Sequence record: PQ850596.1
Origin: Escherichia phage AnnaReinhart_Bas75
Strand: one strand, 5' to 3'
DNA length: 43,870 bases
Part shown: in pieces, positions 1 to 43,870 of the stretch
How the letters are laid out: the number at the start of each line of letters is the position of its first letter
Position numbering within the stretch: the first letter of the stretch is position 1
The notes under the pieces: generated by a model
The model's database searches: none
Told to the model about the DNA's origin: nothing
Seen by the model: the letters and a program-made list of their open reading frames with translations, nothing else
Made by a program: the position numbers and the translations under genes

Positions 1-42
1 GTGCGCTCTGATGGTCAGACGCATATGCAAGGGGATTCTATG

Positions 43-549
43 AAGCTGAAACTTAAGCAGCCATCGCCAGAGGTGGTACAAGCTGCACATGAAGAAGCTG
101 TTAGCGCAAACCGTCGCCGTAAACGACCGCGCGGTAAACAGAGCCTTTATCAATCATCCCGTAATTCTGCGGCATTGTGGGACCCGGACTACTGTGACGC
201 GTTAATCGAGTTCTTCGACCGCACGTCGTGGGAGCTTGTGCCAACGTCTAAGGGTGACGAACGCCCGCTGATTCAGGATAAACCACCGTCACTGGCCCGC
301 TTCGCCTTACACATCGGAGTCACTATCCCGATTATTAAGCTTTGGCTGCGTGAGATTCCCGCATTTGCAGAAGCCTGGGAGACAGCACAGGCGCTGGAAG
401 AGGCATACTTCACTGAAACGGGGGCCGCGGGCATCTCTGCTACGTTTGCCGCCGCGAAACTGGGCCTGAATAAAACAGTTGTCGCCGAAGAAGTACGCGA
501 CGAGCCAATCAGCGAAGTAACAATTAAGGTGGTGTCCGGTGAACGTTAA
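43..549 (+). CDS. putative terminase small subunit (packaging DNA-binding protein)
   Basis: ORF directly upstream of and overlapping terL; Arg/Lys-rich N-terminus; AAGGGGA RBS before ATG at 43. Frame is open back to position 1, so the true 5' end may lie upstream or at ATG 25. Function inferred mainly from position. Confidence 0.45.
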   Translation, partial: KLKLKQPSPEVVQAAHEEAVSANRRRKRPRGKQSLYQSSRNSAALWDPDYCDALIEFFDRTSWELVPTSKGDERPLIQDKPPSLARFALHIGVTIPIIKLWLREIPAFAEAWETAQALEEAYFTETGAAGISATFAAAKLGLNKTVVAEEVRDEPISEVTIKVVSGER

Positions 550-1810
550 TATCACGGCAACGGAGCCGCAAGGCGCGTTTCTCGGTATGCATTGCAAGTT
601 TCCGGCATTCGTAGCTGGCTTCGGTACGGGTAAATCCGAAGTTATGTGCAACTCTGCACTACTCGACAGCATGGAAGGTGGGAGCGATTCTATCATCGCC
701 ATGTATGAGCCGACTTATGACCTGGTGCGCCTCATCCTTGCACCGCGTATGGAAGAAAAGCTCACCGACTGGGGTATCCGGTACAAATACAACAAGTCTG
801 ACAACATAATCTATACGTCTTCCGGACAATTTGGGGATTTTGTTCTGCGTACACTTGATAATCCAGCACGAATCGTTGGCTACGAATCGTTTCGTGCGAA
901 AATCGACGAGTTGGACACCCTTAACATGGAGCACGCCGAGCACGCGTGGAACAAAGTCATCGCCCGTAACCGCCAGTTGCCGCGGACATATAAACCTATT
1001 ACACCGAAACCTGCTAATACCGTTTCCGTGTTCACTACCCCGGAAGGATTCCGTTTCGTACATGACCGCTGGGTAGTCAAAAAGAATCCATGCTACGAGA
1101 TGATTCAGGCGTCCACCCTGTCTAACCCGTTCCTGCCAGAAGATTATGTGCAGTCGTTACGCGACACATACCCAGGTCAGTTGATTGACGCCTACATCAA
1201 CGGCGAGTTCGTCAACCTGACGGCGGGGACTGTCTATTACGCCTATGACCGCAGGAAAAACAGCAGCCGCGAAACAATAAAACCAGGCGAGACTCTGTAT
1301 ATCGGGCAGGACTTTAACGTAGGCCACATGGCTAGTACAGTTTACGTGCAACGTGGCAAAGTCTGGCATGCAGTCGCCGAGTTGGTGGATATGTTCGATA
1401 CGCCCGATGTGGTGAGAGCCGTAACAGAGCGCTGGAAAAGTAAGGGCCACTATATCGTTATGTACCCCGACGCAAGCGGTAAAAACCGTAAAAGTAACAA
1501 CGCCAGCACATCTGATATTGCCCAGTTACAGCAGGCCGGCTTCGAAGTGCGCGCTAAATCGACAAACCCACCGGTTAAAGACCGCGTAGCGGCGATGAAT
1601 AAGGCGCTTGAATCTGGTATGGTCATGATTAATGAACAGGCTTGCCCTGTTACCGCACGATGCCTGGAGCAACAGGCTTACGACAAGAACGGCGAACCGG
1701 ATAAATCAGGCGGTGTGGACCACCAGAATGATGGAACCACATACCCTATCGCGTATGAAATGCCGATTCGCAAACCAGTTATTAACGTCCCGGTGACTTT
1801 CGCACTTTAA
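539..1810 (+). CDS. terL: terminase large subunit
   Basis: 423-aa ORF with GTG start preceded by AGGTGG RBS; N-terminal P-loop-like GFGTGKS; sits directly before the portal gene in canonical packaging order. Confidence 0.8.
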   Translation: MNVNITATEPQGAFLGMHCKFPAFVAGFGTGKSEVMCNSALLDSMEGGSDSIIAMYEPTYDLVRLILAPRMEEKLTDWGIRYKYNKSDNIIYTSSGQFGDFVLRTLDNPARIVGYESFRAKIDELDTLNMEHAEHAWNKVIARNRQLPRTYKPITPKPANTVSVFTTPEGFRFVHDRWVVKKNPCYEMIQASTLSNPFLPEDYVQSLRDTYPGQLIDAYINGEFVNLTAGTVYYAYDRRKNSSRETIKPGETLYIGQDFNVGHMASTVYVQRGKVWHAVAELVDMFDTPDVVRAVTERWKSKGHYIVMYPDASGKNRKSNNASTSDIAQLQQAGFEVRAKSTNPPVKDRVAAMNKALESGMVMINEQACPVTARCLEQQAYDKNGEPDKSGGVDHQNDGTTYPIAYEMPIRKPVINVPVTFAL

Positions 1811-1822
1811 GAGGATTATTCA

Positions 1823-3304
1823 ATGTTAACTATGAACGGTCAGAATCAGGGTGTTAAGACAAAACACCGGGAATGGCTGCATCACTTCGATAAATGGCAG
1901 AAGGTACGCCACGCTCTTGAAGGCGACCTTATCCGCTATCTGCGCAACGTCGGGAAGAACGAGCCTGACCAGACCTACGCAGCACAGCGACAGGAAGAAT
2001 ACGAGAACGGCGCTATCTGCTACAATTTCACCAAACGCACGCTGGCGGGGATGACGGGGTCAGTGATGCGCAAAGACCCTGAGCAGATTATCCCGCCTGA
2101 ACTTGAGTACCTGTTGCACAACGCTGACGGTTCAGGTGTCGGGCTGTGGCAGCACGCGCAGGATACGCTGATGGAGATTAACTCGATAGGCCGTGGCGGG
2201 TTGCTGGTGGACGCCCCGGAAACAGCCGCAGCAACGGCGGCAGAGCAGAACGCGGGATTATTAAACCCGGTAATCGCATTCTATACCGCGGAGAACATTA
2301 TCAACTGGAGACTCACCCGCATCGGTTCAGTGAACCGCGTGACGATGGTTGTATTGCGTGAGGCATGGGAATACTCGGAACCAGGCGCTGAGTTTGAAAC
2401 AAAATTCGGCGAGCAATACCGCGTCCTTGACCTGATTGACGGTCGCTACCGCCAGCGCATCTACCGCTTCGATGCCGAAGGTGGCGCACAGGATGAAGTA
2501 ATCGAAATCTTCCCGGAACTCGGCGAACAGTTGCGCGGTAAAATCCCGTTCACGTTCATTGGCGCAAGCAACAACGACGCCACTATAGACGATGCGCCTT
2601 TACTGCCGTTAGCTGAGCTAAATATCGGTCATTTCCGCAACAGCGCAGACAATGAGGAGTCCAGCTTCGTTGTAGGCCAGCCTACTCTGTTCATCGCCCC
2701 AGGTGAGAACATGAGCATGGAGCAATGGAAAGAAGCCAACCCTCACGGTGTGCGCATGGGGTCCCGTTCAGGTCATAACATTGGTTACGGCGGCAATGCG
2801 TTTCTGGTTCAGGCAGGAGAGAACAACCTCGCCAAACAGAACATGCTGGATAAAGAGAATCAGGCCATCCAGATTGGCGCGCAGCTTATCACCCCGACGC
2901 AGCAAATCACCGCGGAATCGGCCCGCCTGCAACGCGGCGCCGACACGTCAGTCATGGCAACAATAGCACGTAATGTAAGCATGGCGTATACCGATGCGTT
3001 GCGCTGGGTTGCGGGTATGCTTGGGCTTAGTGAAGATACTGAGATTGAGTTCAAGCTGAATATGGAATTCTTCCTGCAACCTATGACAGCTCAGGACCGC
3101 GCTCAGTGGATGGCGGATATTAACGCTGGCCTGCTACCCGCCACCGCTTACTATGCTGCGTTGCGCAAGGCAGGTGTGACTGACTGGACAGATGAGGACA
3201 TTCAGAACGCTATTGAAGACGCACCTCTGCCGTTGGGTTCTGTTGCTCAGGTAGCGGGAGAGATTCCGCAGTCGGCGCAGCAACAGGACACCACTCAGCA
3301 GTAA
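1823..3304 (+). CDS. portal protein
   Basis: 493-aa ORF immediately after terL; acidic C-terminus; followed by a GNRA-loop hairpin. Assignment by size and gene order. Confidence 0.7.
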   Translation: MLTMNGQNQGVKTKHREWLHHFDKWQKVRHALEGDLIRYLRNVGKNEPDQTYAAQRQEEYENGAICYNFTKRTLAGMTGSVMRKDPEQIIPPELEYLLHNADGSGVGLWQHAQDTLMEINSIGRGGLLVDAPETAAATAAEQNAGLLNPVIAFYTAENIINWRLTRIGSVNRVTMVVLREAWEYSEPGAEFETKFGEQYRVLDLIDGRYRQRIYRFDAEGGAQDEVIEIFPELGEQLRGKIPFTFIGASNNDATIDDAPLLPLAELNIGHFRNSADNEESSFVVGQPTLFIAPGENMSMEQWKEANPHGVRMGSRSGHNIGYGGNAFLVQAGENNLAKQNMLDKENQAIQIGAQLITPTQQITAESARLQRGADTSVMATIARNVSMAYTDALRWVAGMLGLSEDTEIEFKLNMEFFLQPMTAQDRAQWMADINAGLLPATAYYAALRKAGVTDWTDEDIQNAIEDAPLPLGSVAQVAGEIPQSAQQQDTTQQ

Positions 3305-3314
3305 GTTCACCTAT

Positions 3315-3335
3315 AGCCCCGAAAGGGGCTTTCTT
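3315..3335 (+). terminator. hairpin AGCCCC-gaaa-GGGGCT followed by TTCTT; intra-operon attenuator or processing hairpin after the portal gene
   Basis: Perfect 6-bp GC-rich stem with GAAA tetraloop and short T-tract, seen directly in sequence. Confidence 0.45.
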
Positions 3336-3340
3336 ATAGT

Positions 3341-4417
3341 ATGCTATTAACTTTAGCGCCACAGGGTTTATCTATGAGCTTACTTACATCCCTAATCAGC
3401 CATCAGATATGGCTGCAACGCACCGCATCCGGTGAGGTGAAAGACCTCACGCCGTTCATTCAGGAGATAAGGGATGAAATCAAACGGCAGGTGCTGTTAT
3501 TCGGTGACGACGGTCGCAGCACTGCGCGACTGAATAAACTGTTACGCGACCTGGAAGAAGCACTAACCGGTATTACGGGTGACTGGCAAACAAAGCTAAC
3601 AGACGACCTTAAGGAACTGGCGGCGTACGAGGCTGAGTGGAACGTAAAGACACTGACCGCCAACGTAGACGCGGAATTTGTTACGCCTACCGCTGAGCAG
3701 GTATGGGCCGCTGCCGAGTTTCAACCATTATCATTGAGCGACAAGCCCGTTGATTTCACCAAGCTGATGTCTGGATGGGGCGAAACGGAAGTAGCACGTC
3801 TTGTAACTGGAGTTAAGATGGGCTTTGTGCAAGGTCAAACCACACGGCAGATTGTTAAGAATGTTGTTGGCGCTGGTGGACTAGCCGACATCTCAGAACG
3901 TAACGCGACTACGGTAATCCGCACCGCGCTGTCCCACGTATCCAACGAGGCCCGTAACGAGACGTACCGCCAGAACGACGACATCATCGAGAAGTACGAG
4001 TGGGTGTCAACGCTTGACAGCCGCACCAGTACGATTTGCAGGGTCAGAGACGGGATGACGTGGGAAATTGGTAAGGGGCCGATGCCCCCAGCCCATCCGA
4101 ACTGCCGGTCGTGCACGGCTCCGGTAATCAGTTCCGAGTTCGACTTCCTCGATAAAGGCGCAAAACGCGCGGCTAAAGGCGCGGAAGGTGGCACTCAGGT
4201 AAGCGCAGACACCACTTACTACGAGTTCCTTAAACAACAACCGGCGTGGTTTCAGGACCAGGCGCTCGGCCCGGTGCGAGGTAAGATTTTCCGTAACAGC
4301 GGTATATCGCCGGAAGAGTTTCGCGTAATATCTGTAGATGGTTTCGGGAATCCGCTCACGCTTAAGCAGATGGCGGAACTCGATAAACGTGTTGCTGATT
4401 ATCTGAAAGGGGAATAA
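3341..4417 (+). CDS. head morphogenesis / minor capsid protein (Mu gpF / SPP1 gp7-like)
   Basis: 358-aa ORF following portal, the conserved position of F-like head morphogenesis proteins; alternative start at ATG 3374. Family assignment from position and general sequence character only. Confidence 0.55.
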   Translation: MLLTLAPQGLSMSLLTSLISHQIWLQRTASGEVKDLTPFIQEIRDEIKRQVLLFGDDGRSTARLNKLLRDLEEALTGITGDWQTKLTDDLKELAAYEAEWNVKTLTANVDAEFVTPTAEQVWAAAEFQPLSLSDKPVDFTKLMSGWGETEVARLVTGVKMGFVQGQTTRQIVKNVVGAGGLADISERNATTVIRTALSHVSNEARNETYRQNDDIIEKYEWVSTLDSRTSTICRVRDGMTWEIGKGPMPPAHPNCRSCTAPVISSEFDFLDKGAKRAAKGAEGGTQVSADTTYYEFLKQQPAWFQDQALGPVRGKIFRNSGISPEEFRVISVDGFGNPLTLKQMAELDKRVADYLKGE

Positions 4418-4878
4418 TGATGGGCTTTTTCAAAGTAACTGACGTACCGTCTCGTCGCGTAGTCCAGTACGCCCGCGTGTCTGGCTCTGGCGAGAACGTG
4501 GTATTTATTGAGGACGAAAGTGTACTCGGTACACCGGTAGATGATATGCCGTTTGCAGATAAAACCGGTATTGCGTTGCCCGCCGCCGGTATGCTTTATG
4601 AAATTCCGTATCTGGCGGACGCTGGCGACGTGTATTTCTCTGTGCAACCAAAAGACGCTGAACTGGCCGACGGCAGCGCGACTATCACTGTCGAAGTTAA
4701 AGCAGGTGAAGCGCCGTATGCACTGACCTGGTACAAAGACGGTAAGGAAGTTGTCAACGCCCCGGAAGAGGCACTTTCCTTGACGGTTAACGCAGTGGGT
4801 GAATACTTCGTTAAAGTTACCGATGCTGATGGTGTAGAGGCTGTCAGTAAAGCTGCGAAGGTCACTAAGCCCGAATGA
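4417..4878 (+). CDS. Ig-like domain protein (possible capsid decoration protein)
   Basis: 153 aa; C-terminal segment TITVEVKAGEAPYALTWYKDGKEV...GEYFVKVTD resembles Ig-like (I-set/Big-type) domains; paralogous to 8190..8540. Confidence 0.5.
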   Translation: MMGFFKVTDVPSRRVVQYARVSGSGENVVFIEDESVLGTPVDDMPFADKTGIALPAAGMLYEIPYLADAGDVYFSVQPKDAELADGSATITVEVKAGEAPYALTWYKDGKEVVNAPEEALSLTVNAVGEYFVKVTDADGVEAVSKAAKVTKPE

Positions 4879-4881
4879 TAA

Positions 4882-4905
4882 AAGGCCCCATTAAGGGGCC
4901 TTAGT
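4882..4905. terminator. bidirectional rho-independent terminator AAGGCCCC-atta-GGGGCCTT
   Basis: 8-bp GC-rich stem flanked by A-run upstream and T-run downstream; lies between convergent genes 4417..4878 (+) and 4908..5111 (-). Confidence 0.7.
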
Positions 4906-4907
4906 TT

Positions 4908-5111
4908 TCAACGGAATCTTGTGTTTAAATCCTGCTCGTGGACGACCCTCAGAACAGTGTCATAATCCCCGTATCTTCCAGGTTCAAATATATCTAATGC
5001 CTTGTAAGCAGACATTGCGTCAGGGAAAACCTGCAGAACCTTTTTAACCCGGCACAAGTCACCGTCGAACTCTTCATCGAACTCTTGAACTACTTCGCAA
5101 ATTGCATACAT
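4908..5111 (-). CDS. hypothetical small acidic protein (67 aa), single-gene minus-strand insert
   Basis: ORF with AGGAGG RBS 8 nt before ATG, own early-type promoter (5139..5167) and shared terminator; opposite orientation to flanking structural genes. Confidence 0.6.
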   Translation of the reverse strand: MYAICEVVQEFDEEFDGDLCRVKKVLQVFPDAMSAYKALDIFEPGRYGDYDTVLRVVHEQDLNTRFR

Positions 5112-5138
5112 TTTTCACCTCCTGTTTAAGTTAACTGA

Positions 5139-5167
5139 ATAGTACCCTATTATATTGGGGTGTGCAA
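5139..5167 (-). promoter_or_regulatory. sigma70-like promoter TTGCAC-N17-TACTAT containing palindrome AATAG-N4-CTATT
   Basis: Read on minus strand: TTGCAC accccaatataataggg TACTAT, then AGGAGG RBS and ATG of 4908..5111. Near-identical to sites at 14262, 37025 and 38441. Confidence 0.6.
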
Positions 5168-5442
5168 ACTATTTATTTACGTATTCCAGTTATTCCACCG
5201 AATTGTAAATGTTGGAATAAACTATTCGAATAGTTGACTTTTCACTAAAAATATGATAAGCTCCACCTGAGCTTGTGAAATATGAACAAGCGACCGCGGC
5301 GCGGGCAGGTAACGGAGCGGGACGTAAGTCCTGAGTGTAGTTACGCTGACGCGTTCGGAAGGGCCATACTCTATTGCTTGTGTAAAAAGTAACAGGTTTA
5401 CTGAGATTACGCCGTTTCTATGTTTAAATGATAAGGACTAGC

Positions 5443-5468
5443 GCCCTGCTTTAAGGCAGGGCTTTACT
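5443..5468 (+). terminator. hairpin GCCCTGC-N-GCAGGGC followed by TTTACTT
   Basis: 7-bp stem with T-rich 3' flank, immediately upstream of the Rz RBS. Confidence 0.4.
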
Positions 5469-5486
5469 TATCGAGAAAGGAGAAAC

Positions 5487-5873
5487 ATGAATCTTAAAGC
5501 AACTGTCGTAGCAGGAGCATGTTTCATCATCCTGGTTTACGCACACGGCATCTACCAGTATCGCAGCGGATGGAACGAAGGCCGGGCTAATCTCGTTTCG
5601 CAGCAACAGCAGAAAGCACAGGCTGAGTTAGCGAAGAAAACACAACGGCAGCAGCAGGATGAATCGAAGGCCGCCGCCGCTGACAACGAAGGCAAGACGA
5701 AATCAGAGGTGATTACCCGTGAAGTCGTTAAGTACATTAAAACGCCTGGTCGCAGTGTGTGCGCTTTTGACCCTGAGCGCGTGCAGCTCAAGTCCCGCGC
5801 CGTCGCAAACGCCAACTCCATCCCCGGATACGACGATGATGCAGCCGCCGTGCAAACTGGCACCGCCAAGTAG
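5487..5873 (+). CDS. Rz: i-spanin (Rz-like inner membrane spanin)
   Basis: 128 aa; N-terminal transmembrane segment (VVAGACFIILVYAHGIY), then Gln/Ala/Lys-rich predicted coiled coil; contains an embedded out-of-frame lipoprotein ORF, the hallmark Rz/Rz1 arrangement. Confidence 0.6.
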   Translation: MNLKATVVAGACFIILVYAHGIYQYRSGWNEGRANLVSQQQQKAQAELAKKTQRQQQDESKAAAADNEGKTKSEVITREVVKYIKTPGRSVCAFDPERVQLKSRAVANANSIPGYDDDAAAVQTGTAK

Positions 5874-5982
5874 CGACGCCGACGAGGATTTGGCTATCGA
5901 CGTTCAGAACGCTGAATGTGTACGGCAACTGAGGCTGAAAGTGTTTATGTTGCAGGATTACGTGAGGAATATTCTGGAATAG
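5719..5982 (+). CDS. Rz1: o-spanin (Rz1-like outer membrane lipoprotein), overlapping the 3' end of Rz in another frame
   Basis: GTG start with GAGGTGA RBS; signal peptide ending in lipobox LSAC; Pro-rich mature region (SPAPSQTPTPSP...PPC), typical of Rz1. Confidence 0.55.
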   Translation: MKSLSTLKRLVAVCALLTLSACSSSPAPSQTPTPSPDTTMMQPPCKLAPPSSDADEDLAIDVQNAECVRQLRLKVFMLQDYVRNILE

Positions 5983-6064
5983 TTGCCTTGCATGTTGGAA
6001 TAATTTATTCTTGACATGTAAATCCGGGTGGCCCGGGTTCCAACGTCCAGGGGACATACTGACT

Positions 6065-6769
6065 ATGAATCGTTTTTTACGTTATCCGTTCCAGGAAGAA
6101 GCTGGGGCAGAAGATAAAGCTGGTGGCGGTGACGCGCCGAAAATGTTCACCGCTGAAGAAGTTCAGGCGCTGATTGAGAAAGAAGTTGCCGGGCTTAAGG
6201 CTAATCAGGAAGCATTGTTGGCGGAGAAGAAAGAAGCCGCTCGCAAAGCAAAAGAGGCCGAAGAAGAACGGCAGCGCGCGCACCAGGAGGCGTTAAAAGC
6301 CGCTGGTAAGATGGACGAGTTCGAAAAGACGATTCGTAGCCAGTATGACCCGGTGTTAGCCGAGAAAGACGGTCGCATCTCCAGAATGGCAGAGCGTATC
6401 CTCGGCAGCGAACGTAAAGCGGTGCTAGGCTCTTTCGCGGGTGACTTTATTACCCCGGAAGCAGTGGACATTCTTGCGCCGTTCGTTAAGACTGAGTTCG
6501 AAGGCGATGATGTGGTTACTAAGTTTGTTGGTGCAGACGGTAACGTAATCACGACTGACCCGGAACAGTTCCGCAAATACCTGCGCGAACACAAGGCGTT
6601 TTCGCATTTGATTAAAGCAAATGCAGCTTCCGGCGGCGGGGCTTCCGGTAGCAAAGGCGGCGGGGCCGCACCAGCGTTTAAAGACATGAGTGAAGCGGAG
6701 CGTATCGCTCTGTACGAATCGAACCCTGCCGAATTTGAACGGCAACTTAAAGCCCTGAGGAAAAAATAA
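6065..6769 (+). CDS. scaffolding protein
   Basis: Highly charged, Ala/Glu/Lys-rich coiled-coil-like protein immediately upstream of the major capsid gene; ORF listed from TTG 6011, ATG at 6065 preferred. Confidence 0.6.
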   Translation: MNRFLRYPFQEEAGAEDKAGGGDAPKMFTAEEVQALIEKEVAGLKANQEALLAEKKEAARKAKEAEEERQRAHQEALKAAGKMDEFEKTIRSQYDPVLAEKDGRISRMAERILGSERKAVLGSFAGDFITPEAVDILAPFVKTEFEGDDVVTKFVGADGNVITTDPEQFRKYLREHKAFSHLIKANAASGGGASGSKGGGAAPAFKDMSEAERIALYESNPAEFERQLKALRKK

Positions 6770-7818
6770 TGGCAATTACTACTATCGGCGACATCGTAAC
6801 TGGTAAAGAATCGGTAATCCTGTCCTACATGACAGAGGACCCGGTAGAGAAAACCGCGTTCTTCCAGTCCGGTATCCTTACCTCGACTCCGTATGCCGCC
6901 GCTATCGCAAACGGCCCGTCCAACAAAGCGGTCCTGCCGTACTGGAAAGCTATTGATACCTCTATCGAGCCGAACTACTCGAACGACGTATATCAGGACG
7001 TCGCCACCCCGCGTAACGTGCAAACCGGTGAGATGGATGTTCGCGTAGCTTACCTGAACGAAGGTTTTGGTCAGGCTGACCTGACGGTAGAACTGACCAG
7101 CCAGAATCCGCTGCAATCCGTGGCTTCCCGTCTGGATAACTTCTGGCAGCGTCAGGCACAACGCCGTCTTATTGCTACCGCGCTCGGTCTGTACAATGAC
7201 AACGTAGCGGCTACCGATGCATACCACGAGCAGAATGACATGGTGATCGACGTTTCCGCTACTATGGGCTTCGACTCCGGTGCGTTCATCGACGCTACCC
7301 AGACTATGGGTGACGCGCTGATGGGTAACGGCGGTGAAGTGCTGGGGGCTATCGCGATGCACAGCTTCGTTTATGCGCAGGCTCGTAAGCAGCAGCTTAT
7401 CGACTTCATCCGTGATGCTGACAACAACACCATGTTCGCCACCTACCAGGGCTACCGTGTGATTGTTGACGACAGCATGACCGTAGTCGGTACTGGCGGC
7501 AGCCGTAAGTTCATCTCCATCATCTTCGGCAACGGCGCTATCGGTTACGGTGAAGGTTCTCCGTCAAACCCGCTGGAATACGAGCGCGAAGCGTCTCGCG
7601 GCAACGGCGGTGGCGTCGAAACCCTGTGGACCCGTAAGACCTGGTTGCTGCATCCGTTTGGTTACAGCTTCACCAGCGCAGTAATCACTGGCAACGGCAC
7701 CGAGACTATCGCCCGCTCTGCTTCATGGCAGGACCTGGCGAACGCTTCCAACTGGAACCGCGTTGTTGAGCGTAAGCATGTACCGATTGCCTTCCTGGTA
7801 ACTGGTGTCGGGGCTTAA
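6769..7818 (+). CDS. major capsid protein
   Basis: 349-aa ORF after scaffold, start overlapping scaffold stop; followed by a strong UUCG-loop hairpin terminator, as expected for the most abundant virion protein. Confidence 0.75.
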   Translation: MAITTIGDIVTGKESVILSYMTEDPVEKTAFFQSGILTSTPYAAAIANGPSNKAVLPYWKAIDTSIEPNYSNDVYQDVATPRNVQTGEMDVRVAYLNEGFGQADLTVELTSQNPLQSVASRLDNFWQRQAQRRLIATALGLYNDNVAATDAYHEQNDMVIDVSATMGFDSGAFIDATQTMGDALMGNGGEVLGAIAMHSFVYAQARKQQLIDFIRDADNNTMFATYQGYRVIVDDSMTVVGTGGSRKFISIIFGNGAIGYGEGSPSNPLEYEREASRGNGGGVETLWTRKTWLLHPFGYSFTSAVITGNGTETIARSASWQDLANASNWNRVVERKHVPIAFLVTGVGA

Positions 7819-7833
7819 GGTTAAGATATAATC

Positions 7834-7860
7834 GAGAGGGACTTCGGTCCCTCTTTTCAT
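7834..7860 (+). terminator. hairpin GAGAGGGAC-ttcg-GTCCCTCT followed by TTTCATTT (terminator/attenuator after capsid gene)
   Basis: 9-bp stem with one mismatch, UUCG tetraloop, T-rich tail. Confidence 0.6.
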
Positions 7861-7877
7861 TTACTAAGAGGTAAATT

Positions 7878-8177
7878 ATGGCTAAGACCGGAAAAGGCTT
7901 GCCTCGCAGCCTTCAGAATGTCGACTTCGGCGACTTTGACATCCCAGTAACGCCGGCTACTACCGGCGTAGTTGGTGGGGTTAAAAAGTCAGCTACTGTA
8001 GCTGCCCCCGCGGCCATTACCGCTGCCGCCGGGTCGCAGTCCGCTGCGGACCCGACTAAGCCCGAGTTCGATGCCCTTGTAGCCGAGTACAACAAACTTC
8101 GAACTGATGTAACCGCGCTGCGCACTACCGTAGCAAATCTGTTGACTGCGCTTAAAAATGCAGGAACTGTAAGCTAA
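7878..8177 (+). CDS. hypothetical structural protein (99 aa, Ala-rich)
   Basis: AAGAGG RBS before ATG; located between capsid and Ig-like genes. Confidence 0.55.
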   Translation: MAKTGKGLPRSLQNVDFGDFDIPVTPATTGVVGGVKKSATVAAPAAITAAAGSQSAADPTKPEFDALVAEYNKLRTDVTALRTTVANLLTALKNAGTVS

Positions 8178-8189
8178 AGGAGCTTAAAA

Positions 8190-8540
8190 ATGGTTGATGT
8201 AATCAAACGTCGTATTACTGGTGTTTCTGATGATTCTCCTGCCGATGGTCAGGTTGAAATCGATATGGCGAATATCTCGCCCGCATCTTTTTCTACCGCA
8301 CTTGCCGCTACCACTACCAAGTCTACGGGGCAGACGATGACTCTTACCGTAGCCGTAACTGGCGGTCTGGCCCCGTACACATACCAGTGGTACAAAGATA
8401 ACAACGCTATCCCAGGCGCTACCGCCGCCACCTACGAGAAAACTTCGCTCGCTACTACCGATTCCGGTACGTATAAAGTGGTTGTCCACGATGTATATGG
8501 TAATATTATCTCCAGCAGCACCGTAGCAACTGTATCTTAA
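8190..8540 (+). CDS. Ig-like domain protein (possible capsid decoration protein)
   Basis: 116 aa; motif MTLTVAVTGGLAPYTYQWYKDNNAI...GTYKVVVHD matches Ig-like domain signature and parallels 4417..4878. Confidence 0.55.
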   Translation: MVDVIKRRITGVSDDSPADGQVEIDMANISPASFSTALAATTTKSTGQTMTLTVAVTGGLAPYTYQWYKDNNAIPGATAATYEKTSLATTDSGTYKVVVHDVYGNIISSSTVATVS

Positions 8541-8545
8541 TACCG

Positions 8546-8561
8546 CGGCCCTTCGGGGCCG
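8546..8561 (+). other. stable hairpin CGGCCC-ttcg-GGGCCG (no T-tract)
   Basis: Perfect 6-bp GC stem with UUCG tetraloop directly after the stop of 8190..8540. Confidence 0.5.
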
Positions 8562-8576
8562 TAATAAGGAAAGGTC

Positions 8577-8756
8577 ATGGCAGATAATTATGTAATCCGC
8601 GAAAAGTACACCCACGTTGATGTTGTTGACGGTCAGGTTATGCCCGTTCGCGGTGTTGTAGAAGCGGATGAACTGGTAGCGGTTCAACCGGACAACGAAG
8701 AAGCGCACAACAACGGCGGTGGCACTAAGCGTCGCCGCCGTAAGTCAGAGGAATAA
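8577..8756 (+). CDS. hypothetical protein (59 aa; below the ORF-track size cutoff)
   Basis: ATG preceded by AAGGAAAGG; clean ORF ending just before the next gene; basic C-terminus GGGTKRRRRK. Confidence 0.45.
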   Translation: MADNYVIREKYTHVDVVDGQVMPVRGVVEADELVAVQPDNEEAHNNGGGTKRRRRKSEE

Positions 8757-8759
8757 TTT

Positions 8760-9272
8760 ATGCCGCTAATCGTGGAAACTGGGGCAATCGTCCCGAATGC
8801 CGACAGTTACATTAGTCTGGCTGACGCCCGCGCGTTAGCGGCTAATTATGGCCTTGAGCTACCGGAAGACGATACCGCCGCGGAGGTGGCCTTGCGTAAC
8901 GGCGCCACTTATGTCGGGCTTGCGGAACCGCAGATGTGCGGTCGCCGGGTATCCGCCGAACAGTCTCTGGCGTACCCACGTACGGGAACAACACTGAACG
9001 GCTTCACTGTAGCGGATAATGATATTCCGTCGCAGTTAATCCGGGCGCAGGTAATCGCCGCTGTTACATATGGCGCAGGAACTGATGTTCGGGCTAACTC
9101 TGATGGGCGTTCCGTGCAGACTGAGCGCGTAGAAGGCGCGGTGACCGTGACATACTTCAACAACGGCAACAGTGGCGCTACGACCGCGATTACCGCTGCT
9201 GACGACGCTTTACGCCCGTTATTGTGTGGCGGTCTTAACAATGGTTTCTCGTTTAACGTGTACCGGGGTTAA
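8760..9272 (+). CDS. putative head-tail connector/adaptor protein
   Basis: 170 aa, in the head-completion position; N-terminus (IVPNADSYISLADARALA) resembles gp6-like adaptor proteins. Assignment is tentative. Confidence 0.45.
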   Translation: MPLIVETGAIVPNADSYISLADARALAANYGLELPEDDTAAEVALRNGATYVGLAEPQMCGRRVSAEQSLAYPRTGTTLNGFTVADNDIPSQLIRAQVIAAVTYGAGTDVRANSDGRSVQTERVEGAVTVTYFNNGNSGATTAITAADDALRPLLCGGLNNGFSFNVYRG

Positions 9273-9274
9273 AA

Positions 9275-9889
9275 ATGGCGAAGACTAAATCAGAGATATT
9301 CACGCTAATCGGTTCCGAGCTACCGGACAACACGACCGGACTTATTACGCCTGCGAAGTTGCGCGGGGTATTAACCCAGATGGCTGACTCACCTATTTAC
9401 GCCACTCCGGGTGTTAAAGAGGTTGAAGTTCTCCGCGCTGCGTCGACAGTAGCGCAAGCGCCTACCGCAGTAGATACGGCGTTGCAGTTAACTTTCGGCG
9501 CTGCGCAGGGTAGTGCATCCGACCCGGTAATGATTAATGCCGCTGGCCTGGTTACATTTAACACCGCTGGCAACTACGCCGTTCGCATCAAGTTACAGGC
9601 GGGGCGCACAGGGGCCAGCGGCACGCCCATCCTGTTATCGCGCATTCTTCTTAACGGAGCTCAATACGGCTCACCAGCTGCCACGAAACTGGTAAGCGCC
9701 GATGTAACAATCCCGATTGAATCCCGTGTAGTGATTAACCCAACCGCCGGGCAAACATTCGCCGTTCAGATTATGCGAGATAGCGCCGGGACTAACTTCG
9801 GAGGCGTATACCCGCAGGTGGCTACTGTAACTGCATGGGGCACGGCACCGTTAGCGTTACTGGTTATTTCGAGACTGGAGGCTGCGTAA
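9275..9889 (+). CDS. hypothetical structural protein (204 aa)
   Basis: Tightly packed in structural operon with translational coupling to neighbours. Confidence 0.5.
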   Translation: MAKTKSEIFTLIGSELPDNTTGLITPAKLRGVLTQMADSPIYATPGVKEVEVLRAASTVAQAPTAVDTALQLTFGAAQGSASDPVMINAAGLVTFNTAGNYAVRIKLQAGRTGASGTPILLSRILLNGAQYGSPAATKLVSADVTIPIESRVVINPTAGQTFAVQIMRDSAGTNFGGVYPQVATVTAWGTAPLALLVISRLEAA

Positions 9890-10020
9890 TGCGTAAAATA
9901 ATTAATATGTGGATTAACTCTGATTTTTTGTGGAAGTACGAATTTTTGGTATCAGTGTTTGCGCTGGTATCAACAACAGCTCTAATTATATTTTTAGCGG
10001 TTTGCGGGGAGTCAACATGA
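9889..10020 (+). CDS. small membrane protein (43 aa) encoded by an AT-rich insert
   Basis: ATG overlapping upstream stop (TAATG); single hydrophobic helix LVSVFALVSTTALIIFLAV; local GC clearly lower than flanks. Confidence 0.45.
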   Translation: MRKIINMWINSDFLWKYEFLVSVFALVSTTALIIFLAVCGEST

Positions 10021-10376
10021 GCACCGCTTTCAGCAAACGTATGCAGGGCGTGGGTACACGCCTGCTAACCAAATTCGGCAGCACAGTATCTCTGGTTCGC
10101 GCTGGCTCGAAAGTGTGGGATGAAGTTCTCGGTGAATACGTCTGGTCTGCGGATGAAGTGTTGCCGTTGAAGGCTGTTCCGGTTCCGGTAAACGCGGGAC
10201 TGGTAAACGGTACGACGATTCAGGCTGGCGACATGATTGTTAAAGCGGATTGCAGCGTCGTTCCGAAGATGGAAGACAAAGTGCAATTCGGTGGCGAGCA
10301 GTGGTCTGTCGTAGCCATTGAGAAGAAGATGGTTAACGATGATGTCGTGGCATACTTTATTCAGGTGAGAAAATGA
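10017..10376 (+). CDS. hypothetical head-tail joining protein (119 aa)
   Basis: ATG 10017 overlaps upstream stop (ATGA); position between connector and tail-completion genes. Confidence 0.5.
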   Translation: MSTAFSKRMQGVGTRLLTKFGSTVSLVRAGSKVWDEVLGEYVWSADEVLPLKAVPVPVNAGLVNGTTIQAGDMIVKADCSVVPKMEDKVQFGGEQWSVVAIEKKMVNDDVVAYFIQVRK

Positions 10377-10873
10377 GTTTCGCGCTTGATGTCTCTAAGT
10401 TCGTGGAAAAGGCGAAGAAGAACCCTGAGAAGGTGATGCGTCAGGTGTCTATCAAGCTGTTTTCCGCTATTATAAAGGCGAGTCCGGTGGATACTGGCCG
10501 CTTTCGTATGAACTGGATGGCCTCTGGCGGTACTCCTGCTTCCGGTACGAGTCGCGGTACCGACCCTAGCGGGGCGAACGCGATAAGCGCTATGGTTTCT
10601 ACGGTGTCAGGTTTACCCGACTGGAGCGAGTTTACCCTGACAAATAACCTGCCGTATGCGGAAGTTATAGAGTTCGGGGGTTACGCTACTGGCTTCCACG
10701 GCCCTAAGCGCCCTTCTAACTTAGGCTCTAAATTTGTTGGCCCATTGAGGCCGAAAGCGCCCAGCAGAACAACCACAGACGGATATTCCCTTCAGGCTCC
10801 GCAAGGTGTTGTCCGGGTTAACGTTCAGCGATTCAATAAACTGCTCGAAGAAGAAGCGAGGAAGTATAAATAA
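10373..10873 (+). CDS. tail completion protein, HK97 gp10-like
   Basis: 166 aa; motif SPVDTGRFRMNW matches the conserved PVDTG-R signature I recall for the HK97 gp10 family. Confidence 0.55.
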   Translation: MSFALDVSKFVEKAKKNPEKVMRQVSIKLFSAIIKASPVDTGRFRMNWMASGGTPASGTSRGTDPSGANAISAMVSTVSGLPDWSEFTLTNNLPYAEVIEFGGYATGFHGPKRPSNLGSKFVGPLRPKAPSRTTTDGYSLQAPQGVVRVNVQRFNKLLEEEARKYK

Positions 10874-11286
10874 TGGGCTACTTTGAGGACTTAACAAAAG
10901 CGTTCGATGTTCCGCTGGTAGCCTTCGGAACCGCCAACGGCATCAAGGTTGCGCTTGAAAACATCGACGCGCCGACGTCAACCGATACGCCGTATCTGGC
11001 GAGTTACATGCTACTGGCAGATACCGAGCAGGCGGATTTGTTCTTCACTGAGCAACGCTCTGGTATTTATCAGGTAGACATTAACTACGCATCGGTGAAA
11101 GGTAGCGCGCCAATCAATAAAATGGCAGACTTACTTAACACGGCGTTTAAAGCAGGTAAGTCATTTTCGCGTAACGACATCTGCGCCGAGGTTCAATCGG
11201 TTAGCCTGGGGCCGCTGATTGTAGAAAACGGATGGGCCAAACGACCATTGTCAATTAACTTTATTGCATTCACCAAGAGGCTGTGA
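10873..11286 (+). CDS. putative tail terminator / tail completion protein (137 aa)
   Basis: Position immediately upstream of the major tail protein gene; start overlaps previous stop. Confidence 0.45.
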   Translation: MGYFEDLTKAFDVPLVAFGTANGIKVALENIDAPTSTDTPYLASYMLLADTEQADLFFTEQRSGIYQVDINYASVKGSAPINKMADLLNTAFKAGKSFSRNDICAEVQSVSLGPLIVENGWAKRPLSINFIAFTKRL

Positions 11287-11288
11287 AT

Positions 11289-12455
11289 ATGGCTACAACT
11301 CCTTTTAAGGGCGCGAATACCGCGCAATTCTATGTGGCGGAAACTACCCCTGGCGTAACACCGACTAACCCGGTATGGTCGCCGTTGCGTAACACGGGCG
11401 GCGTTCCCGCTGTAACCCGCGATGCACTGACTTCCAACGAACTGGACGGCAGCCGTGAAACTACATCCATCCGAACCGGTAACAAGCAGGTTAGCGGGGA
11501 GTATGCCATCGAACTTAGCTCTCGTAGCCAGGATGATTTCCTTGCGGGAGCGATGACTTCTACGTGGCAAGCTGGGGTAGAGATTACTGGCGCCGGAATT
11601 ACGGTCGCCCCAGCAGGTAAAACATTCACCCGCGCTGCCGGTAGCTTCATTACTGACGGTGTAGAAGTTGGCGACCTTATTGCGTTCACCGACTTAACCG
11701 GCGACAACGCAAAACCGTTTATCGTGACCGCGGTTTCCGCTCTGGTAGTTACGGGCGCAGGTATTCAACACACGCTGACAGCAGAGACAGTAACCACTGA
11801 CGCAAAAACTGGCGACAAGCTGGAAACCGGTAACGCGTGTAAGACGTTCTCCATCCTGACGTGGTTCAAGGGCCAGTGTGGTAACCCGGACGCGTACATG
11901 CTGACCAAAGGTGTGGAAATCTCTGGCTTTACCGTAGAGCAGGCGGTTAACGCCATGGTCACCGGCAGCTTCCCGTTCATCGGCCTGAGTCAGGAGATTC
12001 TTACCGCGCCGCCGTCTGGCTCTGATTTCTCTCAGGTTACGTTCACCGATGAGCCGTTCTCGTCGGTAGATGTGTCGGTGTTCGATGGCTCCACGCCGTT
12101 GCGTTGCGATACTCTCACCATCACCAACGACAACGGAGCTTCCGCGCAGTTCGAACTCGGTAACAGTAGCGTGGCGTTCGTCGAACGTGGACGCGCAGCT
12201 AACACATTCTCTATCTCTGGCAAGCTGTACGACATGGCGATGATTCAGAAGTTTATCAACGAGCAGCAGGTAGAGATTAACTCTATTCTGGCAGGGGTAA
12301 ACGGGGCTATGTCTTTCAGTTTGAAACGTGCAGAGCTTACGGCGGTTACACCTGAGATTGGTGGGCCTGAGTCAATCACTCAGTCCATTGAAGGCCAGGC
12401 TACCGGCAATCAGTACCAGTCGTCTATCGTAATTCAACGTATCACCTACGCATAA
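11289..12455 (+). CDS. major tail protein
   Basis: 389 aa, Thr/Gly/Ala-rich; AAGAGG RBS; followed by strong terminator; located upstream of chaperone-tape measure genes. Confidence 0.6.
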   Translation: MATTPFKGANTAQFYVAETTPGVTPTNPVWSPLRNTGGVPAVTRDALTSNELDGSRETTSIRTGNKQVSGEYAIELSSRSQDDFLAGAMTSTWQAGVEITGAGITVAPAGKTFTRAAGSFITDGVEVGDLIAFTDLTGDNAKPFIVTAVSALVVTGAGIQHTLTAETVTTDAKTGDKLETGNACKTFSILTWFKGQCGNPDAYMLTKGVEISGFTVEQAVNAMVTGSFPFIGLSQEILTAPPSGSDFSQVTFTDEPFSSVDVSVFDGSTPLRCDTLTITNDNGASAQFELGNSSVAFVERGRAANTFSISGKLYDMAMIQKFINEQQVEINSILAGVNGAMSFSLKRAELTAVTPEIGGPESITQSIEGQATGNQYQSSIVIQRITYA

Positions 12456-12460
12456 AACTA

Positions 12461-12483
12461 AGGCCCCTTTCGGGGCCTTTTTC
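12461..12483. terminator. bidirectional terminator AGGCCCC-tttc-GGGGCCT with flanking A and T runs
   Basis: Between convergent major tail gene (+) and minus-strand cassette; same stem sequence as terminators at 4882 and 24518. Confidence 0.7.
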
Positions 12484-12714
12484 TCACTCATCAATATTAC
12501 TTCGATACTCCCGTAACTTCTCCAGACTTTCAATTGCTTCTGCTAAGTCGGTTCCGGTGTCCTTATGCCCGCGAAGACCCATGCACAATAACTTCTTCAA
12601 TGCGTGCTGTAGTGCGGGGTCACGGATGTCGAAGGCACGGAGAACATCGTAAACGTCTACGGTCATAGTGCTGCCGTGAGTGTTTGTCATTGTTCGGTTG
12701 TATTTTGAAGTCAT
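12484..12714 (-). CDS. hypothetical protein (76 aa), last gene of minus-strand insert
   Basis: Start overlaps stop of phosphoesterase gene; no recognisable motif. Confidence 0.5.
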   Translation of the reverse strand: MTSKYNRTMTNTHGSTMTVDVYDVLRAFDIRDPALQHALKKLLCMGLRGHKDTGTDLAEAIESLEKLREYRSNIDE

Positions 12715-13841
12715 CCCAGCATCTCCGGTGAAATAGTTAAACGTGCGACCTCGCCATATTCGGCGCTATAAGTAATTACATTTGCACTACGGCCTGACAT
12801 CCACCCGCCGCGGGAGGCATAGGCGTCTTTAGCCGCTAAGGTGCGGTGTTGCTCAACAATCATGTTACGGCTTTCTACAATCTTCTGGTGGTGCAGGTGG
12901 CCTACGTGGGCGTAGCTATAGACACTCTCACCGAACGCTTTGCGGAATTTGGCAATCATAACCGGTTCGATAGCATCGAATCGCGCCTTATGCCCGTGGT
13001 GAAAGAACAACGTCGTTTTTCCGTGTTGCACCATCTTGTAAACATCCGGCGACGTATCGACAATCACTCGGCTGTCGTTCGAATATAAAACTGTGAACAT
13101 TTCAGCCAGCCATACAGAGCCTACAGGGTCATGGTTCCCCTGTACGATAAGCAAGCGAACATTTTTATGTTTAACCAGTGCCATATCTACAACACGGCGT
13201 ACCATACGAATCATGTAGCGGACGAGTTTCTGGTAGCGAGTGTCTGCGTCCAACACGTGACGCGACTCAGGTGTAACGGCATCCAGACTATCGAAGTGCG
13301 CGAAATCACCCAGCAGGTTAATAACTCCTGTTCCTGCATCCGGTGCTTTCTGAAACGCCGCGTCGAACCAACGAGAGAACAGGTCTTCCGCAATCTTTAT
13401 ATCCCAGTCGTCGCCGCTCTCGTCGGCCCAGGCAAGCATACCGAGATGGAAATCAGATACCGTGTAAAGATTGAGTAGCTTGTCGTCGCGTTTGGCTCGA
13501 GTCGCTTTAGCCGGCGCAACTGGCGTAATCTCTGACTTCATGCCTTCAATCACGGCTTTCATCAACTCGACCTGACGTTCAGCGTCGGTGTCTGTCTTAA
13601 CCCATTGCAACTTAGTATTGCCGAACTCGTCTACCAGAGACGACGTCCCTTTAATCTTGTAGCCGTCTGGGACAAGGTGGCTAACGTCACGCCCGTGGCC
13701 TACACCTTTCTTAGCCAGCTTCGCTTTACGGATACGAATAACTCGGTCTGAGATGCCGTATTTACGGGCGATGTCTACATTCTTCATCCCGGCGTTCAAT
13801 TCTTCCTGTAACTGTTCGTCGGTTATTTTCTTCTGGGCCAT
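12711..13841 (-). CDS. HTH domain fused to calcineurin-like metallophosphoesterase
   Basis: 376 aa; N-terminal HTH-like segment (KNVDIARKYGISDRVIRIRKAKL); C-terminal phosphoesterase motifs in order: SDFHLG (D-x-H), GDFAHFD (GD-x-x-D), GNHD, then His-rich HHGH and GHLHH. Confidence 0.7.
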   Translation of the reverse strand: MAQKKITDEQLQEELNAGMKNVDIARKYGISDRVIRIRKAKLAKKGVGHGRDVSHLVPDGYKIKGTSSLVDEFGNTKLQWVKTDTDAERQVELMKAVIEGMKSEITPVAPAKATRAKRDDKLLNLYTVSDFHLGMLAWADESGDDWDIKIAEDLFSRWFDAAFQKAPDAGTGVINLLGDFAHFDSLDAVTPESRHVLDADTRYQKLVRYMIRMVRRVVDMALVKHKNVRLLIVQGNHDPVGSVWLAEMFTVLYSNDSRVIVDTSPDVYKMVQHGKTTLFFHHGHKARFDAIEPVMIAKFRKAFGESVYSYAHVGHLHHQKIVESRNMIVEQHRTLAAKDAYASRGGWMSGRSANVITYSAEYGEVARLTISPEMLG

Positions 13842-13906
13842 GCTTACTTCCTCGTGTTTAGGATTTGTCCTATTTAACCACAGTGGATTCCTTTAAATAA
13901 AGGCAA

Positions 13907-14233
13907 CTATTTACTTTCTGCGCCTATCGCCCACCCTGTCATTACCATTTGCAGACGGGTGGCTGTCAGTAGGCTATAGAAAGCATCTCCGTTTTTCTCT
14001 ACCGAACGTATCACTGTGTAGGTTACGGCCTGCGGGGGTAGGCCCGATTTACCAACCTCCACGGCGGCCTCACACTCGCGAACTGTAGAGTCCTTGAACG
14101 CCTTTACAATAGTAGGGTCGGCTTTATCAAGCACACCAGAAGTCATAAGAACAGATTCACTAAATACCTGTTCGCACGGGGCTCCAAAAGTAGCAAAAGA
14201 CATAAAACCCAGAGCTAGTACTAATTTACGCAT
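13907..14233 (-). CDS. secreted/periplasmic small protein (108 aa) with N-terminal signal peptide
   Basis: MRKLVLALGFMSFATFGA signal-peptide-like N-terminus; GAGGA RBS; first gene downstream of early-type promoter 14262..14290. Confidence 0.55.
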   Translation of the reverse strand: MRKLVLALGFMSFATFGAPCEQVFSESVLMTSGVLDKADPTIVKAFKDSTVRECEAAVEVGKSGLPPQAVTYTVIRSVEKNGDAFYSLLTATRLQMVMTGWAIGAESK

Positions 14234-14261
14234 AATTATTTCCTCAGTAAGTTACATGTGA

Positions 14262-14290
14262 ATAGTACCCTATTATATTGGGGTGTGCAA
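14262..14290 (-). promoter_or_regulatory. sigma70-like promoter TTGCAC-N17-TACTAT with AATAG-N4-CTATT palindrome
   Basis: Identical 29-bp core to 5139..5167; drives minus-strand cassette 14233..12484. Confidence 0.6.
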
Positions 14291-14397
14291 GTAGTGTGCT
14301 AGAATAAGTTTGCGCCTAGTGTCGCACACGAAAAGCGGGTGGTTCCCGCCTGGCGCATTAACCATAACCAGTAACCTCTTAACCAAAGGACTAAAGA

Positions 14398-14814
14398 ATG
14401 AAACTTTCTGATTTCTATTTTGCCGACCGCCACGCCGCCGGTACTAAAATGCCTATCCTTCTGCCCAGTGGTAAAGATTCCGGTGAATGGTTGCAGGTCA
14501 TCGGCCCCGATTGTGACGCTGGTGTTCGTGCGGGCCGTGCCTACACAACGGCAATTCGACGCCTTACGGAAGAACTTGCGCCATTAGATAAAGAGTGCGA
14601 GGCGCTGAATAACTGGGCGCGCTATAATGATGAGAAGGGCTGGCGGGTGATGGACCTGAACAAGCAGCTTGCCGTGGAAATCGTCACCGGTTGGTCATTC
14701 GACGAACCATTCAGCAAAGAGGCGCTTGCTAACCTGTTCGACCAGTACAGTGGGTTGGCAGAGGCCGTAGTTAAGCATCACACCGATAGCCGTGAGAAAC
14801 TCTCGGAAAAGTAA
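14398..14814 (+). CDS. tail assembly chaperone (gpG-like)
   Basis: 138-aa ORF directly upstream of tape measure; downstream ORF in -1 frame overlaps its end (see frameshift feature). Confidence 0.65.
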   Translation: MKLSDFYFADRHAAGTKMPILLPSGKDSGEWLQVIGPDCDAGVRAGRAYTTAIRRLTEELAPLDKECEALNNWARYNDEKGWRVMDLNKQLAVEIVTGWSFDEPFSKEALANLFDQYSGLAEAVVKHHTDSREKLSEK

Positions 14815-15176
14815 AAGCGCTGTATGAATTTGCGCAATGGTGCTTTGTCGACCGCCACAAACGTAAGCAATTCGACGACATCGCGGCGGGCCACCAGGCG
14901 GCTTTGATTGCAATGGGCGTGATTAAAGAACCGCAGATGAAAGAAGCGACGGGGCCGGAATGCCCCGTTTCTCTTATCGACGTGTTCGAGAAATACCGTG
15001 CCATTAAATTCCTACAGCGCGAAACAGATGATACTATCGTTATAATCCCGCGCGATGCGCTCAAATGGCAAGATTTGGTAGCGTTTCGTGATGTCGCCGG
15101 TTACGGCATAAGTTTGTTCGAAGCCGAGGTTATCATGGGCTTAGACGGAATATTTGAGGGCAGAGAAGATGGCTGA
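14398..15176 (+). CDS. tail assembly chaperone frameshift fusion (gpGT-like), requires -1 shift near 14805..14811
   Basis: -1 frame opens at 14796 (after TGA 14793-14795) and runs to 15176; zero frame stops at 14812; candidate slippery heptamer G GAA AAG at 14805-14811. Fusion ends where tape measure starts. Confidence 0.55.
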
Positions 15177-17481
15177 TACGGCTTCCCTAATTGCCAGAGT
15201 AAAAACAGAAGGCGCTGATGTAGCCGCTAAACAGCTTGACGCTATGGCGGCATCCGCAGACCGTGCGGACACATCCGTAAACAAACTAACGCCGGATGTT
15301 AATAAAGTAAACTCCGCTACGTCTAAAGCGGCTTCTGACGGTTTCGCTAAATTCCGTAACGCCGCCGGGCAGGTAGGCTTCCAGGTGCAGGACATGGTCG
15401 TCCAGTTGCAGTCCGGCACGTCTGCATTCGTAGCAATCGGGCAACAAGGCTCTCAGCTTGCGGGTGCTTTCGGCCCTGGTGGTGCGGTGCTTGGGGCTGT
15501 AATTGCTCTTGCGTCAGCTATCGGTGGCGTCTTGTACAAATCGCTAACAGAGGCGGAGGGGAGTTCAAAAGACCTCGAAGCCGCGCAGAAACAGTTAAAA
15601 GACACCTTCCAGCAAACAGCATCCGGCTCTCTCGAACTGACAGACGGCCTTATCCAGCTTACCCAAATCAGCCGAGAAGCGGCGGAGACTCAGCTCGCTC
15701 TGGCTAAGGCTAACGCAGACCTTATCGCGCAGCAAACAGCTAAAGCCGTTCGAGAGGACGCAGAATCATGGGAGACATGGAAAGCCTCCACAGCATCGGC
15801 TATTAGCCAGTATGATGCGCTGGTTTCTAAGGGTGCTGATGTAGGCGACACGTTAGAAAAACTCGGTGGCACTTACGAGGGTAATATCGTAGGCGTCAAC
15901 ATGCTGGCACAGAATATAGCAGAGCTTAGTAGTAAGTTCGGGGTTAACCGTGACCAGGCGCTGGAGATGATAGCGGCACAGAGCGCGTTTAATAAAGAGC
16001 CGACCGCTGAGAATGCCCGCCGCATCGCCGATGTGTTTACCGACTGGCTTGGTAACACTAAGCAGTTGAACCCGGAACTTATCCGCCTGACAGACAACGC
16101 CAACAAAAACGCCACGGCGCTGGAAAACGCAGAGAAGTCGGCAAACGCGGCGGCGGAGGCTCAAAAGAACCTCGGTCGTAACGTTAACTCAACCACGCAG
16201 AGATTCCAGGAACAGAACGAAGCTATCGTCAAGAATCAGCAAATCGCCATCTTAAGCGACCGTGAGCGTATCAGGGCACAAGCTGAACTGGATAAGCAGG
16301 CGTTCGCTAAACGTGAAGCTGTCACCAAAGAACAGATAGCCGCGTATAACGCTGCCCGTGACGCGGAAGCGCAGCAAGACATAGCTCGCATTGACAAGAC
16401 CGAGAAAGAGAAGGCAGACCGCGAGGCTAAATCGAACGAGAAACGTCTGGCGGCGCAGGCCAAACGCGAAGAAACGGCGGCGCAACGTCAGAAAAAAGCG
16501 GCGGAAGATTTCCTCGCTACTGTCGACCGAACAACCGGAGACGAAATTTCTCGCATCACGGCGGCAGAAGAGCAGAAACTGGCGAAACTTGAAGAGTTTA
16601 ACCGCGCCGGAACAATAAGCCAGCAGCAGTACGAAAACGCCAAAACGCAGATTATGCTCACCGCCGAGCAGGCCCGACAGGAAGAACTGGATAAGAAAAG
16701 AAAAGAAGCCCAGGAAAAGCAGCAGAAAGGCGACGACTTCATGGCACAGATTATGGGCCAGAACGCTACTGAGCTTGAGCTTCTCGACATCCAGGAACAG
16801 CAGAAGCTGGCGGTCGCGGATAAGTATCGAGAGCAGGGGCTTATTAACGAGGAACAGTATCAGGCGGCACTTAACGCTATAAATGAGCAGTATGCTACGA
16901 AGCGCGCCGACGCTTTAGGTAATTCTTTCGGTGACATGGCGGCTAATGCTAAAACAGCATTTGGCGAGGCGTCCACCGCGTATAAAGCGTTTGCTATCGC
17001 ACAGGCAACTATCGCCACGTACACATCGGCTATCGAGGCATATAAGTCAACGGCTGCCATCCCTGTTGTCGGCCCATTCCTGGCGCCGGTTGCTGCGGCT
17101 ACTGCCGTTGCCGCGGGGCTGGCTAATATCGCCAAAATCCGCTCGGCGCGTGAGCAGGGCGGGCAGTTATCCGCCGGGCAGGCTTCTACTATCGCAGAAC
17201 GCGGTAAACCAGAAGTTATTATGCCTGCTGGTGCATCGCGAGTACGCACTGCACAGCAGATGAAAGAAATTATGGGGCAAAACGGGTCTTCTTCCGGCCC
17301 ATCTAATGTTACCATCGTAAACAACACGAGTTCTCAAATCGGCAACGTATCCACTGAGCAAGATGATGAAGGCCGTTTGCGTATCATCATAGAAGAGCAA
17401 GTTGCTGCATCTTTGCAGAACAGCAACAGCAAGATTAGCAAGGCCCGCAAAGCCACAAGAAATGCGCCGGGGTTTAAATAA
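15169..17481 (+). CDS. tail tape measure protein
   Basis: 770 aa from ATG 15169 (ORF opens at TTG 15154); Ala/Gln/Glu-rich coiled-coil character; hydrophobic Gly/Ala-rich segment (AFGPGGAVLGAVIALASAIGG); largest gene of the tail block. Confidence 0.8.
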   Translation: MADTASLIARVKTEGADVAAKQLDAMAASADRADTSVNKLTPDVNKVNSATSKAASDGFAKFRNAAGQVGFQVQDMVVQLQSGTSAFVAIGQQGSQLAGAFGPGGAVLGAVIALASAIGGVLYKSLTEAEGSSKDLEAAQKQLKDTFQQTASGSLELTDGLIQLTQISREAAETQLALAKANADLIAQQTAKAVREDAESWETWKASTASAISQYDALVSKGADVGDTLEKLGGTYEGNIVGVNMLAQNIAELSSKFGVNRDQALEMIAAQSAFNKEPTAENARRIADVFTDWLGNTKQLNPELIRLTDNANKNATALENAEKSANAAAEAQKNLGRNVNSTTQRFQEQNEAIVKNQQIAILSDRERIRAQAELDKQAFAKREAVTKEQIAAYNAARDAEAQQDIARIDKTEKEKADREAKSNEKRLAAQAKREETAAQRQKKAAEDFLATVDRTTGDEISRITAAEEQKLAKLEEFNRAGTISQQQYENAKTQIMLTAEQARQEELDKKRKEAQEKQQKGDDFMAQIMGQNATELELLDIQEQQKLAVADKYREQGLINEEQYQAALNAINEQYATKRADALGNSFGDMAANAKTAFGEASTAYKAFAIAQATIATYTSAIEAYKSTAAIPVVGPFLAPVAAATAVAAGLANIAKIRSAREQGGQLSAGQASTIAERGKPEVIMPAGASRVRTAQQMKEIMGQNGSSSGPSNVTIVNNTSSQIGNVSTEQDDEGRLRIIIEEQVAASLQNSNSKISKARKATRNAPGFK

Positions 17482-18881
17482 TGAGCGACTTATATTTCCC
17501 ACGTAGCCTTAAGCCAATTGTATCGAAAGGCTACTCAATGACCAGACGTAACAACGTCTGGAGTGTAGATTTAGCTGGTGGCGGTGTACGTCAGGGGCGC
17601 GACACGTATTACGACGTGTTCCCTGTTAGCGTAACCCTGATTACATCCGCAATGGGGCGACAGGCGTTTCTGTCGTTCCTCGAAAAAGTAGACGGCGGTG
17701 CGTCAAGTTTCTGGATGGCGCACGACTTCGGCATGGGTATTCAGGATTACCAGGTAACAATCACGTCAACCATCGCAGAGTCCACCGAAGATGGTATTAA
17801 CTGGACAATTACTTTCACGGCAACCGCCGAGAAATCGCCGTTCCAGGACCTTGAGAACCAGTGCCTGATTAACAATCTGCCAGATTTGTACGGCTGTTAC
17901 GGGGATTGTCTGGGTAGTTTCCTGAAAATATACGCGAACTATGAGACGACGTTCCCTCGCATCTGGAGCAATGAAGGGCCTGCAGGATACCCGCCGATTA
18001 ACATGCTGGCATCTACGCTTGATAGCCGCATTGTTTACGATGGGCCACAGGTTTACTACATCAACCGCAACGGCAATCTTGTGCAGTCCGCCGCTAATGA
18101 ATGGCCTCTTACGTTTATTGATGGGGTTGCTGTCGGGCGTGTGCCGCCGGAAAAGGCGGCTATCAACGTGGTAGAACACTCTAACAACTTACTATCTACA
18201 TCATTTTCACGCACCAGAACAAAAACAACGGCGAGTTCTTTGACGTTATTCCAAGAAACTTACGCCGCTAAATTAACCGCAACGTCGGTATCAGGGAACC
18301 ATTATATAAACCAGGCAGAGTCCCCAGAACAAGAAACAAGATACTCTATTAGTGCTATTATAAAAGCAGATGAGTACCAGTCATCCGCGGTAGCCATCGG
18401 CAACCGAAACGCTTTAGATAATTTCCAGTATGCCTATGTTGACTTAGCCTCTGGCTATTTGATATCAGGCGACACCTCAAGGTCGTTCGTAAGCAATCTT
18501 GGTGGTGGGTGGTATCACGTTTCAATGTCCGCGGACACTAACGACTCCGGCGGATTGATTTATTCGCAGATAAACATGTTGTCGCCGTCTAACTCCCTCA
18601 CCTTCACAGGGGATGATGTCAGCGGGTTCATTATAGCCCTAATCCAGATGGAGCCTTCAGAGTTTGCCTCATCCCCGATAGTAACCGAGGAGTCACCAGT
18701 AACCCGAACGACGGCATCCGCAAAAGTAACCATGAATGGCGCGACAAGCATTGACATTACCTACTCCGACGGCTCCGTGATAAACGTTCAGGCTGTTGAC
18801 GGTTACGCCTCCATACCCCAAGCGGATTCGGCGTGGGGTAGTAAGTACATCACTCGTATTGATTTTAATGTGGACGGTTAA
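17481..18881 (+). CDS. distal tail protein: lambda gpM-like N-terminal domain with ~340-aa C-terminal extension
   Basis: N-terminal region (VSVTLITSAMGRQAFLSFLEKVDGGASSFWMAHD) matches lambda gpM pattern V-TL...FLE..GG..SF-W from memory; rest is Ser/Thr/Asn/Tyr-rich. Confidence 0.5.
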   Translation: MSDLYFPRSLKPIVSKGYSMTRRNNVWSVDLAGGGVRQGRDTYYDVFPVSVTLITSAMGRQAFLSFLEKVDGGASSFWMAHDFGMGIQDYQVTITSTIAESTEDGINWTITFTATAEKSPFQDLENQCLINNLPDLYGCYGDCLGSFLKIYANYETTFPRIWSNEGPAGYPPINMLASTLDSRIVYDGPQVYYINRNGNLVQSAANEWPLTFIDGVAVGRVPPEKAAINVVEHSNNLLSTSFSRTRTKTTASSLTLFQETYAAKLTATSVSGNHYINQAESPEQETRYSISAIIKADEYQSSAVAIGNRNALDNFQYAYVDLASGYLISGDTSRSFVSNLGGGWYHVSMSADTNDSGGLIYSQINMLSPSNSLTFTGDDVSGFIIALIQMEPSEFASSPIVTEESPVTRTTASAKVTMNGATSIDITYSDGSVINVQAVDGYASIPQADSAWGSKYITRIDFNVDG

Positions 18882-18884
18882 TTT

Positions 18885-19400
18885 ATGAGCCAGGAATCAG
18901 TAGAAGCAGCCTATCGCCGTAAGCTGGCCTCAAATCCAGACGGCGAGATGGACTACATCACGTTGCAAATCAGCCACCCGTTGCTGTCAAAGACGTACTA
19001 TCTTGTGCGCGGGCTACAGGAACTTACGGCAACACTGGAGACAGGCGAAACTATCACGTTCGAACCTACCCCGATGGAGGCGTCGGGGGCCGCTAACAAC
19101 AGTGATATGGACCAGACGACTACGTTTACTTTACCGGATATTCTCAATCAACTTGACGATGAGATGGATAAAATCCCTATGAGTAACACCGAGTTGCCGA
19201 AGTTCGTCTTCCGTCGTTACGTCAGCACAGACCTGTCTTATCCGGCTGACGGTCCTGTCATGTATGAGTTGCAGGCCATCAACCAGGAGAAGGGCGAGTT
19301 CTCCGCGGATGTTGGTACACCTATGCTGAACCAGCGAAGCACTGGTATACTGATGACACCTAAAGAGATACCGTTATTACGCGGCCTGTTGACCACATGA
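18885..19400 (+). CDS. putative minor tail protein (171 aa, gpL-position)
   Basis: Gene order after Dit-like gene; no motif recognised. Confidence 0.4.
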   Translation: MSQESVEAAYRRKLASNPDGEMDYITLQISHPLLSKTYYLVRGLQELTATLETGETITFEPTPMEASGAANNSDMDQTTTFTLPDILNQLDDEMDKIPMSNTELPKFVFRRYVSTDLSYPADGPVMYELQAINQEKGEFSADVGTPMLNQRSTGILMTPKEIPLLRGLLTT

Positions 19401-19762
19401 ATATTAACGACTACACGGGCATACCTTACGACTTTCGCAAGCGCAATTGCTGGCATCACGTGCGCATTGTCCGCGCGGATGCCGGGTTAGAAACCCCAGC
19501 GTTCGACGTTGCAAGCCCAACGGCGATTAACGAAGCGTTTGACGAAGGGCATCGCAACACGAAGGGGCTTACAAAAATTGATAAGCCTGAAAACTTCTGT
19601 GCGGTTCTTATGGGGTATCGCCGTGGCGGTCGTATCGTGTGGCACGCGGGAGTTTACTTCGACGGGATGGTGAGTCATTGCGAGCTTGCGTCCCGTCAGG
19701 TACGGCTTGACAGGCTGGCGGATCTCAGAGACACGTACACGGAGATTGAATTTTGGCGATAA
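19397..19762 (+). CDS. putative tail assembly protein with Cys/His pair (possible NlpC/P60-like, gpK-position)
   Basis: 121 aa; conserved-looking Cys (RNCWHHV) and His (WHAGVY); position equivalent to lambda K. Tentative. Confidence 0.35.
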   Translation: MNINDYTGIPYDFRKRNCWHHVRIVRADAGLETPAFDVASPTAINEAFDEGHRNTKGLTKIDKPENFCAVLMGYRRGGRIVWHAGVYFDGMVSHCELASRQVRLDRLADLRDTYTEIEFWR

Positions 19763-22320
19763 TCCTGCACTACACGCGAAACGCTGATGGCGCTTTCAAC
19801 CGTACAAAACACGTCGGGATGCCGATGGAGTTTGTCGTTAACCGTATCCCGGACGGCGTTCCGGTACGCGTCTATCTTGGCGAGATTGGTGATGATACTG
19901 ATGTTACAGACGACTTCGACGCGCTCAAAGACGAGGACGCCGTGTACCACATTATTGAGGGCGCTGGCGGCGGCATTGGCGACGCCATCGGGAGTGTATT
20001 CAGTTTCATCCTTAAGCCAATCGCCAAATTGTTCGGGCTAAACACAGCGGCTAACGCTAATTATTCCGCTACCAACAATCAGGCTACGTCGCCTAACAAC
20101 AGTCTCACCGACCGCTCAAACAAGCCACGACCTTATGAGCGTTCCTATGATATCTGCGGGACAGTGCAGACCATCCCCAATGACCTGATGCAGACATATA
20201 AGGTGTTTAATGCCGCGGGTGCGCTTATTGAATATGCGTACTATGACGCCGGTCGAGGGTATCTGCATATTGAGGAAGACGGTGTAACTGAGGCAGATAC
20301 CCGAATCAGCGAGATAACTGGCTCGTCGGTGACGGTGTATTCTCCTTACACTTCGCCGAATAACACCAGCACACCACAATTGCATATCGGCGACCCTATA
20401 GACCAGAAATTGTACGTTACATTTAAAAACGCCGATGTCGATGGCGCTGTTCTTCCCGCCCCTAATGATATCGCTATAGACGTGCAGGACTACACTGTCC
20501 AGCGGCAGGGAACAACCGGCGTTGTGGTAGGCGATGACGCTGGTTTCGATGAGTTTTTGGCGGTCGGGGACCTGGCATACTTCGATAACGTATATGCAGA
20601 TACAACCCCAGGGTCTTTGGGTAATGAGGTTAACCTGGACGGGAGGTACACGGTTCTTTCGGTTAGTGAAACCACCCTTATTGTGGACGTCAGTACAAAT
20701 CAATCAGTATGGAACCAGCTAGGGGCGTCTGTGTGGTTTATAGGTGAAGAGGGTAACCATCTTATAGGCCCGGCGGACACTTACGCGGCTTCTCTCTCTG
20801 AATGGGCGTACATCACCCGCGGTACTGTCGACCGTGTTGTAGCCAATGTCGCCGCCAGCAACGGCATGTATAAATACAACGGCGACTATAACCGCGCTTC
20901 AGTGACAGTCGAACTGCAATACCAGATGGTAGATGAATTGAAACAGCCTGTAGGTGACATATTTACCGTACGAGGAACCGTAACAGGCCGGAACACGGAT
21001 TACACAGGGATTACTCTTTACGGAAGTTTACCAACTGCTTCCAGATTCCGCGCCCGTATGCGTCGTGTTTCGGACACCGATAAAGATTTTGAAGGTACTG
21101 TTAGCGACGAGGTTACTTTCACTAATCTGTATGGGCAGTCGCTGGACACAACCCCCCACTACGGCAACCGTACTACCGTACACTGCGCCCGTAAACAAAC
21201 CCCACGTGCAGCCGAGGTGTCCGAACCGGAACTGCGCATGATTGCGACCGAGATGTGCTACAAATACTTAGGTAACGGCGTATTCGATACGGTAATGACA
21301 CCGAACACTCAGGCCGTGCAGTCGCTAATCAGGCTGGCGCGTGACCCTGTGGTGGGTAATCTGGACCTGACAACGGCAAACATGGACAAGTTACTTGCTG
21401 TGCAGGAAGAGATTGAGTCATATTTCGGAAGTGAATTAGCGGGGCAGTTCTGCTACACGTTCGACGACTACGACACCACAATGCAGGACATTGTTCAGAC
21501 TATAGCTGAAGCCGTGTTCTGTACTGCGTACCGTAAAGGCGCGGATATTATGTTGCGCTTCGACCGTCCTGTCGCGGGGCCTGAAATGGTGTTCACCCAC
21601 CGCAGTAAGACGACCGGTACGGAGAAATGGACCCGCACATTCAACGATTCGACTACCTACGATAGCCTTTCGTTCTCGTACATCGACCCGGATACTAACG
21701 TACAGGAAACTATTTATATCCCGGAAGAACTCGGTGCAAACACTGAGGAATACGAATCGAAGGGCGTGCGCAACTACCAGCAGGCGTACTGGCTTGCGTG
21801 GCGTCGATATCAGCGCAATGCGTTAAGTAAAGTTGTCGTAGAGTTCGAAGCTACCGAAGAAGGCGCTCTAGCTACTCCCGGCGGCGTAATCAGCGTGGTT
21901 AAAGGCTCCCGCATCGCGCCGCAGGATGGTTATGTTGTCGCCGTTAATGGGCTTACGCTTACGCTGTCGCAGCCGGTTACGTTTACTCCTGGTGATGACC
22001 ATTCCATCATTCTTAAGAAGCGCGACGGCTCTGTGCAGAGTATTTCTGTTATCAAAGGAAGCCACGACCGCGAAGTGATTATGCTCTCCGCGCCGGAGGA
22101 GGCAATCTACACGGGGAATAGTGCGCTAAAAACTGAGTTTTCATTCGGCAACGAAGCAAGGCATAATGCTCAGAAGATAGTTGTTTCTTCAATCGACCCC
22201 GGCGACGACCGCACGGTCAAGATTACGGGCTACAACTATGATGACGGATTCTATAAATACGACGGCGTCGCGCCATACGGCAGCGGTTTCTCCGACGGAT
22301 TCAGCAATGGTTTTAATTAA
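19753..22320 (+). CDS. tail tip / central fiber protein (gpJ-like host specificity protein)
   Basis: 855-aa ORF after K-like gene; listed ORF opens at TTG 19753, alternative ATG at 19819. Confidence 0.55.
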   Translation: MAIILHYTRNADGAFNRTKHVGMPMEFVVNRIPDGVPVRVYLGEIGDDTDVTDDFDALKDEDAVYHIIEGAGGGIGDAIGSVFSFILKPIAKLFGLNTAANANYSATNNQATSPNNSLTDRSNKPRPYERSYDICGTVQTIPNDLMQTYKVFNAAGALIEYAYYDAGRGYLHIEEDGVTEADTRISEITGSSVTVYSPYTSPNNTSTPQLHIGDPIDQKLYVTFKNADVDGAVLPAPNDIAIDVQDYTVQRQGTTGVVVGDDAGFDEFLAVGDLAYFDNVYADTTPGSLGNEVNLDGRYTVLSVSETTLIVDVSTNQSVWNQLGASVWFIGEEGNHLIGPADTYAASLSEWAYITRGTVDRVVANVAASNGMYKYNGDYNRASVTVELQYQMVDELKQPVGDIFTVRGTVTGRNTDYTGITLYGSLPTASRFRARMRRVSDTDKDFEGTVSDEVTFTNLYGQSLDTTPHYGNRTTVHCARKQTPRAAEVSEPELRMIATEMCYKYLGNGVFDTVMTPNTQAVQSLIRLARDPVVGNLDLTTANMDKLLAVQEEIESYFGSELAGQFCYTFDDYDTTMQDIVQTIAEAVFCTAYRKGADIMLRFDRPVAGPEMVFTHRSKTTGTEKWTRTFNDSTTYDSLSFSYIDPDTNVQETIYIPEELGANTEEYESKGVRNYQQAYWLAWRRYQRNALSKVVVEFEATEEGALATPGGVISVVKGSRIAPQDGYVVAVNGLTLTLSQPVTFTPGDDHSIILKKRDGSVQSISVIKGSHDREVIMLSAPEEAIYTGNSALKTEFSFGNEARHNAQKIVVSSIDPGDDRTVKITGYNYDDGFYKYDGVAPYGSGFSDGFSNGFN

Positions 22321-22332
22321 AGAGGACTCTAT

Positions 22333-24513
22333 ATGTCAAGCGGATGCGGTGACGTTTTAAGCCTGGTGGATTTACAAACCGCCAAGAAACACCAGATTTT
22401 CGAGGCCGAGGTTATCACCGGTAAAGCTGGCGGTGTAGCTACGGGTGCTGATATTGATTACGCAACTAATCAGGTTACGGGACAGACACAGAAGACGTTG
22501 CCAGCCGTGTTGCGTGACGCCGGGTTCAGACCTGCGCCATTCACATTCGAAACAGGTGGGACTTTGGGCGTTAACGACGCTGACCTGGCGGTGTTGTGGC
22601 CAGGGCCATCAGGCGACGGCAACTATTATGCATGGAAAGGTGCCCTGCCAAAAACCATCCCGGCATCCTCAACGCCAGCATCTACGGGCGGAGTAGGCCA
22701 GACCGCATGGGTTGCCGTTAGTGAAGCTGCATTGCGCCGTGATTTGGCCCTAAGCACTGGCGCAGGGTTAGTTGGGACAACATCCGGCAGGACCGTACAG
22801 GCAGAGTTTGACTACCGCAAGACTCAAGCAGCAAAAACAGAGATAAACATACTTGACTACCTTCCAGCTAACGTGATCGCAGCTCTAAACGATGTTAACG
22901 CGTCAAAAGCACTAGGAAGCGTAAGGACATACATTGAGCAGGCTTTAGCGGCAGCAACTAGCGAGAATATCGGTACTGGGGTTACTTTACGTTTCCCGGC
23001 TGGGTTCTTTTGGCTTGATTCTACTCTTAACCTTCCAAAAAGGACGCGTATTGTTGGGGTCTACCCAGAAACATACTTTATGGCTCTCCCTGACTTTACT
23101 GGCACTAACGTAATTGCCGGTTCCACAGGACCCGCTATAGTCGCTATTGATAACACAGGACAAGACCCGTTTTATATTGAAGGTTTCCAGATAAACGCAG
23201 ATGGTTCCCAGCCGAATGTGGTTGGGCTGCACATTGGCGGCTGCCGTAATTCCGTCGTCCGTCGGATATCTGTATCTGGAACCTTCGATGCTGCTGTTGT
23301 TATCCACCCTAAAAACGCAACATCTGGAGACGTGGAGAACCTGGAATTAAGCCACGTATGGACATTAGGCGGTGGGCTTGTGCTCAGGACTAATACAGAT
23401 ATCGACCGTGGAAATTTAACAGGCCTGTCATTCCGGGATTGTATGTTTTTCAGCACAATCGGCAACAACCCTTCATGGGCGACATCTGGCAACCCTAGTA
23501 TCAGGTTCTCCTGCCATGTAGACCGACAGATTTTTGCATGTACATTCGACCGTGTAGGATGGGCGAGTCGCGCAACATACGCCATCTATTCAGAAAGCCT
23601 AGCCGGAAATAGTGCATCTGATGTCAAGGGCTTCCGCGATATTCATTTTACAGATTTCCACGGAGAAGCCCACAATGCCGATGGGTCATTAACAGCGGAC
23701 TGTACTTTTGCCCTTCTTGCGAATATGCGTAACAGTACATTTACTAATATCCAACGCTCCGGCGCTGTGACTCGCGGCGGCATTATCATGGATGGGTGCG
23801 AATACGTAACATTCAACTCAGTATCATTTGCGGACCCTAATATCACAACAGGAACAACGACACCTTGTTGCGTATACCAGAACTCCACCAACAGATTTAA
23901 TAGATTTATTAACTGTGACTTAACAGATGCAACCGGGAGCATGTTTGATTTAGCCGGTTGGACCGTGTCATCCAGTGTAATGTATTATTTTAAGGGTCTT
24001 TTTTGGGACGATAGTGGGACAAGTACCTGGGAGAGTGAACAAATGTCTTCAAAACCATTTGTTCTTTTTAAAAGGTCTGCGCTTAACGCCAATAACGGTT
24101 CTGCTTACCCGCAGGAATCAGGCGTAACTATGGCTACTTCTGGTGATAATCTACAGGTTACCTTTGCACGAGACGCTACCACAAAAACATTCACAATACC
24201 AATCACAACTACAAACGCTGTTTTCAACAACCACGACCGTGTTTATGTCCTATTCCGTCATCAGTTCACTAGCTATGGCACTGGCACAGTTGTAAAAATA
24301 GGGCTTGGAACATCCTATGTGACTATCTCACCTCAGACAGGGAACGATTATTTTGCGGCTATTAGCTTAGCACGTAGCCAGGCTACTAGTTTTAATATAC
24401 AAGTAACCTATAGCGGGGCCTCAGCTGACTGCGGAATATTAATTAGGGATTTAATTATTTCTGACAGGATGCCGTGGGTGCCGAACTTCACCAAAGCATT
24501 ACTTTGCGATTAA
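22333..24513 (+). CDS. tailspike / receptor-binding protein with probable beta-helix polysaccharide depolymerase domain
   Basis: 726 aa; N-terminal segment typical of tail-fibre anchor domains; central/C-terminal region shows repetitive Gly/Asn/Ser/Thr-rich pattern of beta-helix enzymes; last structural gene; GC drops in the 3' part. Confidence 0.55.
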   Translation: MSSGCGDVLSLVDLQTAKKHQIFEAEVITGKAGGVATGADIDYATNQVTGQTQKTLPAVLRDAGFRPAPFTFETGGTLGVNDADLAVLWPGPSGDGNYYAWKGALPKTIPASSTPASTGGVGQTAWVAVSEAALRRDLALSTGAGLVGTTSGRTVQAEFDYRKTQAAKTEINILDYLPANVIAALNDVNASKALGSVRTYIEQALAAATSENIGTGVTLRFPAGFFWLDSTLNLPKRTRIVGVYPETYFMALPDFTGTNVIAGSTGPAIVAIDNTGQDPFYIEGFQINADGSQPNVVGLHIGGCRNSVVRRISVSGTFDAAVVIHPKNATSGDVENLELSHVWTLGGGLVLRTNTDIDRGNLTGLSFRDCMFFSTIGNNPSWATSGNPSIRFSCHVDRQIFACTFDRVGWASRATYAIYSESLAGNSASDVKGFRDIHFTDFHGEAHNADGSLTADCTFALLANMRNSTFTNIQRSGAVTRGGIIMDGCEYVTFNSVSFADPNITTGTTTPCCVYQNSTNRFNRFINCDLTDATGSMFDLAGWTVSSSVMYYFKGLFWDDSGTSTWESEQMSSKPFVLFKRSALNANNGSAYPQESGVTMATSGDNLQVTFARDATTKTFTIPITTTNAVFNNHDRVYVLFRHQFTSYGTGTVVKIGLGTSYVTISPQTGNDYFAAISLARSQATSFNIQVTYSGASADCGILIRDLIISDRMPWVPNFTKALLCD

Positions 24514-24517
24514 AACT

Positions 24518-24540
24518 AAGGCCCCAAACGGGGCCTTTTC
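24518..24540. terminator. bidirectional terminator AAGGCCCC-aaac-GGGGCCTT
   Basis: Between convergent tailspike (+) and minus-strand replication-module genes; same stem as 4882 and 12461. Confidence 0.7.
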
Positions 24541-24541
24541 T

Positions 24542-24679
24542 CTATGCTTCTGATAACTTCTCCAGTACAAACGCCAGTTGCGCATTCGCCGTGTCTCTTT
24601 GCTGCCGTAGTCGCAGAACCTCTTCTTCGAGTTCCTTGATACGTTTTTGCAATGCTGGAATCGGGGCTATGATGTTCAT
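24542..24679 (-). CDS. hypothetical small coiled-coil protein (45 aa; unlisted)
   Basis: ATG at 24679 overlapping stop of upstream gene; Leu/Glu/Arg-rich helical sequence. Confidence 0.3.
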   Translation of the reverse strand: MNIIAPIPALQKRIKELEEEVLRLRQQRDTANAQLAFVLEKLSEA

Positions 24680-24861
24680 TTCTTACCTTCGCTTTTCTTG
24701 AAGCTGCGCTTTACGTCCGGCAGCGTGTAACATCGTGACTTTTCATATTTACCGTTCGAGCTTACTAAAACAAAGCTGTTGCCGTCTTTTGATATGTACT
24801 CGATGGTGAAAGTATTGAATGAGCGTATGCTGTATATTTCATCACCAACATTAAGTTTCAT
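24676..24861 (-). CDS. hypothetical protein (61 aa)
   Basis: Start overlaps stop of helicase gene (translational coupling). Confidence 0.45.
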   Translation of the reverse strand: MKLNVGDEIYSIRSFNTFTIEYISKDGNSFVLVSSNGKYEKSRCYTLPDVKRSFKKSEGKK

Positions 24862-26282
24862 TTCTTACCTCGTCTCTTCATGTAATTAAGCAATTCTTCC
24901 TGCACCGATTTCTTCTCGTCCGTACGCGCAGCGACAACCTCGTCCAGTGTGTTTTTAGCAACGATATGATAGAGGAACACCGGGCGCTCGTGGCCTGCCT
25001 GTTTCTGGCGGACCGGGCCTATTCGTTCGACAACCTGCAAATAGTGCTCAAGGTTCCAGCCTTGCGAGATGAATGCCAGATGGTGTCCGCCGTCCTGTAA
25101 ATTCAAACCATGACCGGCTGATGCGGGATGCACGCATAAGATTTCTATTTCACCCCGGTTCCACGCCTCCATCTGCTTATTACCCTTCGCGCCTTTGGCA
25201 AACGCCTGTGCTTGCGGGAATCGCTTAAGGATGCGCTCCAGTTCGTGCTTGAACTGATAGGCCACCAGTAACGGTGCCCCCTGTAACTCCTCAACAATGG
25301 ACTCGAGCGCATCAAGTTTCGTGTCGTGCACTTTCTCCCATTCTTTGGTTGCTTCGCCGTCTTCGCCCGTCACATACACGGCACCGGAAGCAATCTGCAA
25401 GCACTTAGCCGTTTTAGCGGCAGCGTTGGCAGCCTGCACCTCCCCACTCTCCAGTTCCGCGATTAACTTTTTCTCCATGTCGTCGTACGCCTGACGCGCT
25501 TTCTTCGGCAGGTCTATTTCGACCGGTACGATAATCGGCGCTTCACAACCAAACCACTCGGCAGGGTCTATGGTCAGGCTGATGTCTTTCATCTTCTGAT
25601 GAATCTCATTATCCGCACCCGGTCGTGCATGATACTCGCGGGCCATAGCCGATTTACCTTTCTGTACCGAGTTAAACCAGCGGTCGGTGAATGCTGTGTA
25701 CGAAGAGCCGAGGCGCTCGCCAGCGTCGATAAACCAGTTCTGACCCCACAAGTCTTTGAGGCCGTTTGGTGACGGTGTGCCTGTCAGGTTGATGAAACGC
25801 TTAACCTTTCCGAACGCAACCTTGCTGAGCGCCTTTGCCCGCTTGCTACCACCCGAACGGCTGCGGAACGATTTAAGCTTCGTGCTTTCATCGGCAACGA
25901 TAACCGTAAAAGGCCAGTCGTCTTTGCCGTAGTAGTCAATTAGCCACTCGATAACTTCGTAGTTAGTGCACACCACGTTAGCATCTGACTCCAGCGCTGC
26001 GATGCGGCGCTTCTCCGAACCAGTTGCATCTACGACACGCAGACAAGGGAATTGCCATTTCTCTTGTTCAGCGGGCCACGTACCGGACGCAACACGTAAC
26101 GGGGCAAGGATTAACACGCGGTCCTCTTCCGTAAGCTGCCCGTTGCGGAACAGGCGGTTGAGCACCCACATAGTGGAGGAGGTTTTACCTCCCCCCATTC
26201 CGCACCAGATATTACAGCGCGGGTGTTGCAGCATGAACGAAGTCATTAGCTTCTGGTACTCACGCCTTTGAAACTTACTCAT
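24858..26282 (-). CDS. SNF2-family DNA helicase
   Basis: 474 aa; Walker A GMGGGKTSS, DEST (DExx) box, C-terminal helicase region (HPASAGHGLNLQDGGHHLAF). Confidence 0.75.
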   Translation of the reverse strand: MSKFQRREYQKLMTSFMLQHPRCNIWCGMGGGKTSSTMWVLNRLFRNGQLTEEDRVLILAPLRVASGTWPAEQEKWQFPCLRVVDATGSEKRRIAALESDANVVCTNYEVIEWLIDYYGKDDWPFTVIVADESTKLKSFRSRSGGSKRAKALSKVAFGKVKRFINLTGTPSPNGLKDLWGQNWFIDAGERLGSSYTAFTDRWFNSVQKGKSAMAREYHARPGADNEIHQKMKDISLTIDPAEWFGCEAPIIVPVEIDLPKKARQAYDDMEKKLIAELESGEVQAANAAAKTAKCLQIASGAVYVTGEDGEATKEWEKVHDTKLDALESIVEELQGAPLLVAYQFKHELERILKRFPQAQAFAKGAKGNKQMEAWNRGEIEILCVHPASAGHGLNLQDGGHHLAFISQGWNLEHYLQVVERIGPVRQKQAGHERPVFLYHIVAKNTLDEVVAARTDEKKSVQEELLNYMKRRGKK

Positions 26283-27072
26283 TTACTGCCCCCATGAACG
26301 CCTTTATAAATTCAGCGGCTACTTGCGGGACGATGGCATTGCCATAACCGCGCAATCGTCCCACTCTTGCGGATACCCCATGAGTTGCCTCGCAAAATCC
26401 GCCTGGTATGACTCTAGTTTCCTTATCTGCTCCATGGTTGGGTTTCCATGAATCCCATAAACATGAAGCCACATCTGGCGATAAAGAGTATCGTTCCTGA
26501 ATTTTCCGTCCTTTCTGTAAAATGTCTTGCTGAGATCCCCGTAATCCTTCCATCCTCGCGCCGTTGGTGTCGCCCATCCTCGCGCCAAAGATGATTCTTT
26601 TCCTTTCCTGTGGAGAGCCGACGCTGCAAGCTGGCAATACTGACGCCCCGCAGGCGTAGCCTTTGTCTTCCAGGTTAAGGAATACAAAATCGAGCCAGTG
26701 CTTCCCAATTGCTGCTGCAACCTGCTCTCCAAACAGCAATTCAGGCTTGCACTCTCTGATGAGCCTGAGAAATGCTGGGGCAAGGTGTCGATCGTCGTCA
26801 AATCCGAGAGACTTACCGGCAACGCTAAACGGCTGGCAAGGTGGTGATCCTGTCCAGAGTCGAGTGCTTTCTGGTATTCCTGCCAGCTGGAGTGCAAGGG
26901 GCCACCCTCCGATTCCGGCAAAGAAGTGACACTGTGTAAATCCTTCCAGGTCTGAAGGGGTGACTTCGGTGATTGATCGTTCATCGACATATCCGTAAGG
27001 AATTAGTTTATTGTTAATTAATTCACGCAGCCACGCGGCTGCGCCTTTATCCCATTCGTTGTAATAGTTCAT
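26275..27072 (-). CDS. DNA (cytosine-5)-methyltransferase
   Basis: 265 aa; motif I FAGIGG and motif IV PPCQPFSVAGK (catalytic Pro-Cys), plus FGEQV (ENV-like). Confidence 0.75.
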   Translation of the reverse strand: MNYYNEWDKGAAAWLRELINNKLIPYGYVDERSITEVTPSDLEGFTQCHFFAGIGGWPLALQLAGIPESTRLWTGSPPCQPFSVAGKSLGFDDDRHLAPAFLRLIRECKPELLFGEQVAAAIGKHWLDFVFLNLEDKGYACGASVLPACSVGSPQERKRIIFGARMGDTNGARMEGLRGSQQDILQKGRKIQERYSLSPDVASCLWDSWKPNHGADKETRVIPGGFCEATHGVSARVGRLRGYGNAIVPQVAAEFIKAFMGAVNE

Positions 27073-27260
27073 TTCGCCACCAGCACCAGCTCTTTACGCC
27101 CGAACGCCGTAACGTTACCCGTTACATCTTCGATAACCAGTTTACCGTTCGACTCGACGAACACCATATCAACGGCAACAGGACGACGGGTCTTAACGTT
27201 GAAAATCATGTCACCCGGTACGATGTCACGTGCTGGTTTGCGGTCGTATTCGTGTTTCAT
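27069..27260 (-). CDS. hypothetical protein (63 aa)
   Basis: Downstream of promoter 27295..27323; start overlaps VRR-NUC 3' end. Confidence 0.5.
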   Translation of the reverse strand: MKHEYDRKPARDIVPGDMIFNVKTRRPVAVDMVFVESNGKLVIEDVTGNVTAFGRKELVLVAK

Positions 27261-27579
27261 TTCTCAATTCCTTATATTGTTGGTGTATGTGCTTACTATA
27301 ATAGTCTGCTATTAGGGTGTCAATCTGTTTTATCGAACCAACGACAAAAACATTTGCACCACGTTTACGCATCCGCTCGTGCTCTCGTAACTGGTGCGGG
27401 TCTGGCTTCGTGTTTTCGTCTTTCTTAACCTCGACGAACCAGATGATGCCACCAGGGAGAATTACCAGCAGGTCGGGGGCGCCGGAGCGCCCCTCATAAG
27501 ACAGCTTACGAACGAGGCCACCAATGGCCTCGAATCGCTCTTTTGCGTATTTCTGCACGCGCCCCTCAGGCGTACTCAT
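27226..27579 (-). CDS. VRR-NUC domain nuclease
   Basis: 117 aa; PD-(D/E)xK-type core (GAPDLLVIL ... FVEVKK). Confidence 0.65.
   Translation of the reverse strand: MSTPEGRVQKYAKERFEAIGGLVRKLSYEGRSGAPDLLVILPGGIIWFVEVKKDENTKPDPHQLREHERMRKRGANVFVVGSIKQIDTLIADYYSKHIHQQYKELRNETRIRPQTST
27295..27323 (-). promoter_or_regulatory. sigma70 promoter TTGACA-N17-TATAGT with AATAG-N4-CTATT palindrome in spacer
   Basis: Minus strand reads TTGACA ccctaatagcagactat TATAGT; embedded in 3' coding region of VRR-NUC gene, upstream of 27069..27260. Confidence 0.55.
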
Positions 27580-27660
27580 CTATACACCCCTCACGTTTCG
27601 TATGTTCAGTACCGCAGCGCGGACAGATTCGACAGTCTTCTTCATAAAACCAGTAGATTT

Positions 27661-27791
27661 TCATTCCAGCACCCACAGATAAATTGCGATGAACATGCCC
27701 AATATGGCAACCATCATGCCGTATTGACCCTCGTGACAGTAGACACCTGCGGCAAATCCCGCCAGTACCGCGATAATCAGTTTACTTAGCA
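27661..27791 (-). CDS. small membrane protein (43 aa; unlisted)
   Basis: ATG at 27791 overlapping polymerase stop; hydrophobic sequence LIIAVLAGFAAGV...MMVAILGMFIAIYLWVL. Confidence 0.35.
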
Positions 27792-29962
27792 TAGCGTTTT
27801 AACTCCTGACCTTCCGCTACAAGAGGGAACCCCTCCGCCCATTCTGGTAATTCGCACATCAATCGCTCAAGCTCTGCGACATTGTATTCCGGCGTATCTG
27901 GAGTTTCGCAGATAATCTCATCGTGGACATGAAGTACAATTGGATAACCGTTTGCTTCTACGTTCAGCAGCGCGTTGGCCAGCAAATCACGGCACAACGC
28001 CTGAGTGCAGTTTTCCACCAGTTTACCAGAGTAGGTGTACTGGAAGCCCCACTGCCGGGTTAACTGGTTTTCGCCCTGGTACTTGATGCGCACGTTAGTA
28101 GACACCTTTCCATCTTCGTCTGTCTCTTTCGACACACTTAATCCGACGCCCGGGTATGACATAACGCGACCCGACGGCAACGTCATGCGCAACCACCAGC
28201 CCGCGACTTTGTCGCCGTTGTTGTCTGTCTCTATGTTACGCGAAAACTTAACGCCTCGCGGTCCTGCGGTGAACTCTTTACCTGGATTGCGGATAGCGGC
28301 CATAGCTGCGTCTTCAATATCTCGCCAGAAAGCTACTGTTTCAGGGTGTGACTCTCGCCACATACGCTTGATAGCGTCACAGGTACGCCACACTTTCTTA
28401 TCAAGAATATACGATGGTCGGTCATCCTTCTCCCCGGGTCGCGGCGGTCGCTTGGCTTCCTGAATACGTGCCCATTCATAGCCGCGTGCAGTAGCCGCCC
28501 AGATGTGGTCCGGGAAAGTACCGTCCATTGTTTTTGACATATCAACAAGGTCAAGTCCGAGGTTCTTAGCAAACTGAACGAAAGCGCCAACACCACCAGC
28601 GTAGCCGAGGCCAAGCTCGCAGGCTTTACCAATCTGGCGCAAGTCTTTGCGTTCCTTCTTAATGTAATCCGGCTCCATGCCGAACATCTTACCCGCGGTT
28701 ACACAGTAAATGTCCAGCCCGGCGCGGAACGTATCTAGCGCGGTTTCTTCGCCTGCCAGCCACGCAAGCCCCCGACCTTCAACGTTAGAGTAATCGGCGA
28801 CGACAAACTTTTTTCCGGCTTCCGGGATAATGCAGCTACGCACCGTCGATGCCGTTAGCTTGGCTACGTCGAAACGGCGATGCGCACGACCCTTAAGTAG
28901 CGCTGAAATGCCCTTATCCAGTTCATCATCGTGATAGTACCCGCGCGCCAGGTTCTGTGGTTGGAAGCCTTTACCTGCGAACCGTAACGTACGCTTGGCC
29001 CCACCGTACTGGATGCAACCACGGCGGCGGTCGTCCGACGAGCGACCCAACAGCAGCGGGTTATATTTCGTTGACGCAGTGGACGCGGCCCCGAGGCGCA
29101 TTTCTATAATTGTGCGGGCGTCGTCGGGTAAATCCTCATCCGCCAGCAGGTCGTTAAGCGTTGACTTCTGTGCATTGTGTATGCGGTGCGCGGGCGCAAG
29201 TTCACGCAGAATCGGCAGGAAGTCTTTACCAGTAAGCGAGCCGCCGTATTTACGTTGAGCTTCTTCCTGTAACTGTGCCTTGTGCTTCTCTACGGCTTCA
29301 ATAGCGGCTTCCGCCAGTGCGACGTCAACCTTAAATCCGCGGTCGTTGATTAACTGGTCAAGCTCCAGTACACGGTCTTCGAACTCGGAGTTACCCCAAC
29401 GCGGCAGCTTATGGAAGACTTCACGCATCGCAGTGATGTCGCTCACGGCGTACCTGATGAACATCGCCCACTCGTCAGGGTGAGTTTCTGCGGTGTAGCG
29501 GCGGATTTTGTAGTTCTTCGGCGTCGGTTTAGAGAAACGCTTAATCAGAGCCTTGCCGCGTTTATCTTTCGCGTTGTCTGCAGACACGCCCAGCACTTCG
29601 CACAGCGCATCGAGTGACCCCGGCAGCGCGTGACGAAACGCCCAAATCATCGTATCAATGGCGTTGCTTACGGGAATATCAAAGCCCCAGCAGTGTTTCA
29701 TGATGAGCCTGTCGAACATTGAGCCGTTGTGCCACACCATCTTAATACGACTGTTCGGCTTAACCAGGCGGCGCAGTGCGCGGTGCAAATCACCCGGCAT
29801 GTCGCTTCCGTCGGTGCAATCCCATACCCGCACAGGCTCGTCGTCAAAAGCATATGTGCAGATAAGCACTTCGGTAGTCGGGTGTTCGGCGTAAGCGTAG
29901 GAGCCGACTTTCTTTAAATCGGCTTCGGAGAATGTTTCAAAGTCCAGGTATAAGTAGCTCAT
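27782..29962 (-). CDS. DNA polymerase, family A, with 3'-5' exonuclease domain
   Basis: 726 aa from ATG 29962 (AAGGA RBS); Exo I motif LDFETFS, motif B-like RQIGKACELGLGYAGG, motif C VLHVHDEI. Confidence 0.85.
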   Translation of the reverse strand: MSYLYLDFETFSEADLKKVGSYAYAEHPTTEVLICTYAFDDEPVRVWDCTDGSDMPGDLHRALRRLVKPNSRIKMVWHNGSMFDRLIMKHCWGFDIPVSNAIDTMIWAFRHALPGSLDALCEVLGVSADNAKDKRGKALIKRFSKPTPKNYKIRRYTAETHPDEWAMFIRYAVSDITAMREVFHKLPRWGNSEFEDRVLELDQLINDRGFKVDVALAEAAIEAVEKHKAQLQEEAQRKYGGSLTGKDFLPILRELAPAHRIHNAQKSTLNDLLADEDLPDDARTIIEMRLGAASTASTKYNPLLLGRSSDDRRRGCIQYGGAKRTLRFAGKGFQPQNLARGYYHDDELDKGISALLKGRAHRRFDVAKLTASTVRSCIIPEAGKKFVVADYSNVEGRGLAWLAGEETALDTFRAGLDIYCVTAGKMFGMEPDYIKKERKDLRQIGKACELGLGYAGGVGAFVQFAKNLGLDLVDMSKTMDGTFPDHIWAATARGYEWARIQEAKRPPRPGEKDDRPSYILDKKVWRTCDAIKRMWRESHPETVAFWRDIEDAAMAAIRNPGKEFTAGPRGVKFSRNIETDNNGDKVAGWWLRMTLPSGRVMSYPGVGLSVSKETDEDGKVSTNVRIKYQGENQLTRQWGFQYTYSGKLVENCTQALCRDLLANALLNVEANGYPIVLHVHDEIICETPDTPEYNVAELERLMCELPEWAEGFPLVAEGQELKRYAK

Positions 29963-30114
29963 TTCTTTTTCCTTAAATCCAGTGCCTTCGTTTCGCTGAG
30001 TCTTATTTTCATACAATCACGGCAAATCCACACATGCCTGTACCCGGCGCGGTACTCATCCGCGTACCACGGAAGCGGTTTCATATATCGGTATACGTGC
30101 TTACAGAAAAACAT
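29959..30114 (-). CDS. hypothetical small Cys-containing protein (51 aa; unlisted), possible zinc ribbon
   Basis: AAGGA RBS; stop overlaps polymerase ATG (ATGA); paired Cys (FFCKH ... WICRDCM). Confidence 0.35.
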   Translation of the reverse strand: MFFCKHVYRYMKPLPWYADEYRAGYRHVWICRDCMKIRLSETKALDLRKKK

Positions 30115-30134
30115 GATTTTTGACCCCTAGTAAA

Positions 30135-30154
30135 AAGGCCCAATGAAGGGCCTT
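30135..30154 (-). terminator. rho-independent terminator AAGGCCC-N-GGGCCTT with T-run on minus strand
   Basis: Directly downstream of stop of 30174..30800. Confidence 0.6.
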
Positions 30155-30173
30155 AGTTAAATTGATTCAGATA

Positions 30174-30800
30174 TTAGCGGCGGCGACGTTCGCGGCGCGG
30201 TGCTTCATCTTCTTCGTCGTCTTCCAGGTCATTGACGCTCGCAGCGACTTTAGAACCGCCGAACGCTTTGCCTTCGCCAACGTATTTAATCGCCAGCAGG
30301 TTAACGCCGAGGACTTTGTATTTCTGGCTGAACCAGATTTCAACGCTTACGTTAGCTAAGCATCCGCTGTAAACCTGTTCACCTTCAATCTGTTCGCCGT
30401 CTACGTTGAAGTCCTGCTCTACCTGAGTCTCACCTTTTTTAGAGGTTACAATCAGCGGCTGTTTCTGTGCCTTCGCTTTGAAGTAGAAGCCTTCCGGGAA
30501 GTCTTCAAACGGATTGTCGCGCTCGGCAATGTCTTTAATCGCGCATTTATCCATGTGCTTACCTTCACCGTAGTTGGACTTCATCCATTTCTCGGCAGCG
30601 GCTGCGCCTAACGCTTCTTCAACTACAGCGTAAACGGTGTCGTAGAGTGCATCGATTTGAGCATGGTCAGACGGCAGGATGATAGTCGCGCTGTACTGGC
30701 CTTTAGTGATTGAGCCATCATCGTTTTCACGGTCTTTTTCACGTTCAAATACGTTAACCCAAGCAGTGTTTACTTTACGCAGATTCAGTTTAATACCCAT
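30174..30800 (-). CDS. putative ssDNA-binding protein (function tentative)
   Basis: 208 aa; C-terminal acidic stretch DLEDDEEDEA then Arg-rich tail; own strong promoter and terminator suggest high expression. Confidence 0.4.
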   Translation of the reverse strand: MGIKLNLRKVNTAWVNVFEREKDRENDDGSITKGQYSATIILPSDHAQIDALYDTVYAVVEEALGAAAAEKWMKSNYGEGKHMDKCAIKDIAERDNPFEDFPEGFYFKAKAQKQPLIVTSKKGETQVEQDFNVDGEQIEGEQVYSGCLANVSVEIWFSQKYKVLGVNLLAIKYVGEGKAFGGSKVAASVNDLEDDEEDEAPRRERRRR

Positions 30801-30859
30801 CTTAATTTCTCGCTTTTAAGTTTCGTTTACTCCGGGAAGCTGCCCGGTCAGTGATTAGA

Positions 30860-30888
30860 ACTATAATAGCTAACTATTCAGGTGTCAA
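30860..30888 (-). promoter_or_regulatory. sigma70 promoter TTGACA-N17-TATAGT with AATAG-N4-CTATT palindrome
   Basis: Minus strand reads TTGACA cctgaatagttagctat TATAGT; upstream of 30174..30800. Confidence 0.6.
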
Positions 30889-31107
30889 ATAAAATTTCGC
30901 AATACGGACTATGTTCTCGAAATCATTCATATCAACGGGTTCGAATTCATCCTCCACATGGTTGTATCGCACCATCGTGCCGTTCAGGAACGTAAACGAT
31001 TCCGAATGGATATAACCGCCCCAGCGCCATATCATCACAAAATCTTTATCTGTGGGCATTTCATTTACTTGAATCATTCCAAATCCCCCTCTGTTACCTG
31101 ATTCCAC
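30874..31107 (-). CDS. hypothetical protein (77 aa)
   Basis: Start overlaps 3' end of nuclease gene. Confidence 0.45.
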   Translation of the reverse strand: MESGNRGGFGMIQVNEMPTDKDFVMIWRWGGYIHSESFTFLNGTMVRYNHVEDEFEPVDMNDFENIVRIAKFYLTPE

Positions 31108-32330
31108 TCAGGACGTTTGTCGTCTGCCGTTGCGACACATGGTGCGCCTGGCTTACGGGTAATGAAGTCTTTCAGTTCTTCTTCCGGTACAATTTTAACC
31201 GCTTCGGTCGGTGTCATAAGAACTACCTTTTGCAGCATAGTACCGTACTTCTCGAATACTGCGTCGGTATCTTTCCACGCACGATTACCGTGGCGACCTT
31301 CAACCAGTTTGTATCCTGGCACTTTCTTACCTGAATGCAAAGCAGCAGCCATCGCTTTCTCAACCTTGTCGATGTGCTGGCGCAACAACGGCAGCTTCTC
31401 ATACTCAGCGACGAGTTGCTCTGGCGTAAGTTCCAGCGCACAGTCGTCCTCAAGTTCTTCCGCCAGTACCGCGTTAACGGTTTTTGTACGAGCTGCGCAC
31501 TGTTCCGAGAAACGACACCACTGACAACCATCTACCGACGGCTTGAAGTCCGACGCTTTAAGGTTCTTCTTGCCACGGGAATAAGCATCAAGGGCTAACA
31601 GCGCTCGTTTCCGCGCGAACTTAGCGAACAGCTCCAGACCTTCAACCGAGATGTCCCATTCCGACGCGCCTCCAGCATACGGCTGGAAGATGACCAGACG
31701 AACCACGGTGATGTTATAGCGTCTCTTGAGTCGGCGATAAACACCGAGAGCGTAAAGCATAAGCTGCTTGTTTTCTTTCGCTTCGACACGATGTCGCCCG
31801 GTTTTCAGGTCACCGATAATGAGCATGTGCCCGTCGGTGTTAGCCAGTTCCTGCACGGCTACAAGGTCGGCGGTTCCGAACGTCTCAACGCCTTCGTAAC
31901 CCGGATGCAGCACCTCAGTAAGATTTACGCGCATCTCCAGCTTAGCGTAAGTCGCCACGTCAATAATCGCTTTGCAGTAGTCGGTGTACTTGCGTACCTG
32001 CTCAATCATGTCAGCCGTAATAAGTACCGCACCTTTCATCGGACTGATTAGCGCCTTAATCTGACCTTTACCCTCATCCAGCACGTAAGCGCCGACTTCT
32101 CGTTCTAACGGCAAAGCAGTTCCTTTGATGTACTGATTCAGGTGAATCTCAGATATCGTGTGCATAGCCGTGCCTGATATGGCGGCTTTACCTGACGTGT
32201 TAGGAATGTCTTTTTCACATGCCAGCGATGCACTGCACGCCAACCATTTCTTAGCACCAGACGGCGACAGTAAGGCGTGTACATCGTTATTTCCGCCGCG
32301 TTCCTTTAAAACCATGCTCTGCTCTCCCAC
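31074..32330 (-). CDS. PD-(D/E)XK exonuclease with C-terminal Cys cluster (Cas4-like)
   Basis: 418 aa; N-terminal LSPSGAKKWLAC motif; C-terminal Cys cluster DGCQWCRFSEQC. Confidence 0.55.
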   Translation of the reverse strand: MGEQSMVLKERGGNNDVHALLSPSGAKKWLACSASLACEKDIPNTSGKAAISGTAMHTISEIHLNQYIKGTALPLEREVGAYVLDEGKGQIKALISPMKGAVLITADMIEQVRKYTDYCKAIIDVATYAKLEMRVNLTEVLHPGYEGVETFGTADLVAVQELANTDGHMLIIGDLKTGRHRVEAKENKQLMLYALGVYRRLKRRYNITVVRLVIFQPYAGGASEWDISVEGLELFAKFARKRALLALDAYSRGKKNLKASDFKPSVDGCQWCRFSEQCAARTKTVNAVLAEELEDDCALELTPEQLVAEYEKLPLLRQHIDKVEKAMAAALHSGKKVPGYKLVEGRHGNRAWKDTDAVFEKYGTMLQKVVLMTPTEAVKIVPEEELKDFITRKPGAPCVATADDKRPEWNQVTEGDLE

Positions 32331-32584
32331 TGGTCAATTAAATGCCGTGTCTTGTGGTCGCAATGTAAGGCCCATCCATACATCGACTCGAAGACATAAA
32401 AGTCGGGCTTGGCGAATGTCGTGCGTTTAATCCGCGACACGTGACGACCTATATCTTTAGGACGCGGTACTTTGCCTAAGTACGCCATCTCTTCCATCTG
32501 GTGTGCACCGGACGGCGCACGCAACAGCCACAACGCCTCTGTGTTATCCCGCCTGTCTACGGCGCGGTAGAGTTGGTAAATCAT
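32306..32584 (-). CDS. hypothetical protein (92 aa)
   Basis: Coupled to downstream nuclease gene; His/Cys-containing C-terminus. Confidence 0.4.
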   Translation of the reverse strand: MIYQLYRAVDRRDNTEALWLLRAPSGAHQMEEMAYLGKVPRPKDIGRHVSRIKRTTFAKPDFYVFESMYGWALHCDHKTRHLIDQWESRAWF

Positions 32585-32627
32585 ATTTCCGCCCCTCCGT
32601 TAAAGCGACCCGAAGGCCGCCTGATAG

Positions 32628-33128
32628 TTATTCTTCTTCGAAATACTTGTTCTTGATTGCTGTCAAGCGTTCCAGGTATTCAGCCAGGTCTTCGTCTTTA
32701 ATCGCTGCAATCTTCATTTTCTTACCTGTGAACTCTTCCAGCAGTTCATCAGAATCATCGCACGCGGCATCGCTCGGACCTTCGTTAATTGCATCGTCGA
32801 TAGCCTGAATCTGGTCGCGCAGAGACTTATAGTCTACTTCTTCTTTCTCTTCTTCCGGCTCTGGCGTCGTTTCCTCTACTTTAGCTTTACGCGGCTTGCG
32901 TTTTGGCTTCTCTTCTTCTGCCGGTTTAGTGTCAACGATGTCTTCACCTTCTACCGGGATTTCTTTTGTTGCTTCTTCAGCGCACTCAGCTACCGCTTCT
33001 TTGGTGTACGATACCGTCTCTACTTCCAGCGGCGTGGCAACCTGAACAACTTGTTTCGCACTGTTCGCGGCAATCAGTTCGTGCGCAACTACGAAACGTT
33101 CCAGTAATACTAAGAATTTCTCTAACAT
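32628..33128 (-). CDS. hypothetical highly acidic protein (166 aa)
   Basis: Glu/Asp-rich with a central Lys/Arg patch; good RBS GGAGAATAAATAATG. Confidence 0.5.
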   Translation of the reverse strand: MLEKFLVLLERFVVAHELIAANSAKQVVQVATPLEVETVSYTKEAVAECAEEATKEIPVEGEDIVDTKPAEEEKPKRKPRKAKVEETTPEPEEEKEEVDYKSLRDQIQAIDDAINEGPSDAACDDSDELLEEFTGKKMKIAAIKDEDLAEYLERLTAIKNKYFEEE

Positions 33129-33152
33129 TATTTATTCTCCTGTTTATTTGGG

Positions 33153-33317
33153 CTACTCGCCGTCGCCTTCTGTAAGGCTATCGTCTATTAATTCAAATTT
33201 ACCGTTTGGGTGTTGAATAGCTTCTTGCCCGCAATGGTCGCAGACAACAAGTTTATCGAACCCATCAAACTCATCCCCTACTACGCAAGAAAGTACAAAT
33301 TTATGTTTTGTGCACAC
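33153..33317 (-). CDS. hypothetical small Cys-rich protein (start uncertain)
   Basis: Protein-like frame with paired Cys (SCVVG ... VCDHCG) downstream of promoter 33409..33437; only GTG at 33317 found as start and the frame stays open upstream. Confidence 0.3.
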   Translation of the reverse strand: MCTKHKFVLSCVVGDEFDGFDKLVVCDHCGQEAIQHPNGKFELIDDSLTEGDGE

Positions 33318-33408
33318 TTCTTGCGGAGCGCCGAAAATTGCTCGAAAACCTTTAGCTATGGCCCCAGTGATTGTGTTCTTATCTGCCCCTCTCGTTTGGT
33401 ATGGGCTA

Positions 33409-33437
33409 ACTATAATAGCGAACTATTCACATGTCAA
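33409..33437 (-). promoter_or_regulatory. sigma70 promoter TTGACA-N17-TATAGT with AATAG-N4-CTATT palindrome
   Basis: Minus strand reads TTGACA tgtgaatagttcgctat TATAGT; followed by conserved AAACGAGAGG leader. Confidence 0.6.
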
Positions 33438-33457
33438 TGGGCTTTTCTAAAATAATT

Positions 33458-33471
33458 AATATGGTACTATT
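33458..33471 (+). promoter_or_regulatory. second palindromic box (AATAT-ggta-CTATT) in divergent control region before the XRE gene
   Basis: Imperfect copy of the AATAG-N4-CTATT box 44 bp from the first; overlaps TACTAT that may be the -10 of the plus-strand promoter. Confidence 0.4.
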
Positions 33472-33501
33472 CACATATCAACTGACTAAGGAGTAATTGA
33501 C

Positions 33502-33717
33502 ATGCAACCATCTGAACTAGGCATCCGTGTAGAACAACGCCGCAAAGAACTCGGCATCTCCCAGCGCCGTCTGGCGGTCCTGGCTGGCGTTTCCCAGGGC
33601 GCGATTAACCAGCTTGCGCTCGGGGTAACTCAGGACGTCCGGCCGGCGACGCTGTTCAAGCTGGCGGAAGTGCTACAAGTAGACGCCAAGTGGCTGGCGT
33701 TAGGTGAAGGGGCTTAA
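33502..33717 (+). CDS. XRE-family (Cro/CI-type) HTH transcriptional regulator
   Basis: 71 aa; classic HTH_3 signature LGISQRRLAVLAGVSQGAINQLALG; AAGGAG RBS; only plus-strand gene inside the minus-strand replication module. Confidence 0.8.
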   Translation: MQPSELGIRVEQRRKELGISQRRLAVLAGVSQGAINQLALGVTQDVRPATLFKLAEVLQVDAKWLALGEGA

Positions 33718-33732
33718 AGCCCCTTTCTTTTT
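33707..33732 (+). terminator. rho-independent terminator AAGGGGC-ttaaa-GCCCCTT followed by TCTTTTT
   Basis: Hairpin overlaps the stop codon of the XRE gene; strong T-tract. Confidence 0.65.
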
Positions 33733-33734
33733 AC

Positions 33735-35942
33735 CTATTCCAAATCCTCCTCTGTCACCACCAGCATCTCATTTGGTTCGTATAGTGTCTTCGGCCTTAA
33801 TCTATCCCCTATTCTTTCGGGTATACGATATGTTCTCGGTACTACTTCGCCGTTAGCATCGCAACCAAGCATTAGTTCTCCATCTTTCAACATTTTATCA
33901 AGATGGGTGTTAGTCACAGAGAAGTCACCGGAACGAGCCACTATCTGCTGCTGAGTAAAACCGCGACCTGTGTCATCTGACTGTTGCAGGTCTTCCAGTG
34001 CCGAAAGTATTGACTCCTTCCTTACTTCATCCCTGCCGCGTTTAACTTCTTCCTTTACTTTTTGCTTACCTTCTTTCGTCAACCCTTCTTCCCGCTCTTT
34101 CTCCTCGTCAGTTTTGAACGGCTCGAAACCCCACGGCATCAACACAAGCGCCTTGTGTGGTTCAGGAAGGTCCAGGTTTACGATTGTGCCGTATTCTTCT
34201 GTGCCCCCCAGGAACTCAACCGCACGGTACTCTTTCGGCGGCGGAGCTTCGCGGAACTGCACAGACTCCAGCACCATGCCAACCGTTTTCTGTTGAGGAC
34301 CGTGCTTAAATTTCGAGTGGTATACGTTTATTTGACGGTCGGTTGCACGTTCGATTGTCAGTTCCACGTCAACACCCGCATACAGCGCCCCACTGCCGCG
34401 TGCTTTCTTTCCACCCTTCGGCGTATGGTGGACAACGCCTACTGCGGCTTTAGTTGCATCGCGTACTTCTTTCAGAATGGCGATAACTTTACCCATGCCG
34501 ATTGCTGTTGATGAACTGTTCTCGTCGAACTTATCAATCGTCAGTGCCAGGGTCTGGTTAAGGGTGTCGAACGCAACCATGCCAATTGGCTCGTCGCCAG
34601 CAGTTTCGCGCATTAACTTAATCAGGCTTTTAAGTTTGCCGACTTCGCCCATATCGATGACGTGTACATAATCTTTACCTTCCCCGCCATATTTAGCCGC
34701 TAGTGCATCAATACGGGTGCGTGTAGCTGCGCCACCCTCACCATCAATATAGAAATGGTGGCAACGTTGGGTGTCAGCCCCCGCAAACCGGTACCCGGCG
34801 GCGCTCAGGTACATCATCCCCAGCGTATAGAATGATTTGTACGTGCCGGATTCCCCGACAATATCCCAGATACAATCCGACGGCATGTACCCCTCAACGA
34901 CGAAATCAGCCTTTACCGGTTCTGGTAACTCGTCCTCTTCTTCAAGGTCTTCCAGCGTGCAAGTTACAGGCTCCTCGTTCTCTGTGCGGTGCAGTTCTTC
35001 AATCTCTTCTTCCGGTAAATCAGGCAGAGCCGCACGAATGCTGTTAATACTGATAGGTTGCTTGTCTACGTTAAGCTCGTCTGGCAGGCCGCACATACGC
35101 AGGGCCAAATGCTGTCGGCGGTTAAGCTCGGTGCAAGCGCCGTTGTTTGTATGCTGGCAGACAAAGCGCACTTCTTTACCGTCGAGCATTATGCTGGTGG
35201 AGCCCTTGCCTGTATGCAGATGTTCGTTAGGGCATGGCACTTCGTACCCGCGCCCGGAAGATAAAGCGTCAAGGCCAAGCTCGGCTTCGCAGAAGTGTGC
35301 TATATCCGCGTTAAGCCCATGCTCATCAGCGGCAAGTGTTTTAGCCTCACGCTTACGCAACCCCATCTCTTCGGCTTTCTTGATGTACCGCTCGGCACGG
35401 ATAACACGCCCTTCTGTAACCGTTATCTTCGACTCTTTGTGCGGCAGGTAGATAAGGCGGTTGCCATCTTCCGTGCAGTGGTCGCGCAACGCTTCGTCTA
35501 TTTCTAACTCTGCACAAATAGCACGTTGCACCATCCACGCGTCGTTAGAGTTAAACGGCGTGCGAGCTGGAACCAGAACGCGGAAAGCGTAATCTCCGTT
35601 TTTACACACATGCTGATGCGATGCCGTTGTATGCAGAATATTGAAGAACGGTGCGTTCTTGAATTTGCGGGTAAGGTCGCGGTACTGAGTACGGTTGAGA
35701 TGGTCAAAATCGAACTTAACCACACTGTCTTCCAGAATAGCGTTCTTACGGCGACCGCCAACAGGCGCAATAGCTTTCTGTTTAATCTTGGCCGCGTCGT
35801 ACTCTTCCTTAGTCCATGACGGGTCCACGGATAAACGCTTCGATGTATCGCAGACATACTCCACAAACTGCTCGAGCGGCATCTCACGCGCTACAGGGTT
35901 TTTATCGAATGTGTTACGCAGCGTTGCAAAAACAATATTCAT
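33735..35942 (-). CDS. DNA primase/helicase (P-loop NTPase)
   Basis: 735 aa; Walker A GESGTYKS; RecA-like region with VVHHTPKGG; size and position typical of phage primase-helicase. Confidence 0.6.
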   Translation of the reverse strand: MNIVFATLRNTFDKNPVAREMPLEQFVEYVCDTSKRLSVDPSWTKEEYDAAKIKQKAIAPVGGRRKNAILEDSVVKFDFDHLNRTQYRDLTRKFKNAPFFNILHTTASHQHVCKNGDYAFRVLVPARTPFNSNDAWMVQRAICAELEIDEALRDHCTEDGNRLIYLPHKESKITVTEGRVIRAERYIKKAEEMGLRKREAKTLAADEHGLNADIAHFCEAELGLDALSSGRGYEVPCPNEHLHTGKGSTSIMLDGKEVRFVCQHTNNGACTELNRRQHLALRMCGLPDELNVDKQPISINSIRAALPDLPEEEIEELHRTENEEPVTCTLEDLEEEDELPEPVKADFVVEGYMPSDCIWDIVGESGTYKSFYTLGMMYLSAAGYRFAGADTQRCHHFYIDGEGGAATRTRIDALAAKYGGEGKDYVHVIDMGEVGKLKSLIKLMRETAGDEPIGMVAFDTLNQTLALTIDKFDENSSSTAIGMGKVIAILKEVRDATKAAVGVVHHTPKGGKKARGSGALYAGVDVELTIERATDRQINVYHSKFKHGPQQKTVGMVLESVQFREAPPPKEYRAVEFLGGTEEYGTIVNLDLPEPHKALVLMPWGFEPFKTDEEKEREEGLTKEGKQKVKEEVKRGRDEVRKESILSALEDLQQSDDTGRGFTQQQIVARSGDFSVTNTHLDKMLKDGELMLGCDANGEVVPRTYRIPERIGDRLRPKTLYEPNEMLVVTEEDLE

Positions 35943-36067
35943 TTCTTTTTCTCCGCACGTTCTAAGGCTTCCTGCATACGGCGCATTGCGCGGTTCATCT
36001 TTACCGGTGCGAAGAAGTCAGCGCCGTGTTTCTGGCGGCGTAGCTGTGGAACTATTAACTTTGTCAT
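35939..36067 (-). CDS. hypothetical small basic protein (42 aa; unlisted)
   Basis: AAGGA RBS; stop overlaps primase ATG (ATGA). Confidence 0.35.
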   Translation of the reverse strand: MTKLIVPQLRRQKHGADFFAPVKMNRAMRRMQEALERAEKKK

Positions 36068-36136
36068 TGTATAATCCTTATGCTTACTTTGATGATTTGT
36101 ACTTTAGCCCCGACGTTCTGGCGTTGGGGTTTCTTT

Positions 36137-36427
36137 TTACCGTTTAGCCAACCCTTCCAGCAAATTTTTATACTCTTCAAAATATTCCTCGACCAAATCA
36201 TCGCCGAAATAGAAGTCGATATACTCGAGATTATCTCTTACGTTAAGCGATGCCGACATGGTGCTTAGTTGGCGTAAGCTAATTAGCTTCATTTCTGTTT
36301 CTACGCAGAAAGGCCGGTAGGTATCAAGATGGCAAGAGATATTGAAGCATAAAGCGAACTCTCCGGCCACGGAGTGAACCATATACACTTCGTTTTCTGC
36401 TTTATTGTGGAAAATTACGCCTTTCAT
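36137..36427 (-). CDS. hypothetical protein (96 aa)
   Basis: Start overlaps stop of upstream HTH gene; acidic C-terminus. Confidence 0.5.
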   Translation of the reverse strand: MKGVIFHNKAENEVYMVHSVAGEFALCFNISCHLDTYRPFCVETEMKLISLRQLSTMSASLNVRDNLEYIDFYFGDDLVEEYFEEYKNLLEGLAKR

Positions 36428-36606
36428 TTCACGTTCTCCTTAATCCATGCTTCGACTTTATTACGGTCAAATGTTCCCGGTAAACGGCGGCCCATAACCT
36501 TAATACAGCAGTCAGGGAATTTGCCGCTGCGCAACCAGTTATTAATCGTCTGACGTGTCACCCCGATACGTTCAGCTACTTCATTCTGCGTCATATAATG
36601 CGACAT
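36424..36606 (-). CDS. AlpA/excisionase-type HTH DNA-binding protein
   Basis: 60 aa from ATG 36606 (CAGGAGATATAAAAATG); motif TQNEVAERIGVTRQTINNWLRSGKFP. ORF-track version extends to 36720 but lacks RBS. Confidence 0.6.
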   Translation of the reverse strand: MSHYMTQNEVAERIGVTRQTINNWLRSGKFPDCCIKVMGRRLPGTFDRNKVEAWIKENVK

Positions 36607-36703
36607 TTTTATATCTCCTGTTTGTTTGGTGAAACTGAGTATAGGATAGCGGGAATGTAAAAGCAACCAATCTCTGTAATATTTAATCTTTACAAAAATG
36701 TTA

Positions 36704-36733
36704 TTGAAAGTTCTTGACACATGTTTGTATAAT
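36704..36733 (+). promoter_or_regulatory. candidate sigma70 promoter TTGAAA-N18-TATAAT
   Basis: Good -35/-10 with 18-bp spacer; no protein-coding gene follows for about 350 bp. Confidence 0.4.
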
Positions 36734-36757
36734 GGTTTTGGGACTTGTATATATTAC

Positions 36758-36795
36758 GGAGTTGACGAACCCTCCCCGAGGGATTCGTCAACTCC
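36758..36795 (+). other. long inverted repeat / RNA hairpin (17 bp stem with one bulge, CCC loop)
   Basis: GGAGTTGACGAA-CCCTC ccc GAGGG-a-TTCGTCAACTCC read directly from sequence. Confidence 0.6.
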
Positions 36796-36932
36796 TCCCA
36801 GACAGCTGAGATGCTTGCCTTGGGGTTTAAGGATAAGTGTATCTAAATCTCATTTAAAGAAGTAACCCGCTGAAATATCTACTGTTTCTTAATGTGCCGT
36901 AGATTCGCAACCGTAAAAATGTAACGATTATT

Positions 36933-36955
36933 GGGCAGGCTTAAGCCTGCCCTTT
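36933..36955 (+). terminator. hairpin GGGCAGGC-ttaa-GCCTGCCC followed by TTTAGTT
   Basis: Perfect 8-bp stem, plus-strand orientation, in a non-coding region. Confidence 0.5.
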
Positions 36956-37024
36956 AGTTACCAAGTAATAAGAATAAAGGCACAACCCTCCCCGAAGAAT
37001 CACAACGGCAACGTAACTATTCTC

Positions 37025-37053
37025 TTGCACACCCCAATATAATAGGATACTAT
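37025..37053 (+). promoter_or_regulatory. sigma70-like promoter TTGCAC-N17-TACTAT with AATAG-N4-CTATT palindrome
   Basis: Near-identical to 5139 and 14262 copies; followed by CGAAACGAGA leader, AGAGGAG RBS and ATG 37088. Confidence 0.6.
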
Positions 37054-37087
37054 TCACTTATCGAAACGAGACAGAGGAGTGGTGGTT

Positions 37088-37279
37088 ATGTTTAAGAAGG
37101 GTCAGTTGATTAAAACGATGTACGGTAGCTTAGGTATTATTGAAAAGAAATCGGCAGTGTACCGAAGTTCTTATGTCGTTAGCTTACTCAGGGAGCACGG
37201 GTTAAGTTCCGCGGCGTATTACCAAGAGTATGAAATGAAACTAATTGGCAACAATTTTAAATTCAAAGGGGTGAAGTGA
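37088..37279 (+). CDS. hypothetical early protein (63 aa)
   Basis: First gene after promoter 37025; RBS AGAGGAG. Confidence 0.5.
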   Translation: MFKKGQLIKTMYGSLGIIEKKSAVYRSSYVVSLLREHGLSSAAYYQEYEMKLIGNNFKFKGVK

Positions 37280-37494
37280 TGGAAGAATTAATTTGTATTG
37301 AATCCCGCCAGGATGTGCAGGATTGGTTTGTGAAAGGTAACAAATATTCGTCAGGAGTATATTACGACGGCCGTCGATACGTTTTAGATGAAGACGGTGA
37401 TGAATGGGATTTAGAGGACACTGTGGGCGAGACTTTAACCGTTAGTTTTCTTCAATGTTGTTTCCGCATCATTCACAACGGCGCCGAATCATGA
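37279..37494 (+). CDS. hypothetical early protein (71 aa), acidic
   Basis: ATG overlaps upstream stop; RBS AAAGGGG. Confidence 0.5.
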   Translation: MEELICIESRQDVQDWFVKGNKYSSGVYYDGRRYVLDEDGDEWDLEDTVGETLTVSFLQCCFRIIHNGAES

Positions 37495-37526
37495 TGCTCG
37501 TGCCGACGACTCTGAGGGAGGTTGCC

Positions 37527-37751
37527 GTGAATAATATTTTAATTGTGGGGGTTGATATGAGTCCATATAACCAATTCCGCCTTGAGCGTCTACGTCGCGG
37601 ATTAAGTAACGCTAAATTAGCTCTCGATATATGGGAGAGTACGCCATATTTTTCCTCGAAGGCCTGGTATGTAGCTCGCGCTAAAGCGTCCGTACAGTAC
37701 CGCGAGTATAAGTTAAACAGTTTCCTTAAACACCACGGGGTAGCGTTATGA
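37527..37751 (+). CDS. hypothetical early protein (74 aa)
   Basis: GTG start with strong GAGGGAGG RBS; ORF-track version starts upstream at 37455. Confidence 0.45.
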   Translation: MNNILIVGVDMSPYNQFRLERLRRGLSNAKLALDIWESTPYFSSKAWYVARAKASVQYREYKLNSFLKHHGVAL

Positions 37752-37891
37752 GAGAAGCATTCGAACGATGGGCCGTCGTAGAGGGTCTGCCGGTTAACAA
37801 GGGTTTAAAGAAAGAGTACCTGAACGTTAAGACGCGTCTTGCGTGGCGGGCGTGGAAAGCTGGTGCGCAAGCTGTGATGAATAAGGGGTGA
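37748..37891 (+). CDS. hypothetical early protein (47 aa; unlisted)
   Basis: ATGA overlap with previous gene; ends 3 nt before the next ATG. Confidence 0.35.
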   Translation: MREAFERWAVVEGLPVNKGLKKEYLNVKTRLAWRAWKAGAQAVMNKG

Positions 37892-37894
37892 TTT

Positions 37895-38089
37895 ATGGGT
37901 AAGTGGATTAAGTGTAGTGAGCGGATGCCGGGTGACTTTGAAGATGTCCTGGTTTCGGATGGGGGTAACGTCGAGGTGATGTGGTGGGACTGCGACGGTT
38001 TCTGGGATTGTTGGGCGCCGCGCAACTCAAACATCGATATAGACGATGTGACTCACTGGATGCCGTTACCTGAGCCGCCAGAAGTGTGA
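37895..38089 (+). CDS. DUF551-like small protein
   Basis: 64 aa; Trp/Cys/Asp-rich with WIKCSERMP ... HWMPLPEPP pattern resembling DUF551 as I recall it. Confidence 0.45.
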   Translation: MGKWIKCSERMPGDFEDVLVSDGGNVEVMWWDCDGFWDCWAPRNSNIDIDDVTHWMPLPEPPEV

Positions 38090-38232
38090 TGTTATATTGT
38101 AACAATAGTTTGGGATTTTACTGAGTGACTTACGCTGCTACACAGCAGCGTACAACTTTAGATTAGTGTCGTCAAAAAGCGACACTTTCACCAAACGCAA
38201 CAATCGAAGTGACTATTGCAGGAGACGCAACA

Positions 38233-38400
38233 ATGATTACTAAAGAACAAGCGCAATCATTATATGATGCGATTATCGCAGTTGCAGAGGCACACGCGGA
38301 CTACGCAACAGCGGATTACTATAGTGTTGACGACGCTGGGGGTAGGAAACGCGAGGCCGAGACAAATTTATGGGATGTGTTGCAGAGGATGACCTCGTAA
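38233..38400 (+). CDS. hypothetical early protein (55 aa)
   Basis: AGGAGA RBS before ATG 38233. Confidence 0.45.
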   Translation: MITKEQAQSLYDAIIAVAEAHADYATADYYSVDDAGGRKREAETNLWDVLQRMTS

Positions 38401-38440
38401 CCTGTCCCGTGGTGACAATACAAACACCAATAAAATTTAC

Positions 38441-38469
38441 TTGCACACTAAGATAGAATAGGCTACTAT
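38441..38469 (+). promoter_or_regulatory. sigma70-like promoter TTGCAC-N17-TACTAT with AATAG-N4-CTATT palindrome
   Basis: TTGCAC actaagatagaataggc TACTAT; followed by ACAAACGAGAGGAG leader and ATG 38501. Confidence 0.6.
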
Positions 38470-38500
38470 TCATTTACACAAACGAGAGGAGAGACGGAAG

Positions 38501-38650
38501 ATGGTTACTTTGATGGTTATGGAATTCGAAAACAGCGTAGCAACTTACCGCGAGATGACTATGGCGCAGGCGTATCACCTGGCCTCAAACGGCAACTTCT
38601 ACAAGGCGCAAATCATCAATGAGTTCGGGGTAATTGACTATGAATTTTAA
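38501..38650 (+). CDS. hypothetical early protein (49 aa; unlisted)
   Basis: GAGGAGAGACGGAAG RBS region then ATG; overlaps start of next gene. Confidence 0.4.
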   Translation: MVTLMVMEFENSVATYREMTMAQAYHLASNGNFYKAQIINEFGVIDYEF

Positions 38651-38912
38651 CAGTTACACCGTGACCGTTGATTTTGAGGGGCTGGAGTTGCCCCTCCCCA
38701 ACAACTACAGATATATAACACGTGACCGTTTCGGTTTTATCCAGGGGTGGCGGAACAAACCAACAGACACTGAGTTCGGGATGTCAGGAGGAGAAGAGTT
38801 GCCGATCACTTTCGGGCATCAGAGTAGTAATGAAAAACTTAAAACTGTGATTCGTAAGTATCGACGCCGTGGTAATACCGGGCTTATAGCGATAACCGGC
38901 GCTGTTGAGTAA
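38640..38912 (+). CDS. hypothetical early protein (90 aa)
   Basis: ATG 38640 overlapping upstream stop. Confidence 0.5.
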   Translation: MNFNSYTVTVDFEGLELPLPNNYRYITRDRFGFIQGWRNKPTDTEFGMSGGEELPITFGHQSSNEKLKTVIRKYRRRGNTGLIAITGAVE

Positions 38913-38931
38913 ACGGGAGGAGAGACAGAAG

Positions 38932-39618
38932 ATGAGTAACAAAAACGAAGTATTCGAGTACCTGATTGACCAACTACGTCAGCAGGTAAATAACAACCAG
39001 TGCGAAGACCTGGCGCATGAGGTGCAGTCACTTAAGAATCAGTTACGTGATGCGTCGGCGCTGGTGGCGGAGTTGCAGGAAGACAACATTAAGAAATCTG
39101 AGCACATATCGCACCTGTCGGAACTGGTGGACGAGTTGATGGGGACTATAACGTTAATGAACGGGGACGTTGAGGCTTACAAAGTTCTACGCAAATGTGC
39201 GTGCGCCTATGGGCAATCCGGTTGTCGCGACGACGCCGCTCATATCGAGAAATCGTGGATTGAGCACGCTGGCGCCGCATGCCCTGTACCGGACGATACT
39301 GTTGTTGATATTAAATTCCGAAACGGCAAAATGGAAAGTAATACCAAAGCGCTATGGTGGAGTTGGGGCCTAAATGGCGGACCATACGAAATTGTTGCGT
39401 ACCGTGTTGCCGCGCAACAATGCAATAAGGACGATACTCGTGAGTGCGCGCATGATTGGGTGCTGGACGAAAAAGGGGACTACTTCATTTGCGCTAAATT
39501 CGGTAAGCAAGAAGCTGACTTAATTGATTGCCGACACACTAATACCGTCGGTTTGCGTAAGGGCTTTGCGCCGGGGTTTACTAAAAAGTGTCTGGATTGC
39601 GGGGCTAAACTGAAATGA
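38932..39618 (+). CDS. hypothetical protein with N-terminal coiled coil and C-terminal Cys-rich domain
   Basis: 228 aa from ATG 38932 (GGGAGGAGAGACAGAAG RBS); about 12 Cys in C-terminal half (CACAYGQSGC ... CPVPD ... CLDCG). Confidence 0.55.
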   Translation: MSNKNEVFEYLIDQLRQQVNNNQCEDLAHEVQSLKNQLRDASALVAELQEDNIKKSEHISHLSELVDELMGTITLMNGDVEAYKVLRKCACAYGQSGCRDDAAHIEKSWIEHAGAACPVPDDTVVDIKFRNGKMESNTKALWWSWGLNGGPYEIVAYRVAAQQCNKDDTRECAHDWVLDEKGDYFICAKFGKQEADLIDCRHTNTVGLRKGFAPGFTKKCLDCGAKLK

Positions 39619-39818
39619 CCAGCATCCTCTTTATCTGGGTACTGTCCGCAGGCCAGATGCAACTGGCGGCAGCAGAAACGTTTTATTCGATGGAGGCGTG
39701 CCAGTCAGCGGCACGCGCCGCAGAGAACGCGCACTTCCTGTTTCAGGGCGACAAGCCAAACGATTCAGAGGTACGCGCTATCTGCTCACCTAAGCGACTT
39801 GGTAAACAGGAGAAATAA
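39615..39818 (+). CDS. small secreted protein (67 aa) with signal peptide
   Basis: N-terminus MTSILFIWVLSAGQMQLAAA resembles a Sec signal peptide; two Cys in mature part. Confidence 0.45.
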   Translation: MTSILFIWVLSAGQMQLAAAETFYSMEACQSAARAAENAHFLFQGDKPNDSEVRAICSPKRLGKQEK

Positions 39819-39819
39819 C

Positions 39820-40005
39820 ATGGTACAGAGATACGATGTATGGTGCATAGAAGATATTTTTAAGAATAGCCACGACGGTAGCTATGTTAAATACGAAGAC
39901 TACGCGAAACTCGAAGCCGAGTTGCAGAAATACAAGGACCAGTTTCCTGATTACGTTGAGTGCGCGAACTGTGGGTCAGTTACACATGTGGAGGGGGTGG
40001 AGTGA
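39820..40005 (+). CDS. hypothetical protein (61 aa), CxxC pair at C-terminus
   Basis: CAGGAGA RBS; ECANCGS motif. Confidence 0.45.
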   Translation: MVQRYDVWCIEDIFKNSHDGSYVKYEDYAKLEAELQKYKDQFPDYVECANCGSVTHVEGVE

Positions 40006-40286
40006 TGTCTCTTGCAACTGACATCCTGAAACGAAGCGGCCTTGCGCCGCTGTCACCGAAAGTTAAGACGCGAGCACGTAACGCAACTTACAAGGAACTG
40101 GCAGAACGGCGTAAAGCTATCCGCGCCTGTGGATTCCAGAACGGGAAGGCCGTTAACCTCGGTGAGTTTAAAACACAGGAACGCGCGGCAATCGCTAATC
40201 GGTTATTTAATTACTGGAAATCGCTGGGATACGAGGATATTCCGACGAAACCACAGAGACGACAGTACATCTGGAGACACAAATAA
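40005..40286 (+). CDS. hypothetical protein (93 aa)
   Basis: ATG overlaps previous stop; GAGGGGGTGGAG RBS. Confidence 0.5.
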   Translation: MSLATDILKRSGLAPLSPKVKTRARNATYKELAERRKAIRACGFQNGKAVNLGEFKTQERAAIANRLFNYWKSLGYEDIPTKPQRRQYIWRHK

Positions 40287-40361
40287 ACCGTTATTAAGAT
40301 AATTCCTACCCGTGGTATCCTCCAGTTACTGCATACTTAATACGCACCTGGAGGATTCATC

Positions 40362-40670
40362 TTGGATAAATTTACTGAAACAGTGACTGGGTGGCTTCTG
40401 GCAGCCGCACTAGCTGGTGGGGTAATCGGACTACGACAACATAAGTCCGCTATTTCCGGCCCTATCGACGGCTTCTGCTTTATTGCAACTGGCTTCACTT
40501 GCGCCGTATTTGGCGCACCTCTCGCAGCTCAATGGTTTGGAATCACGGGCGACCGTGAAATCGCAGGCCTGGGCTTCATTATCGCTATTCTCTGGATGCC
40601 TATCTATTCCCGTCTGTCCGGTATCGTCGCCGGAGAATACATCGCACGTCGAGGAGGCCCGGATGAATGA
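40362..40670 (+). CDS. holin (three predicted transmembrane segments)
   Basis: 102 aa; three hydrophobic stretches and charged C-terminus; CTGGAGGA RBS; immediately upstream of endolysin. Confidence 0.6.
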   Translation: MDKFTETVTGWLLAAALAGGVIGLRQHKSAISGPIDGFCFIATGFTCAVFGAPLAAQWFGITGDREIAGLGFIIAILWMPIYSRLSGIVAGEYIARRGGPDE

Positions 40671-40935
40671 GTTATTCTGGTTCTGCGGTATGCTGGCAAT
40701 CGGAGGCACATCGCTGTTTAATGTGTATCATCCCAGCGTTGACGACGGGCTATTTGGCCGGGTGCTCTATATCCTGACTGCTATTGTCTGCGCCGCAGGA
40801 TGTATCCACCTGTTACAGGGCAGCATGTCTCCGACGCTGCCTGAGACATTAATCACATTAGTTGCGCTGCGCCAGATTCGTCAGGCGTGGCTGTCATACG
40901 GAGGACATAAGCGTGTCTCGAAATATTTCAGATAA
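40663..40935 (+). CDS. second lysis-associated membrane protein (two TMDs; holin or antiholin candidate)
   Basis: 90 aa from ATG 40663 (GGAGG RBS); two hydrophobic segments; overlaps both neighbours. Confidence 0.45.
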   Translation: MNELFWFCGMLAIGGTSLFNVYHPSVDDGLFGRVLYILTAIVCAAGCIHLLQGSMSPTLPETLITLVALRQIRQAWLSYGGHKRVSKYFR

Positions 40936-41398
40936 TGGATTGCATTTCACCGCTGCGTTCGAGGGATTCCGCGGAACTGCATACCGCGCTACGCCGAACG
41001 AGAAGTACCTGACTATCGGGTACGGGCACTATGGGCCGGACGTAACCCCGGGTAAGACCATCACACCGGGGCAAGGCCTCCTGTTACTGAATCGTGATAT
41101 GGCTAAGGCCGTAGCTGCGGTTGACGCAGCAGCACACCATTCATTGACACAGGCACAGTTCGATGCAGTGTGCGACCTGGTATACAACGCAGGTGCTGGT
41201 GTGATTGCAGCTGCTACCGGCACAGGAAAGGCGCTGCGTTCTGGTGACATCGCGACACTGCGGGCTAAACTGGCGCTGTTTATCAACCAGAACGGCAAAC
41301 CGTTACTTGGTCTGCGCCGCCGTACTGCCGGGCGTCTTGCACTGTTTGACGGCAAGCCGTGGCAGGAGGCGGAGGCCATTGGGAGGGCTGTTAAATGA
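40913..41398 (+). CDS. endolysin, phage lysozyme (GH24 / T4-lysozyme-like)
   Basis: 161 aa from GTG 40913 (GGAGGA RBS); N-terminal catalytic region FEGFRGTAYRATPNEKYLTIGYGH resembles the E...D...T lysozyme core. Confidence 0.75.
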   Translation: MSRNISDNGLHFTAAFEGFRGTAYRATPNEKYLTIGYGHYGPDVTPGKTITPGQGLLLLNRDMAKAVAAVDAAAHHSLTQAQFDAVCDLVYNAGAGVIAAATGTGKALRSGDIATLRAKLALFINQNGKPLLGLRRRTAGRLALFDGKPWQEAEAIGRAVK

Positions 41399-41487
41399 CA
41401 GAGTTTGACTTCATTTTCCTGGCTATTGGAGCTGGTGCGATAGCTGGCGCGATTTGGGGTGTGATTGACGCTCTCCGTAAAGGTTGA
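41395..41487 (+). CDS. small hydrophobic peptide (30 aa) coupled to endolysin
   Basis: ATG overlaps endolysin stop (ATGA); single Gly/Ala-rich TM-like helix. Confidence 0.35.
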   Translation: MTEFDFIFLAIGAGAIAGAIWGVIDALRKG

Positions 41488-41553
41488 CACCTAAGACTAA
41501 TCCGACGATACTTAAATCACCTCCTGTTCCATCCCTCTGCTCTCCAGTTTTAT

Positions 41554-41583
41554 CCCGGCCCTGACCCAGCCGGGATTTTTTTA
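41554..41583 (+). terminator. rho-independent terminator CCCGGC-N9-GCCGGG followed by ATTTTTTT
   Basis: 6-bp GC stem plus 7-T run after the lysis cassette. Confidence 0.7.
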
Positions 41584-41604
41584 TCTATTTTCTGCAATGA
41601 CTAG

Positions 41605-41633
41605 TTGACTATTACCTACGACCCTATTATATT
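41605..41633 (+). promoter_or_regulatory. sigma70-like promoter TTGACT-N17-TATATT
   Basis: Followed by CGACAACGAGAACGGAG leader similar to those after promoters 37025 and 38441. Confidence 0.5.
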
Positions 41634-41729
41634 TACTCCATCGACAACGAGAACGGAGTAGAGAAGATGAGTAACGTACAGACAATCGCAATAACCGAGG
41701 AACTTGAAGCCAAATGTATCGCATAGACT

Positions 41730-41915
41730 ATGGGTAATGACCTGGTTGCTATGCGTAAATTTCCAATGAAAATCACAGATACCGAAGCATTCAAAGACGC
41801 ACAACTGATGGCGCGTATCGCCGTTAGTAACCTGAGCCGCAATATCCCTGCGGATGCGTTCTGGTTCGCTGCTATGCAGACACTGAAAGCAGCTTATGCA
41901 GGAGAGAAGAAATGA
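41730..41915 (+). CDS. hypothetical protein (61 aa); possibly continuous with upstream 19-codon ORF 41667..41726 across an in-frame TAG
   Basis: ATG 41730 lacks an RBS, while ATG 41667 has a strong one and is in the same frame, separated by a single TAG. Confidence 0.4.
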   Translation: MGNDLVAMRKFPMKITDTEAFKDAQLMARIAVSNLSRNIPADAFWFAAMQTLKAAYAGEKK

Positions 41916-42064
41916 CAGTCTATGTCGTAGAAGGGCGTAACGAATATGAAGACCCCGAAGTATTGGGTGTGTTCGGCGCCGAGGAATCGGCGAAGCACTT
42001 TGTTGACATGGAACAGGGCACTTACGACTTTTTCTCAGTTACAGAATGGGAGGTACAACAATGA
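41912..42064 (+). CDS. hypothetical protein (50 aa; unlisted)
   Basis: ATGA overlap with previous gene; GGAGAGAAG RBS. Confidence 0.35.
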   Translation: MTVYVVEGRNEYEDPEVLGVFGAEESAKHFVDMEQGTYDFFSVTEWEVQQ

Positions 42065-42219
42065 GTGAACAAGGACCAGTAAGCCAACCATTACGGGTAG
42101 GCCGTAAAGTCAGTAACACCCCGTTCCCGTCACGCGAGGAACTGATGAAACGCAACAGTTTCCCCGGGCCGGACAAGAACAAGTATCTTAATCGCATGTG
42201 GGGAGAGCGTAAAGAATGA
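42061..42219 (+). CDS. hypothetical protein (52 aa; unlisted)
   Basis: ATGA overlap with previous gene; GGGAGG RBS. Confidence 0.35.
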   Translation: MSEQGPVSQPLRVGRKVSNTPFPSREELMKRNSFPGPDKNKYLNRMWGERKE

Positions 42220-42401
42220 CTGACCGCGAATATGAAAAGATGATGGTTGAGGCCGTTAACAGCGGCGTAGACATCGGACACGTGATGCGCGTCCTGAATA
42301 CTAAAATCGCGGTAGCCGAGCAAATGGTGGAGTCGCTTTATGAGACGCGCCGCGAACTGATTAACCGCTTCAACCTGAACAAAGGTGACACCAATGCCTA
42401 A
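42216..42401 (+). CDS. hypothetical protein (61 aa)
   Basis: ATGA overlap; chain of translationally coupled small ORFs. Confidence 0.45.
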   Translation: MTDREYEKMMVEAVNSGVDIGHVMRVLNTKIAVAEQMVESLYETRRELINRFNLNKGDTNA

Positions 42402-42693
42402 AATCACAATTGCATCGCTCGAGCGCCGTATTATGGTGCTTGAGTCGGAGAAACAGACGTTAGGCGGGCAACTGTCAATTAACGGTGAGTTTCAACTGGA
42501 GGCGTATAAAGAACTTCTAGAGGCGTTTAAAGAGCTACAAGCCATCGCGTCTGACATAGAAAATATGATTGGATTGTTGCAATCCGGGGAGTGGGCCGAA
42601 CACTGCACTAAATCGGCGTTAGGAAAACGGCTTGAGACGGAGATTACTGACATGCTGAGTTGTCTTGTTGAGGCGCCAGATGAGCACGCCTGA
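42394..42693 (+). CDS. hypothetical coiled-coil protein (99 aa)
   Basis: ATG 42394 inside listed ORF 42385..42693; overlaps previous stop. Confidence 0.45.
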   Translation: MPKITIASLERRIMVLESEKQTLGGQLSINGEFQLEAYKELLEAFKELQAIASDIENMIGLLQSGEWAEHCTKSALGKRLETEITDMLSCLVEAPDEHA

Positions 42694-42862
42694 GCCGGTA
42701 GTTATCGATGGCGTCCTGTGGAAACCTTACTCGGTTAACCACATCGACGCCGATGGGAAGAAGTTCAGTTTCTACATTTTTGCGATTAGCCGTGAGCACG
42801 CTGCGTGTGTAGTAGACGATATACGAGAAACGGCGTGGCTTGGCGATGAGATAGTGGGGTGA
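42680..42862 (+). CDS. hypothetical protein (60 aa)
   Basis: ATG 42680 with GAGG RBS. Confidence 0.4.
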   Translation: MSTPEPVVIDGVLWKPYSVNHIDADGKKFSFYIFAISREHAACVVDDIRETAWLGDEIVG

Positions 42863-42949
42863 GAGCATGAGTCTTGAGGCGGTTATTGGTCTTGTAGTGG
42901 CAAGCTATTTTATCGGCGTATTGGTTGGTTTTGTGTGGGGTCGAAAATA

Positions 42950-43231
42950 ATGGCGCGTACTGTTGCATCGAGATTCACTGATATTGAATCTGCGATAGAA
43001 GAGGCCGTCTATCGTAAATATGCAAACGCCAGTGAAACACAGAATTACGGTGTTATCTCGGTCAATGGCATGTTCGAAACACGCAGGGTGCGCGCTTGTC
43101 GACCGCAAGAGTTTATATGGTCTACAGAGGGGTTGGTTCCTCGGTGCCTCGTTCTTACTAACGGCAGCCATACGGTGTTCGTAGACCTGGATAAGAAAGA
43201 CATAACGGTTACTAAGGGAGAGATTAATTGA
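42950..43231 (+). CDS. hypothetical protein (93 aa)
   Basis: ATG 42950 inside listed ORF 42935..43231. Confidence 0.45.
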   Translation: MARTVASRFTDIESAIEEAVYRKYANASETQNYGVISVNGMFETRRVRACRPQEFIWSTEGLVPRCLVLTNGSHTVFVDLDKKDITVTKGEIN

Positions 43232-43464
43232 TTACCAGCATTCCTAACCTTATTAAAGAATTTGGCACGATGGCGGAGACGTGCCGACAAACAGGCCTCA
43301 ACGAAATGACGATTGCGAAGTACAGCAAAGACGTGAAATGCGAGCGCCATGTAATTTATAATAACCGCCTTATGACGCACGTTAAGACAAGCCCGGTGTT
43401 ATTCACGCGCCGTGGTATCACTAAAACAGAGCAACGCATTGCGCGAGAGGAGAGCGGGGAATGA
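43228..43464 (+). CDS. hypothetical protein (78 aa)
   Basis: ATGA-type overlap with previous gene. Confidence 0.45.
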   Translation: MITSIPNLIKEFGTMAETCRQTGLNEMTIAKYSKDVKCERHVIYNNRLMTHVKTSPVLFTRRGITKTEQRIAREESGE

Positions 43465-43733
43465 TTGAATATGATAACTACCACATAAACCGGTGTGAGG
43501 CACTTGAATTTTTGTCCAGAAACTTCCACGATTTCCCAGAACACATGCCTAATGTACGCGAAGTTGCGGAGGGTATTTCCGAGAACATATTCAAAGGCTG
43601 GCGATTCGTCGTTATTGATTCTGGTGAGTTGGTTTTCGCTGATTGCCTTTCACCATGTATTCGTAAAATAGACCTTGAGGAATTTAATGCAACTTTTAGT
43701 CTTTCCGAATGCCTGGGTTATAGCGGTAGCTAA
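43461..43733 (+). CDS. hypothetical protein (90 aa)
   Basis: Start overlaps previous stop; followed by terminator at 43793. Confidence 0.45.
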   Translation: MIEYDNYHINRCEALEFLSRNFHDFPEHMPNVREVAEGISENIFKGWRFVVIDSGELVFADCLSPCIRKIDLEEFNATFSLSECLGYSGS

Positions 43734-43792
43734 CGACCATTACGGCGGCGACGGTAAACGAGCGCCACGCCACGGCCTATATAACTGATACA

Positions 43793-43814
43793 AGCCCTCT
43801 ACGGAGGGCTTTTC
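43793..43814 (+). terminator. rho-independent terminator AGCCCTC-tacg-GAGGGCT followed by TTTT
   Basis: 7-bp stem, tetraloop and T-run after the last small gene. Confidence 0.6.
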
Positions 43815-43870
43815 TGTACATCCCGCCCAATCCCCTTATATAATCCCTTTAGACGCGTAGGGCGCGTCTG

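Follow-up and report, generated by a model that had tools for sequence, protein, structure and literature searches.

Three sigma-70-like promoters of phage replication genes share a palindrome that may be the operator of a 434 Cro-like repressor

How is transcription of the replication genes of Escherichia phage AnnaReinhart_Bas75 controlled, and what role does a palindrome that recurs at their predicted promoters play? The window analysed here is the whole stretch of 43,870 nucleotides (PQ850596.1), a complete Kagunavirus-like genome (Guernseyvirinae) from a phage group that is, to our knowledge, regarded as virulent. Its minus-strand replication genes encode a DUF2800/PD-(D/E)XK exonuclease, an Enc34-type ssDNA-binding protein, a family A DNA polymerase, a VRR-NUC protein, a C5 methylase and an SNF2 helicase.

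Predicted promoters facing the replication genes

An earlier note on this DNA had described three minus-strand TTGACA-N17-TATAGT sites serving replication genes, and an exact search confirmed where they lie: the pattern has exactly three matches in the window, all on the minus strand, and 0 of 100 dinucleotide-preserving shuffles gave any.

27295..27323, minus strand: predicted promoter P27, TTGACACCCTAATAGCAGACTATTATAGT, inside the C-terminal tail of the VRR-NUC ORF
30860..30888, minus strand: predicted promoter P30, TTGACACCTGAATAGTTAGCTATTATAGT, 60 nt upstream of the ssDNA-binding protein gene
33409..33437, minus strand: predicted promoter P33, TTGACATGTGAATAGTTCGCTATTATAGT, divergent from an HTH gene

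The genes downstream bear out the assignment to replication. From P27 it is 35 nt to the start codon (ATG at 27260) of a gene for 63 aa, and beyond that gene come those for the C5 methylase and the SNF2 helicase; P30 is followed by the ssDNA-binding protein gene (30174-30800) and then the DNA polymerase gene; P33 stands at the head of a leftward unit that comprises small ORFs and the genes for a 166-aa protein and the DUF2800 exonuclease. The end of the -10 hexamer is 35, 60 and 92 nt from the next minus-strand start codon, respectively, and the orientation is that of the replication genes. The earlier note had also placed P27 within the 3' coding region of the VRR-NUC gene, which holds with the caveat that only the last codons of that gene are involved: the ORF (27226-27579) has 117 codons, P27 occupies codons ~86-95, past the Pfam domain match (residues 15-81), and in many relatives the VRR-NUC stop codon directly follows the P27 -10.

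Each of the three sites matches the sigma-70 consensus at 11 of 12 hexamer positions with a 17-bp spacer, so that an activator should be unnecessary. Two features of a sigma-70 promoter are present, namely hexamers spaced 16-18 bp apart and a suitable place and direction ahead of a gene that has a ribosome-binding site, and we infer that P27, P30 and P33 are sigma-70 (RpoD) promoters. Because promoter-likeness in the window is overall not above chance (a generic consensus scan returned 25 sites against 22.2 by chance), the signal resides in the identity of the three 11/12 sites together with their palindrome. The sites are alike at 21 of 29 positions, comprising the -35, both palindrome half-sites and the -10, and differ in the 4 nt after the -35, in the central N4 and in all flanks, a pattern expected of selection on function and not of duplication.

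The P30 fragment was found in 414 phage records. In the Jerseyvirus Salmonella phage vB_SenS_AG11 (JX297445), the P27 and P30 orthologues are annotated 'similar to consensus RpoD promoter', with TATATT as the -10 and TTGATA as one of the -35 hexamers, and the P27 orthologue again lies inside the VRR-NUC homologue (AG11_35). That annotation gives the hexamers only; it mentions neither the palindrome nor a link to the adjacent 'DNA-binding protein' AG11_42.

A palindrome held in several registers

AATAG-N4-CTATT is by far the commonest gapped palindrome of the window, with 7 occurrences against 0.06 expected. Allowing one mismatch yields 12 palindromes (0.9 expected), and three of the five extras fall on promoter-like sites. 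Taking TATAGT as -12..-7, the palindrome occupies -25..-12 in all three promoters:

27300..27313, unstranded: palindrome (candidate operator) of P27, AATAGTCTGCTATT, -25..-12
30865..30878, unstranded: palindrome (candidate operator) of P30, AATAGCTAACTATT, -25..-12
33414..33427, unstranded: palindrome O1 (candidate operator) of P33, AATAGCGAACTATT, -25..-12

The earlier note had put AATAG-N4-CTATT in the spacer of each site, abutting the -10. Its presence at all three stands, but instead of only abutting, palindrome and -10 overlap by one base, a T that ends the former and begins the latter. The remaining perfect copies lie at -19..-6 of four promoters with other hexamers, TTGCAC-N17-TACTAT, and near-palindromes mark two sites of a possible third architecture:

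37025..37053, plus strand: TTGCAC-N17-TACTAT promoter heading rightward small early genes; palindrome 37041-37054, -19..-6
38441..38469, plus strand: TTGCAC-N17-TACTAT promoter; palindrome 38457-38470
14262..14290, minus strand: TTGCAC-N17-TACTAT promoter heading the minus-strand insert 14233-12484; palindrome 14261-14274
5139..5167, minus strand: TTGCAC-N17-TACTAT promoter heading a 67-aa minus-strand gene, 5111-4908; palindrome 5138-5151
41600..41633, plus strand: possible third architecture; near-palindrome ACTAGTTGACTATT (41600-41613, 13/14) overlapping the -35
5229..5262, plus strand: possible third architecture; near-palindrome AATAGTTGACTTTT (5229-5242, 13/14) overlapping the -35

The site at 41605-41633 reads TTGACT-N17-TATATT, comes after a terminator and stands before plus-strand genes that lead on to the terminase; its near-palindrome is conserved in Bas71 (a 94%-identical relative), K1H, Ent2 and AG11, with the lone mismatch in a different half in each genus. 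The site at 5234-5262 reads TTGACT-N17-TAAGCT, and in the Kagunavirus fBC-Eco01 the same promoter was predicted as host promoter HP1.

Across promoters the palindrome therefore takes three or four different registers relative to the hexamers: -25..-12, -19..-6 in the TTGCAC-N17-TACTAT class, and about -40..-27, over the -35, in the TTGACT promoters. A fixed box in shifting registers does not belong to one polymerase-recognition pattern. Sigma-70 reads no bases in the promoter spacer. Moreover, conserved sigma-70-like promoters free of the palindrome occur at 36704-36733 in the window and at 4068 and 35540 in AG11. An RNA hairpin was rejected as a reading of the dyad: the dyad precedes the predicted start sites, and an AT-rich stem of 5 bp closing a 4-nt loop would be unstable; an Rfam scan of the whole window gave no match.

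To examine conservation, orthologous sequences from ~50 relatives were collected without reference to the motif. The half-sites barely change among them, in contrast to the central 4 bp, the -35 hexamer and the flanks, which all vary. For P27, the palindrome is intact in 24 of 27 unique orthologous sequences and has at most one mismatch in 27 of 27; the N4 takes at least 10 forms, nonsynonymous changes included, and the -35 is TTGACA in only 9 of the 27, being mostly TTGACG otherwise. In P33 orthologues the distance from the -35 to the palindrome varies by 1 bp, whereas the position of the palindrome relative to the -10 is fixed; when Kagunavirus sequences are aligned on the start codon of the HTH gene, O1 is invariant as ACTATAATAG-N4-CTATTCA. 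The Kagunavirus motif is not fully symmetric, reading TATAATAG on one side and TGAATAG on the other. These results rest on the sequences collected with the P27 anchor and on the alignment from the HTH start codon; anchors for P30 and P33 caught unintended sites, since several promoters have the AAACGAGAGG leader downstream, and a position-frequency profile was discarded as evidence, its sites having been chosen by the palindrome itself, which makes half-site scores circular. The HTH proteins of the comparative set are largely 93-100% identical, and since the set is mostly close kin, part of the invariance comes from shared ancestry.

Could the dyad be a by-product of AT-rich, -10-like hexamers on both strands, with no dedicated regulator and with conservation reflecting polymerase recognition only? 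The half-sites are indeed AT-rich and resemble -10 hexamers (TATTAT and TACTAT, with TATAAT on the opposite strand), so that recognition by polymerase on either strand could explain part of the conservation; together with their flanks they give -10-like TATAGT and TATATT on one strand and TATAAT and (T/A)ACTAT on the other. In promoters of the TTGCAC class the -10 is formed by the right half itself, and the separation of palindrome from polymerase recognition is accordingly not complete everywhere. At 14251-14290, where the strand opposite the 14262..14290 promoter reads GTTACA-N17-TATATT (14251-14279), and at Ent2 15797, both strands carry -35/-10 pairs around the dyad (TTGACG-17-TATTAA, TTGCAT-17-TATTAT). 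Divergent transcription from symmetric promoters is an established phenomenon, reportedly treated by Warman and colleagues in 2021. Against this account, the upstream half-site of P27, P30 and P33 lies in the spacer and is nearly invariant while the N4, -35 and flanks vary; the opposite strand has no acceptable -35 there, and no gene on the plus strand could use such a promoter at P27 or P30. In every register the halves remain exactly 5 bp and the gap exactly 4 bp, and the same genomes hold the conserved dyad-free promoters described above. We consider this explanation quite improbable.

The repeat has been noticed before, under another interpretation. In fBC-Eco01, PHIRE returned a 20-bp repeat, tgAATAGTa-ccTATTat-T, reported as seven phage-specific promoters, and seven PHIRE promoters are reported for Golestan as well, an agreement in count (PMC9825357, PMC7203180). 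The fBC-Eco01 list consists mostly of the TTGCAC class plus O2 (described below) and P27, lacks P30 and P33, and includes no minus-strand host-promoter reading. The paper credits the repeat to a phage-encoded RNA polymerase; such phages have none. We found no RNA polymerase gene among the ORFs of the window, where all ORFs >400 aa were assigned otherwise, or in the 82-feature annotation of Bas71, and hence no phage polymerase that could recognise the repeat as its own promoter.

A related possibility is that the box binds the Cro-like protein introduced below, or another phage factor, as an activator, or belongs to a phage-specific promoter used by a modified or phage-encoded polymerase. Besides the PHIRE reports, the weaker hexamers of the TTGCAC/TACTAT class, which might benefit from help, speak for it. 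P27, P30 and P33, with their 11/12 matches at optimal spacing, need none, and a dimer on their palindrome would have its centre near -18.5, within the 17-bp spacer that separates -35 from -10, a position for repression and not for activation. MerR-type activation requires 19-20-bp spacers; the consensus -35 and 17-bp spacer led us to reject a MotA-type or MerR-type activator. Activation or a phage polymerase thus appears very improbable.

A Cro-like gene between two copies of the palindrome

If the palindrome is an operator, which protein would bind it? The only DNA-binding proteins detected are a 71-aa HTH_3 protein, encoded beside P33, and a 98-aa HTH_17 protein.

33502..33717, plus strand: 71-aa HTH_3 (Xre/Cro-CI type) gene, candidate operator-binding repressor; recognition helix SQGAINQLALG
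33458..33471, unstranded: palindrome O2, AATATGGTACTATT, 13/14, on the presumed promoter of the HTH gene
33706..33726, plus strand: terminator-like hairpin with a T-run, directly 3' of the HTH gene
36424-36720: 98-aa HTH_17/excisionase-like protein gene (Pfam HTH_17, E 6.7e-8)

Several lines of evidence identify the 71-aa protein as a 434 Cro-like HTH protein: firstly, it matches Pfam HTH_3 (E 1.2e-12) and PHROG transcriptional repressor families; secondly, its best phmmer match in the PDB is 434 Cro (E 1.8e-6, residues 6-68); thirdly, its AF2 model has five helices (pLDDT 79), which Foldseek matches to 434 Cro (40-42% identity), SinR and P22 C2 with probability 1.00, and also to C.AhdI and C.BclI. 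The gene is present in every Kagunavirus and Jerseyvirus locus examined, although the Bas71 annotation omits it altogether. It is transcribed divergently from P33, and the hairpin at its end, whose AG11 equivalent is annotated as a terminator, separates it from a convergent primase-helicase gene. Kagunavirus RNA-seq, sorted into gene-level time classes, places an HTH-domain gene, possibly the 71-aa one, among only four early genes (PMC12645636).

The gene sits beside two copies of the palindrome, 44 bp apart centre to centre. O1 falls within P33; the other copy, O2, overlaps an extended -10, TGgTACTAT (33462-33470), which belongs to the presumed promoter of the HTH gene itself. As read from the sequence, this is the classic layout of an autoregulated gene. 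The arrangement resembles that of phage 434. Operators of 434 (3cro, 2or1) are 14 bp long, with conserved outer bases and four uncontacted central bases, and the candidate operators of this phage are likewise 14 bp, built as 5+4+5 with a variable central 4 bp and overlapping sigma-70 promoters. Both proteins are small, single-domain, five-helix HTH_3 proteins of 71 aa, 434 Cro being the best match among solved structures, and in both phages the regulator gene is divergent and has an operator, here a candidate one, at its own promoter. The first Gln of the 434 recognition helix contacts the outermost adenine; the 71-aa protein keeps this Gln, and both half-sites start with A. Three marks of a 434 Cro-type system are found here: candidate operators overlapping promoter cores, the regulator's own included; ~14-bp dyads with conserved outer half-sites and a variable centre; and a single-domain HTH_3 protein with the five-helix Cro/CI fold.

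The two systems differ in other respects. The half-site is AATAG here and ACAA(G/T) in 434; this phage has 7 perfect and ~3 imperfect candidate operators, spread genome-wide over separate promoters, whereas 434 OR/OL has three tandem sites in each of two control regions; and binding here is predicted from sequence. No CI-type maintenance repressor or CI partner and no immunity region was found in the window, and neither an integrase nor a long repressor among its ORFs or in the annotations of Bas71, K1H, Ent2 and AG11. The divergent CI-type repressor, an HTH protein with an S24 peptidase or equivalent, and the integration module that define the CI/Cro bistable switch of a lambdoid immunity region are thus lacking; the system may act like Cro, yet it is no lambdoid immunity region. 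Lambda Cro resembles the protein in its proposed role, that of a small repressor, made early, by which early and delayed-early transcription is reduced at later stages of lytic growth, but has a winged beta-rich fold, 17-bp operators and only two control regions (PL/PR), and no homology is claimed. The C proteins of restriction-modification systems share the fold, dyad binding, promoter overlap and autoregulation, and a phage C5 methylase gene lies downstream of P27; however, this methylase has no accompanying restriction endonuclease gene, and C-boxes are paired dyads at a single promoter rather than copies spread over a genome.

A different protein might occupy a real box on real sigma-70 promoters: the 98-aa HTH_17 protein, a small early phage protein or a host transcription factor shared by E. 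coli and Salmonella. The HTH_17 protein, assigned to the PHROG 'excisionase and transcriptional regulator', provides a second phage DNA-binding protein and is conserved in Jerseyvirus (AG11_47). That the HTH gene and the palindrome system are conserved together across two genera, Kagunavirus and Jerseyvirus, counts for the Cro-like protein, but the Jerseyvirus AATAG core is the same despite a different recognition helix (SQSLITHLATG; HTH 49-51% identity), as would be natural for a conserved host factor or another protein. Further afield, Hafnia phage TS33 has a degraded, non-palindromic motif, AATAG-N4-GTAAT, with an HTH homologue of 34-37% identity, and in the Dhillonvirus SECphi18 the dyad is absent and the HTH query had no match; co-variation of helix and half-site, looked for across Jerseyvirus, TS33 and SECphi18, was not demonstrated. 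The homologous-protein search returned close relatives only, and distant HTH loci (L126-L128), lying in unrelated phage contexts with no common motif, were set aside. What counts against another binder is that the Cro-like gene physically sits between two copies of the box and that operators of precisely the same length and layout serve its closest relative of known structure. HTH_17/Xis-type proteins are usually monomers on direct or asymmetric sites and not on 14-bp dyads, and AATAG-N4-CTATT is not known to us as the site of any E. coli factor. We therefore regard a different binder as fairly unlikely.

The earlier note's proposal that the palindrome is a regulatory box, and not part of polymerase recognition, is strengthened by the shifting registers, the conserved spacer half-site, the palindrome-free promoters, the adjoining HTH gene and the 434-type layout, all of which point to a candidate operator.

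A proposed circuit and its implications

On balance, we lean towards a model in which P27, P30 and P33 are sigma-70 promoters repressed by a dimer of the 71-aa 434 Cro-like protein, which would also regulate its own gene. Host sigma-70 (RpoD) would start or boost leftward transcription of replication and recombination genes at the three promoters, P33 driving the exonuclease unit, P30 the ssDNA-binding protein and DNA polymerase, and P27 the methylase and helicase. At -25..-12 of each, the 14-bp operator, two 5-bp half-sites (AATAG/CTATT) around four presumably uncontacted base pairs, would most likely be bound by a dimer of the protein encoded at 33502-33717; a dimer in this position, spanning the spacer and reaching the margin of the -10, would keep RNA polymerase out. 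With rising amounts of the protein in the course of infection, the seven promoters with perfect operators would be turned down, early and replication genes alike; at higher concentration, the HTH gene's own promoter, its -10 covered by the putatively weaker operator copy O2, would be turned down as well.

A bolder version of the model, a 'Cro-only' circuit, would have one autoregulated dimer run the whole temporal programme through ~10 copies of the 14-bp operator in three or four registers. Perfect copies would control early and replication promoters, and imperfect ones the regulator's own promoter and the -35 hexamers leading into structural genes; the dyads at 5138 and 14261, within the structural-gene block, could switch inserted leftward genes to rightward late genes, and the succession of early, middle and late expression would follow from graded occupancy by a single protein. 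We offer this extension as speculation that is probably incorrect as a whole.

Operator-controlled sigma-70 promoters are textbook biology and involve no new principle. The regulator itself, however, seems not to have been pointed out before in this phage group, although the dyad may have been mentioned in the Jerseyvirinae description (Anany et al., 2015). Few phages are isolated more often than Kagunaviruses and Jerseyviruses for therapy or food biocontrol against E. coli K1 and Salmonella, and their transcription control is essentially undescribed; genome papers ascribe the repeat to a non-existent phage RNA polymerase or report no Cro-type genes. A candidate Cro-like repressor with a genome-wide set of candidate operators provides a concrete, testable model for the timing of replication-gene expression in virulent phages, and its recognition corrects published annotations, such as that of Bas71 with its missing HTH gene. 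The compact promoter-operator-repressor set could also serve phage engineering. Should the 'Cro-only' reading prove true, the Guernseyvirinae, treated as strictly virulent and without Cro/CI-type genes, would run on a Cro-like circuit.

Three probable promoters of the replication block

The window is the complete genome of a Kagunavirus-like siphophage (Guernseyvirinae; 43,870 bp), most of which consists of structural and lysis genes on the plus strand. The replication region of Bas71 is ~94% identical to it, and gene order and start point are shared.

About 36720 to 24676, minus strand: replication/recombination block, with primase-helicase, DUF2800/PD-(D/E)XK exonuclease, Enc34-type ssDNA-binding protein, family A DNA polymerase, VRR-NUC, C5 cytosine methylase and SNF2 helicase genes
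27295-27323, 30860-30888 and 33409-33437, minus strand: promoter sites P27, P30 and P33
33502-33717, plus strand: gene for a 71-aa helix-turn-helix (HTH) protein, flanked by P33 and the convergent primase-helicase gene

An exact search for TTGACA-N17-TATAGT returned P27, P30 and P33 and nothing else in the window, all on the minus strand and where an earlier note had placed them; none of 100 dinucleotide-preserving shuffles contained a match. A generic sigma-70 scan ranked the three among the four best sites of that genome half (11 of 12 positions), and revealed no overall excess of promoter-like sites (25 found, 22.2 expected). The palindrome AATAG-N4-CTATT, which the note had described at each site, indeed occupies -25 to -12 in all three, sharing its final T with the -10. 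Across the three 29-mers 21 positions are identical, namely those of the -35, the -10 and the two half-sites; N4, the four bases following the -35 and all flanks differ. This dyad is by far the most frequent gapped palindrome of the window (7 copies, 0.06 expected). We regard P27, P30 and P33 as very probable promoters.

P27 was said to lie within the 3' coding end of VRR-NUC, and it does fall in the C-terminal tail (…KQIDTLIADYYSKHIH…) of ORF 27226-27579, past the stretch that matches Pfam VRR_NUC (residues 15-81). The VRR-NUC stop, TAG, immediately follows TATAGT in many relatives, K1H among them; in the window phage it reads AAG, leaving an ORF 23 codons longer than in K1H-type relatives that therefore runs past the next gene's start codon (ATG at 27260).

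Two further observations concern the neighborhoods of P33 and P30. Downstream of P33, the first small ORF (33153-33380, minus strand) encodes a Cys-rich, zinc-ribbon-like sequence; the ATG start of close relatives is AAG here, so that an internal GTG is the sole start left (54 aa), and the small gene in this slot differs from relative to relative. Between P30 and the ssDNA-binding protein gene, the 5' leader contains a hairpin (CCGGG-CAGCTT-CCCGG, 30832-30847, minus strand) with an invariant stem and a variable loop in Kagunavirus, Jerseyvirus and Hafnia phage TS33; it may act in mRNA stability or in translational autoregulation.

Conservation and register of the palindrome

Comparison drew on genomes or 14-kb loci of about 50 relatives, aligned by flanking similarity or by the HTH start codon and hence without selection for the motif. 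In these alignments the half-sites hardly change, unlike the other elements: at P27 the dyad is intact in 24 of 27 unique sequences and has at most one mismatch in all 27, whereas the -35 is TTGACA in only nine, the rest being mostly TTGACG. The P27 N4 takes at least ten forms, altering the encoded residues (AD, AN, AS, AH, AG, EH, ER) while the half-sites stay fixed, which argues that this stretch is constrained by promoter and box rather than by protein. At P33 the distance from the -35 to the dyad varies by 1 bp and that from the dyad to the -10 is fixed. Salmonella Jerseyviruses (~75% identity in the polymerase gene) carry TAATAG-N4-CTATTA with a TATATT -10 at the orthologous promoters, and the P30 fragment recurs in 414 phage records (298 Salmonella, 99 Escherichia). 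In the more distant TS33, TTGACA-N17-TATAGT still precedes the gene for the ssDNA-binding protein, with a changed spacer, and the repeat is AATAG-N4-GTAAT; hexamers and box can thus evolve separately.

The same box is found in other positions relative to the promoter, with the asymmetric core TATAATAG-N4-CTATTCA common to all seven palindromes.

5138 and 14261, serving genes on the minus strand: TTGCAC-N17-TACTAT with dyad at -19 to -6
37041 and 38457, serving genes on the plus strand: TTGCAC-N17-TACTAT with dyad at -19 to -6
5229-5262, plus strand: promoter-like site with one-mismatch dyad 5229-5242, leading into late/structural genes
41600-41633, plus strand: TTGACT-N17-TATATT with one-mismatch dyad 41600-41613, after a terminator and heading into late genes
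33458-33471: O2, a one-mismatch dyad covering TGgTACTAT, the extended -10 before the HTH gene
36704-36733, plus strand: strong promoter-like site TTGAAA-18-TATAAT (11 of 12 positions)
36933-36952, plus strand: intrinsic terminator

In the TTGCAC class the right half of the box is the -10, and P27, P30 and P33 read through the box in the opposite direction. At 5229 and 41600 the dyad (A[AC]TAG-TTGA-CTA[TG]T) sits at about -40 to -27 with the TTGACT -35 embedded in it; the 41600 copy is kept in both Kagunavirus and Jerseyvirus, with the mismatch in opposite halves. This range of registers, together with half-sites that persist while -35 and N4 vary, supports the earlier reading of the palindrome as a regulatory box, and we judge it probable from sequence that a protein binds there.

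Alternatively, the dyad could be two opposed -10-like elements forming symmetric promoter cores with no regulator. Hexamer pairs do occur on both strands at two dyads of the TTGCAC class: GTTACA-17-TATATT on the plus strand (14251-14279) opposite the minus-strand TTGCAC-17-TACTAT, and TTGACG-17-TATTAA and TTGCAT-17-TATTAT near 15797 of Ent2. At P27, P30 and P33, however, the upstream half has neither a partner -35 nor a gene to serve, and we consider this explanation improbable. Dyads within the structural-gene block (14251-14290, 5139-5167 and Ent2 near 15797) may be back-to-back promoters; if so, a single operator could govern the inserted leftward genes as well as the restart of rightward transcription of the tail genes.

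Another one-mismatch dyad, TATAGTATGCTATT (3335-3348, plus strand), directly follows a terminator hairpin (3315-3330), and includes the ATG annotated as the head-morphogenesis gene start. Bas71 and K1H conserve this dyad, which may be fortuitous or else a weak restart promoter (TATAGT). Strong, conserved sigma-70-like promoters lacking the box also exist, at 36704-36733 and, in AG11, at 4068 and 35540. Downstream of the 36704 site come a long perfect hairpin (GGAGTTGACGAA…TTCGTCAACTCC) and, about 200 nt further on, the terminator at 36933-36952, with no convincing ORF and no Rfam match between promoter and terminator. The 36704-36955 region could encode a small RNA or leader, antisense to whatever leftward transcription reaches the HTH_17 gene (36720) from around 37041.

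A Cro-like candidate regulator

The HTH gene is the sole plus-strand gene within the replication block and was found in all Kagunavirus and Jerseyvirus loci examined. In Bas71 it is present at 32649-32861 (96% identical) and missing from the annotation, which has a short opposite-strand ORF (32664-32759) instead; the K1H, Ent2 and AG11 records label it only 'HTH' or 'DNA-binding' protein. Its product matches Pfam HTH_3 (E 1.2e-12) and PHROG repressor families. Among solved structures, phage 434 Cro, also 71 aa, matches it best (alignment over residues 6-68, E 1.8e-6), followed by 434 repressor and P22 C2. An AlphaFold2 model (five helices, pLDDT 79) retrieved SinR, 434 Cro (40-42% identity), HipB, C-proteins and P22 C2 with Foldseek.

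The operators of 434 are 14 bp long; the recognition helix touches the outer bases and leaves the four central bases uncontacted, a 5+4+5 layout that is the same as that of the dyad here. In 434 the first Gln of this helix contacts the outermost adenine; this Gln is conserved in the window phage (SQGAINQ), and both half-sites start with A. Given a box, the Cro-like protein is its likely binder on this evidence; binding by something else, whether the 98-aa HTH_17 protein (36424-36720) or a host factor, is unlikely.

In Kagunavirus O1, the dyad at P33 (33414-33427), and O2, over the HTH gene's own -10, lie 44-45 bp apart center to center; in Jerseyvirus the distance is about 55 bp (hand count from the HTH-anchored alignment). 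This 10-bp insertion is one helical turn and so preserves helical phase, which suggests that O1 and O2 must remain on the same DNA face.

Predicted repression and earlier descriptions

Everything past sequence, conservation and protein class is what we infer. P27, P30 and P33 would be host sigma-70 promoters whose operator is bound by the Cro-like protein as a dimer; the dimer would exclude RNA polymerase by lying across the spacer and -10 edge, or in the other architectures across the -10 or the -35. With perfect operators at the early and replication promoters, and imperfect ones at its own promoter and at those leading to late genes, the regulator would produce ordered turn-down and autoregulation. 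We favor this complete scheme by a narrow margin. RNA-seq of a Kagunavirus places an HTH-domain gene, not necessarily that at 33502-33717, among four early genes (PMC12645636).

Parts of this system have been described previously. The orthologues of P27 and P30 are annotated as RpoD promoters in Salmonella phage AG11 (GenBank JX297445). The fBC-Eco01 paper detected the repeat with PHIRE, named it a phage-RNAP promoter consensus and listed promoters without P30 and P33 (PMC9825357); the Golestan paper reports seven PHIRE promoters. PMC9825357 credits the repeat to a 'phage-encoded RNA polymerase', a gene absent from these phages, as judged from the window ORFs and the Bas71 annotation. Activation should hardly be needed with consensus hexamers 17 bp apart, and we consider an activator site or phage-polymerase promoter very unlikely. 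According to a Jerseyvirus genome paper (PMC5217580), Cro and CI are absent, whereas a 434 Cro-like protein is conserved in Jerseyviruses. In a search outside the original Jerseyvirinae paper, we found no source that treats the dyad as an operator or assigns its binding to the 434 Cro-like protein. Sigma-70 promoters controlled by a Cro-type repressor and its operators are a known kind of system; what would be unusual here is mainly an operator set that spans the entire genome of a virulent phage in several registers.

Follow-up and report, generated by a model that had tools for sequence, protein, structure and literature searches.

[quoted passage not shown] The tail of gp2.5 is purely acidic and ends with an essential C-terminal Phe; more generally, the tails of the T7 and E. 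coli ssDNA-binding proteins (SSBs) are acidic with a hydrophobic tip and dock into basic pockets of the polymerase and the helicase. As for nucleases, the four-Cys enzymes of the RecB/AddB/AdnA type, such as those in AddAB and AdnAB, are end-resection enzymes.

Several closer systems have been described by experiment or by gene context. The Gp2.5-like proteins have been classed as a family of annealing proteins (PMC8093625, PMC2896510). Those of T7 and phi12 drive oligonucleotide recombination in vivo (PMC2896510), and a DUF2815 protein of Pseudomonas putida gives weak oligonucleotide recombination (PMC5743808); where annealing of the DUF2815 type was assayed, the activity was weak, at about 1e-6 or only 2- to 20-fold above background (PMC5743808, PMC2896510). 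For ORF6 of phage Enc34 the SSB function is proven by experiment, and the DNA-stacking aromatic residue has been defined as Trp150 in Enc34 and Tyr158 in T7 (PMC5686142). The corresponding gene context carries the published name "duf2800-gp2.5-polA module" and is typically without another ssb gene (PMC8093625). Moreover, Bas14_0045 (B14T) is a DUF2800 nuclease which triggers the retron type IX Sen3; its D-x-K residues are required for the biological effect, its predicted structure resembles AdnA/RecB, and it is dispensable, for truncation escapers are viable (bioRxiv 10.64898/2026.07.14.737667).

The window analysed here, a stretch of 43,870 nucleotides, is as a whole a complete Kagunavirus-like coliphage genome, with about 94% identity to vB_Ec_DUEC01 and to the BASEL phage Bas76. 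An earlier note on this DNA had taken two of its genes, both of which were found on the minus strand, as an exonuclease/annealing recombination pair, and this matches the published reading of the gene context (Lopes 2010, PMC2896510; PMC8093625). In fact the pair is the standard set of Kagunavirus coliphages, namely a four-Cys nuclease of the RecB/AddB type and an ssDNA-binding protein of the T7 gp2.5/Enc34 type, and it belongs to a larger conserved nuclease-SSB-PolA module. The best explanation of the whole, to which we assign a probability of roughly 0.8, is that the two genes belong, as nuclease and SSB, to the conserved DUF2800/gp2.5-like SSB/PolA replication-recombination module in Kagunavirus (Guernseyvirinae). 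Nothing is new in the identification itself: both families, their pairing and the link with PolA were published before, and near-identical phages are annotated alike, the labels in close relatives being "exonuclease" and "ssDNA binding and annealing protein", so the discovery value is small. The use of the case is rather that a reading from sequence only can recover a replication/recombination module.

The nuclease and its gene

The nuclease gene was previously delimited as 31074..32330. The frame is right, while the start at GTG 32330 fits less well than ATG 32315, which is probably the true one and gives a gene at 31074..32315 (minus strand) with a product of 413 aa. This start is preferred because a GGGAG Shine-Dalgarno sequence lies about 9 nt upstream of the ATG, with GTG 32330 falling inside it, and because, of the 120 homologues listed, nearly all are 413-414 aa long. 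The codon adaptation of the gene is average by E. coli usage (CAI 0.351); it sits in the upstream transcription unit, and the SSB gene has a promoter of its own.

The product matches the full length of PF10926 (DUF2800) on profile positions 1-368 of 368 (228.8 bits against a cut-off of 21, E 1.5e-67), the model spanning residues 13-402, and it matches phrog_69 at 2.6e-120. It also matches PF12705 (PDDEXK_1) at 32.8 bits, above the cut-off of 22 (E 9e-8), as do seven of eight diverse DUF2800 homologues; NCBIfam gave no match for either the nuclease or the SSB. The nuclease domain, residues 16-273 (31497..32270, minus strand), contains H52, E127 and the catalytic motifs GTAD150, GD169-L-K171 (D-x-K) and Q184-x3-Y188, together with a four-Cys iron-staple arrangement of C27 upstream of the core and C264-x2-C267-x5-C273 downstream. 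In an alignment of the eight diverse homologues, the catalytic motifs and the Cys set are kept in seven, at 25-53% identity and in the most distant at 25-33%, with D150, D169, K171, Q184 and Y188 invariant; this bears out the N-terminal nuclease motif noticed before. These features of the sequence support the 413-aa protein as a PD-(D/E)XK nuclease of the AddB/RecB/Cas4-like kind, in which the iron staple probably holds a 4Fe-4S cluster. The Cys cluster, which had been described as C-terminal, exists but is not at the C-terminus, since about 140 conserved residues come after the nuclease domain. They include a conserved C-terminal domain at about residues 290-413 (31077..31448, minus strand), which is seen in the same alignment, lies inside the DUF2800 model and closes with DKRP...D-L-E.

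Structural comparison of the nuclease gave little. The AlphaFold2 model has a pLDDT of 37.6 and a pTM of 0.36, its alignment holding only homologues of 93-99% identity, and is unusable. A profile of the eight diverse DUF2800 proteins searched against the PDB sequences gave only non-significant matches, AdnA 6ppu (E = 1.1) and 7sjr (E = 1.7), where the 6ppu alignment covers the DLKxG...QLxxY segment. With hhalign the D...DxK segment was aligned with the E. coli RecB nuclease domain at a probability of 0.2%, which has no value as evidence.

The ssDNA-binding protein and its expression

The SSB gene lies at 30174..30800 on the minus strand, from ATG at 30800 to TAA at 30174-30176, exactly as delimited before. 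The SSB-like character suggested for its 208-aa product is supported by PF10991 (DUF2815; score 59.5 bits, cut-off 26, with residues 5-198 covering profile positions 3-173 of 176) and by phrog_112 (4e-41), whose PHROG label is 'ssDNA annealing protein'. The family profile matches the PDB entries 4jg2 (2e-39), 4klk (1e-34) and 5odj (1e-32), and the predicted model has the gp2.5-type OB fold with a long helix. As for the stacking aromatic, the Trp of the Enc34-like SPN19 protein (RPW/SQEN) falls opposite W156-F157 in the alignment, although the register is uncertain beside an adjacent 2-residue gap. Leu148, after 'SGC', was considered as the sign of a lost aromatic, and this was rejected, for Enc34 Trp150 aligns with W156/F157 and the aromatic is retained. 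The basic cleft residue Lys46 of Enc34, common to the three solved DUF2815 proteins, is absent: in the alignment its position is Ser44 in the 208-aa protein and Ser/Pro in other Guernseyvirinae. Since a pharokka-type annotation of Bas76 lists no second SSB or recombinase, the 208-aa protein is most likely the only SSB of the phage, and therefore first of all a component of the replisome.

The tail of this protein, residues 186-208 (30177..30245, minus strand), merits separate attention. The acidic stretch followed by an Arg-rich end, DLEDDEEDEA and then PRRERRRR, is present as had been noticed, and homologues down to about 50% identity retain it; the tail is predicted to be disordered, with pLDDT below 50 at residues 196-208 of the model. 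The acidic block is there, but the tail ends in PRRERRRR and lacks the hydrophobic or aromatic tip that PF10991 tails usually have, and therefore the contacts of the SSB with its partners may differ from those in T7. Such tails are rare in the family: among 132 PF10991 representatives, 89 tails are purely acidic (in 88 of them a hydrophobic residue is among the last three), while 19 are of mixed charge and 11 net-positive at the end. The acidic block with a conserved x-P-R-R and an Arg/Lys-rich end is found once in Guernseyvirinae and 3-4 times in Dhillonvirus, Eiauvirus and Scappvirus. The acidic-then-Arg tail may mark a functionally distinct sub-type of gp2.5-like SSBs, a reading whose chance we put well below even. 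If it does, self-association of the zwitterionic tail could build cooperative filaments or condensates along ssDNA, or the tail could bind a partner of acidic character, such as the DUF2800 nuclease through its acidic C-terminal tip or a very acidic 166-aa early protein; moreover, the same proteins could be the targets sensed by defences of the Retron-Eco8 type and the retron-IX type in this phage group.

The expression signals around the gene were largely recognised in the earlier note. The consensus promoter TTGACA-17-TATAGT at 30860..30888 (minus strand, read from 30888 to 30860) matches the consensus at 11 of 12 positions, and the window contains the exact pattern 3 times, where 0.04 occurrences would be expected. 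Bas76, K1G and SETP3 all keep this promoter, which the RefSeq record of SETP3 annotates as such. Upstream of the replication operon, at 33409..33437 on the minus strand, another TTGACA-17-TATAGT promoter is near-identical to it, including the spacer palindrome AATAGnnnnCTATT. In the leader of the SSB mRNA, a small hairpin (CCGGG-loop-CCCGG; 30832..30847, minus strand) is conserved in four phages, with the stem kept and the loop variable; its folding energy is no better than that of shuffles (z = -0.36), and despite the conservation a gp32-like translational operator is not claimed. Past the gene, the intrinsic terminator proposed at 30135..30154 (minus strand) stands as a hairpin (-13 kcal/mol, z = -2.55), which SETP3 retains with a changed stem sequence, but a simple terminator scanner made no call. 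No promoter-like site was found between the hairpin and 29962, so that the downstream DNA polymerase gene lacks a promoter to itself; the terminator is therefore probably leaky. Rfam searched over the whole window at gathering thresholds gave no match. The high expression suggested for the SSB gene receives independent support from its E. coli CAI of 0.605, the top of all ORFs in the window, compared with 0.597 for the major head protein.

Gene context and the weighing of alternatives

Between the two genes lies a 67-aa ORF of phrog_6314 (30874..31077, minus strand), whose ATG shares nucleotides with the stop codon of the nuclease gene (ATGA). This slot holds unrelated ORFs in SETP3, in Dhillonvirus and in a Bacteroides phage, and no ORF in K1G; as a conserved third subunit the 67-aa ORF was accordingly rejected. 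On the other side, a 51-aa ORF (29959-30114, minus strand) overlaps with its stop codon the ATG (ATGA) of the family A DNA polymerase gene (27782..29962, minus strand), which is the third conserved member of the module and has Pfam matches to the 3'-5' exonuclease and polymerase domains only. The same operon encodes an SNF2 helicase and a resolvase-like nuclease, the latter with a weak VRR_NUC match and called 'Holliday junction resolvase' in Bas76. The order of DUF2800, DUF2815 and PolA is shared by Dhillonvirus, Eiauvirus, Scappvirus and Chivirus, as well as by Streptococcus, Bacteroides and Xylella phages.

A mechanism can be proposed as follows. The SSB, with an OB fold of the T7-gp2.5/Enc34-ORF6 type and a disordered charged tail, would be abundant owing to a strong promoter for its gene alone, to host-optimal codons and to a partial terminator, by which transcription into the polymerase gene would be lowered. 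It would coat ssDNA at the replication fork and, by analogy with T7 gp2.5 and the phi12 Gp2.5-like protein, may also promote the annealing of complementary strands. The nuclease most likely resects DNA ends in the 5'->3' direction, yielding ssDNA for the SSB to coat and anneal, and the two activities coupled in this way would serve recombination-dependent replication, concatemer formation and break repair.

The pair could instead consist of functionally independent neighbours, with the SSB for the replisome only and the nuclease for another task, such as the removal of Okazaki primers or flaps, the degradation of host DNA for nucleotides, or the processing of ends in packaging or replication. 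The polymerase without a 5'-3' exonuclease domain would leave room for such a task, and the two genes differ in expression, the nuclease having average codon adaptation and an upstream transcription unit and the SSB its own promoter; the variable, unrelated small ORF between them and the dispensability of the nuclease in Bas14 point in the same direction. We nevertheless regard this independence as unlikely. The gene order is conserved across phyla, and therefore a shared pathway is favoured; four-Cys nucleases of the RecB/AddB/AdnA type are generally known to resect ends; and the resolvase-like nuclease and the SNF2 helicase in the same operon fit a recombination pathway.

At the opposite extreme, the two genes would form a dedicated recombinase like lambda Red, in which the 208-aa annealing protein is the obligate partner of the exonuclease and replication relies on the host SSB. 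Nuclease and gp2.5-like genes do adjoin in many phages, and the Gp2.5-like family is counted among the annealing proteins, as in the PHROG label; but the predicted fold is an SSB-type OB fold, and Enc34 ORF6, the nearest characterised relative, is a proven SSB. The SSB gene is linked to PolA as tightly as to the nuclease and has codon adaptation at the capsid level, while recombineering of the DUF2815 type is 100-1000 times weaker than that by Red-beta. Neither protein matches lambda Exo/YqaJ, RecT, Red-beta, Erf or Rad52 in Pfam or PHROG, and since the nuclease is dispensable in Bas14, the DUF2800 nuclease is not an essential partner of the SSB. Such a dedicated recombinase thus seems quite improbable. 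Hardly credible at all is a true Cas4 that interferes with host CRISPR spacer acquisition or feeds it. The nuclease does have a Cas4-like layout of one N-terminal Cys and Cx2Cx5C around the PD-(D/E)XK core, and some GenBank labels of homologues read 'Cas4 or RecB-like nuclease'; yet the Cas4 model PF01930 has no match even at E<=1 in the eight diverse DUF2800 homologues, there is the extra 140-aa C-terminal domain, the constant neighbours are replication genes, and the closely related Bas76 is annotated without cas genes. So of the Cas4/AddB-like exonuclease in the earlier note, the AddB/RecB-like part is upheld by PF12705, the motifs and the four cysteines, and strict membership in Cas4 is rejected.

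Retron and other abortive-infection defences are now known to be triggered by Gp2.5-like SSBs and DUF2800 nucleases, and Kagunaviruses are small, tractable model phages in BASEL. The unusual Arg-rich tail and the dedicated strong promoter of the SSB are therefore experimental handles for studying how much SSB is made, how it recognises its partners and how immunity senses it.

Comparison with known systems

With lambda Red the locus shares the logic of Exo/Beta, in which the gene of a 5'-3' resection nuclease lies beside that of an ssDNA-annealing protein, the activities here being proposed ones; there is no homology, and the annealing component would be an OB-fold SSB that serves replication too, not a Rad52-like ring. 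To T7 gp2.5 (1je5) the SSB has no detectable sequence similarity in the PDB searches. Even with the solved proteins of its own family, Enc34 ORF6/PF10991 (5odj/5odk/5odl, 4klk, 4jg2), its identity is only 17-21%; Lys46 there corresponds to Ser44 here, and PF10991 tails are acidic with an aromatic or hydrophobic residue near the end, whereas this one is the Arg-rich PRRERRRR.

The nuclease shares D...D-x-K and QxxxY with the nuclease domains of AddB, AdnA, RecB and Cas4, and has, like the 4Fe-4S iron-staple domains of AddB, AdnA and Cas4, one upstream Cys and Cx2Cx5C. It differs from these in standing alone without helicase domains and in the extra conserved 140-aa C-terminal domain, and at the level of sequence its likeness to AdnA and RecB falls short of statistical significance. 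Bas14_0045 is of the same Pfam family with the catalytic D-x-K in common, and between the Dhillonvirus nucleases and the one in the window the identity is about 46%. The closest likeness in arrangement is to the duf2800-gp2.5-polA module, the 'RecE-like + Gp2.5-like' context of phi12 (Lopes 2010; PMC8093625): the gene order is identical and the families are the same. Nothing substantial sets the window apart; it has, between the nuclease and SSB genes, an unrelated 67-aa ORF as well as the dedicated promoter.

[quoted passage not shown] HMM searches confirmed the suspected SSB or gp2.5 affinity, with 59.5 bits (cut-off 26) over the whole domain of Pfam PF10991, which is named 'Enterobacter phage Enc34 ssDNA-binding protein' and was formerly DUF2815, and 4e-41 for PHROG 112, 'Gp2.5-like ssDNA binding protein and ssDNA annealing protein'. 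Against solved structures the sequence alone matched weakly (4jg2, 2.7e-4; Enc34 ORF6 5odj, 5.8e-3), and the profile of the protein with 36 relatives matched 4jg2, 4klk and 5odj at 2e-39 to 1e-32. The AlphaFold2 model is confident (pLDDT 84.5, pTM 0.76; alignment of 47 sequences) and shows a beta-barrel with a long helical insert at 49-76; beyond about residue 182 the tail is disordered. In the alignment, the DNA-stacking aromatic residue (Enc34 Trp150, T7 Tyr158) has its counterpart in W156/F157, and Enc34 Lys46 is not conserved, Ser44 standing in its position. With no more than 15 among 1.84 billion representatives scoring below 1e-10, this sub-family stands rather isolated. Phage K1G carries a 100% identical SSB (4838-5464 in its locus, L010) and a nuclease about 90% identical.

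The acidic stretch DLEDDEEDEA noticed before an Arg-rich tail is indeed found at the C-terminus, followed by PRRERRRR, and is almost invariant in relatives down to 50% identity; the SSBs of Dhillonvirus, Eiauvirus and Scappvirus carry three or four repeats of an acidic block, x-P-R and a Lys/Arg block. Among 132 full-length family representatives, however, purely acidic tails prevail (89, with a hydrophobic or aromatic residue within the last three in 88, the classical SSB/gp2.5 tip), while 19 tails are of mixed charge and 11 have net-positive ends, so that the acidic-then-Arg-rich tail is, judging from these sequences, a lineage-specific variant. Enc34 ORF6 binds ssDNA, and its acidic tail confers the preference for ssDNA over dsDNA (PMC5686142).

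For the nuclease, the minus-strand ORF proposed at 31074..32330 exists, but its start is better moved: GTG 32330 falls inside the GGGAG Shine-Dalgarno located about 9 nt upstream of ATG 32315, and nearly all homologues among those listed have 413-414 aa, so we place the gene at 31074-32315. The protein matches PF10926 (DUF2800) with 228.8 bits over the whole model, PF12705 (PDDEXK_1) with 32.8 bits (cut-off 22) and PHROG 69 'exonuclease' at 2.6e-120; together with PF10991 and PHROG 112, these matches support a pair of nuclease and probable ssDNA-binding/annealing protein. In an alignment with homologues from Dhillonvirus, Eiauvirus, Scappvirus, Chivirus, Streptococcus, Bacteroides and Xylella phages (25-53% identity), G48-T49, H52, E127, D150, D169, K171, Q184 and Y188 are invariant, which gives a PD-(D/E)XK core with a QxxxY motif and agrees with the nuclease motif first noticed. 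Of four cysteines conserved in 7 of 8 homologues, C27 lies upstream of this core and C264-x2-C267-x5-C273 downstream; in the AddB/AdnA/Cas4 iron-staple 4Fe-4S domains, too, one Cys precedes the core and a Cx2Cx5C set follows it. The nuclease domain ends with this cluster, whose description as C-terminal needs qualifying because about 140 conserved residues, ending DKRP...D-L/F-E, lie beyond it; likewise 'Cas4-like' holds for the arrangement of Cys residues and motifs but not for membership, as the Cas4 Pfam model gives no match even at E<=1. The linker between nuclease and C-terminal domains is variable, since some Jerseyvirus genes (SETP3, 3501-4928 in its locus, L009) are longer by about 60 codons and Dhillonvirus nucleases, about 46% identical to ours, have a Lys/Arg-rich insertion directly after the Cys cluster. 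Sequence profiles against AdnA and RecB aligned the catalytic segment with scores that are not significant, and the AlphaFold model, from an input alignment of near-identical homologues only, is of too low confidence (pLDDT 37.6) to show the fold. The DUF2800 nuclease of Bas14, a Dhillonvirus, is reported to have a predicted structure resembling AdnA/RecB, to need its D-x-K residues and to be one that the phage can do without (July 2026 preprint, bioRxiv 10.64898/2026.07.14.737667).

Expression signals

The consensus promoter claimed at 30860-30888 is borne out: TTGACA-17-TATAGT (30888..30860, minus) agrees at 11 of 12 consensus positions, and genome-wide there are three exact copies of the pattern where 0.04 would be expected. 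Bas76, K1G and SETP3 keep it while their sequences upstream diverge, and in the RefSeq record of SETP3 it carries a promoter annotation. The terminator assigned to 30135-30154 is also present after the SSB gene, as a hairpin and T run (30154..30135, minus; -13 kcal/mol, z = -2.55) not called by a simple terminator scanner; at the equivalent place SETP3 folds another stem sequence with a UUCG loop (-12.4 kcal/mol, z = -4.6), which means that conservation concerns the structure and not the sequence. Scapp also has an annotated terminator directly after its SSB gene. Moreover, the codon adaptation index (CAI), computed with Sharp-Li E. coli weights, is highest for the SSB gene among all window ORFs (0.605; major head protein 0.597, nuclease 0.351), which independently supports its supposed high expression. 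As no promoter-like site is found from this terminator to the polymerase start at 29962, the terminator is probably leaky, and this may be a device setting a high SSB-to-polymerase ratio. In the SSB mRNA leader, a hairpin CCGGG-loop-CCCGG (30832-30847, minus), with conserved stem and variable loop in Bas76, K1G and SETP3, precedes an A-rich unstructured stretch reaching the start codon; its folding energy is no better than that of shuffled sequence.

Promoter-like elements across this genome have in common that the palindrome AATAG-N4-CTATT is joined to their -10 box, with 7 exact copies against about 0.9 matches expected by chance even with one mismatch allowed. They are found on the minus strand at 27295-27323, 30860-30888 and 33409-33437, with a degenerate copy at 33452-33481 and further elements at 5138-5151, 14261-14274, 37041-37054 and 38457-38470. 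Class A elements have a consensus TTGACA -35 and drive minus-strand replication genes; class B elements have no -35, are followed by the long conserved box TATATTGGGGTGTGCAAG and lie mostly at borders of divergent transcription units. By its sequence the family resembles either a shared operator or a promoter class specific to the phage, and a small HTH protein (33502-33717 plus or 36424-36606 minus) may read it.

The module and its neighbours

In every lineage examined the gene order runs from the DUF2800 nuclease through the DUF2815 SSB to the family A polymerase, several lineages having a variable small ORF between the first two, with primase-helicase, resolvase-type endonuclease and SNF2 helicase close by in most enterobacterial lineages; the nuclease family occurs in 1,488 and the SSB family in 648 of 50,697 phage records. 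Lopes et al. (2010) reported that 'RecE-like' exonuclease genes cluster with a then-unknown family of remote Gp2.5 homologues, and showed oligonucleotide recombination in vivo for T7 and phi12 proteins (PMC2896510), and a 2021 survey names the 'duf2800-gp2.5-polA module', which it notes also for the majority of phages infecting Gram-negative bacteria, a separate ssb gene being absent (PMC8093625). In Bas76, too, the annotation has neither a further SSB nor a recombinase. A nucleotide search with 2.4 kb around the pair matched 430 phage records, led by vB_Ec_DUEC01 (94.2% over 100%) and Bas76 of the BASEL collection (93.6%; gene order agreeing with ours end to end), followed by numerous Kagunavirus and Jerseyvirus genomes; at 43,870 bp the window is as long as a complete Kagunavirus genome. 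In these records the nuclease is already labelled 'exonuclease', 'PD-(D/E)XK nuclease' or 'DUF2800', and the SSB 'ssDNA binding and annealing protein, Gp2.5-like' or 'DUF2815 family protein'. The observation is real and its first interpretation essentially right, and both are already known from the literature and the GenBank annotation of near-identical phages.

The small ORF between nuclease and SSB genes (30874-31077, minus) overlaps the nuclease stop codon with its ATG (ATGA); the ORFs in this slot in SETP3 (4925-5101) and two loci from other lineages (L002, 4903-5145; L007, 3867-4196) are unrelated to it and to one another, and K1G has none. Between SSB terminator and polymerase gene, a 51-aa ORF (29959-30114, minus) has no family match; it ends in an ATGA that also holds the polymerase start codon (29960-29962), which suggests that translation of the polymerase is coupled to this ORF. 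A C-5 cytosine DNA methyltransferase gene (26275-27072, minus; PF00145, 1.2e-21) shares the operon, with a resolvase-like gene on one side and the SNF2 helicase gene on the other. The promoter at 33437 has as its first gene of any size one (32628-33128, minus) for a strongly acidic protein of 166 aa (phrog_3127, no Pfam match), conserved in K1G and SETP3; its CAI of 0.527 ranks fourth in the genome, and it may be an early protein made in abundance, for example a DNA mimic. Another nuclease candidate, a 376-aa protein (12711-13841, minus) with weak calcineurin-like phosphoesterase matches, lies within the block of tail genes but on the opposite strand, and is a 'DNA repair exonuclease' in the Bas76 annotation; in Bacteroides phage BU2-2 the neighbour of the DUF2815 gene is likewise a Metallophos exonuclease.

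Role of the pair

Both genes belong to families of known immune triggers, the Kagunavirus members being so far candidates only. Retron-Eco8 senses Gp2.5-type SSBs, as shown for T7 and SECphi4, with escapers mapping to the SSB coding sequence or promoter, and mutations in SSBs of the Gp2.5 family likewise let phages evade Hachiman; SECphi18, in one closely related group with SECphi4, has a homologue 37% identical to our SSB. Retron type IX Sen3 is reported to be triggered by the Bas14 DUF2800 nuclease (bioRxiv 10.64898/2026.07.14.737667).

As to function, we infer a shared recombination role for the two proteins. They could also act independently, the nuclease for example removing primers or flaps, which the lack of a 5'-3' exonuclease domain in the polymerase would favour, though we consider this unlikely. 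A strict Red-like dedicated recombinase is still harder to accept, considering the SSB fold of the 208-aa protein, its capsid-level codon bias, the absence of a second SSB from the Bas76 annotation, and the weak recombineering of a Pseudomonas DUF2815 protein (PMC5743808). A true CRISPR-type Cas4 role is highly improbable for a nuclease outside the Cas4 model. We prefer, with a probability of roughly 0.8, a joint reading in which the 208-aa protein would serve the phage replisome as SSB and probably anneal ssDNA as well, and the nuclease would resect DNA ends and feed the SSB. The pair would then act like T7 gp2.5 with an exonuclease, rather than as a dedicated pair of the lambda-Red style.

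Follow-up and report, generated by a model that had tools for sequence, protein, structure and literature searches.

A 434 Cro-Type Protein without a CI Partner as the Probable Repressor of Promoter-Embedded Palindromes in a Kagunavirus

In Escherichia phage AnnaReinhart_Bas75, the product of the XRE-family gene xre is probably a 434 Cro-type repressor that works without a CI partner and damps most of the phage's promoters, including its own. The window analyzed here, a 43.9-kb stretch of DNA, is essentially the complete genome of this phage, a Kagunavirus of the subfamily Guernseyvirinae, which is regarded as virulent. A query of 7.6 kb matched 483 phage records, among which Salmonella and Escherichia phages predominate, and aligned with Escherichia phage VerenaMeyer_Bas76 at 96.6% identity with 97% of its length covered. 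Two regulators are found among the 85 annotated coding sequences (CDS) of the 97%-identical Bas76: a “transcriptional regulator,” which corresponds to xre, and an “excisionase and transcriptional regulator,” which corresponds to the gene for an AlpA-like HTH_17 protein. Neither an integrase nor a CI repressor (HTH plus S24 peptidase) is annotated among these 85 CDS, in agreement with the original prediction, in which neither was seen.

GenBank records already name xre “repressor” or “CRO,” and genome papers on these phages either call the gene “repressor” or say that Cro is absent. A literature search found no published description of the operators reported below, and we know of no enterobacterial regulator whose site is recognized as AATAG-N4-CTATT. 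No regulator is annotated in Bas71, Bas73, or Bas74, which made these phages look like natural xre-less controls. Bas71 was rejected when alignment revealed an intact gene that had been misannotated: xre is present but unannotated at positions 2754 to 2969 of PQ850615.1, where the record instead shows a 96-nt open reading frame (ORF) in the opposite orientation. Records that apparently lack the regulator may thus simply be misannotated.

Results and Discussion

A palindromic box inside sigma-70 promoters

Seven exact copies of the palindrome AATAG-N4-CTATT occur in the window, compared to 0.06 expected (100 shuffles, maximum of 1), and 12 sites are found when up to one mismatch is allowed, compared to 0.90 expected. 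No 5- or 6-mer palindrome of the genome ranks above AATAG with its 4-bp spacer, and every other AT-rich one has fewer than three copies. Two of the one-mismatch matches lie outside any promoter context and are probably due to chance; one spans the start codon of a head-morphogenesis gene (3335 to 3348), and the other is in the interior of the primase gene (35769 to 35782).

All seven exact boxes fall inside sigma-70-type promoters, as determined from their flanks and the computed positions of the hexamers. At three sites, all reading leftward, the box occupies the promoter spacer: TTGACA is followed by 4 nt and then the box, the last base of which is overlapped by TATAGT, so that the box spans about −25 to −12. 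These sites are found at 27300 to 27313, at 30865 to 30878 (upstream of the genes for the single-stranded DNA-binding protein and the polymerase block), and at 33414, next to xre. With the box in a 17-bp spacer (TTGACA-17-TATAGT), they are the genome's best three matches to the sigma-70 consensus, at 11 of 12 positions each. The remaining exact boxes lie over the −10 element of promoters of the form TTGCAC-17-TACTAT, in which TTGCAC is followed by 10 nt and then the box; positions 8 to 13 of the box are the −10 hexamer TACTAT itself, and the box spans about −19 to −6. Two of these promoters are leftward (boxes at 5138 to 5151 and 14261 to 14274, the latter serving a repair-exonuclease island), and two are rightward (boxes at 37041 to 37054 and 38457 to 38470). 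The second box at xre, which is rightward, shares this register.

A third register is represented by two plus-strand boxes with one mismatch each, in which the box spacer contains a −35 hexamer, TTGACT. The box at 41600 to 41613 (ACTAGTTGACTATT) belongs to the promoter TTGACT-17-TATATT and is conserved in 23 of 26 genomes; the other, at 5229 to 5242 (AATAGTTGACTTTT), lies over a −35-like hexamer. Both are weak operator candidates. The presence of one dyad in different promoter registers indicates that it is an independent element and not a by-product of the −10 sequence. Two other readings, of the spacer-register sites as plus-strand promoters and of the palindrome as a pair of overlapping −10 hexamers, were rejected because the spacings do not fit.

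At least two promoters in the window have no box. One, a probable leftward promoter near 36660 to 36632 (TTGCTT-17-TATACT), would serve the AlpA-primase operon, and the other reads rightward at 36704 to 36733 (TTGAAA-18-TATAAT; 11/12). The latter lies in a gene-poor region of about 330 nt (36700 to 37040) between two divergent early operons, which contains a long, near-perfect hairpin near 36758 to 36795 and a hairpin with a short T-run near 36934 to 36956. The segment from 36740 to 36965 folds at −77 kcal/mol (z = −5.4) and matches no Rfam family, nor was an RNA family of Rfam matched anywhere else in the window. The region could represent a structured noncoding RNA or an origin-like element.

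The xre control region

The original prediction had placed two boxes 44 bp apart (start to start) between a leftward promoter and xre, and all of the coordinates that it gave for this region check out. Box 1 (AATAGCGAACTATT; 33414 to 33427) is an exact palindromic operator candidate located at about −25 to −12 of the leftward promoter, where it covers the spacer and reaches one base into the −10 hexamer. Box 2 (AATATGGTACTATT; 33458 to 33471) has one mismatch (G5 to T) and lies at about −19 to −6 of the xre promoter (P_xre), overlapping its −10 element. Given the 0.90 one-mismatch sites expected in the window, the probability that chance alone would put one no more than 100 bp from an exact box is about 0.002.

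The leftward promoter (TTGACA-17-TATAGT, 11/12; 33437 to 33409, minus strand) drives a 54-aa ORF, a gene for a 166-aa protein, and the exonuclease block. No Pfam domain was found in either the 54-aa or the 166-aa protein. The former, encoded on the minus strand at 33153 to 33317, with the box 1 promoter on one side and the 166-aa gene on the other, has two Cys pairs (CxxxxxC...CxxC). A segment of about 250 bp containing this ORF is absent from Bas76 and Bas71 and is therefore a short insertion, specific to the lineage, that immediately follows a strong and putatively regulated promoter.

Each box lies in one copy of a direct repeat of 25 nt (TAATAGCGAACTATTCACATGTCAA at 33413 to 33437 and TAATATGGTACTATTCACATATCAA at 33457 to 33481) that consists of the box plus CACATRTCAA and is 84% identical between the copies. 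The whole module, consisting of the operator and the reverse complement of the −35 hexamer, is a duplication, and the second copy (33457 to 33481) also yields a weak leftward promoter match (TTGATA-18-AATTAT).

On the basis of conservation and geometry, P_xre is probably the plus-strand promoter with the extended −10 element TGgTACTAT at 33462 to 33470. Its hexamer TACTAT (33465 to 33470) is the right half of box 2, its −35 is poor, its start site would be near 33477, and its geometry matches that of the promoters at 37041 and 38457. The hexamer, the preceding TGg, and the leader down to AAGGAG are common to Kagunavirus and Jerseyvirus, and in Jerseyvirus TTGCGT is found 17 bp upstream of TACTAT. 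A promoter scan also returned an alternative, TTCACA-16-TAAAAT (10/12; 33426 to 33453, plus strand), which would place box 2 at about −2 to +12. It is conserved in Kagunavirus but not in Jerseyvirus, and the conservation between the genera therefore favors the TACTAT reading. With either promoter, a protein bound at box 2 would be expected to block P_xre.

The leader ends in a ribosome-binding site (AAGGAG; 33488 to 33493) followed by xre (33502 to 33717, plus strand), which encodes a single-domain HTH_3 protein of 71 aa. The gene had been thought to have its own terminator, and an intrinsic one was indeed found at 33706 to 33732, with a hairpin (33706 to 33726) followed by a T-run on the plus strand only. 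Since this terminator has no minus-strand T-run and is one-directional, transcripts of the minus-strand primase operon probably continue across xre and both boxes in the antisense direction. This convergent operon has no terminator of its own at 33706 to 33735.

Two further observations concern this locus. A perfect 9-nt inverted repeat, which may be due to chance, is formed by CATGTCAAT (33430 to 33438), in the −35 region of the leftward promoter, and ATTGACATG (33496 to 33504), which includes the xre start codon. In addition, the interval from 33500 to 33700, within the xre coding sequence, has a GC content of 61.5%, compared to about 40 to 50% in the flanking 200-bp intervals.

Conservation of the boxes in Kagunavirus and related lineages

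The control region was compared with 34 distinct Kagunavirus versions taken from viral contigs. The half-sites of box 1, AATAG and CTATT, are invariant in all 35 Kagunavirus sequences, and the 4-bp spacer takes six forms (CGAA, CTAA, TGAA, CAAA, CGAG, and CTAG). The stretch between box 1 and TGTCAA also varies in sequence, and its length varies by one base. Box 2 is identical in 34 of the 35. At the 27300 site, eight box variants occur among 30 genomes, with a single half-site change, and in general each spacer-register site has six to eight spacer variants and nearly invariant half-sites in about 30 Kagunavirus genomes. Fixed half-sites around a drifting center are the pattern that would be expected of a site for a dimeric protein that leaves the center uncontacted.

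Related boxes are found at comparable promoters in five other lineages of Guernseyvirinae, and in each of them two boxes flank xre. The core common to the subfamily is a looser half-site, A-(A/T)-T-A-(G/C), followed by a 4-bp gap and the mirror image. Salmonella phage Jersey has four exact copies of AATAG-N4-CTATT (0.05 expected) and three one-mismatch sites, and four of these seven coincide with promoters that its annotators had marked independently. Pantoea phage AH01 has no AATAG box but has five exact copies of AATAC-N4-GTATT (0.04 expected). Five AWTAS-N4-STAWT sites are present in the Cornellvirus Shemara, compared to 0.68 expected, and sites of this type number seven in Hafnia phage TS33 and five in Enterobacter phage phiEap-2, the latter two being raw counts. 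The sites in Cornellvirus, TS33, and phiEap-2 are only pseudopalindromic.

The two-box layout, with one box over the −10 of xre and the other in the divergent promoter, recurs in the other lineages, although the box variant differs from one to the next. In AH01, for example, the divergent promoter adjoining xre has a perfect box and the −10 of xre has a box with one mismatch; in Jerseyvirus, box 2 retains a single good half-site. The distance between the centers of the two boxes is 44 bp in Kagunavirus and TS33, 55 bp in Jerseyvirus, 65 bp in AH01, and 64 bp in two Cornellviruses and phiEap-2 (for phiEap-2, counted by hand to a site with two mismatches). These distances of 44, 55, and 64 to 65 bp correspond to 4.2, 5.2, and 6.1 to 6.2 helical turns, values at which the two boxes share one face of the helix. 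The conserved phasing is suggestive, and no more than suggestive, of cooperative binding.

These comparisons bear on the possibility that the boxes have no dedicated binding protein at all and were inherited in a duplicated promoter module, being kept by promoter function or by recent recombination between promoters. Consistent with such an origin, the two local boxes lie within a 25-nt direct repeat, flanks such as ACTATTCACATGT are common to distant box sites, and the right half-site in the −19 to −6 register is the −10 hexamer itself. However, the half-sites in the spacer register are nearly invariant at positions where sigma-70 reads no bases, while the four central bases and the flank drift. 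The dyad is also maintained in different registers, and in AH01 both halves have changed together, from G...C to C...G, at five sites. We therefore regard an origin without a binder as improbable, and recognition of the boxes by a dimeric protein as the better reading.

Two other phages were discarded as uninformative for comparison. The xre-primase layout is also found in Serratia phage Scapp, a GC-rich phage in which the box is missing; Erwinia phage EhrS_59 is a temperate lambdoid phage, and its match is its CI repressor.

XRE as the candidate binding protein

XRE matches the Pfam family HTH_3 (E = 1.2e-12). Among solved structures, its closest relative by sequence is 434 Cro, which is also a protein of 71 aa (E = 1.8e-6 over residues 6 to 68), followed by the 434 repressor and P22 c2. 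A single-sequence AlphaFold (AF2) model of XRE has five helices (pLDDT of 85), and of the folds in the PDB it matches 2cro best, with a TM-score of 0.70. Both the homology and the fold match agree with the earlier description of the 71-aa protein as Cro-like.

The recognition helix of XRE is S31-Q-G-A-I-N-Q37. Gln32 aligns with Gln28 of the 434 repressor and is invariant in the XREs of all six lineages, and every lineage variant of the half-site begins with A at its outer end. Beyond this invariant Gln and first A, no convincing residue-to-base code emerged when the six recognition helices (SQGAINQ, SQSLITH, TQSAISH, TQGGIGH, KQAFVSH, and SQGRVSH) were compared with the half-site variants.

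An XRE is encoded in each of the six box-bearing lineages, at 36 to 51% identity to the protein in the window (about 50% between Kagunavirus and Jerseyvirus), and it is the sole HTH regulator that they have in common. A Pfam scan of 83 small nonstructural proteins of Shemara and AH01 identified exactly two with HTH_3, HTH_31, or HTH_26 domains, both of which are the XREs, and none with HTH_17. The other DNA-binding domains among the 83 are AP2/HNH domains of homing endonucleases and subthreshold matches to MarR and NinH. Likewise, among the genes of the window that have conserved counterparts in Jersey, Shemara, and AH01, xre is the only one to encode a recognizable sequence-specific DNA-binding domain. 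The lineage distribution, the homology to 434 Cro, and the operator layout thus support the original proposal of XRE as the prime candidate for the box-binding factor.

The AlpA-like HTH_17 protein (36424 to 36606, minus strand) had been named as an alternative binder, and it could be imagined to act on the AATAG boxes either as a repressor or as a MerR-style activator bound in the spacer. It is 80% identical in Kagunavirus and Jerseyvirus, the two genera with exact AATAG-N4-CTATT boxes, and is absent from Cornellvirus, which likewise has no exact box. Its gene is probably the first in an early operon without a box, and the gene in its position in another Kagunavirus was classed as early (PMC12645636). 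However, no homologue was found in Shemara, AH01, TS33, or phiEap-2, despite the related boxes at similar promoters in these phages, and its absence from four of the six lineages counts against it. Furthermore, the 60-aa protein has no dimerization module suited to a 14-bp dyad, and the box promoters have near-consensus hexamers with optimal spacers of 17 bp, whereas MerR-type activators need 19 to 20 bp. A role for the AlpA-like protein as the binder is thus very unlikely.

The distribution of this gene follows the arrangement of the helicase-primase block. This block (33735 to 36720 in the window) was compared with its counterparts in four other genomes (L005, 35330 to 38169; L068, 42509 to 45141; L071, 8217 to 10851; and L072, 37244 to 39897). 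In Cornellvirus, AH01, TS33, phiEap-2, and Scapp, xre heads the helicase-primase operon. In Kagunavirus and Jerseyvirus, the block is inverted and has the AlpA-like gene at its head; the gene is found only in lineages with the inverted block, where its promoter is apparently without a box.

It is also hard to believe that the phage recruited a host DNA-binding protein to recognize the boxes. The sites are AT rich and lie in host-type promoters, neither of which is direct support for a host factor. Jerseyvirus and Cornellvirus both grow on Salmonella but have different boxes, and Kagunavirus, on Escherichia coli, shares a single box with Jerseyvirus, on Salmonella. The box variant thus follows the lineage of the phage and not its host, which makes a host factor unlikely.

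A proposed Cro-type circuit in lytic growth

If XRE binds the boxes, a dimer would contact the outer five bases on each side of the 14-bp AATAG-N4-CTATT site and leave the central four uncontacted. Such operators would be built into most of the strong sigma-70 promoters of the phage, and a bound dimer would occupy the spacer or the −10 element (or the −35, at the two weak sites) and keep host RNA polymerase off. Exact sites would be expected to fill first, and since box 1, which belongs to the strongest promoter class, is among them, the strong leftward promoter would be shut. The imperfect box 2 over the −10 of xre would fill later, at higher levels of protein, capping the expression of xre through negative autoregulation. 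As XRE accumulates during lytic growth, the outcome would be a feedback damping of the transcription of replication genes and small genes. We infer each of these steps: XRE as the binder, repression as the consequence of binding, a higher affinity for box 1 than for box 2, and any role in timing. Repression fits better than activation, because the near-consensus target promoters with 17-bp spacers need no help.

Several observations do not sit easily with this circuit. Kagunavirus and Jerseyvirus share the AATAG core despite having different recognition helices (SQGAINQ and SQSLITH, respectively), three lineages have degenerate sites, and box 2 of Jerseyvirus has one good half-site. Moreover, if nearly every promoter is a target, including weak sites before late genes, it is hard to see how early-to-late switching would be ordered. 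Published transcriptome sequencing (RNA-seq) data for the Kagunavirus vB_Eco_K1B4 come from time points of 5, 15, and 30 min in a latent period of 30 min and bin 5 to 30 min as “early,” which is too coarse to decide the matter (PMC12645636). In these data, the gene that we take to be xre was classed as “middle” (PMC12645636); we matched xre with gene 004, and the AlpA-like gene with gene 008, by gene order only.

More tentatively, the lytic program of Guernseyvirinae as a whole might be a Cro-only circuit, in which graded operators (from exact to one mismatch, and in the spacer, −10, or −35 register) order expression and the two phased operators at the xre locus act cooperatively. Its specificity may have drifted (AATAG, AATAC, and AWTAS) as in heteroimmune temperate phages, possibly resulting in a lineage-specific exclusion of coinfecting relatives. 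We consider this broader scheme possible but doubtful.

It is less likely still that XRE binds the boxes mainly to exclude or silence superinfecting related genomes, in a manner resembling heteroimmunity, or that it regulates in both directions by activating P_xre from box 1. In favor of such roles, operator variants differ among lineages that share a host, as they do in heteroimmune lambdoid phages, and the helical phasing of boxes 1 and 2 is conserved. However, the center of box 1 is about 56 bp upstream of the presumed xre start, which is not a standard position for an activator, and no feature of the sequence calls for a role in exclusion. Damping of the phage's own promoters thus remains the reading that we prefer.

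Phages of Kagunavirus and Jerseyvirus are often isolated for use in therapy and food safety, and the identity of xre as a Cro-type lytic regulator would explain why the presence of this gene does not imply lysogeny. The set of boxes represents a defined group of candidate regulated promoters for phage engineering, and the lineages offer a natural series of regulators and operators, apparently changed together, in which drift in HTH specificity could be studied. No new class of mechanism is opened.

Comparison with known systems

The controller (C) proteins of restriction-modification systems, such as C.AhdI, are also small XRE-fold dimers and appear among the fold matches of the XRE model at ranks 7, 15, and 21. 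C proteins resemble the system described here in having two palindromic boxes upstream of the gene and in the autoregulation proposed for XRE, although no restriction enzyme is controlled here and sites are found beyond the regulator's own promoter. The mycobacteriophage L5 repressor gp71 offers another parallel, in that sites for a single small HTH repressor are repeated many times across the genome. The stoperators of L5 are asymmetric 13-mers that are oriented with transcription, often lie inside transcription units, and serve prophage immunity. In contrast, the sites described here are dyad symmetric, all of the strong ones lie in promoters, and the phage is virulent. Regulation by AlpA/Xis-type HTH_17 proteins would call for such a protein wherever boxes are present, and it is absent from four lineages; the 17-bp promoter spacers likewise differ from the 19 to 20 bp of MerR-type activation. 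A bistable switch of the lambdoid CI/Cro type would include a divergent CI with an S24 peptidase and an integration module, neither of which is found in the annotation of Bas76.

The closest parallel is with phage 434. The operators of 434 repressor and Cro are 14 bp long, with the outer five bases on each side contacted and the central four not (PMC1636474). The candidate sites reported here are of the same length and have the same arrangement of five conserved, four variable, and five conserved bases, a likeness in sequence layout only. As in 434, the sites overlap early promoters and the promoter of the regulator itself in a divergent arrangement. The differences are that the phage described here has no CI partner, integrase, or lysogeny switch; that 434 has clustered operators (3 + 3, at OR and OL), whereas 8 strong and 2 weak sites are distributed here across the genome in different promoter registers; and that the half-site is ACAA in 434 but AATAG here. 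The phasing of the boxes hints at cooperativity between distant dimers, which 434 Cro is not known to show. Nevertheless, XRE resembles 434 Cro in its length of 71 aa, its five-helix HTH_3 fold, and its significant sequence similarity, and together with the operator geometry and the overlap with its own promoter, these features place it in the 434 Cro/HTH_3 family.

Follow-up and report, generated by a model that had tools for sequence, protein, structure and literature searches.

Organization of the intergenic region

The window analysed here is the 43,870-nt (43.9-kb) sequence of Escherichia phage AnnaReinhart_Bas75 (PQ850596.1), a Kagunavirus with 99.8% identity to phage Bas76 over 901 bases. 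Between two divergent gene blocks it contains a gap with a GC content of 42%, compared with about 51% for the genome. One side of the gap is bounded by a minus-strand AlpA-like HTH gene, whose product matches HTH_17 and is one of two HTH regulators encoded nearby (HTH_3, HTH_17); the gap is also adjoined by a primase-helicase gene with an AAA_25 domain, which forms part of the replication module. From the other side runs a plus-strand unit that continues through holins, endolysin, terminase, and head and tail genes. This unit had originally been described as a plus-strand early block, a label that proved too narrow, as the unit is not simply early: it reaches the lysis and structural genes, and an operator-bearing promoter of its own precedes it. 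The features of the locus are as follows:

36604-36606, minus strand: start codon (CAT) of the HTH gene
36607-37087: intergenic gap (481 bp), between the start codon of the minus-strand HTH gene and the ATG of the first plus-strand gene
36638-36668, minus strand: divergent promoter TTGCTT-N17-TATACT of the AlpA-like HTH gene, read from the sequence
36704-36733, plus strand: P1, sigma-70 promoter TTGAAA-N18-TATAAT, score 11/12
36758-36795, plus strand: H1, 5' stem-loop of 17 pairs with a bulged A and a CCC loop
36796-36892, plus strand: middle segment of the type I 5' module, from an alignment of 8 type I sequences
about 36818-36823, plus strand: variable patch in this middle segment
36873-36884, plus strand: joint motif AAATATCTACTG, site of module exchange
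36893-36985, plus strand: core allele A, a near-invariant block of 93 nt
36933-36952, plus strand, with a tract to 36959: terminator-like GC hairpin GGGCAGGC-TTAA-GCCTGCCC followed by TTTAGTT
36984-36995, plus strand: second copy of AACCCTCCCCGA, in the linker joining the core to the 3' motif
36995-37017, plus strand: 3' motif AAGAATCACAACGGCAACGTAAC
37025-37057, plus strand: P2, TTGCAC-N17-TACTAT, a phage promoter family member directly upstream of the first plus-strand gene
37041-37054, plus strand: palindromic operator AATAGGATACTATT within P2
37088, plus strand: ATG of the first plus-strand gene

The features listed in the original prediction were all recovered at their coordinates and exceed chance expectation, and its statement that a gap of about 480 bp holds no credible ORF agrees with the 481 bp found here, in which no ORF is supported. 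Two small minus-strand ORFs (33 and 38 aa) are annotated within the gap in the GenBank record of Bas76, and the program-listed ORFs of the gap span 31-55 aa, including a 55-aa ORF on the plus strand. These annotations speak for a translated product, but we consider one extremely improbable: no PHROG family was found for any of the small gap ORFs, the 55-aa ORF begins upstream of the -35 element of P1, and the ORFs are broken in relatives both by indels that are not multiples of three and by the swapping of whole modules for unrelated sequence. Furthermore, the most conserved block (36893-36985) carries stop codons in every frame, as read from the sequence, and the locus is non-coding in every version among the relatives.

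Promoters and the phage operator

The plus-strand promoter claimed at 36704-36733 is present and above chance, with near-consensus hexamers and a spacer in the 16-18 nt range of sigma-70 promoters. Sites scoring at least 11/12 number four in the whole window, compared with 0.42 expected from Markov simulations, and P1 is the sole plus-strand site among them. Its start site would lie at about 36740, and a -10-like TATATT, read from the sequence, occupies about +11 to +16 of the predicted transcript. The minus-strand TTGCTT-N17-TATACT promoter that had been assigned to the AlpA-like gene was likewise found, at about 36668-36638. A strong plus-strand promoter occurs at the equivalent position in all relatives, within surrounding sequence that is non-homologous between module types; the equivalents read from these sequences include TTGACT-17-TAAGCT and TTGACA-17-TAAGTT or TAAGGT, and a further one is TTGACA-16-TAAAAT.

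P2 is conserved, precedes the first ribosome-binding site by 30 nt and belongs to a family whose 19-mer is present in 6 copies in the window, compared with 0.01 expected. The operator (AATAG-N4-CTATT) has 7 exact copies in the window, every one at a promoter; it is present at P2 and at three strong minus-strand promoters and absent at P1. Since P1 is the only strong promoter that lacks this phage operator, it should fire constitutively from the onset of infection.

Predicted structure of the candidate RNA

The two best local hairpins of the genome both lie within 200 nt downstream of P1: H1 is the top-ranked local inverted repeat of the window, and the GC hairpin is the best perfect one. As a whole, the segment 36740-36960 folds on the plus strand with an energy of -77.2 kcal/mol (z = -5.9), while the minus strand of the same segment folds nearly as well (z = -5.4). 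The 17-bp hairpin of the original prediction is present at 36758-36795, but its full length is peculiar to this genome. T36793, at the base of the stem, is C in Bas76 and in all 7 other sequences carrying the module, and the resulting A-C mismatch breaks the lowest three pairs in all relatives, so that the conserved stem is 14 bp long (36761-36792). The loop carries a C36777T change in two relatives. No covariation supports H1, since the 8 sequences of the type I 5' module hardly vary; in module types II, III and IV the same position is taken by a main hairpin that does covary. A direct repeat of 12-13 bp had also been noted, and both copies of AACCCTCCCCGA are real in this window, where it occurs exactly twice (36768 and 36984; about 0.18 matches expected allowing one mismatch). 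The repeat is, however, not conserved: the second copy is altered in every relative, and the linker that holds it is shortened or deleted in loci L196 and L206 and in the Jerseyviruses.

Core allele A is 92-100% identical among the fetched loci, and a 141-nt query that contains it is covered to at least 80%, at 82-100% identity, by 331 out of 386 records of Salmonella and E. coli phages. The block is closed by a helix of TGTGCC (36893-36898) with GGCACA (36979-36984) plus ATTC with GAAT, to which the full-length fold gives a probability of 0.95. Further in, GTAAC (36921-36925) and GTTAC (36957-36961) form a helix that lengthens the GC hairpin. Across 17 distinct core A sequences 98.8% of cells pair, one pair only covaries and 19 of the 25 pairs never vary; the apical C-G pair of the GC hairpin is replaced by a compensated U-A in 5 of the 17, and the hairpin loop varies freely. 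In one relative (L141) the closing helix is lengthened to 14 nt. Cores folded in isolation are slightly more stable on the minus strand.

The GC hairpin resembles an intrinsic terminator in its 8-bp stem (7 GC), 4-nt loop and tail TTTAGTTACC, in which 5 of 8 positions are T. Its U tract is interrupted after three U (UUUAGUU), a sequence that is invariant in the 17 distinct sequences and differs from the uninterrupted 3' U tail (about 6 or more) of the Hfq type. A plus-strand terminator is also called in allele A relatives and, independently, in the GenBank annotation of fBC-Eco01; among the other core alleles it is marginal in C, and none was detected by the scan in B. The terminator-like hairpin claimed at 36933-36955 is thus confirmed as a hairpin, but a 3' end cannot be placed firmly at 36955, as the near-invariant block continues 30 nt beyond the U tract, to 36985, and closes only in a longer RNA. 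Conservation past the U tract is better matched by a longer RNA, or by a role at the DNA level, than by a product cleanly ended at 215 nt.

Downstream of the core, the 3' motif contains ACAACGGCAA, which all three core alleles (A, B and C) share. ACGGCA (37005-37010) in this motif is the complement of TGCCGT (36895-36900), a hexamer with which each core allele begins at its 5' edge, and a stem between the two is predicted in cores folded alone. We rejected this pairing as a universal closing stem: its probability is at most 0.03 in full-length folds, and the heptamer TTGCCGT/ACGGCAA is common genome-wide, with 26 copies that are not concentrated at promoters.

Exchange of modules and strand-specific covariation

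A layout of strong plus-strand promoter, hairpin-rich non-coding stretch, core with a GC hairpin and operator-bearing promoter is shared by about 100 fetched loci, in which 4 unrelated 5' modules are joined to 3 unrelated core alleles. The combinations found are I+A, II+B, II+C, III+A, III+B and IV+B, and the joint motif, as TAAGTATCTGAT or AAGTCACTGAT, is seen in all module types. The 5' modules and core alleles recombine freely. The 5' modules are replaced wholesale, yet none lacks the strong promoter or the long irregular hairpin. Core alleles vary independently of gene 1 type, of HTH protein type and of the primase N-terminus, and the primase N-termini that accompany the three alleles are 98-99% identical; the notion that the variable core is a recognition site of the primase, the HTH protein or the gene 1 product was discarded, as none of them co-varies with the core allele. 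Scans of viral contigs with a 17-mer and a 19-mer yielded few new genomes and no new core allele, and the matches of a 14-mer scan were nearly all due to chance.

The folding and covariation check in relatives gave a clear result for modules II and III. One pair of the module II stem occurs as UA, AU and CG, accompanied by two invariant G-U pairs, and RNAalifold scores the module at -20.8 on the plus strand versus -12.8 on the minus strand. In module III, the outer stem of the main hairpin has one pair that is G-C in 11, A-U in 8 and U-A in 4 sequences; none is broken, G-U occurs in 5 sequences, and the variants with G-U pairs fold 4-7 kcal/mol better on the plus strand than on the minus strand. 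These compensatory changes and G-U pairs, found in two of the 5' modules of relatives, work only on the plus strand. The allele of the window itself offers less, with covariation in 1 of 25 core A pairs and none in H1.

A proposed structured early transcript and its alternatives

The reading that we consider most likely, and to which we would give about an even chance, is that the gap encodes a short, structured, early non-coding RNA, transcribed from the plus strand by the host polymerase, of about 215 nt or somewhat longer. What the original prediction of a structured small RNA retains is the position of the promoter and the non-coding nature of the locus, joined now by plus-strand covariation in relatives; its 17-bp stem, its repeat and its 3' end did not hold in the form proposed. 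In the mechanism we envisage, host sigma-70 RNA polymerase would initiate at P1 near 36740, and the transcript would fold into the 5' stem-loop at 36758-36795 and, beyond the variable middle segment, into the conserved 3' domain (36893-36985). The GC hairpin and U-rich tract (36933-36959) would halt a large share of polymerases, giving an RNA of about 215 nt that is hairpin-capped at both ends, while a fraction may extend a further 30-60 nt and allow the conserved domain to close. The same stop signal may also shield P2 and the long plus-strand operon from constitutive transcription out of P1. The RNA itself would be the functional product, presumably acting in trans, with its near-invariant core as a platform that binds a protein or another RNA.

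Several observations sit uneasily with an RNA gene, namely the unvarying H1 and core A pairs of its own allele, the broken U tract with a terminator absent from allele B and marginal in C, and the comparable (for isolated cores slightly better) folding of the minus strand. A crude duplex search for phage mRNA targets in the translation-start regions of 81 phage genes returned a best energy no better than that of shuffled RNA.

A possible though unlikely alternative is that P1 is the true early promoter of the plus-strand unit of about 30 kb, and that its 340-nt leader acts in cis as a control element. Under this reading the GC hairpin might be a terminator to be overridden, as in lambda pR'-tR' with Q or with the HK022 put RNA, which needs no protein, or the long-range stems TGTGCC/GGCACA and TGCCGT/ACGGCA might form an RNase III-type site at which the leader is trimmed. 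The order of holins, endolysin, terminase and head and tail genes in the unit favours such a leader, and the same lysis-then-structural order is found downstream of lambda pR'. The conserved block and its closing helix, which is longer in L141, are present only in read-through RNA because both extend past the U tract, and the early TATATT recalls the sigma-dependent pause used by Q proteins. But no Q-like or N-like protein was found in a Pfam scan, not exhaustive, of 15 neighbouring proteins; the plus-strand genes have in P2 a conserved promoter of their own; core allele does not covary with gene 1 type; and the early -10-like element is missing from the other module types, just as the TGCCGT/ACGGCA stem is from full-length folds. 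An improbable reading places function in the DNA instead, with P1 as a decoy or spare, the GC hairpin as an insulating and possibly bidirectional terminator, the conserved blocks as sites of HTH proteins, and the RNA without function. Two HTH regulators are indeed encoded nearby, the operator palindrome is reused at promoters across the genome, the 3' motif lies at about -45 to -65 relative to P2, which is a typical activator position, and in allele A the extended hairpin is followed by AUUUUU on the minus strand. Protein sites, however, do not explain the covariation and strand-specific G-U pairs in the 5' modules of relatives, nor do they sit well with modules that keep a strong promoter and a long irregular hairpin through wholesale exchange or with a TTGCCGT/ACGGCAA heptamer spread across the genome. 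The minus-strand signal could alternatively end a small RNA of about 115 nt transcribed from core A, starting at about 37028 and ending at about 36912. A weak promoter-like TCGATA-N17-TATATT lies at 37064-37036, the extended hairpin with its run of five U makes a better terminator than that of the plus strand, and isolated cores slightly favour minus-strand folding. We hold such an RNA to be very improbable nonetheless: the promoter scores only 9/12 (its conservation is uninformative, because it lies inside the conserved P2 sequence), alleles B and C lack a minus-strand U run, and one-sided changes in the closing helix give U-G on the plus strand in two cases and are compatible with the minus strand in one.

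The original prediction had left room for a replication origin. In such a model P1 transcription, through the transcript or the act itself, would open the DNA or prime synthesis beside the primase-helicase gene, with the hairpins and inverted repeats serving as signals in DNA or in single strands. We regard this as quite unlikely, having found no positive support for it, although the setting is suggestive: the two gene blocks diverge here, beside the replication module, the GC content of the locus is low, and it has a strong promoter without a protein product, as transcription-activated origins typically do. Cumulative GC skew reaches its minimum at 36-37 kb, as an origin would predict, but this signal is confounded, because transcription changes direction at the same place. 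In L141, a quasi-palindrome correction further suggests that the inverted repeats interact at the DNA level at least occasionally. Against these points, DnaA boxes are represented at the locus only by two DnaA-like sites with one mismatch each, set against a background of 55 such sites genome-wide; IHF sites are absent, as is any AT-rich unwinding stretch other than the promoter region (78-80% AT); and there is no iteron array or family of at least three repeats beyond CCTCCC(C/A)GA 9-mers. Core allele and primase show no covariation, near-identical primase N-termini accompanying all three alleles, and one-strand G-U pairs in the modules of relatives argue for RNA rather than a cruciform. A persistent R-loop would probably be unfavourable, because the RNA is C-rich (CCCUCCCC) rather than G-rich.

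Relation to known systems

Searches of Rfam 15, whose families include the C4 antisense RNA, 6S, Y RNA-like, tmRNA and known phage RNAs, returned 0 matches for the whole window at the gathering threshold, only noise (E = 1.9-3.6; about 17 bits or less versus thresholds of 48-67) for 36400-37300 under permissive settings, and 0 matches at E <= 1 for 8 loci with other module types. No tRNA or tmRNA was found, and no homology to E. coli chromosomes or plasmids besides one PLSDB record, itself probably a phage genome. The literature searched on Guernseyvirinae, Kagunavirus, Jerseyvirus and MB78 does not describe the region and holds no transcript data for this locus in any phage of the subfamily; the fBC-Eco01 paper lists predicted promoters and terminators only, and one transcriptome paper on a Kagunavirus gives gene-level counts only. 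Time-course RNA-seq is publicly available for phage vB_Eco_K1B4 (PMC12645636).

Among known systems, the locus is like lambda pR'-tR', with its 194-nt '6S' RNA, in combining a strong promoter, a non-coding RNA of about 200 nt, a terminator and a long lysis-then-structural operon; the arrangement of promoter, terminator within about 200 nt and late operon is that of a lambda Q module, and the -10-like sequence in the early transcribed region extends the likeness. It differs from the lambda system in that no Pfam antiterminator domain was found in the 15 proteins around the locus, a second, operator-bearing promoter lies between terminator and genes, and the leader consists of unrelated, interchangeable cassettes. 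The HK022 put RNA, an antiterminator that acts in cis, similarly places stem-loops just downstream of an early promoter and before a terminator, where they would act on their own polymerase, but put is about 70 nt with two defined stems, whereas the locus has several modules over about 250 nt. The P1/P7 c4 and P4 CI leader RNAs (Rfam C4, RF01695) are also leader-derived phage RNAs with allelic specificity variants; unlike them, the RNA predicted here has no Rfam match, and these phages are virulent and lack an immunity system. The origin of lactococcal phage c2 carries a non-coding early transcript, comparable to ColE1 RNA II and the T4 R-loop origins. There too, in a virulent siphovirus, divergent transcription units flank non-coding DNA with a strong early promoter whose transcript is, here by prediction, highly structured, whereas the locus is without iterons or DnaA boxes and its core allele is independent of primase type. 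Like a generic bacterial sRNA gene, the locus has a sigma-70 promoter and no ORF, its predicted RNA of about 215 nt begins with a hairpin, and a GC hairpin trailed by a U-rich tail stands at the 3' end; but the interrupted U tail is poor for Hfq, conservation continues past the tail, and the target search was negative.

Kagunavirus and Jerseyvirus phages are often isolated, are used in therapy and biocontrol work and are represented in the BASEL model collection, and their early regulation is undescribed. Bas74-76 were isolated on an E. coli K-12 host of the O16-restored type without cryptic prophages. If the RNA is real, it would be the product of the genome's only operator-free, near-consensus plus-strand promoter and would for that reason probably be among the earliest and most plentiful products of infection, from a locus that is conserved in about 390 sequenced phages. 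The swapping of unrelated structured modules, with at least 4 kinds of 5' module and 3 core alleles, between otherwise near-identical phages, each allele being near-invariant across Salmonella and E. coli phages, resembles the pattern of an arms race. A rather unlikely extension is that the Guernseyvirinae carry a cassette-like early RNA locus whose product serves as a decoy for a host factor or defence protein, or reprograms RNA polymerase without a protein, with alleles that differ in specificity. Through the exchange of cassettes, allele swaps are available in nature with which the partner of the RNA could be sought, and the division of the genome between operator-bearing and operator-free promoters offers an initial model, open to testing, of how the subfamily times its gene expression.

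Other resemblances at the locus were followed up. Masking of the gene 1 ribosome site by CCUCC-type leader tracts with anti-Shine-Dalgarno character was considered, given the complementary tracts in several alleles, and was set aside as unsupported because the same core alleles occur with different gene 1 ribosome sites. The RfaH ops element GGCGGTAG occurs nowhere on the plus strand of the window, its two reverse-complement copies lie far from the locus, and the ops-like GCCGTAG at the edge of the core has the wrong base at an essential position. By eye, alleles A and B also contain a boxA-like sequence, part of which lies inside a stem.

Location and signals of the intergenic region

The 901 bases around the locus share 99.8% identity with Escherichia phage VerenaMeyer_Bas76, and as much with vB_EcoS_XY2, both Kagunavirus-type siphoviruses of the Guernseyvirinae; no similar sequence was found in E. 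coli chromosomes. The Bas76 gene map holds two transcription units. The minus-strand unit is a replication/recombination module, which includes a primase-helicase with an AAA_25 domain and ends at an AlpA-like HTH gene immediately left of the gap, while the plus-strand unit starts right of the gap with about 14 small genes, two holins, an endolysin and further small genes, and then wraps around to the terminase, head, tail and tailspike genes. At 36106-36131, two small minus-strand genes are separated by an 11-bp hairpin with TCTTTTT behind it; in the relative fBC-Eco01 the annotation marks its equivalent as a terminator for each strand. A PLSDB entry, CP088689.1 (44,086 bp, from an E. coli isolated from blood, 'non-mobilizable plasmid'), matches only over the 3' motif and the edge of promoter P2; its length is that of a Kagunavirus genome, and the record is probably a phage genome entered under plasmids.

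Principal features of the locus
36607-37087: gap between the divergent units, 481 bp
36704-36733, plus strand: promoter P1, TTGAAA-N18-TATAAT
36758-36795: long hairpin
36933-36952, plus strand: GC hairpin followed by TTTAGTT
37025-37057, plus strand: operator-bearing promoter P2

Every feature listed in the original prediction, which had proposed a structured non-coding RNA of ~215 nt or a replication origin, was recovered at its coordinates. P1 matches at 11/12 positions; 4 sites in the whole window score 11/12 or more, where Markov simulations predict 0.42, and besides P1 these are three minus-strand promoters within the replication module (TTGACA-N17-TATAGT, 11/12, spacers almost identical; 33437, 30888 and 27323). 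The GC hairpin is the best perfect local inverted repeat of the genome, and a terminator scan calls it, with its TTTAGTT, on the plus strand. A host promoter and a terminator have already been machine-annotated at the positions of P1 and the GC hairpin in one relative, fBC-Eco01 (GenBank record; methods: PMC9825357).

The long hairpin, the top-ranked local inverted repeat of the genome, has the predicted 17 pairs, with one bulged A and a CCC loop, and its 17-bp length proved private to this genome. Position 36793 is T in the window and C in the Bas76 GenBank record and in all 7 other sequences of the same 5' module type; C gives an A-C mismatch three pairs above the stem base, and the conserved stem is therefore 14 bp. 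T36793 alone creates the 17-bp stem, and the window thus differs from the deposited Bas76 sequence. Similarly, the direct repeat AACCCTCCCCGA does occur twice in the window, both copies at the locus, but every relative has a different second copy and some have lost its linker, so the repeat is not a conserved feature. RNA 36740-36960 has a predicted fold of -77.2 kcal/mol (z = -5.9); the opposite strand folds nearly as well (z = -5.4), since each of the two big hairpins is close to a perfect palindrome.

The absence of a credible ORF was borne out, as no conserved ORF is present in any version of the locus. The window's small ORFs have no PHROG family, indels among relatives are not multiples of three, and stop codons interrupt all frames of the most conserved block. 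A coding reading of the gap is not supported, and a translated small ORF is the least probable of all the explanations weighed here, close to negligible. Two minus-strand ORFs in GenBank, Bas76_0055 and Bas76_0056 (window 36690-36791 and 36941-37057), are not conserved, lack a PHROG family and are probably spurious calls.

Proposed division of labor between P1 and P2

P2 belongs to a 35-bp promoter family, CTTGCACACCCCAATATAATAGGnTACTATTCAC, located 25-30 nt upstream of ribosome-binding sites, of which two copies serve small minus-strand islands within the structural gene block. All promoters of this family, together with the three strong minus-strand promoters, contain the palindrome AATAG-N4-CTATT, found with at most one mismatch at 12 sites (0.9 expected).

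Copies of the P2 family and its palindrome
5135-5153 (minus), 14258-14276 (minus), 37039-37057 (plus), 38455-38473 (plus): close copies of the family
33412 (plus), 33456 (plus): weaker copies of the family
5138, 14261, 27300, 30865, 33414, 37041, 38457: 7 exact palindromes, all inside promoters
33458, 41600, 3335: palindromes with one mismatch

The motif had been found by PHIRE in fBC-Eco01 and assigned to a phage RNA polymerase (PMC9825357). No such polymerase is listed in the annotated Bas76 genome, and the palindrome resembles an operator, bound by one or other of the phage's two HTH regulators and defining a regulon.

P1 is the one strong promoter without this operator. P2 lies 30 nt from the first plus-strand ribosome-binding site and P1 ~350 nt upstream, separated from the plus-strand genes by the best GC hairpin of the genome. 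The operator is on P2 and absent from P1, and thus the plus-strand genes own a regulated promoter. This arrangement, in which a strong unregulated promoter and an intervening GC hairpin precede genes with a promoter of their own, is the main reason for regarding the P1 transcript as an independent product, and the hairpin as an insulator besides a 3' end.

Mosaic organization across relatives

Similarity searches confined wide conservation to the right half of the gap, which 386 phage records share, the majority of them Salmonella Jerseyviruses or E. coli Kagunaviruses, while the left half, which holds P1 and the long hairpin, is present in ~20 close relatives. We fetched ~100 homologous loci, drawn from metagenomes and viral contigs as well as phage records, and anchored them on a motif common to all; together they show the gap to be a mosaic whose layout is fixed.

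Layout of the locus, 5' to 3' on the plus strand
Element 1: strong promoter
Element 2: 5' module, 150-225 nt, four unrelated kinds (type I, carried by the window; II and II', GC-rich; III, Jerseyviruses and some Kagunaviruses; IV, the K1ind2 kind)
Element 3: short joint motif TAAGTATCTGAT / AAGTCACTGAT
Element 4: core, ~95-125 nt, three unrelated alleles
 A: the window's allele, 36893-36985
 B: GGGGTGGGC-TAAC-GCCCACCC enclosed by AGAGTAC/GTACTCT
 C: (CTCA)n microsatellite, GGTGCC-TTCG-GGCACC and CGTTTCGTTTCG
Element 5: 3' motif AAGAATCACAACGGCAACGTAAC, 36995-37017
Element 6: promoter P2

The module promoters are TTGAAA-18-TATAAT, TTGACT-17-TAAGCT, TTGACA-17-TAAGTT or TAAGGT, and TTGACA-16-TAAAAT. 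Modules and cores were seen in the combinations I+A, II+B, II+C, III+A, III+B and IV+B, with no fourth core allele among the ~100 loci. A, B or C is carried by phages whose HTH protein (98%) and primase N-terminus (98-99%) are nearly identical to those of the window; the modules thus recombine independently of the flanking genes. Each core allele is extremely conserved in itself: core A retains 92-100% identity in the fetched loci, and 82-100% across Salmonella and E. coli phages whose neighboring sequence is not alignable.

Several variants accompany this mosaic. Core C carries ~4 or 7 copies of (CTCA)n depending on the phage (L009 versus L012, L013 and L016), and one core B phage (L021) has a GTGA expansion directly after the TGCCGT edge; such simple-sequence length variation is unusual for a phage regulatory region. 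Some Jerseyviruses, including Salmonella phage PhiSEP1 (L199) and GE_vB_M4 (L201), have a second non-coding unit downstream, with a GAATAAAGGCAC repeat, another GC hairpin and ACGGCAA...TTGCCGT flanking the next gene's ribosome-binding site; in GE_vB_M4 a deletion between two GAATAAAGGCAC repeats has removed the P2 region. The Jerseyvirus records MT074473 (blauehaus), NC_073219 (sidste) and MT074484 (celemicas) start inside core A, at differing equivalents of window 36891-36914, which look like assembly or rotation choices, not physical genome ends.

Evidence for constraint at the RNA level

Covariation in relatives, named as a check in the original prediction, is clear in modules II and III, those variable enough for a test of covariation and strand, and much weaker for the window's allele. 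In module II, RNAalifold gives a hairpin plus a long stem in which one pair occurs as UA (6 sequences), AU (3) and CG (2); two G-U pairs are invariant and several U-A pairs have changed to U-G, all of which would read as C-A mismatches on the opposite strand, and the consensus energy is -20.8 on the plus strand versus -12.8 on the minus. The main hairpin of module III has a highly variable interior and a retained outer stem, GUAAR/YUUAC, in which one position is G-C in 11, A-U in 8 and U-A in 4 distinct sequences with none broken, and another is G-U in 5; among variants with G-U pairs the plus strand outfolds the minus by 4-7 kcal/mol. These compensatory changes and one-strand G-U pairs show the stems to be maintained in plus-strand RNA, the transcript of the P1 equivalent. 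A regulatory region acting as DNA only is improbable, and a minus-strand RNA very much more so.

Few positions vary among the 8 distinct type I sequences, and the long hairpin therefore has no covariation either for or against it. The core A structure (TGTGCC/GGCACA closing helix, ATTC/GAAT, GTAAC/GTTAC and the GC hairpin) was tested on 17 distinct sequences: pairing holds in 98.8% of cells, yet 19 of the 25 pairs never vary. One pair covaries (apical C-G to U-A in 5 sequences), three more changes are one-sided and still paired on the plus strand (U-G or G-U), and the remainder are mismatches. The edges of the conserved block coincide exactly with the closing helix, which has a probability of 0.95 in the predicted fold of the full read-through RNA; it lies 3' of the U tract, and therefore exists only if transcription passes the terminator. 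In one metagenomic locus (L141, IMGVR_UViG_3300045988_019953), the equivalent of 36972-36984 has changed from GAATAAAGGCACA to GAATCTACGGCACA, so that a helix with interruptions becomes 14 nt of unbroken complementarity to TGTGCTGTAGATTC at the 5' edge of the core, which looks like a templated quasi-palindrome correction. Alleles A, B and C also have a TGCCGT/ACGGCA complementarity in common, which is predicted to pair in folds of isolated cores and not in full-length folds; the heptamer is common genome-wide, and the complementarity is noted here as a bare observation.

Proposed function and alternatives

We give even chances to the reading that the locus is a gene for an early, structured non-coding plus-strand RNA whose stop shields the operon. 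Host polymerase would fire at P1 at once, transcribe first the 5' stem-loop and later the conserved core domain, and stop largely at 36953-36959 to leave an RNA of ~215 nt; some fraction would extend to ~36985-37020, where the core domain can close. The stop would keep constitutive transcription from the operator-controlled operon. The near-invariance within alleles, together with the free swapping of unrelated alleles among near-identical phages, suggests that the RNA has a specific macromolecular partner. A crude duplex search for trans-acting base-pairing, covering every translation-start region of the phage, scored no better than shuffled controls. The locus matched no known RNA family in Rfam, which has no model for it, and no description of its transcript, RNA structure, origin or mosaic nature was found in the literature searched. 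Early phage non-coding RNAs or leaders with promoter, hairpins and terminator are familiar; the unusual part is the cassette-like allelic exchange.

The strongest competitor, though distinctly less probable, is a cis-acting element, either a leader subject to antitermination or a processing element, since the plus-strand operon resembles the lambda gene order 3' of pR' and the conserved domain requires read-through; against this, a scan of 15 proteins revealed no domain like Q or N, and with P2 present the genes need no leader to be expressed. Transcription-activated replication origins require few sequence signals, and the cumulative GC skew does reach its minimum at the locus, as the origin proposed in the original prediction would have it. 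However, this minimum is confounded with the switch of transcription direction, DnaA/IHF boxes are not above background, there is neither an iteron array nor an AT-rich stretch apart from the promoter, the core allele varies independently of the primase, and the one-strand G-U pairs speak against cruciforms. An origin is unlikely, if slightly less so than the DNA-only region.

Follow-up and report, generated by a model that had tools for sequence, protein, structure and literature searches.

What is the element that recurs at position 37025 of the Escherichia phage AnnaReinhart_Bas75 genome (PQ850596.1), and what reads it? An earlier note on this DNA had described four nearly identical early promoters carrying the inverted repeat AATAG-N4-CTATT and had suggested that a single dimeric protein switches them together. 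Here, we follow the element through the window (the whole stretch of DNA analysed, 43,870 nucleotides) and through related phages, and we propose, on comparative sequence grounds, that the palindrome is the operator of one small phage repressor that probably shuts its promoters off together.

Bas75 is a Kagunavirus infecting E. coli. A 4-kb piece of its genome around the 37025 site is 99.3% identical in Escherichia phage VerenaMeyer_Bas76 and matches 442 phage records, nearly all of them Kagunavirus or Jerseyvirus (subfamily Guernseyvirinae). The relatives of Bas75 are siphoviruses of 41-45 kb that are described as virulent. Its structural genes lie on the plus strand up to ~24.5 kb and its replication genes on the minus strand from ~24.5 to 36.6 kb, followed by plus-strand small genes and lysis genes. 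The blocks in which the coding strand switches are flanked by a repeated bidirectional terminator, the hairpin AAGGCCCC-N4-GGGGCCTT (12460-12479, 24518-24537 and 30135-30154), with related GC-rich terminator hairpins at 3315-3330, 4882-4902 and 7834-7855; the repeated hairpin is also carried by the phages Jersey, VSiP, TS6 and LM02P1.

Promoters that carry the palindrome

All four TTGCAC-N17-TACTAT elements of the earlier note, with AATAG-N4-CTATT over the -10, are present on the strands and at the positions it had given (promoters A to D, here class 1; Table 1). Their near-identity also holds, with C and D the same over 32 nt, A one base off and B differing in the spacer alone, where the palindrome is kept within a sequence unlike that of A, C and D. 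The good ribosome-binding sites that had been noted downstream are there as well: in class 1 the start codon lies 28-35 nt past the -10, behind a GGAG-type site. The genome holds four matches to a degenerate class-1 pattern against 0.12 expected, and in the genome-wide scan that the earlier note had called for, a position weight matrix built from the four sites scores these at 49-57 bits and the next match at -0.4. As sigma-70 promoters they match the consensus at 7/12 positions, retaining TTG and the A2/T6 of the -10, and a sigma-70 consensus scan of Bas75 did not recover them. The cassettes headed by C and D, both on the minus strand, are each complete, with a promoter, the gene or genes it serves and an intrinsic terminator.

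The list of four was sound in its members and incomplete as a list, since perfect palindromes also lie at 27300-27313, 30865-30878 and 33414-33427. These belong to promoters E, F and G, all on the minus strand and of the form TTGACA-N4-AATAG-N4-CTAT/TATAGT (class 2, TTGACA-17-TATAGT). A consensus scan ranks them as the top three sigma-70 matches of the minus strand, at 11/12 each, and their palindrome fills the spacer between -35 and -10, 6 bp nearer the -35 than in class 1.

Table 1. Operator-bearing promoters, imperfect operator copies and candidate regulators of Bas75, in window coordinates
Feature	Position	Strand	Elements	Context
Promoter A (class 1)	37025..37056	+	-35 TTGCAC 37025-37030; operator AATAGGATACTATT 37041-37054; -10 TACTAT 37048-37053	gene starting 37088; RBS GAGGAG ~37074-37079
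Promoter B (class 1)	38441..38472	+	-35 38441-38446; operator AATAGGCTACTATT 38457-38470; -10 38464-38469	DUF7170 gene starting 38501
Promoter C (class 1)	5136..5167	-	-35 5162-5167; operator 5138-5151; -10 5139-5144	self-contained cassette: gene 4908..5111, terminator 4882-4902
Promoter D (class 1)	14259..14290	-	-35 14285-14290; operator 14261-14274; -10 14262-14267	cassette 12484..14233; terminator 12460-12479 at its end
Promoter E (class 2)	27295..27323	-	-35 TTGACA 27318-27323; operator AATAGCAGACTATT 27300-27313 in 17-bp spacer; -10 TATAGT 27295-27300	within 3' end of VRR-NUC gene; upstream of 27069..27260 and methylase/helicase genes
Promoter F (class 2)	30860..30888	-	-35 TTGACA 30883-30888; operator 30865-30878; -10 TATAGT 30860-30865	upstream of ssDNA-binding protein gene 30174..30800 and polymerase group
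Promoter G (class 2)	33409..33437	-	-35 TTGACA 33432-33437; operator 33414-33427; -10 TATAGT 33409-33414	heads leftward replication-gene block; divergent from Cro-like gene
Operator H, imperfect	33458-33471	+	AATATGGTACTATT	promoter region of Cro-like gene, 33426..33473
Cro-like gene promoter, candidate 1	33426-33453		TTCACA-16-TAAAAT, 10/12	G abuts -35; H covers start site
Cro-like gene promoter, candidate 2			class-1-like; -10 TACTAT 33465-33470; poor -35 CTTTTC	
Promoter I (class 3)	41600..41633	+	imperfect operator ACTAGTTGACTATT 41600-41613 over -35 TTGACT 41605-41610; -10 TATATT 41628-41633; 17-bp spacing	
Imperfect operator	5229..5242	+	AATAGTTGACTTTT; overlaps -35-like TTGACT	divergent from promoter C; everted CTATTCGAATAG (5217-5228) precedes it
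Imperfect operator-like site	3335..3348	none	TATAGTATGCTATT	directly behind portal-gene terminator
Cro-like protein	33502..33717	+	71 aa, single-domain Cro/C1-type (HTH_3)	favoured operator-binding repressor (predicted)
HTH_17 protein	36424..36606	-	60 aa, MerR/Xis-like winged helix	alternative binder (candidate); first gene of leftward helicase-primase operon

Allowing one mismatch raises the number of palindrome matches in the genome to 12, against 0.9 expected, of which five are imperfect. Four of these (33458, 41600, 5229 and 3335) have a promoter-like or intergenic context; the fifth, at 35769, lies inside the helicase-primase gene and is not among the top matches to an operator weight matrix. 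The orthologs of promoter I in Jersey, fBC-Eco01 and LM02P1 are likewise one mismatch off the palindrome, and the fBC-Eco01 record annotates a host-type promoter at the position of the 5229 site. At the position of the 3335 site, fBC-Eco01 carries a whole inserted minus-strand gene with a class-1 promoter, and the Bas75 site may be the scar of a lost minus-strand cassette. Within 3315-3348, TATAGTATGCTATT occurs with a minus-strand TACTAT directly against the portal-gene terminator.

Several features in the surroundings of these sites deserve mention on their own account. Single half-sites (CTATT or AATAG) occur just upstream of the -35 at several class-1 promoters and at their Jersey orthologs, for example at 37017-37021 and, on the minus strand, at ~5171-5175; these, and the everted CTATTCGAATAG, might give a binding protein auxiliary contacts. 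Immediately downstream of promoter G, Bas75 has ~250 bp (33129-33400) that are extra relative to Bas76; other Kagunaviruses, Bas73 and Bas70 among them, share this segment at 95-99.7% identity. It includes a short minus-strand ORF for a cysteine-rich product of 54 aa (33153..33317) and has the look of a variable slot for accessory genes, served by the operator-controlled promoter G. Upstream of promoter A, the plus strand carries a near-consensus promoter, TTGAAA-18-TATAAT, that has no palindrome; it is followed by ~215 nt without a credible ORF and then by a strong intrinsic terminator (36933-36952) that sits just upstream of promoter A. The RNA of this region (36704-36952) folds at -74.2 kcal/mol (z = -5.0 against shuffles) with a long perfect hairpin at 36758-36795, matched no Rfam family, and has the same layout in fBC-Eco01, making it a candidate small RNA or leader of the phage.

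The palindrome as a putative operator

Is the palindrome an element in its own right, or a by-product of copied promoters? An unbiased tally of every 5-mer inverted repeat (gap 0-10 nt) puts AATAG-N4-CTATT far ahead of any other palindrome of Bas75, with seven perfect copies against 0.06 expected. An operator weight matrix gives seven sites at 22-24 bits, four at 16-17 and everything else at 8 or below; on shuffled sequence the best score is 10.6 on average and 16.3 at maximum, so that the four imperfect sites are individually borderline. The earlier note had considered that the motif might prove equally frequent inside coding sequence. The sites of fBC-Eco01 speak against that outcome: of the seven perfect ones orthologous to those of Bas75, six fall between genes, a count taken from the curated annotation of that phage because a greedy ORF caller over-called short ORFs at A, B and G.

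Each of the seven perfect 14-bp copies lies inside the -35, spacer and -10 of a promoter, yet the distance from the -35 to the start of the palindrome is 4, 7, 10-11 or 0 nt, depending on promoter and genus. Class 2 has the 4-nt distance, the Jersey ortholog of D has the 7-nt one and class 1 that of 10-11 nt; the promoter at 41600 and its orthologs have the palindrome over the -35 itself. Orthologous promoter sites are found in fBC-Eco01, LM02P1, Jersey and 44 IMG/VR loci. Among 119 distinct class-2 sequences (from the 44 loci and three genomes), the half-sites and the -35 are near-invariant, and the central bases and flanks vary. A palindrome that occupies three or four registers, with near-invariant half-sites and a drifting centre and flanks, thus behaves as an independent operator placed for repression. 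Confined to the core promoter without keeping to one register, it fits steric repression, as we infer it, rather than activation from one face of the DNA.

The same palindrome ranks top in Jersey (four perfect and three imperfect copies), fBC-Eco01 (seven) and LM02P1 (eight); from VSiP (Cornellvirus) and TS6 it is absent, also when one mismatch is tolerated. In a scan of IMG/VR for the operator with its -10 signature (AATAGNNNNCTATTATAGT), multi-copy matches were confined to Kaguna/Jersey-type contigs of 41-45 kb; no multi-copy outgroup phage was found, and single matches elsewhere were at chance level. VSiP keeps the orthologous divergent promoter (TTGCAC-18-TATAGT) with the palindrome decayed to ATTAG-TTTA-GTATT. 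In its place, orthologous promoters of VSiP and TS6 have TATTA-N6-TAATA overlapping the -10, in three perfect copies in each phage that are conserved between both, with imperfect copies at further orthologous promoters. The two palindromes fit a common 16-bp frame: TAATAG-N4-CTATTA in Jersey and TATTAn-N4-nTAATA in the Cornell-type phages share length and symmetry axis and differ at the symmetric positions 3/14 and 6/11 alone.

In sum, a shared 14-bp palindrome sits in the core of at least seven, and probably 11, host-type promoters. Sequence and comparative evidence supports the suggestion that it is the operator of one dimeric protein, but the regulon is larger than the four sites first proposed: it also includes the three leftward replication promoters and the Cro-like gene's own promoter, and probably the promoter at 41605. 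The same evidence supports the link that had been drawn between the minus-strand cassettes of the structural block and the small-gene block on the right. A role as a transcribed RNA hairpin or a cruciform was rejected, given that the palindrome lies upstream of the predicted start and that its stem is merely 5 bp.

How might such a system work? The elements are promoters of the sigma-70 type, for host RNA polymerase, that share a 14-bp dyad-symmetric putative operator. This operator covers the -10 in class 1, fills the spacer in class 2, overlaps the -35 at 41600 and 5229, and covers either the -10 or the start site at the promoter of the Cro-like gene. Bound there as a dimer, a small HTH protein of the phage would obstruct RNA polymerase and, as it accumulates, would turn down all units jointly, among them the replication operons, the two minus-strand cassettes and the gene of the binder itself. 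Such a scheme would resemble Cro-type early shut-off, in a strictly virulent phage that has no CI partner. The sites, with their enrichment, placement and conservation, and the folds of the proteins are observed; protein binding, repression, its timing and the identity of the binder are what we infer here. On timing, which the earlier note had put as early, RNA-seq of phage K1B4 classes most orthologs of the genes behind these promoters as 'middle', at gene level and with coarse time points (PMC12645636). We regard this palindrome-operator scheme, with the Cro-like protein as binder, as the best explanation available and as a moderately probable one.

Candidate binders and competing explanations

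In light of the palindrome being a probable operator, which protein might bind it? A Pfam census of 49 non-structural Bas75 proteins gave three DNA-binding candidates: an HTH_3 protein, an HTH_17 protein and a NinH-like protein. The HTH_3 product (33502..33717; Pfam E=1.2e-12) is Cro-like, its best solved relative being 434 Cro (71 aa, E=1.8e-6). It has orthologs in all three genera and is the sole regulator common to them; in VSiP it is the one and only HTH-domain protein among 48 non-structural proteins. Its gene adjoins operators G (perfect) and H (imperfect), which flank or cover its promoter, an arrangement that suggests autoregulation. Cornell-type phages combine a diverged Cro-like ortholog with a variant operator in the same frame.

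Does the operator follow the recognition helix of the Cro-like protein? In its six residues the helix reads QGAINQ in Bas75 and QSLITH in Jersey, yet the 14-bp core operator is identical, and the QSLITH of Jersey and the QSAISH of the Cornell type are similar, yet their operators differ at two symmetric positions. At the base flanking the half-site, T occurs in 46/46 Jersey half-sites (helix QSLITH), as against ~50% T and ~40% G throughout the Kagunavirus groups (helix QGAINQ), K2 included, a covariation of flank base and helix that is confounded with phylogeny. Because the Cro-like protein is common to the three genera, because the Cornell-type variant operator occurs with this HTH alone, and because the outer operator position follows its helix, we favour it as the binder and consider this assignment, predicted from sequence, somewhat better than an even bet.

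A second option, which we hold to be unlikely, is that the HTH_17 protein (36424..36606) would be made first, from its operator-free promoter, and would then bind the palindrome as two copies. That promoter (TTGCTT-17-TATACT, ~36640-36668) indeed has no palindrome, a feature that suits this option. The distribution of the protein agrees with that of the operator: at 60% identity or more, the HTH_17 set is exactly Kagunavirus plus Jerseyvirus (442 records), and VSiP and TS6 have neither the protein nor the AATAG palindrome. The Bas75 and Jersey proteins are 80% identical, in line with the conserved operator, and RNA-seq of K1B4 classes the HTH_17 ortholog as 'early' (PMC12645636). Nevertheless, LM02P1 has eight perfect palindromes despite an altered HTH_17 recognition helix (VTRQTINNW to VSPMTLNRW), and the Cornell-type phages have an analogous promoter-embedded palindrome system without any HTH_17 protein. 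Nor does the flank preference of the operator track the HTH_17 helix type: Kagunavirus group K2 shares the HTH_17 helix of Jersey, yet has the Kagunavirus preference, so that K2 equals K1 and both are unlike Jersey.

The fold of the HTH_17 protein, a winged-helix domain and nothing more, points both ways. One structural neighbour is RacA, whose binding site is a 14-bp inverted repeat, but its neighbours are mostly BldC, Xis, RdfS and Cox, which bind direct repeats head-to-tail. Moreover, were the repressor the first product, one would expect it to silence the replication genes before they are needed. A search for diverged relatives (IMG/VR loci and 5.8 billion proteins) gave proteins that are all at least 68% identical, with the exception of one weak partial match (56% over 27 residues), and hence no intermediates for covariation.

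Two further candidates were set aside. The distribution of the NinH-like protein does not follow that of the operator, since VSiP has it at 72% conservation. For a clade-specific third binder, the genes present in Jersey and LM02P1 and absent in VSiP were scanned, and a DNA-binding signature was found in HTH_17 alone. As a separate matter of gene order, the helicase-primase lies on the plus strand of VSiP (34476-37127), directly behind the Cro-like gene, and on the minus strand in Kagunavirus and Jerseyvirus, behind the HTH_17 gene (33735-36606 in Bas75); which small HTH protein heads the operon thus depends on the lineage.

A third explanation is that the palindrome is bound by some other factor, be it a host protein conserved in E. 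coli and Salmonella or an unrecognised phage protein, or that it marks recombination or the boundary of a cassette. A strict test of helix-operator covariation is passed by neither of the HTH proteins, and the phages encode several small clade-specific proteins without a known fold family, although, apart from HTH_17, the clade-specific proteins have no DNA-binding signature. The identity of A, C and D (31-32/32) exceeds functional need, the spacer of B being variable, and this suggests recent copying of a promoter cassette. However, a recombination signal would need no placement in the core promoter, and the palindrome is kept in promoters that have no other flanking similarity, always over the -35, spacer or -10. 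A shared host factor is further disfavoured by the Cornell-type phages, which infect Salmonella as Jerseyvirus does but with a different palindrome. We consider this explanation, as worded here, quite improbable; the general claim that the binder is another factor or that the palindrome has a non-operator role we would call unlikely.

Finally, it is very improbable that the motif acts positively, whether as a promoter for a phage RNA polymerase, as an AlpA/Q-type antiterminator loading site or as a MerR-type activator site. MerR-type activation works on a dyad in an over-long spacer of 19-20 bp, through a regulator with a dimerisation or effector domain; here, the spacers are 17 bp and the HTH_17 protein, for all that it belongs to a MerR-like fold group, has neither domain. 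Q-type antiterminators have the size needed for a ring within the RNA exit channel and use one asymmetric element at a fixed position. AlpA, with a binding element likewise set between -35 and -10, is a Q-like protein of larger size that has DNA-contact residues 128-142, one asymmetric 6-bp element and the need for a sigma-dependent pause (PMC9371919), whereas the candidate here has 60 aa and a MerR/Xis-like fold, the site is symmetric and its register is variable. PHIRE does recover the motif as a repeated 'phage promoter', and a promoter for a phage RNA polymerase has been proposed (PMC9825357), but no RNA polymerase family was found among the 49 non-structural proteins of Bas75 or the 48 of VSiP, and the hexamers are ordinary sigma-70 ones. 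That class-1 promoters are moderate sigma-70 matches, in a genome where terminators are frequent, would suit positive control; against it, the class-2 promoters are already near-consensus, and activation from one face of the DNA does not allow a palindrome whose register varies.

Returning to the Cro-like protein as the favoured binder, we tentatively extend the proposal to the subfamily: nearly all non-structural transcription in these virulent phages, from the replication and small-gene operons to the moron-like cassettes of the structural block, might stand under one stand-alone Cro-like repressor without CI, with genus-specific specificity groups, an extension that we consider doubtful as yet. 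The proposed groups would be nAATAG-N4-CTATTn in Kagunavirus, TAATAG-N4-CTATTA in Jerseyvirus and TATTA-N6-TAATA in the Cornell type. If true, they would decide cross-repression among co-infecting relatives, amounting to an immunity-like barrier between lytic phages. In a variant of this reading, HTH_17, with its MerR/Xis fold, would be the palindrome-reading global repressor, an unusual role for that fold.

Known systems and significance

The motif is already known as a sequence. In fBC-Eco01, PHIRE gave seven sites with the consensus tgAATAGTa-ccTATTat-T, which were ascribed to a phage-encoded RNA polymerase (PMC9825357) and are annotated at positions orthologous to the Bas75 sites; in phage Golestan, it gave seven promoters (PMC7203180). 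The assignment to a phage RNA polymerase, made in both papers, is wrong. Unlike these accounts, ours notes the dyad symmetry, the flanking sigma-70 hexamers, the different registers and a candidate binder. In the Jersey record, the host-type promoters at 29238-29266, 32925-32953, 39893-39920 and 42343-42371 coincide with palindrome sites; they are annotated by similarity to TTGACA-N15-18-TATAAT alone, and the embedded operator carries no annotation. In the literature, we found no paper that notes the dyad symmetry of the motif, reads an operator in it or puts forward a repressor.

Phages of the genera Kagunavirus and Jerseyvirus are often considered for phage therapy and biocontrol, and the BASEL collection paper names them as attractive chassis for synthetic biology. 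As their transcription programme is essentially uncharacterised, a promoter-embedded operator is a useful reading, giving a map of at least nine transcription units with two candidate regulators. It also supplies a natural set of promoter-operator variants for engineering and timing, comprising strong and moderate promoters, three registers and three genus-specific operators. No general principle is changed, a small dimeric HTH repressor at a palindromic operator being textbook and the circuit tidy but conventional; the value lies in the annotation and engineering of these phages and not in any surprise of principle.

Among known systems, the closest likeness is to phage 434. The Bas75 candidate is a single-domain HTH_3 protein of 71 aa, the same length as 434 Cro; like OR and OL of 434, the Bas75 sites place a 14-bp dyad over the core of early-type sigma-70 promoters; and in both phages a divergent promoter pair lies beside the regulator gene. 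The operators of 434 are 14-bp ACAA-N6-TTGT, to which the half-site AATAG is unrelated. Unlike 434, Bas75 has no CI repressor, no integrase and no tripartite operator array, its group is strictly virulent, and its binding is predicted from sequence. In addition, its operators stand singly over at least 7-11 promoters genome-wide, including the replication operons and the structural-block cassettes.

In this last respect, the Bas75 sites recall the gp71 stoperators of mycobacteriophage L5, where likewise one short motif in many genome copies serves one presumed phage regulator that silences many units. L5 is temperate, and its stoperators are asymmetric 13-bp sites, mostly in transcribed regions and in one orientation, that block elongation. 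The Bas75 sites, in contrast, are palindromic and lie in core promoters, where the bound protein would block initiation.

Follow-up and report, generated by a model that had tools for sequence, protein, structure and literature searches.

A conserved block heading four presumed early transcripts of a Kagunavirus phage most likely belongs to the initial transcribed region of its promoters

The window, by which we mean the whole stretch of 43,870 nucleotides analysed here (Escherichia phage AnnaReinhart_Bas75, PQ850596.1), is the essentially complete genome of a Kagunavirus (Guernseyvirinae) siphophage. Its segment between 36500 and 39500 is 99.8% identical to Escherichia phage VerenaMeyer_Bas76, and parts of the same segment are also matched by 394 further Escherichia and Salmonella phage records. 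Many phages of the Kagunavirus group are under study as therapy candidates. The gene blocks of the window and the promoters and leaders that are the subject of this work are collected in Table 1.

Table 1. Features of the 43.9-kb window, with positions counted from its first nucleotide (SD, Shine-Dalgarno sequence; transcription starts are predicted).
Feature	Position	Strand	Details
Structural genes	1-24.5 kb	+	
Replication block	24.7-36.8 kb	leftward	
Small genes and lysis genes	37.1-43.7 kb	rightward	
P3 promoter	33409-33437	-	type A core; -35 TTGACA 33437-33432, -10 TATAGT 33414-33409, spacer 17 nt
P3 predicted start	A33402	-	
P3 block	33397-33390	-	AAACGAGA, about +6 to +13
HTH_3 protein	33502-33717		Pfam
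HTH_17 protein	36427-36606		Pfam
Terminator	36933-36952		about 70 nt upstream of P1
P1 promoter	37025-37053	+	type B core; -35 TTGCAC 37025-37030, -10 TACTAT 37048-37053, spacer 17 nt
P1 predicted start	A37060	+	
P1 block	37064-37071	+	AAACGAGA, about +5 to +12
P1 SD and start codon	37074-37079; 37088	+	GAGGAG; ATG
P2 promoter	38441-38469	+	type B core; -35 TTGCAC 38441-38446, -10 TACTAT 38464-38469, spacer 17 nt
P2 predicted start	A38476	+	
P2 leader	38480-38500	+	AAACGAGA (38480-38487) fused to the SD, giving AAACGAGAGGAGAGACGGAAG; ATG 38501
Relic of the P2 leader	38911-38934	+	AAACGgGAGGAGAGACAGAAGATG, promoter-less, before the internal MSNKNEVFEY gene
Intrinsic terminator	41553-41590		immediately upstream of P4
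P4 promoter	41605-41633	+	-35 TTGACT 41605-41610, -10 TATATT 41628-41633, spacer 17 nt
P4 predicted start	A41640	+	
P4 block	41645-41652	+	cAACGAGA, about +6 to +13; AACGAGA 41646-41652
P4 SD and start codon	41655-41658; 41667	+	GGAG; ATG

A sequence-only reading of this genome had reported that the same short block recurs in the transcribed leaders behind four promoters. All four copies were found, each of them behind a sigma70-type promoter; the sequences of the blocks had been given correctly, while two of the strings begin at 37062 and 41642 and not, as was stated, at 37060 and 41645. P3 agrees with the sigma70 consensus at 11 of 12 positions and the hexamers of P1 and P2 at just 7 of 12, and the call of P1 as a promoter therefore leans on conservation, spacing and gene orientation. 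The 17-nt spacer of P1 holds the repeat AATAG-N4-CTATT and over 20 distinct relatives have kept this promoter; an alternative -10 close by, a perfect TATAAT at 37038-37043, comes without any -35 and could move the P1 start about 10 nt upstream. The 79-nt P2 cassette is present in 116 phage records, all of them Kagunavirus-like, and conservation of the P4 promoter extends to relatives and to Salmonella phage Jersey.

In all four promoters the seventh base after the -10 hexamer is A, which would place the block at about +5 to +13 of the transcript; we infer the transcription start positions as well as the early status of these transcripts. The -10 hexamer is separated from AAACGAGA by 10 nt in P1 and P2 and by 11 nt in P3, and from AACGAGA by 12 nt in P4. 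A GGAG-type SD follows the block at 0-2 nt in every one of these leaders, and in the plus-strand leaders (P1, P2 and P4) the ATG stands 13-16 nt past it. The P3 leader, which in most relatives reads AAACGAGAGGAGAGAAACAAATG, has in the window a minus-strand block without a usable start, AAG occupying 33380-33378 where relatives have ATG. On the strand opposite to the leaders just tiny and doubtful ORFs are found that could offer a coding explanation.

The first ORF of the P3 operon (33378-33380 to 33153, minus strand) thus carries AAG for the ATG seen in the related loci L107, L021 and L026. Its product is small and contains Cys and His residues, and the ORF may be inactivated in the window or may begin at a later GTG (33317).

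Other features lie near the leaders. Within 36704-36958 (plus strand) a near-consensus promoter (TTGAAA-18-TATAAT) and the terminator upstream of P1 bound a transcript of about 215 nt that has no convincing ORF, begins with a long 5' hairpin and folds much better than its shuffles (z = -4.6). The corresponding position of fBC-Eco01 has an annotated promoter and terminator, that of Jersey an annotated promoter, and we regard the transcript as a candidate non-coding RNA running antisense to the start of the leftward operon. The segment 41484-41592 (plus strand), downstream of the lysis genes, contains in this order a promoter-like site, TTGACA-17-GATACT, an unstructured C/U-rich stretch with the anti-SD CACCUCCU (AUCACCUCCUGUUCCAUCCCUCUGCUCUCCAG) and a strong intrinsic terminator; the transcript could be an sRNA or a 3'UTR. 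The TTGACA of this site overlaps the stop codon of an unlisted 30-codon ORF, MTEFDFIFLAIGAGAIAGAIWGVIDALRKG, situated directly past the endolysin gene (41395-41487, plus strand), whose hydrophobic product is possibly a small protein of the membrane or an accessory to lysis.

Genome-wide counts of the block carry little weight by themselves: 5 copies of AAACGAGA were counted where 1.5 are expected, with 2 of 100 shuffles as high, and 11 copies of AACGAGA where 5.6 are expected, with 7 of 100 shuffles as high. Nine promoter-proximal leaders were compared, those of P1-P4 and of five further promoters (P5, 30888-; P6, 27323-; P7, 14290-; P8, 33466+; P9, near 5150-). In an unbiased k-mer count AACGAGA was the most widely shared 7-mer, present in four of the nine, and this degree of sharing was reached in 3 of 5000 composition-preserving shuffles of the nine leaders. 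A Markov model trained on the phage's own purine-rich ribosome-binding site (RBS) regions gives an expectation of 0.03-0.04 for AACGAGA in the nine leaders, against 4 observed (P ~1e-7), and AACGAG, found in the same proportion of leaders, is absent from the 40 nt upstream of all 65 other mapped gene starts in the window (Fisher's test, P = 1e-4), all of these results on placement being subject to the caveat that the four leaders are paralogous cassettes and the draws hence non-independent. For each of the four leaders taken singly, a shuffle contains AACGAG with a probability of 1-4%. The leader shuffles, the RBS model and the other gene starts therefore go against the view that the motif is no more than purine-rich RBS regions would yield, which had been named as the finding that would overturn the proposal, and the suggestion of a shared cis-block extending beyond the SD purines is borne out.

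Related loci were collected from IMG/VR with the pattern of the promoter core only, the leader having no role in the selection, and this core scan combined with BLAST within the fetched loci yielded dozens of orthologs per cassette. In 70 distinct promoter-proximal leaders of the relatives the gap between the -10 hexamer and AACGAG is 11 or 12 nt only, whereas ten different spacings, from 8 to 17 nt, occur between AACGAG and the start codon; the register of the block is tied to the -10 hexamer, with the -35 at 17 nt, and not to the ATG. Within the orthologous sets the per-site fraction differing is 0.04-0.09 for the promoter, 0.03-0.04 between the -10 hexamer and the motif, 0.00-0.05 for AACGAGA and 0.05-0.23 from the motif to the start codon. 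Variability is thus low and equal across the promoter, positions +1 to +5 and the block, which within each set is conserved no better than the rest of the promoter, and it rises 2-5 fold just past the block. This jump indicates that the conserved promoter module, which begins at the -35, stops at the 3' edge of the block.

Outside the genus, the P1 ortholog of Jersey has TGCGAT for its -10 and different flanks, yet AACGAGACA is found in it at an unchanged distance. Jersey has the block at two more rightward promoters, and its P3 ortholog has AAACAGGAG instead. A scan for more P1 orthologs of the Jersey type by the start of the downstream gene returned Jersey only, together with unrelated coding sequence. 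In Cornellvirus SP-031 the promoters are different and the leaders only loosely similar (AACGGAGATAGAGA, AAACAGGAGG), and the block therefore appears to be confined to Kagunavirus and Jerseyvirus. About 13 leader classes can be distinguished across the family, six of them with AACGAG, three or four with CCAACAAT at the same register and one with TTAAACAGGAG; what the leaders of the family share most generally is AAC at about +6 to +9.

In the phage studied here the block is missing from the five other promoters, P5-P9. The string AAACGAAA in the P5 leader, located after a 5' hairpin (about 30826), was considered as a further copy and rejected, since this segment is variable in relatives. In the place where AAACGAGA would stand the P5 leader (30826-30853, minus strand) has a conserved 5' stem-loop, CCGGGCAGCTTCCCGG, a different leader design that is possibly a 5' stabiliser; the gene that follows encodes a Gp2.5-like ssDNA-binding protein.

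The family core of these promoters, TGAATAGTnnnCTATTATAkT, includes the inverted repeat AATAG-N4-CTATT and occurs in two orientations, type A in P3, P5 and P6 and the inverted type B in P1, P2, P7, P8 and P9. The block keeps its orientation and register behind cores of type A (TTGACA/TATAGT) as well as of type B. Sites with the core were located at 14251-14290, 37036-37064 and 33452-33481; the first of them contains plausible -35/-10 pairs on both strands between the divergent genes 14233(-) and 14398(+), which suggests overlapping bidirectional promoters.

Conservation of each cassette extends from about -45 to the ATG, and the gene that follows changes: the first genes belong to 15 families behind P2 (38 copies), 7 behind P3 (22 copies) and 9 behind P4 (26 copies). 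Where a new gene with the RBS TAAGGAATTTAGAAATG has been inserted behind P1, AAACGAGAcA remains at the promoter and the displaced MFKKGQL gene retains only GACAGAGGAG...ATG. The MSNKNEVFEY gene stands directly behind P2 in some genomes (L087, L096) and is internal in at least eight other contexts, among which the block is kept in one relic context only. The relic found in the window overlaps the stop codon of the upstream gene and has changed to AAACGgGA; promoter-less copies of the block are also present in L033, L069 and L011. The loss of the block at internal sites and its retention at promoters imply that the genes are expressed internally without need of it.

Two small genes, 38501-38650 (DUF7170 protein) and 38640-38912, lie between P2 and the MSNKNEVFEY gene, and the two copies of the P2 leader that flank this pair (38501-38934) are the mark left by an insertion through recombination at the leader. 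Another recurrent RBS cassette, TAAGGAATTnAGAAATG (27260-27277, minus strand, and many related loci), precedes unrelated genes in different genomes and, in several of the variant leaders, directly abuts AAACGAGA.

Hybrid leaders with their junction at the block exist as well, for example tcagttatcgaAACGAGaggagaga at the P2 position, and the first genes MGWYGSW... and MYKYLTVEK... are found behind differing promoter and leader variants. As the same block is present in several cassettes and in many genomes, it comes to lie at the swap junctions of the first genes of early operons, and a role of the block as a marker of the recombination junctions of swapped first genes is in part shown by these data.

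AAACGAGA is a real, non-random and widely conserved block heading four presumed early transcripts. Most likely it forms part of the initial transcribed region of the promoter, carried in a recombining promoter-leader cassette, and no special operator. We estimate at roughly one half the probability that it forms the conserved core, at about +5 to +13, of an escape-friendly initial transcribed region serving at the same time as an unstructured 5'UTR, a reading to which its position, the conservation boundary, the composition of the leaders, the behaviour on gene replacement and the likeness to T5 and T7 leaders all point. The block would then belong to early-promoter cassettes of Kagunavirus and Jerseyvirus phages that are served by the host RNA polymerase (sigma70) and would act in cis, with no dedicated partner. 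The first 20-25 transcribed nucleotides, almost U-free and purine-rich, would allow fast promoter escape with little abortive cycling, and the same purine-rich leader would leave the adjoining SD unpaired. Of the two functions proposed earlier, an initial-transcribed-region signal is accordingly favoured, as it better accommodates the register with the -10 hexamer, the position at the 3' edge of the promoter block and the persistence of the motif when RBS and gene are swapped; for a translational operator no support was found.

The composition of the leaders is consistent with the escape-friendly reading. The purine content of the first 25 nt is 76-84% in the four block-bearing leaders versus 48-64% in the other leaders, one U or none precedes the SD, and the block-bearing leaders, at only -2 to -5 kcal/mol, fold less stably than their shuffles. 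Purine content is known to correlate with productive yield, and GG and GA dinucleotides favour escape (PMC5961368). The native purine-rich initial transcribed sequences of N25 and A1 support facile escape (PMC12464699), and in their pyrimidine-rich 'anti' versions productive synthesis is about 10-fold lower owing to backtracking and abortive release (PMC12464699; PMC5961368). The weak point of the reading is that the escape effects known so far need a certain composition or certain dinucleotides and not one octamer; they leave the exact conservation of the C in AAACGAGA unexplained, and CG dinucleotides were reported to be unfavourable near +5/+6 in some promoters (PMC5961368). Also counting against it are the five promoters of this phage that do without the block, the promoter-less copies, the low consensus match of P1 and P2 with the possible shift of the P1 start, and the fact that within each orthologous set the rest of the promoter is conserved equally well.

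The exchange of genes behind the cassettes raises the possibility, which we consider less likely, that the block has no function of its own and that the paralogous cassettes are simply kept alike by recombination or gene conversion, both between cassettes and between co-infecting phages. Whole cassettes from -45 to the ATG would then be conserved as such while the genes downstream differ, as is the case; P2 and P3 have a 16-nt block in common (CAAACGAGAGGAGAGA) and P1 and P4 share ATCGA(C)AACGAGA, the hybrid leaders mentioned above are joined at the motif, the same first genes recur behind varied promoters and leaders, and in the orthologous sets the motif is no better conserved than the flanking promoter. 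Duplication of whole cassettes alone, however, cannot explain the sharing, because the register of the block is the same behind cores of opposite orientation. The block has also been kept in Jersey P1 despite divergence of the -10 and of both flanks, promoter-proximal copies persist where internal copies decay or are lost, and the sequence 3' of the block, though part of the same cassette, varies 2-5 times more. The concerted evolution of cassettes that recombine may nevertheless account in part, or wholly if the block has no function of its own, for the persistence of the block.

The closeness of the block to the SD, which follows it at 0-2 nt in each of the four leaders, and its restriction to the heads of presumed early operons, might alternatively be taken to mean that it is a recognition site on early mRNAs, such as a translational operator, a target of an antisense or anti-SD sRNA, or a nuclease site. 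We consider this unlikely. The start codon lies anywhere from 8 to 17 nt away, control of this kind would be limited to the first gene of each operon, and the genes work from RBSs that lack the block. C/U-rich stretches resembling an anti-SD do occur in the candidate non-coding transcripts (41513-41552 and about 36790), and there is a weak Rfam match to a family of toxic anti-SD sRNAs (E = 0.39, below the gathering score). Pairing of the block with the C/U-rich candidate RNA at 41513-41552 was rejected all the same: the block-bearing leaders rank high, yet 13.5% of shuffled seeds form duplexes that are equally good. The leaders have no stable structure and belong to no Rfam family, the search of 33000-43870 at E <= 1 having returned nothing for them and only two weak unrelated matches. 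In the same search no boxA/boxB or structured RNA match was obtained that would point to nut/put antitermination or to a sigma-dependent pause, and TAnnnT is absent before the SD in the near U-free P1 and P2 leaders.

The proteins and the ribosome give no further hint of a reader at the RNA level. Pfam searches with ten early or regulatory proteins identified two HTH DNA-binding proteins as well as DUF551 and DUF7170, and gave no match to an RNA-binding domain; the majority of the early proteins belong to no family at all. No complement of AAACGAGA, AACGAGA or AACGAG is present in E. coli 16S rRNA, where only the GGAG that follows the block pairs with the anti-SD, and a role of the block as an SD or as an rRNA-complementary enhancer was rejected on this ground as well as by the variable distance to the ATG and by its absence at internal RBSs. 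It is similarly improbable that AAACGAGA is a class-specific element read by a putative phage factor that would switch the four main early operons off or on together. Such a reader might be a small RNA, or else a protein whose target is RNA polymerase, the nascent 5' end or the DNA at +5 to +13; if this reading is true, the initial transcribed region would encode a new kind of signal and not a passive sequence that eases escape.

A DNA site bound by a phage HTH regulator that represses or times the early promoters appears quite unlikely. Two small HTH proteins are encoded beside the promoters (Table 1), +5 to +13 is a classical roadblock position and the block is conserved within the promoter module; it is, though, a single octamer, neither palindromic nor repeated. 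The spacer repeat AATAG-N4-CTATT, present in every promoter including those without AAACGAGA, is a far better candidate, and this palindrome is likely to be the operator for the HTH_3 or the HTH_17 protein. Finally, it is extremely improbable that the block is shared by chance, as a consequence of purine-rich ribosome-binding regions: the leaders are indeed purine-rich and the genome-wide enrichment is merely modest, but this explanation was rejected on the strength of the shuffles, of the absence of the block at every other gene start examined, of its presence in the 70 related leaders and of its conservation in more than 100 genomes.

The leader strings are absent from the searchable full-text literature, and our literature search found no transcription start or transcriptome data for Guernseyvirinae; the block itself is unreported in the searchable literature, and the phenomenon is of a known kind. 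In practice, the series of -10, 11-12 nt, AACGAG, SD and ATG provides a landmark for the annotation of early promoters and their probable starts, which applies to the 116 Kagunavirus-like records with the P2 cassette and to at least Jersey among the related Salmonella phages. If the escape-friendly reading is true, a compact natural promoter-leader-RBS module would join a small set that includes T5 N25 and T7 A1.

The core that precedes the block has been described in Kagunavirus fBC-Eco01 as the PHIRE 'phage promoter' consensus tgAATAGTa-ccTATTat-T (PMC9825357), annotated 22-28 nt upstream of first genes. The annotation covers the core and leaves the leader block out. The core was ascribed to a phage RNA polymerase (PMC9825357); the hexamers fit sigma70 and the annotation of the close relative Bas76 lists no RNA polymerase gene, which corrects this attribution. 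The block recalls SDs, translational enhancers and RegA-type operators in that it adjoins the 5' side of the SD in several early mRNAs; it differs from them in being dispensable for genes that have been moved to internal positions.

Closer parallels are offered by the early promoters of T7 and T5. T7 A3 starts with ATGAAACGACAGTGAG, in which AAACGA stands 10 nt past the -10, the register of P1 and P2, and T7 A1 starts with ATCGAGAGGGAC, whose initial ATCGA is also found at the start of P1 and P4 and whose CGAGAGGG is found in P3; the initial sequence of A1 supports facile escape on several promoters (PMC12464699). This likeness extends over 6-8 nt between promoters without shared ancestry and could be coincidental. 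The first gene of T7 lies about 175-425 nt downstream, which puts the initial sequences of A1 and A3 outside any RBS. The PN25 family of T5 consists, as here, of strong early promoters for the host RNA polymerase in several paralogous copies, and its -10-plus-leader segment is annotated as a multi-copy repeat. The 26-nt N25 leader, ATAAATTTGAGAGAGGAGT...ATG, is purine-rich into the SD just as the Kagunavirus leaders are. The sequences differ, T5 having TTTGAGAGAGG in place of AAACGAGA; the effect on escape has been measured in T5 and is inferred in the Kagunavirus phage, where, unlike in T5, the block is an exact octamer across promoter cores of two orientations.

The arrangement of the cassettes in the genome may be compared with the PeSL elements of T4-type phages, which are likewise short and highly conserved early-promoter cassettes (Arbiol et al. 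2010, PMC2839356; Comeau et al. 2014, PMC4122927). PeSLs border small, non-essential and hypervariable genes and are the junctions of insertions, deletions and replacements (PMC2839356), as the Kagunavirus cassettes are. Of the features of a PeSL, a multi-copy conserved sigma70-like promoter and variable-gene junctions were found here. The terminator that enters its definition there, as promoter plus stem-loop terminator (PMC2839356), was not found as a regular component, being located upstream of P4 and P1 only, with none at P2 and P3. The slots behind these early promoters are hot spots of gene turnover and hence a place to seek host-takeover and anti-defence genes, and the unit conserved in front of them differs from a PeSL in that it takes in the leader and the RBS up to the ATG.
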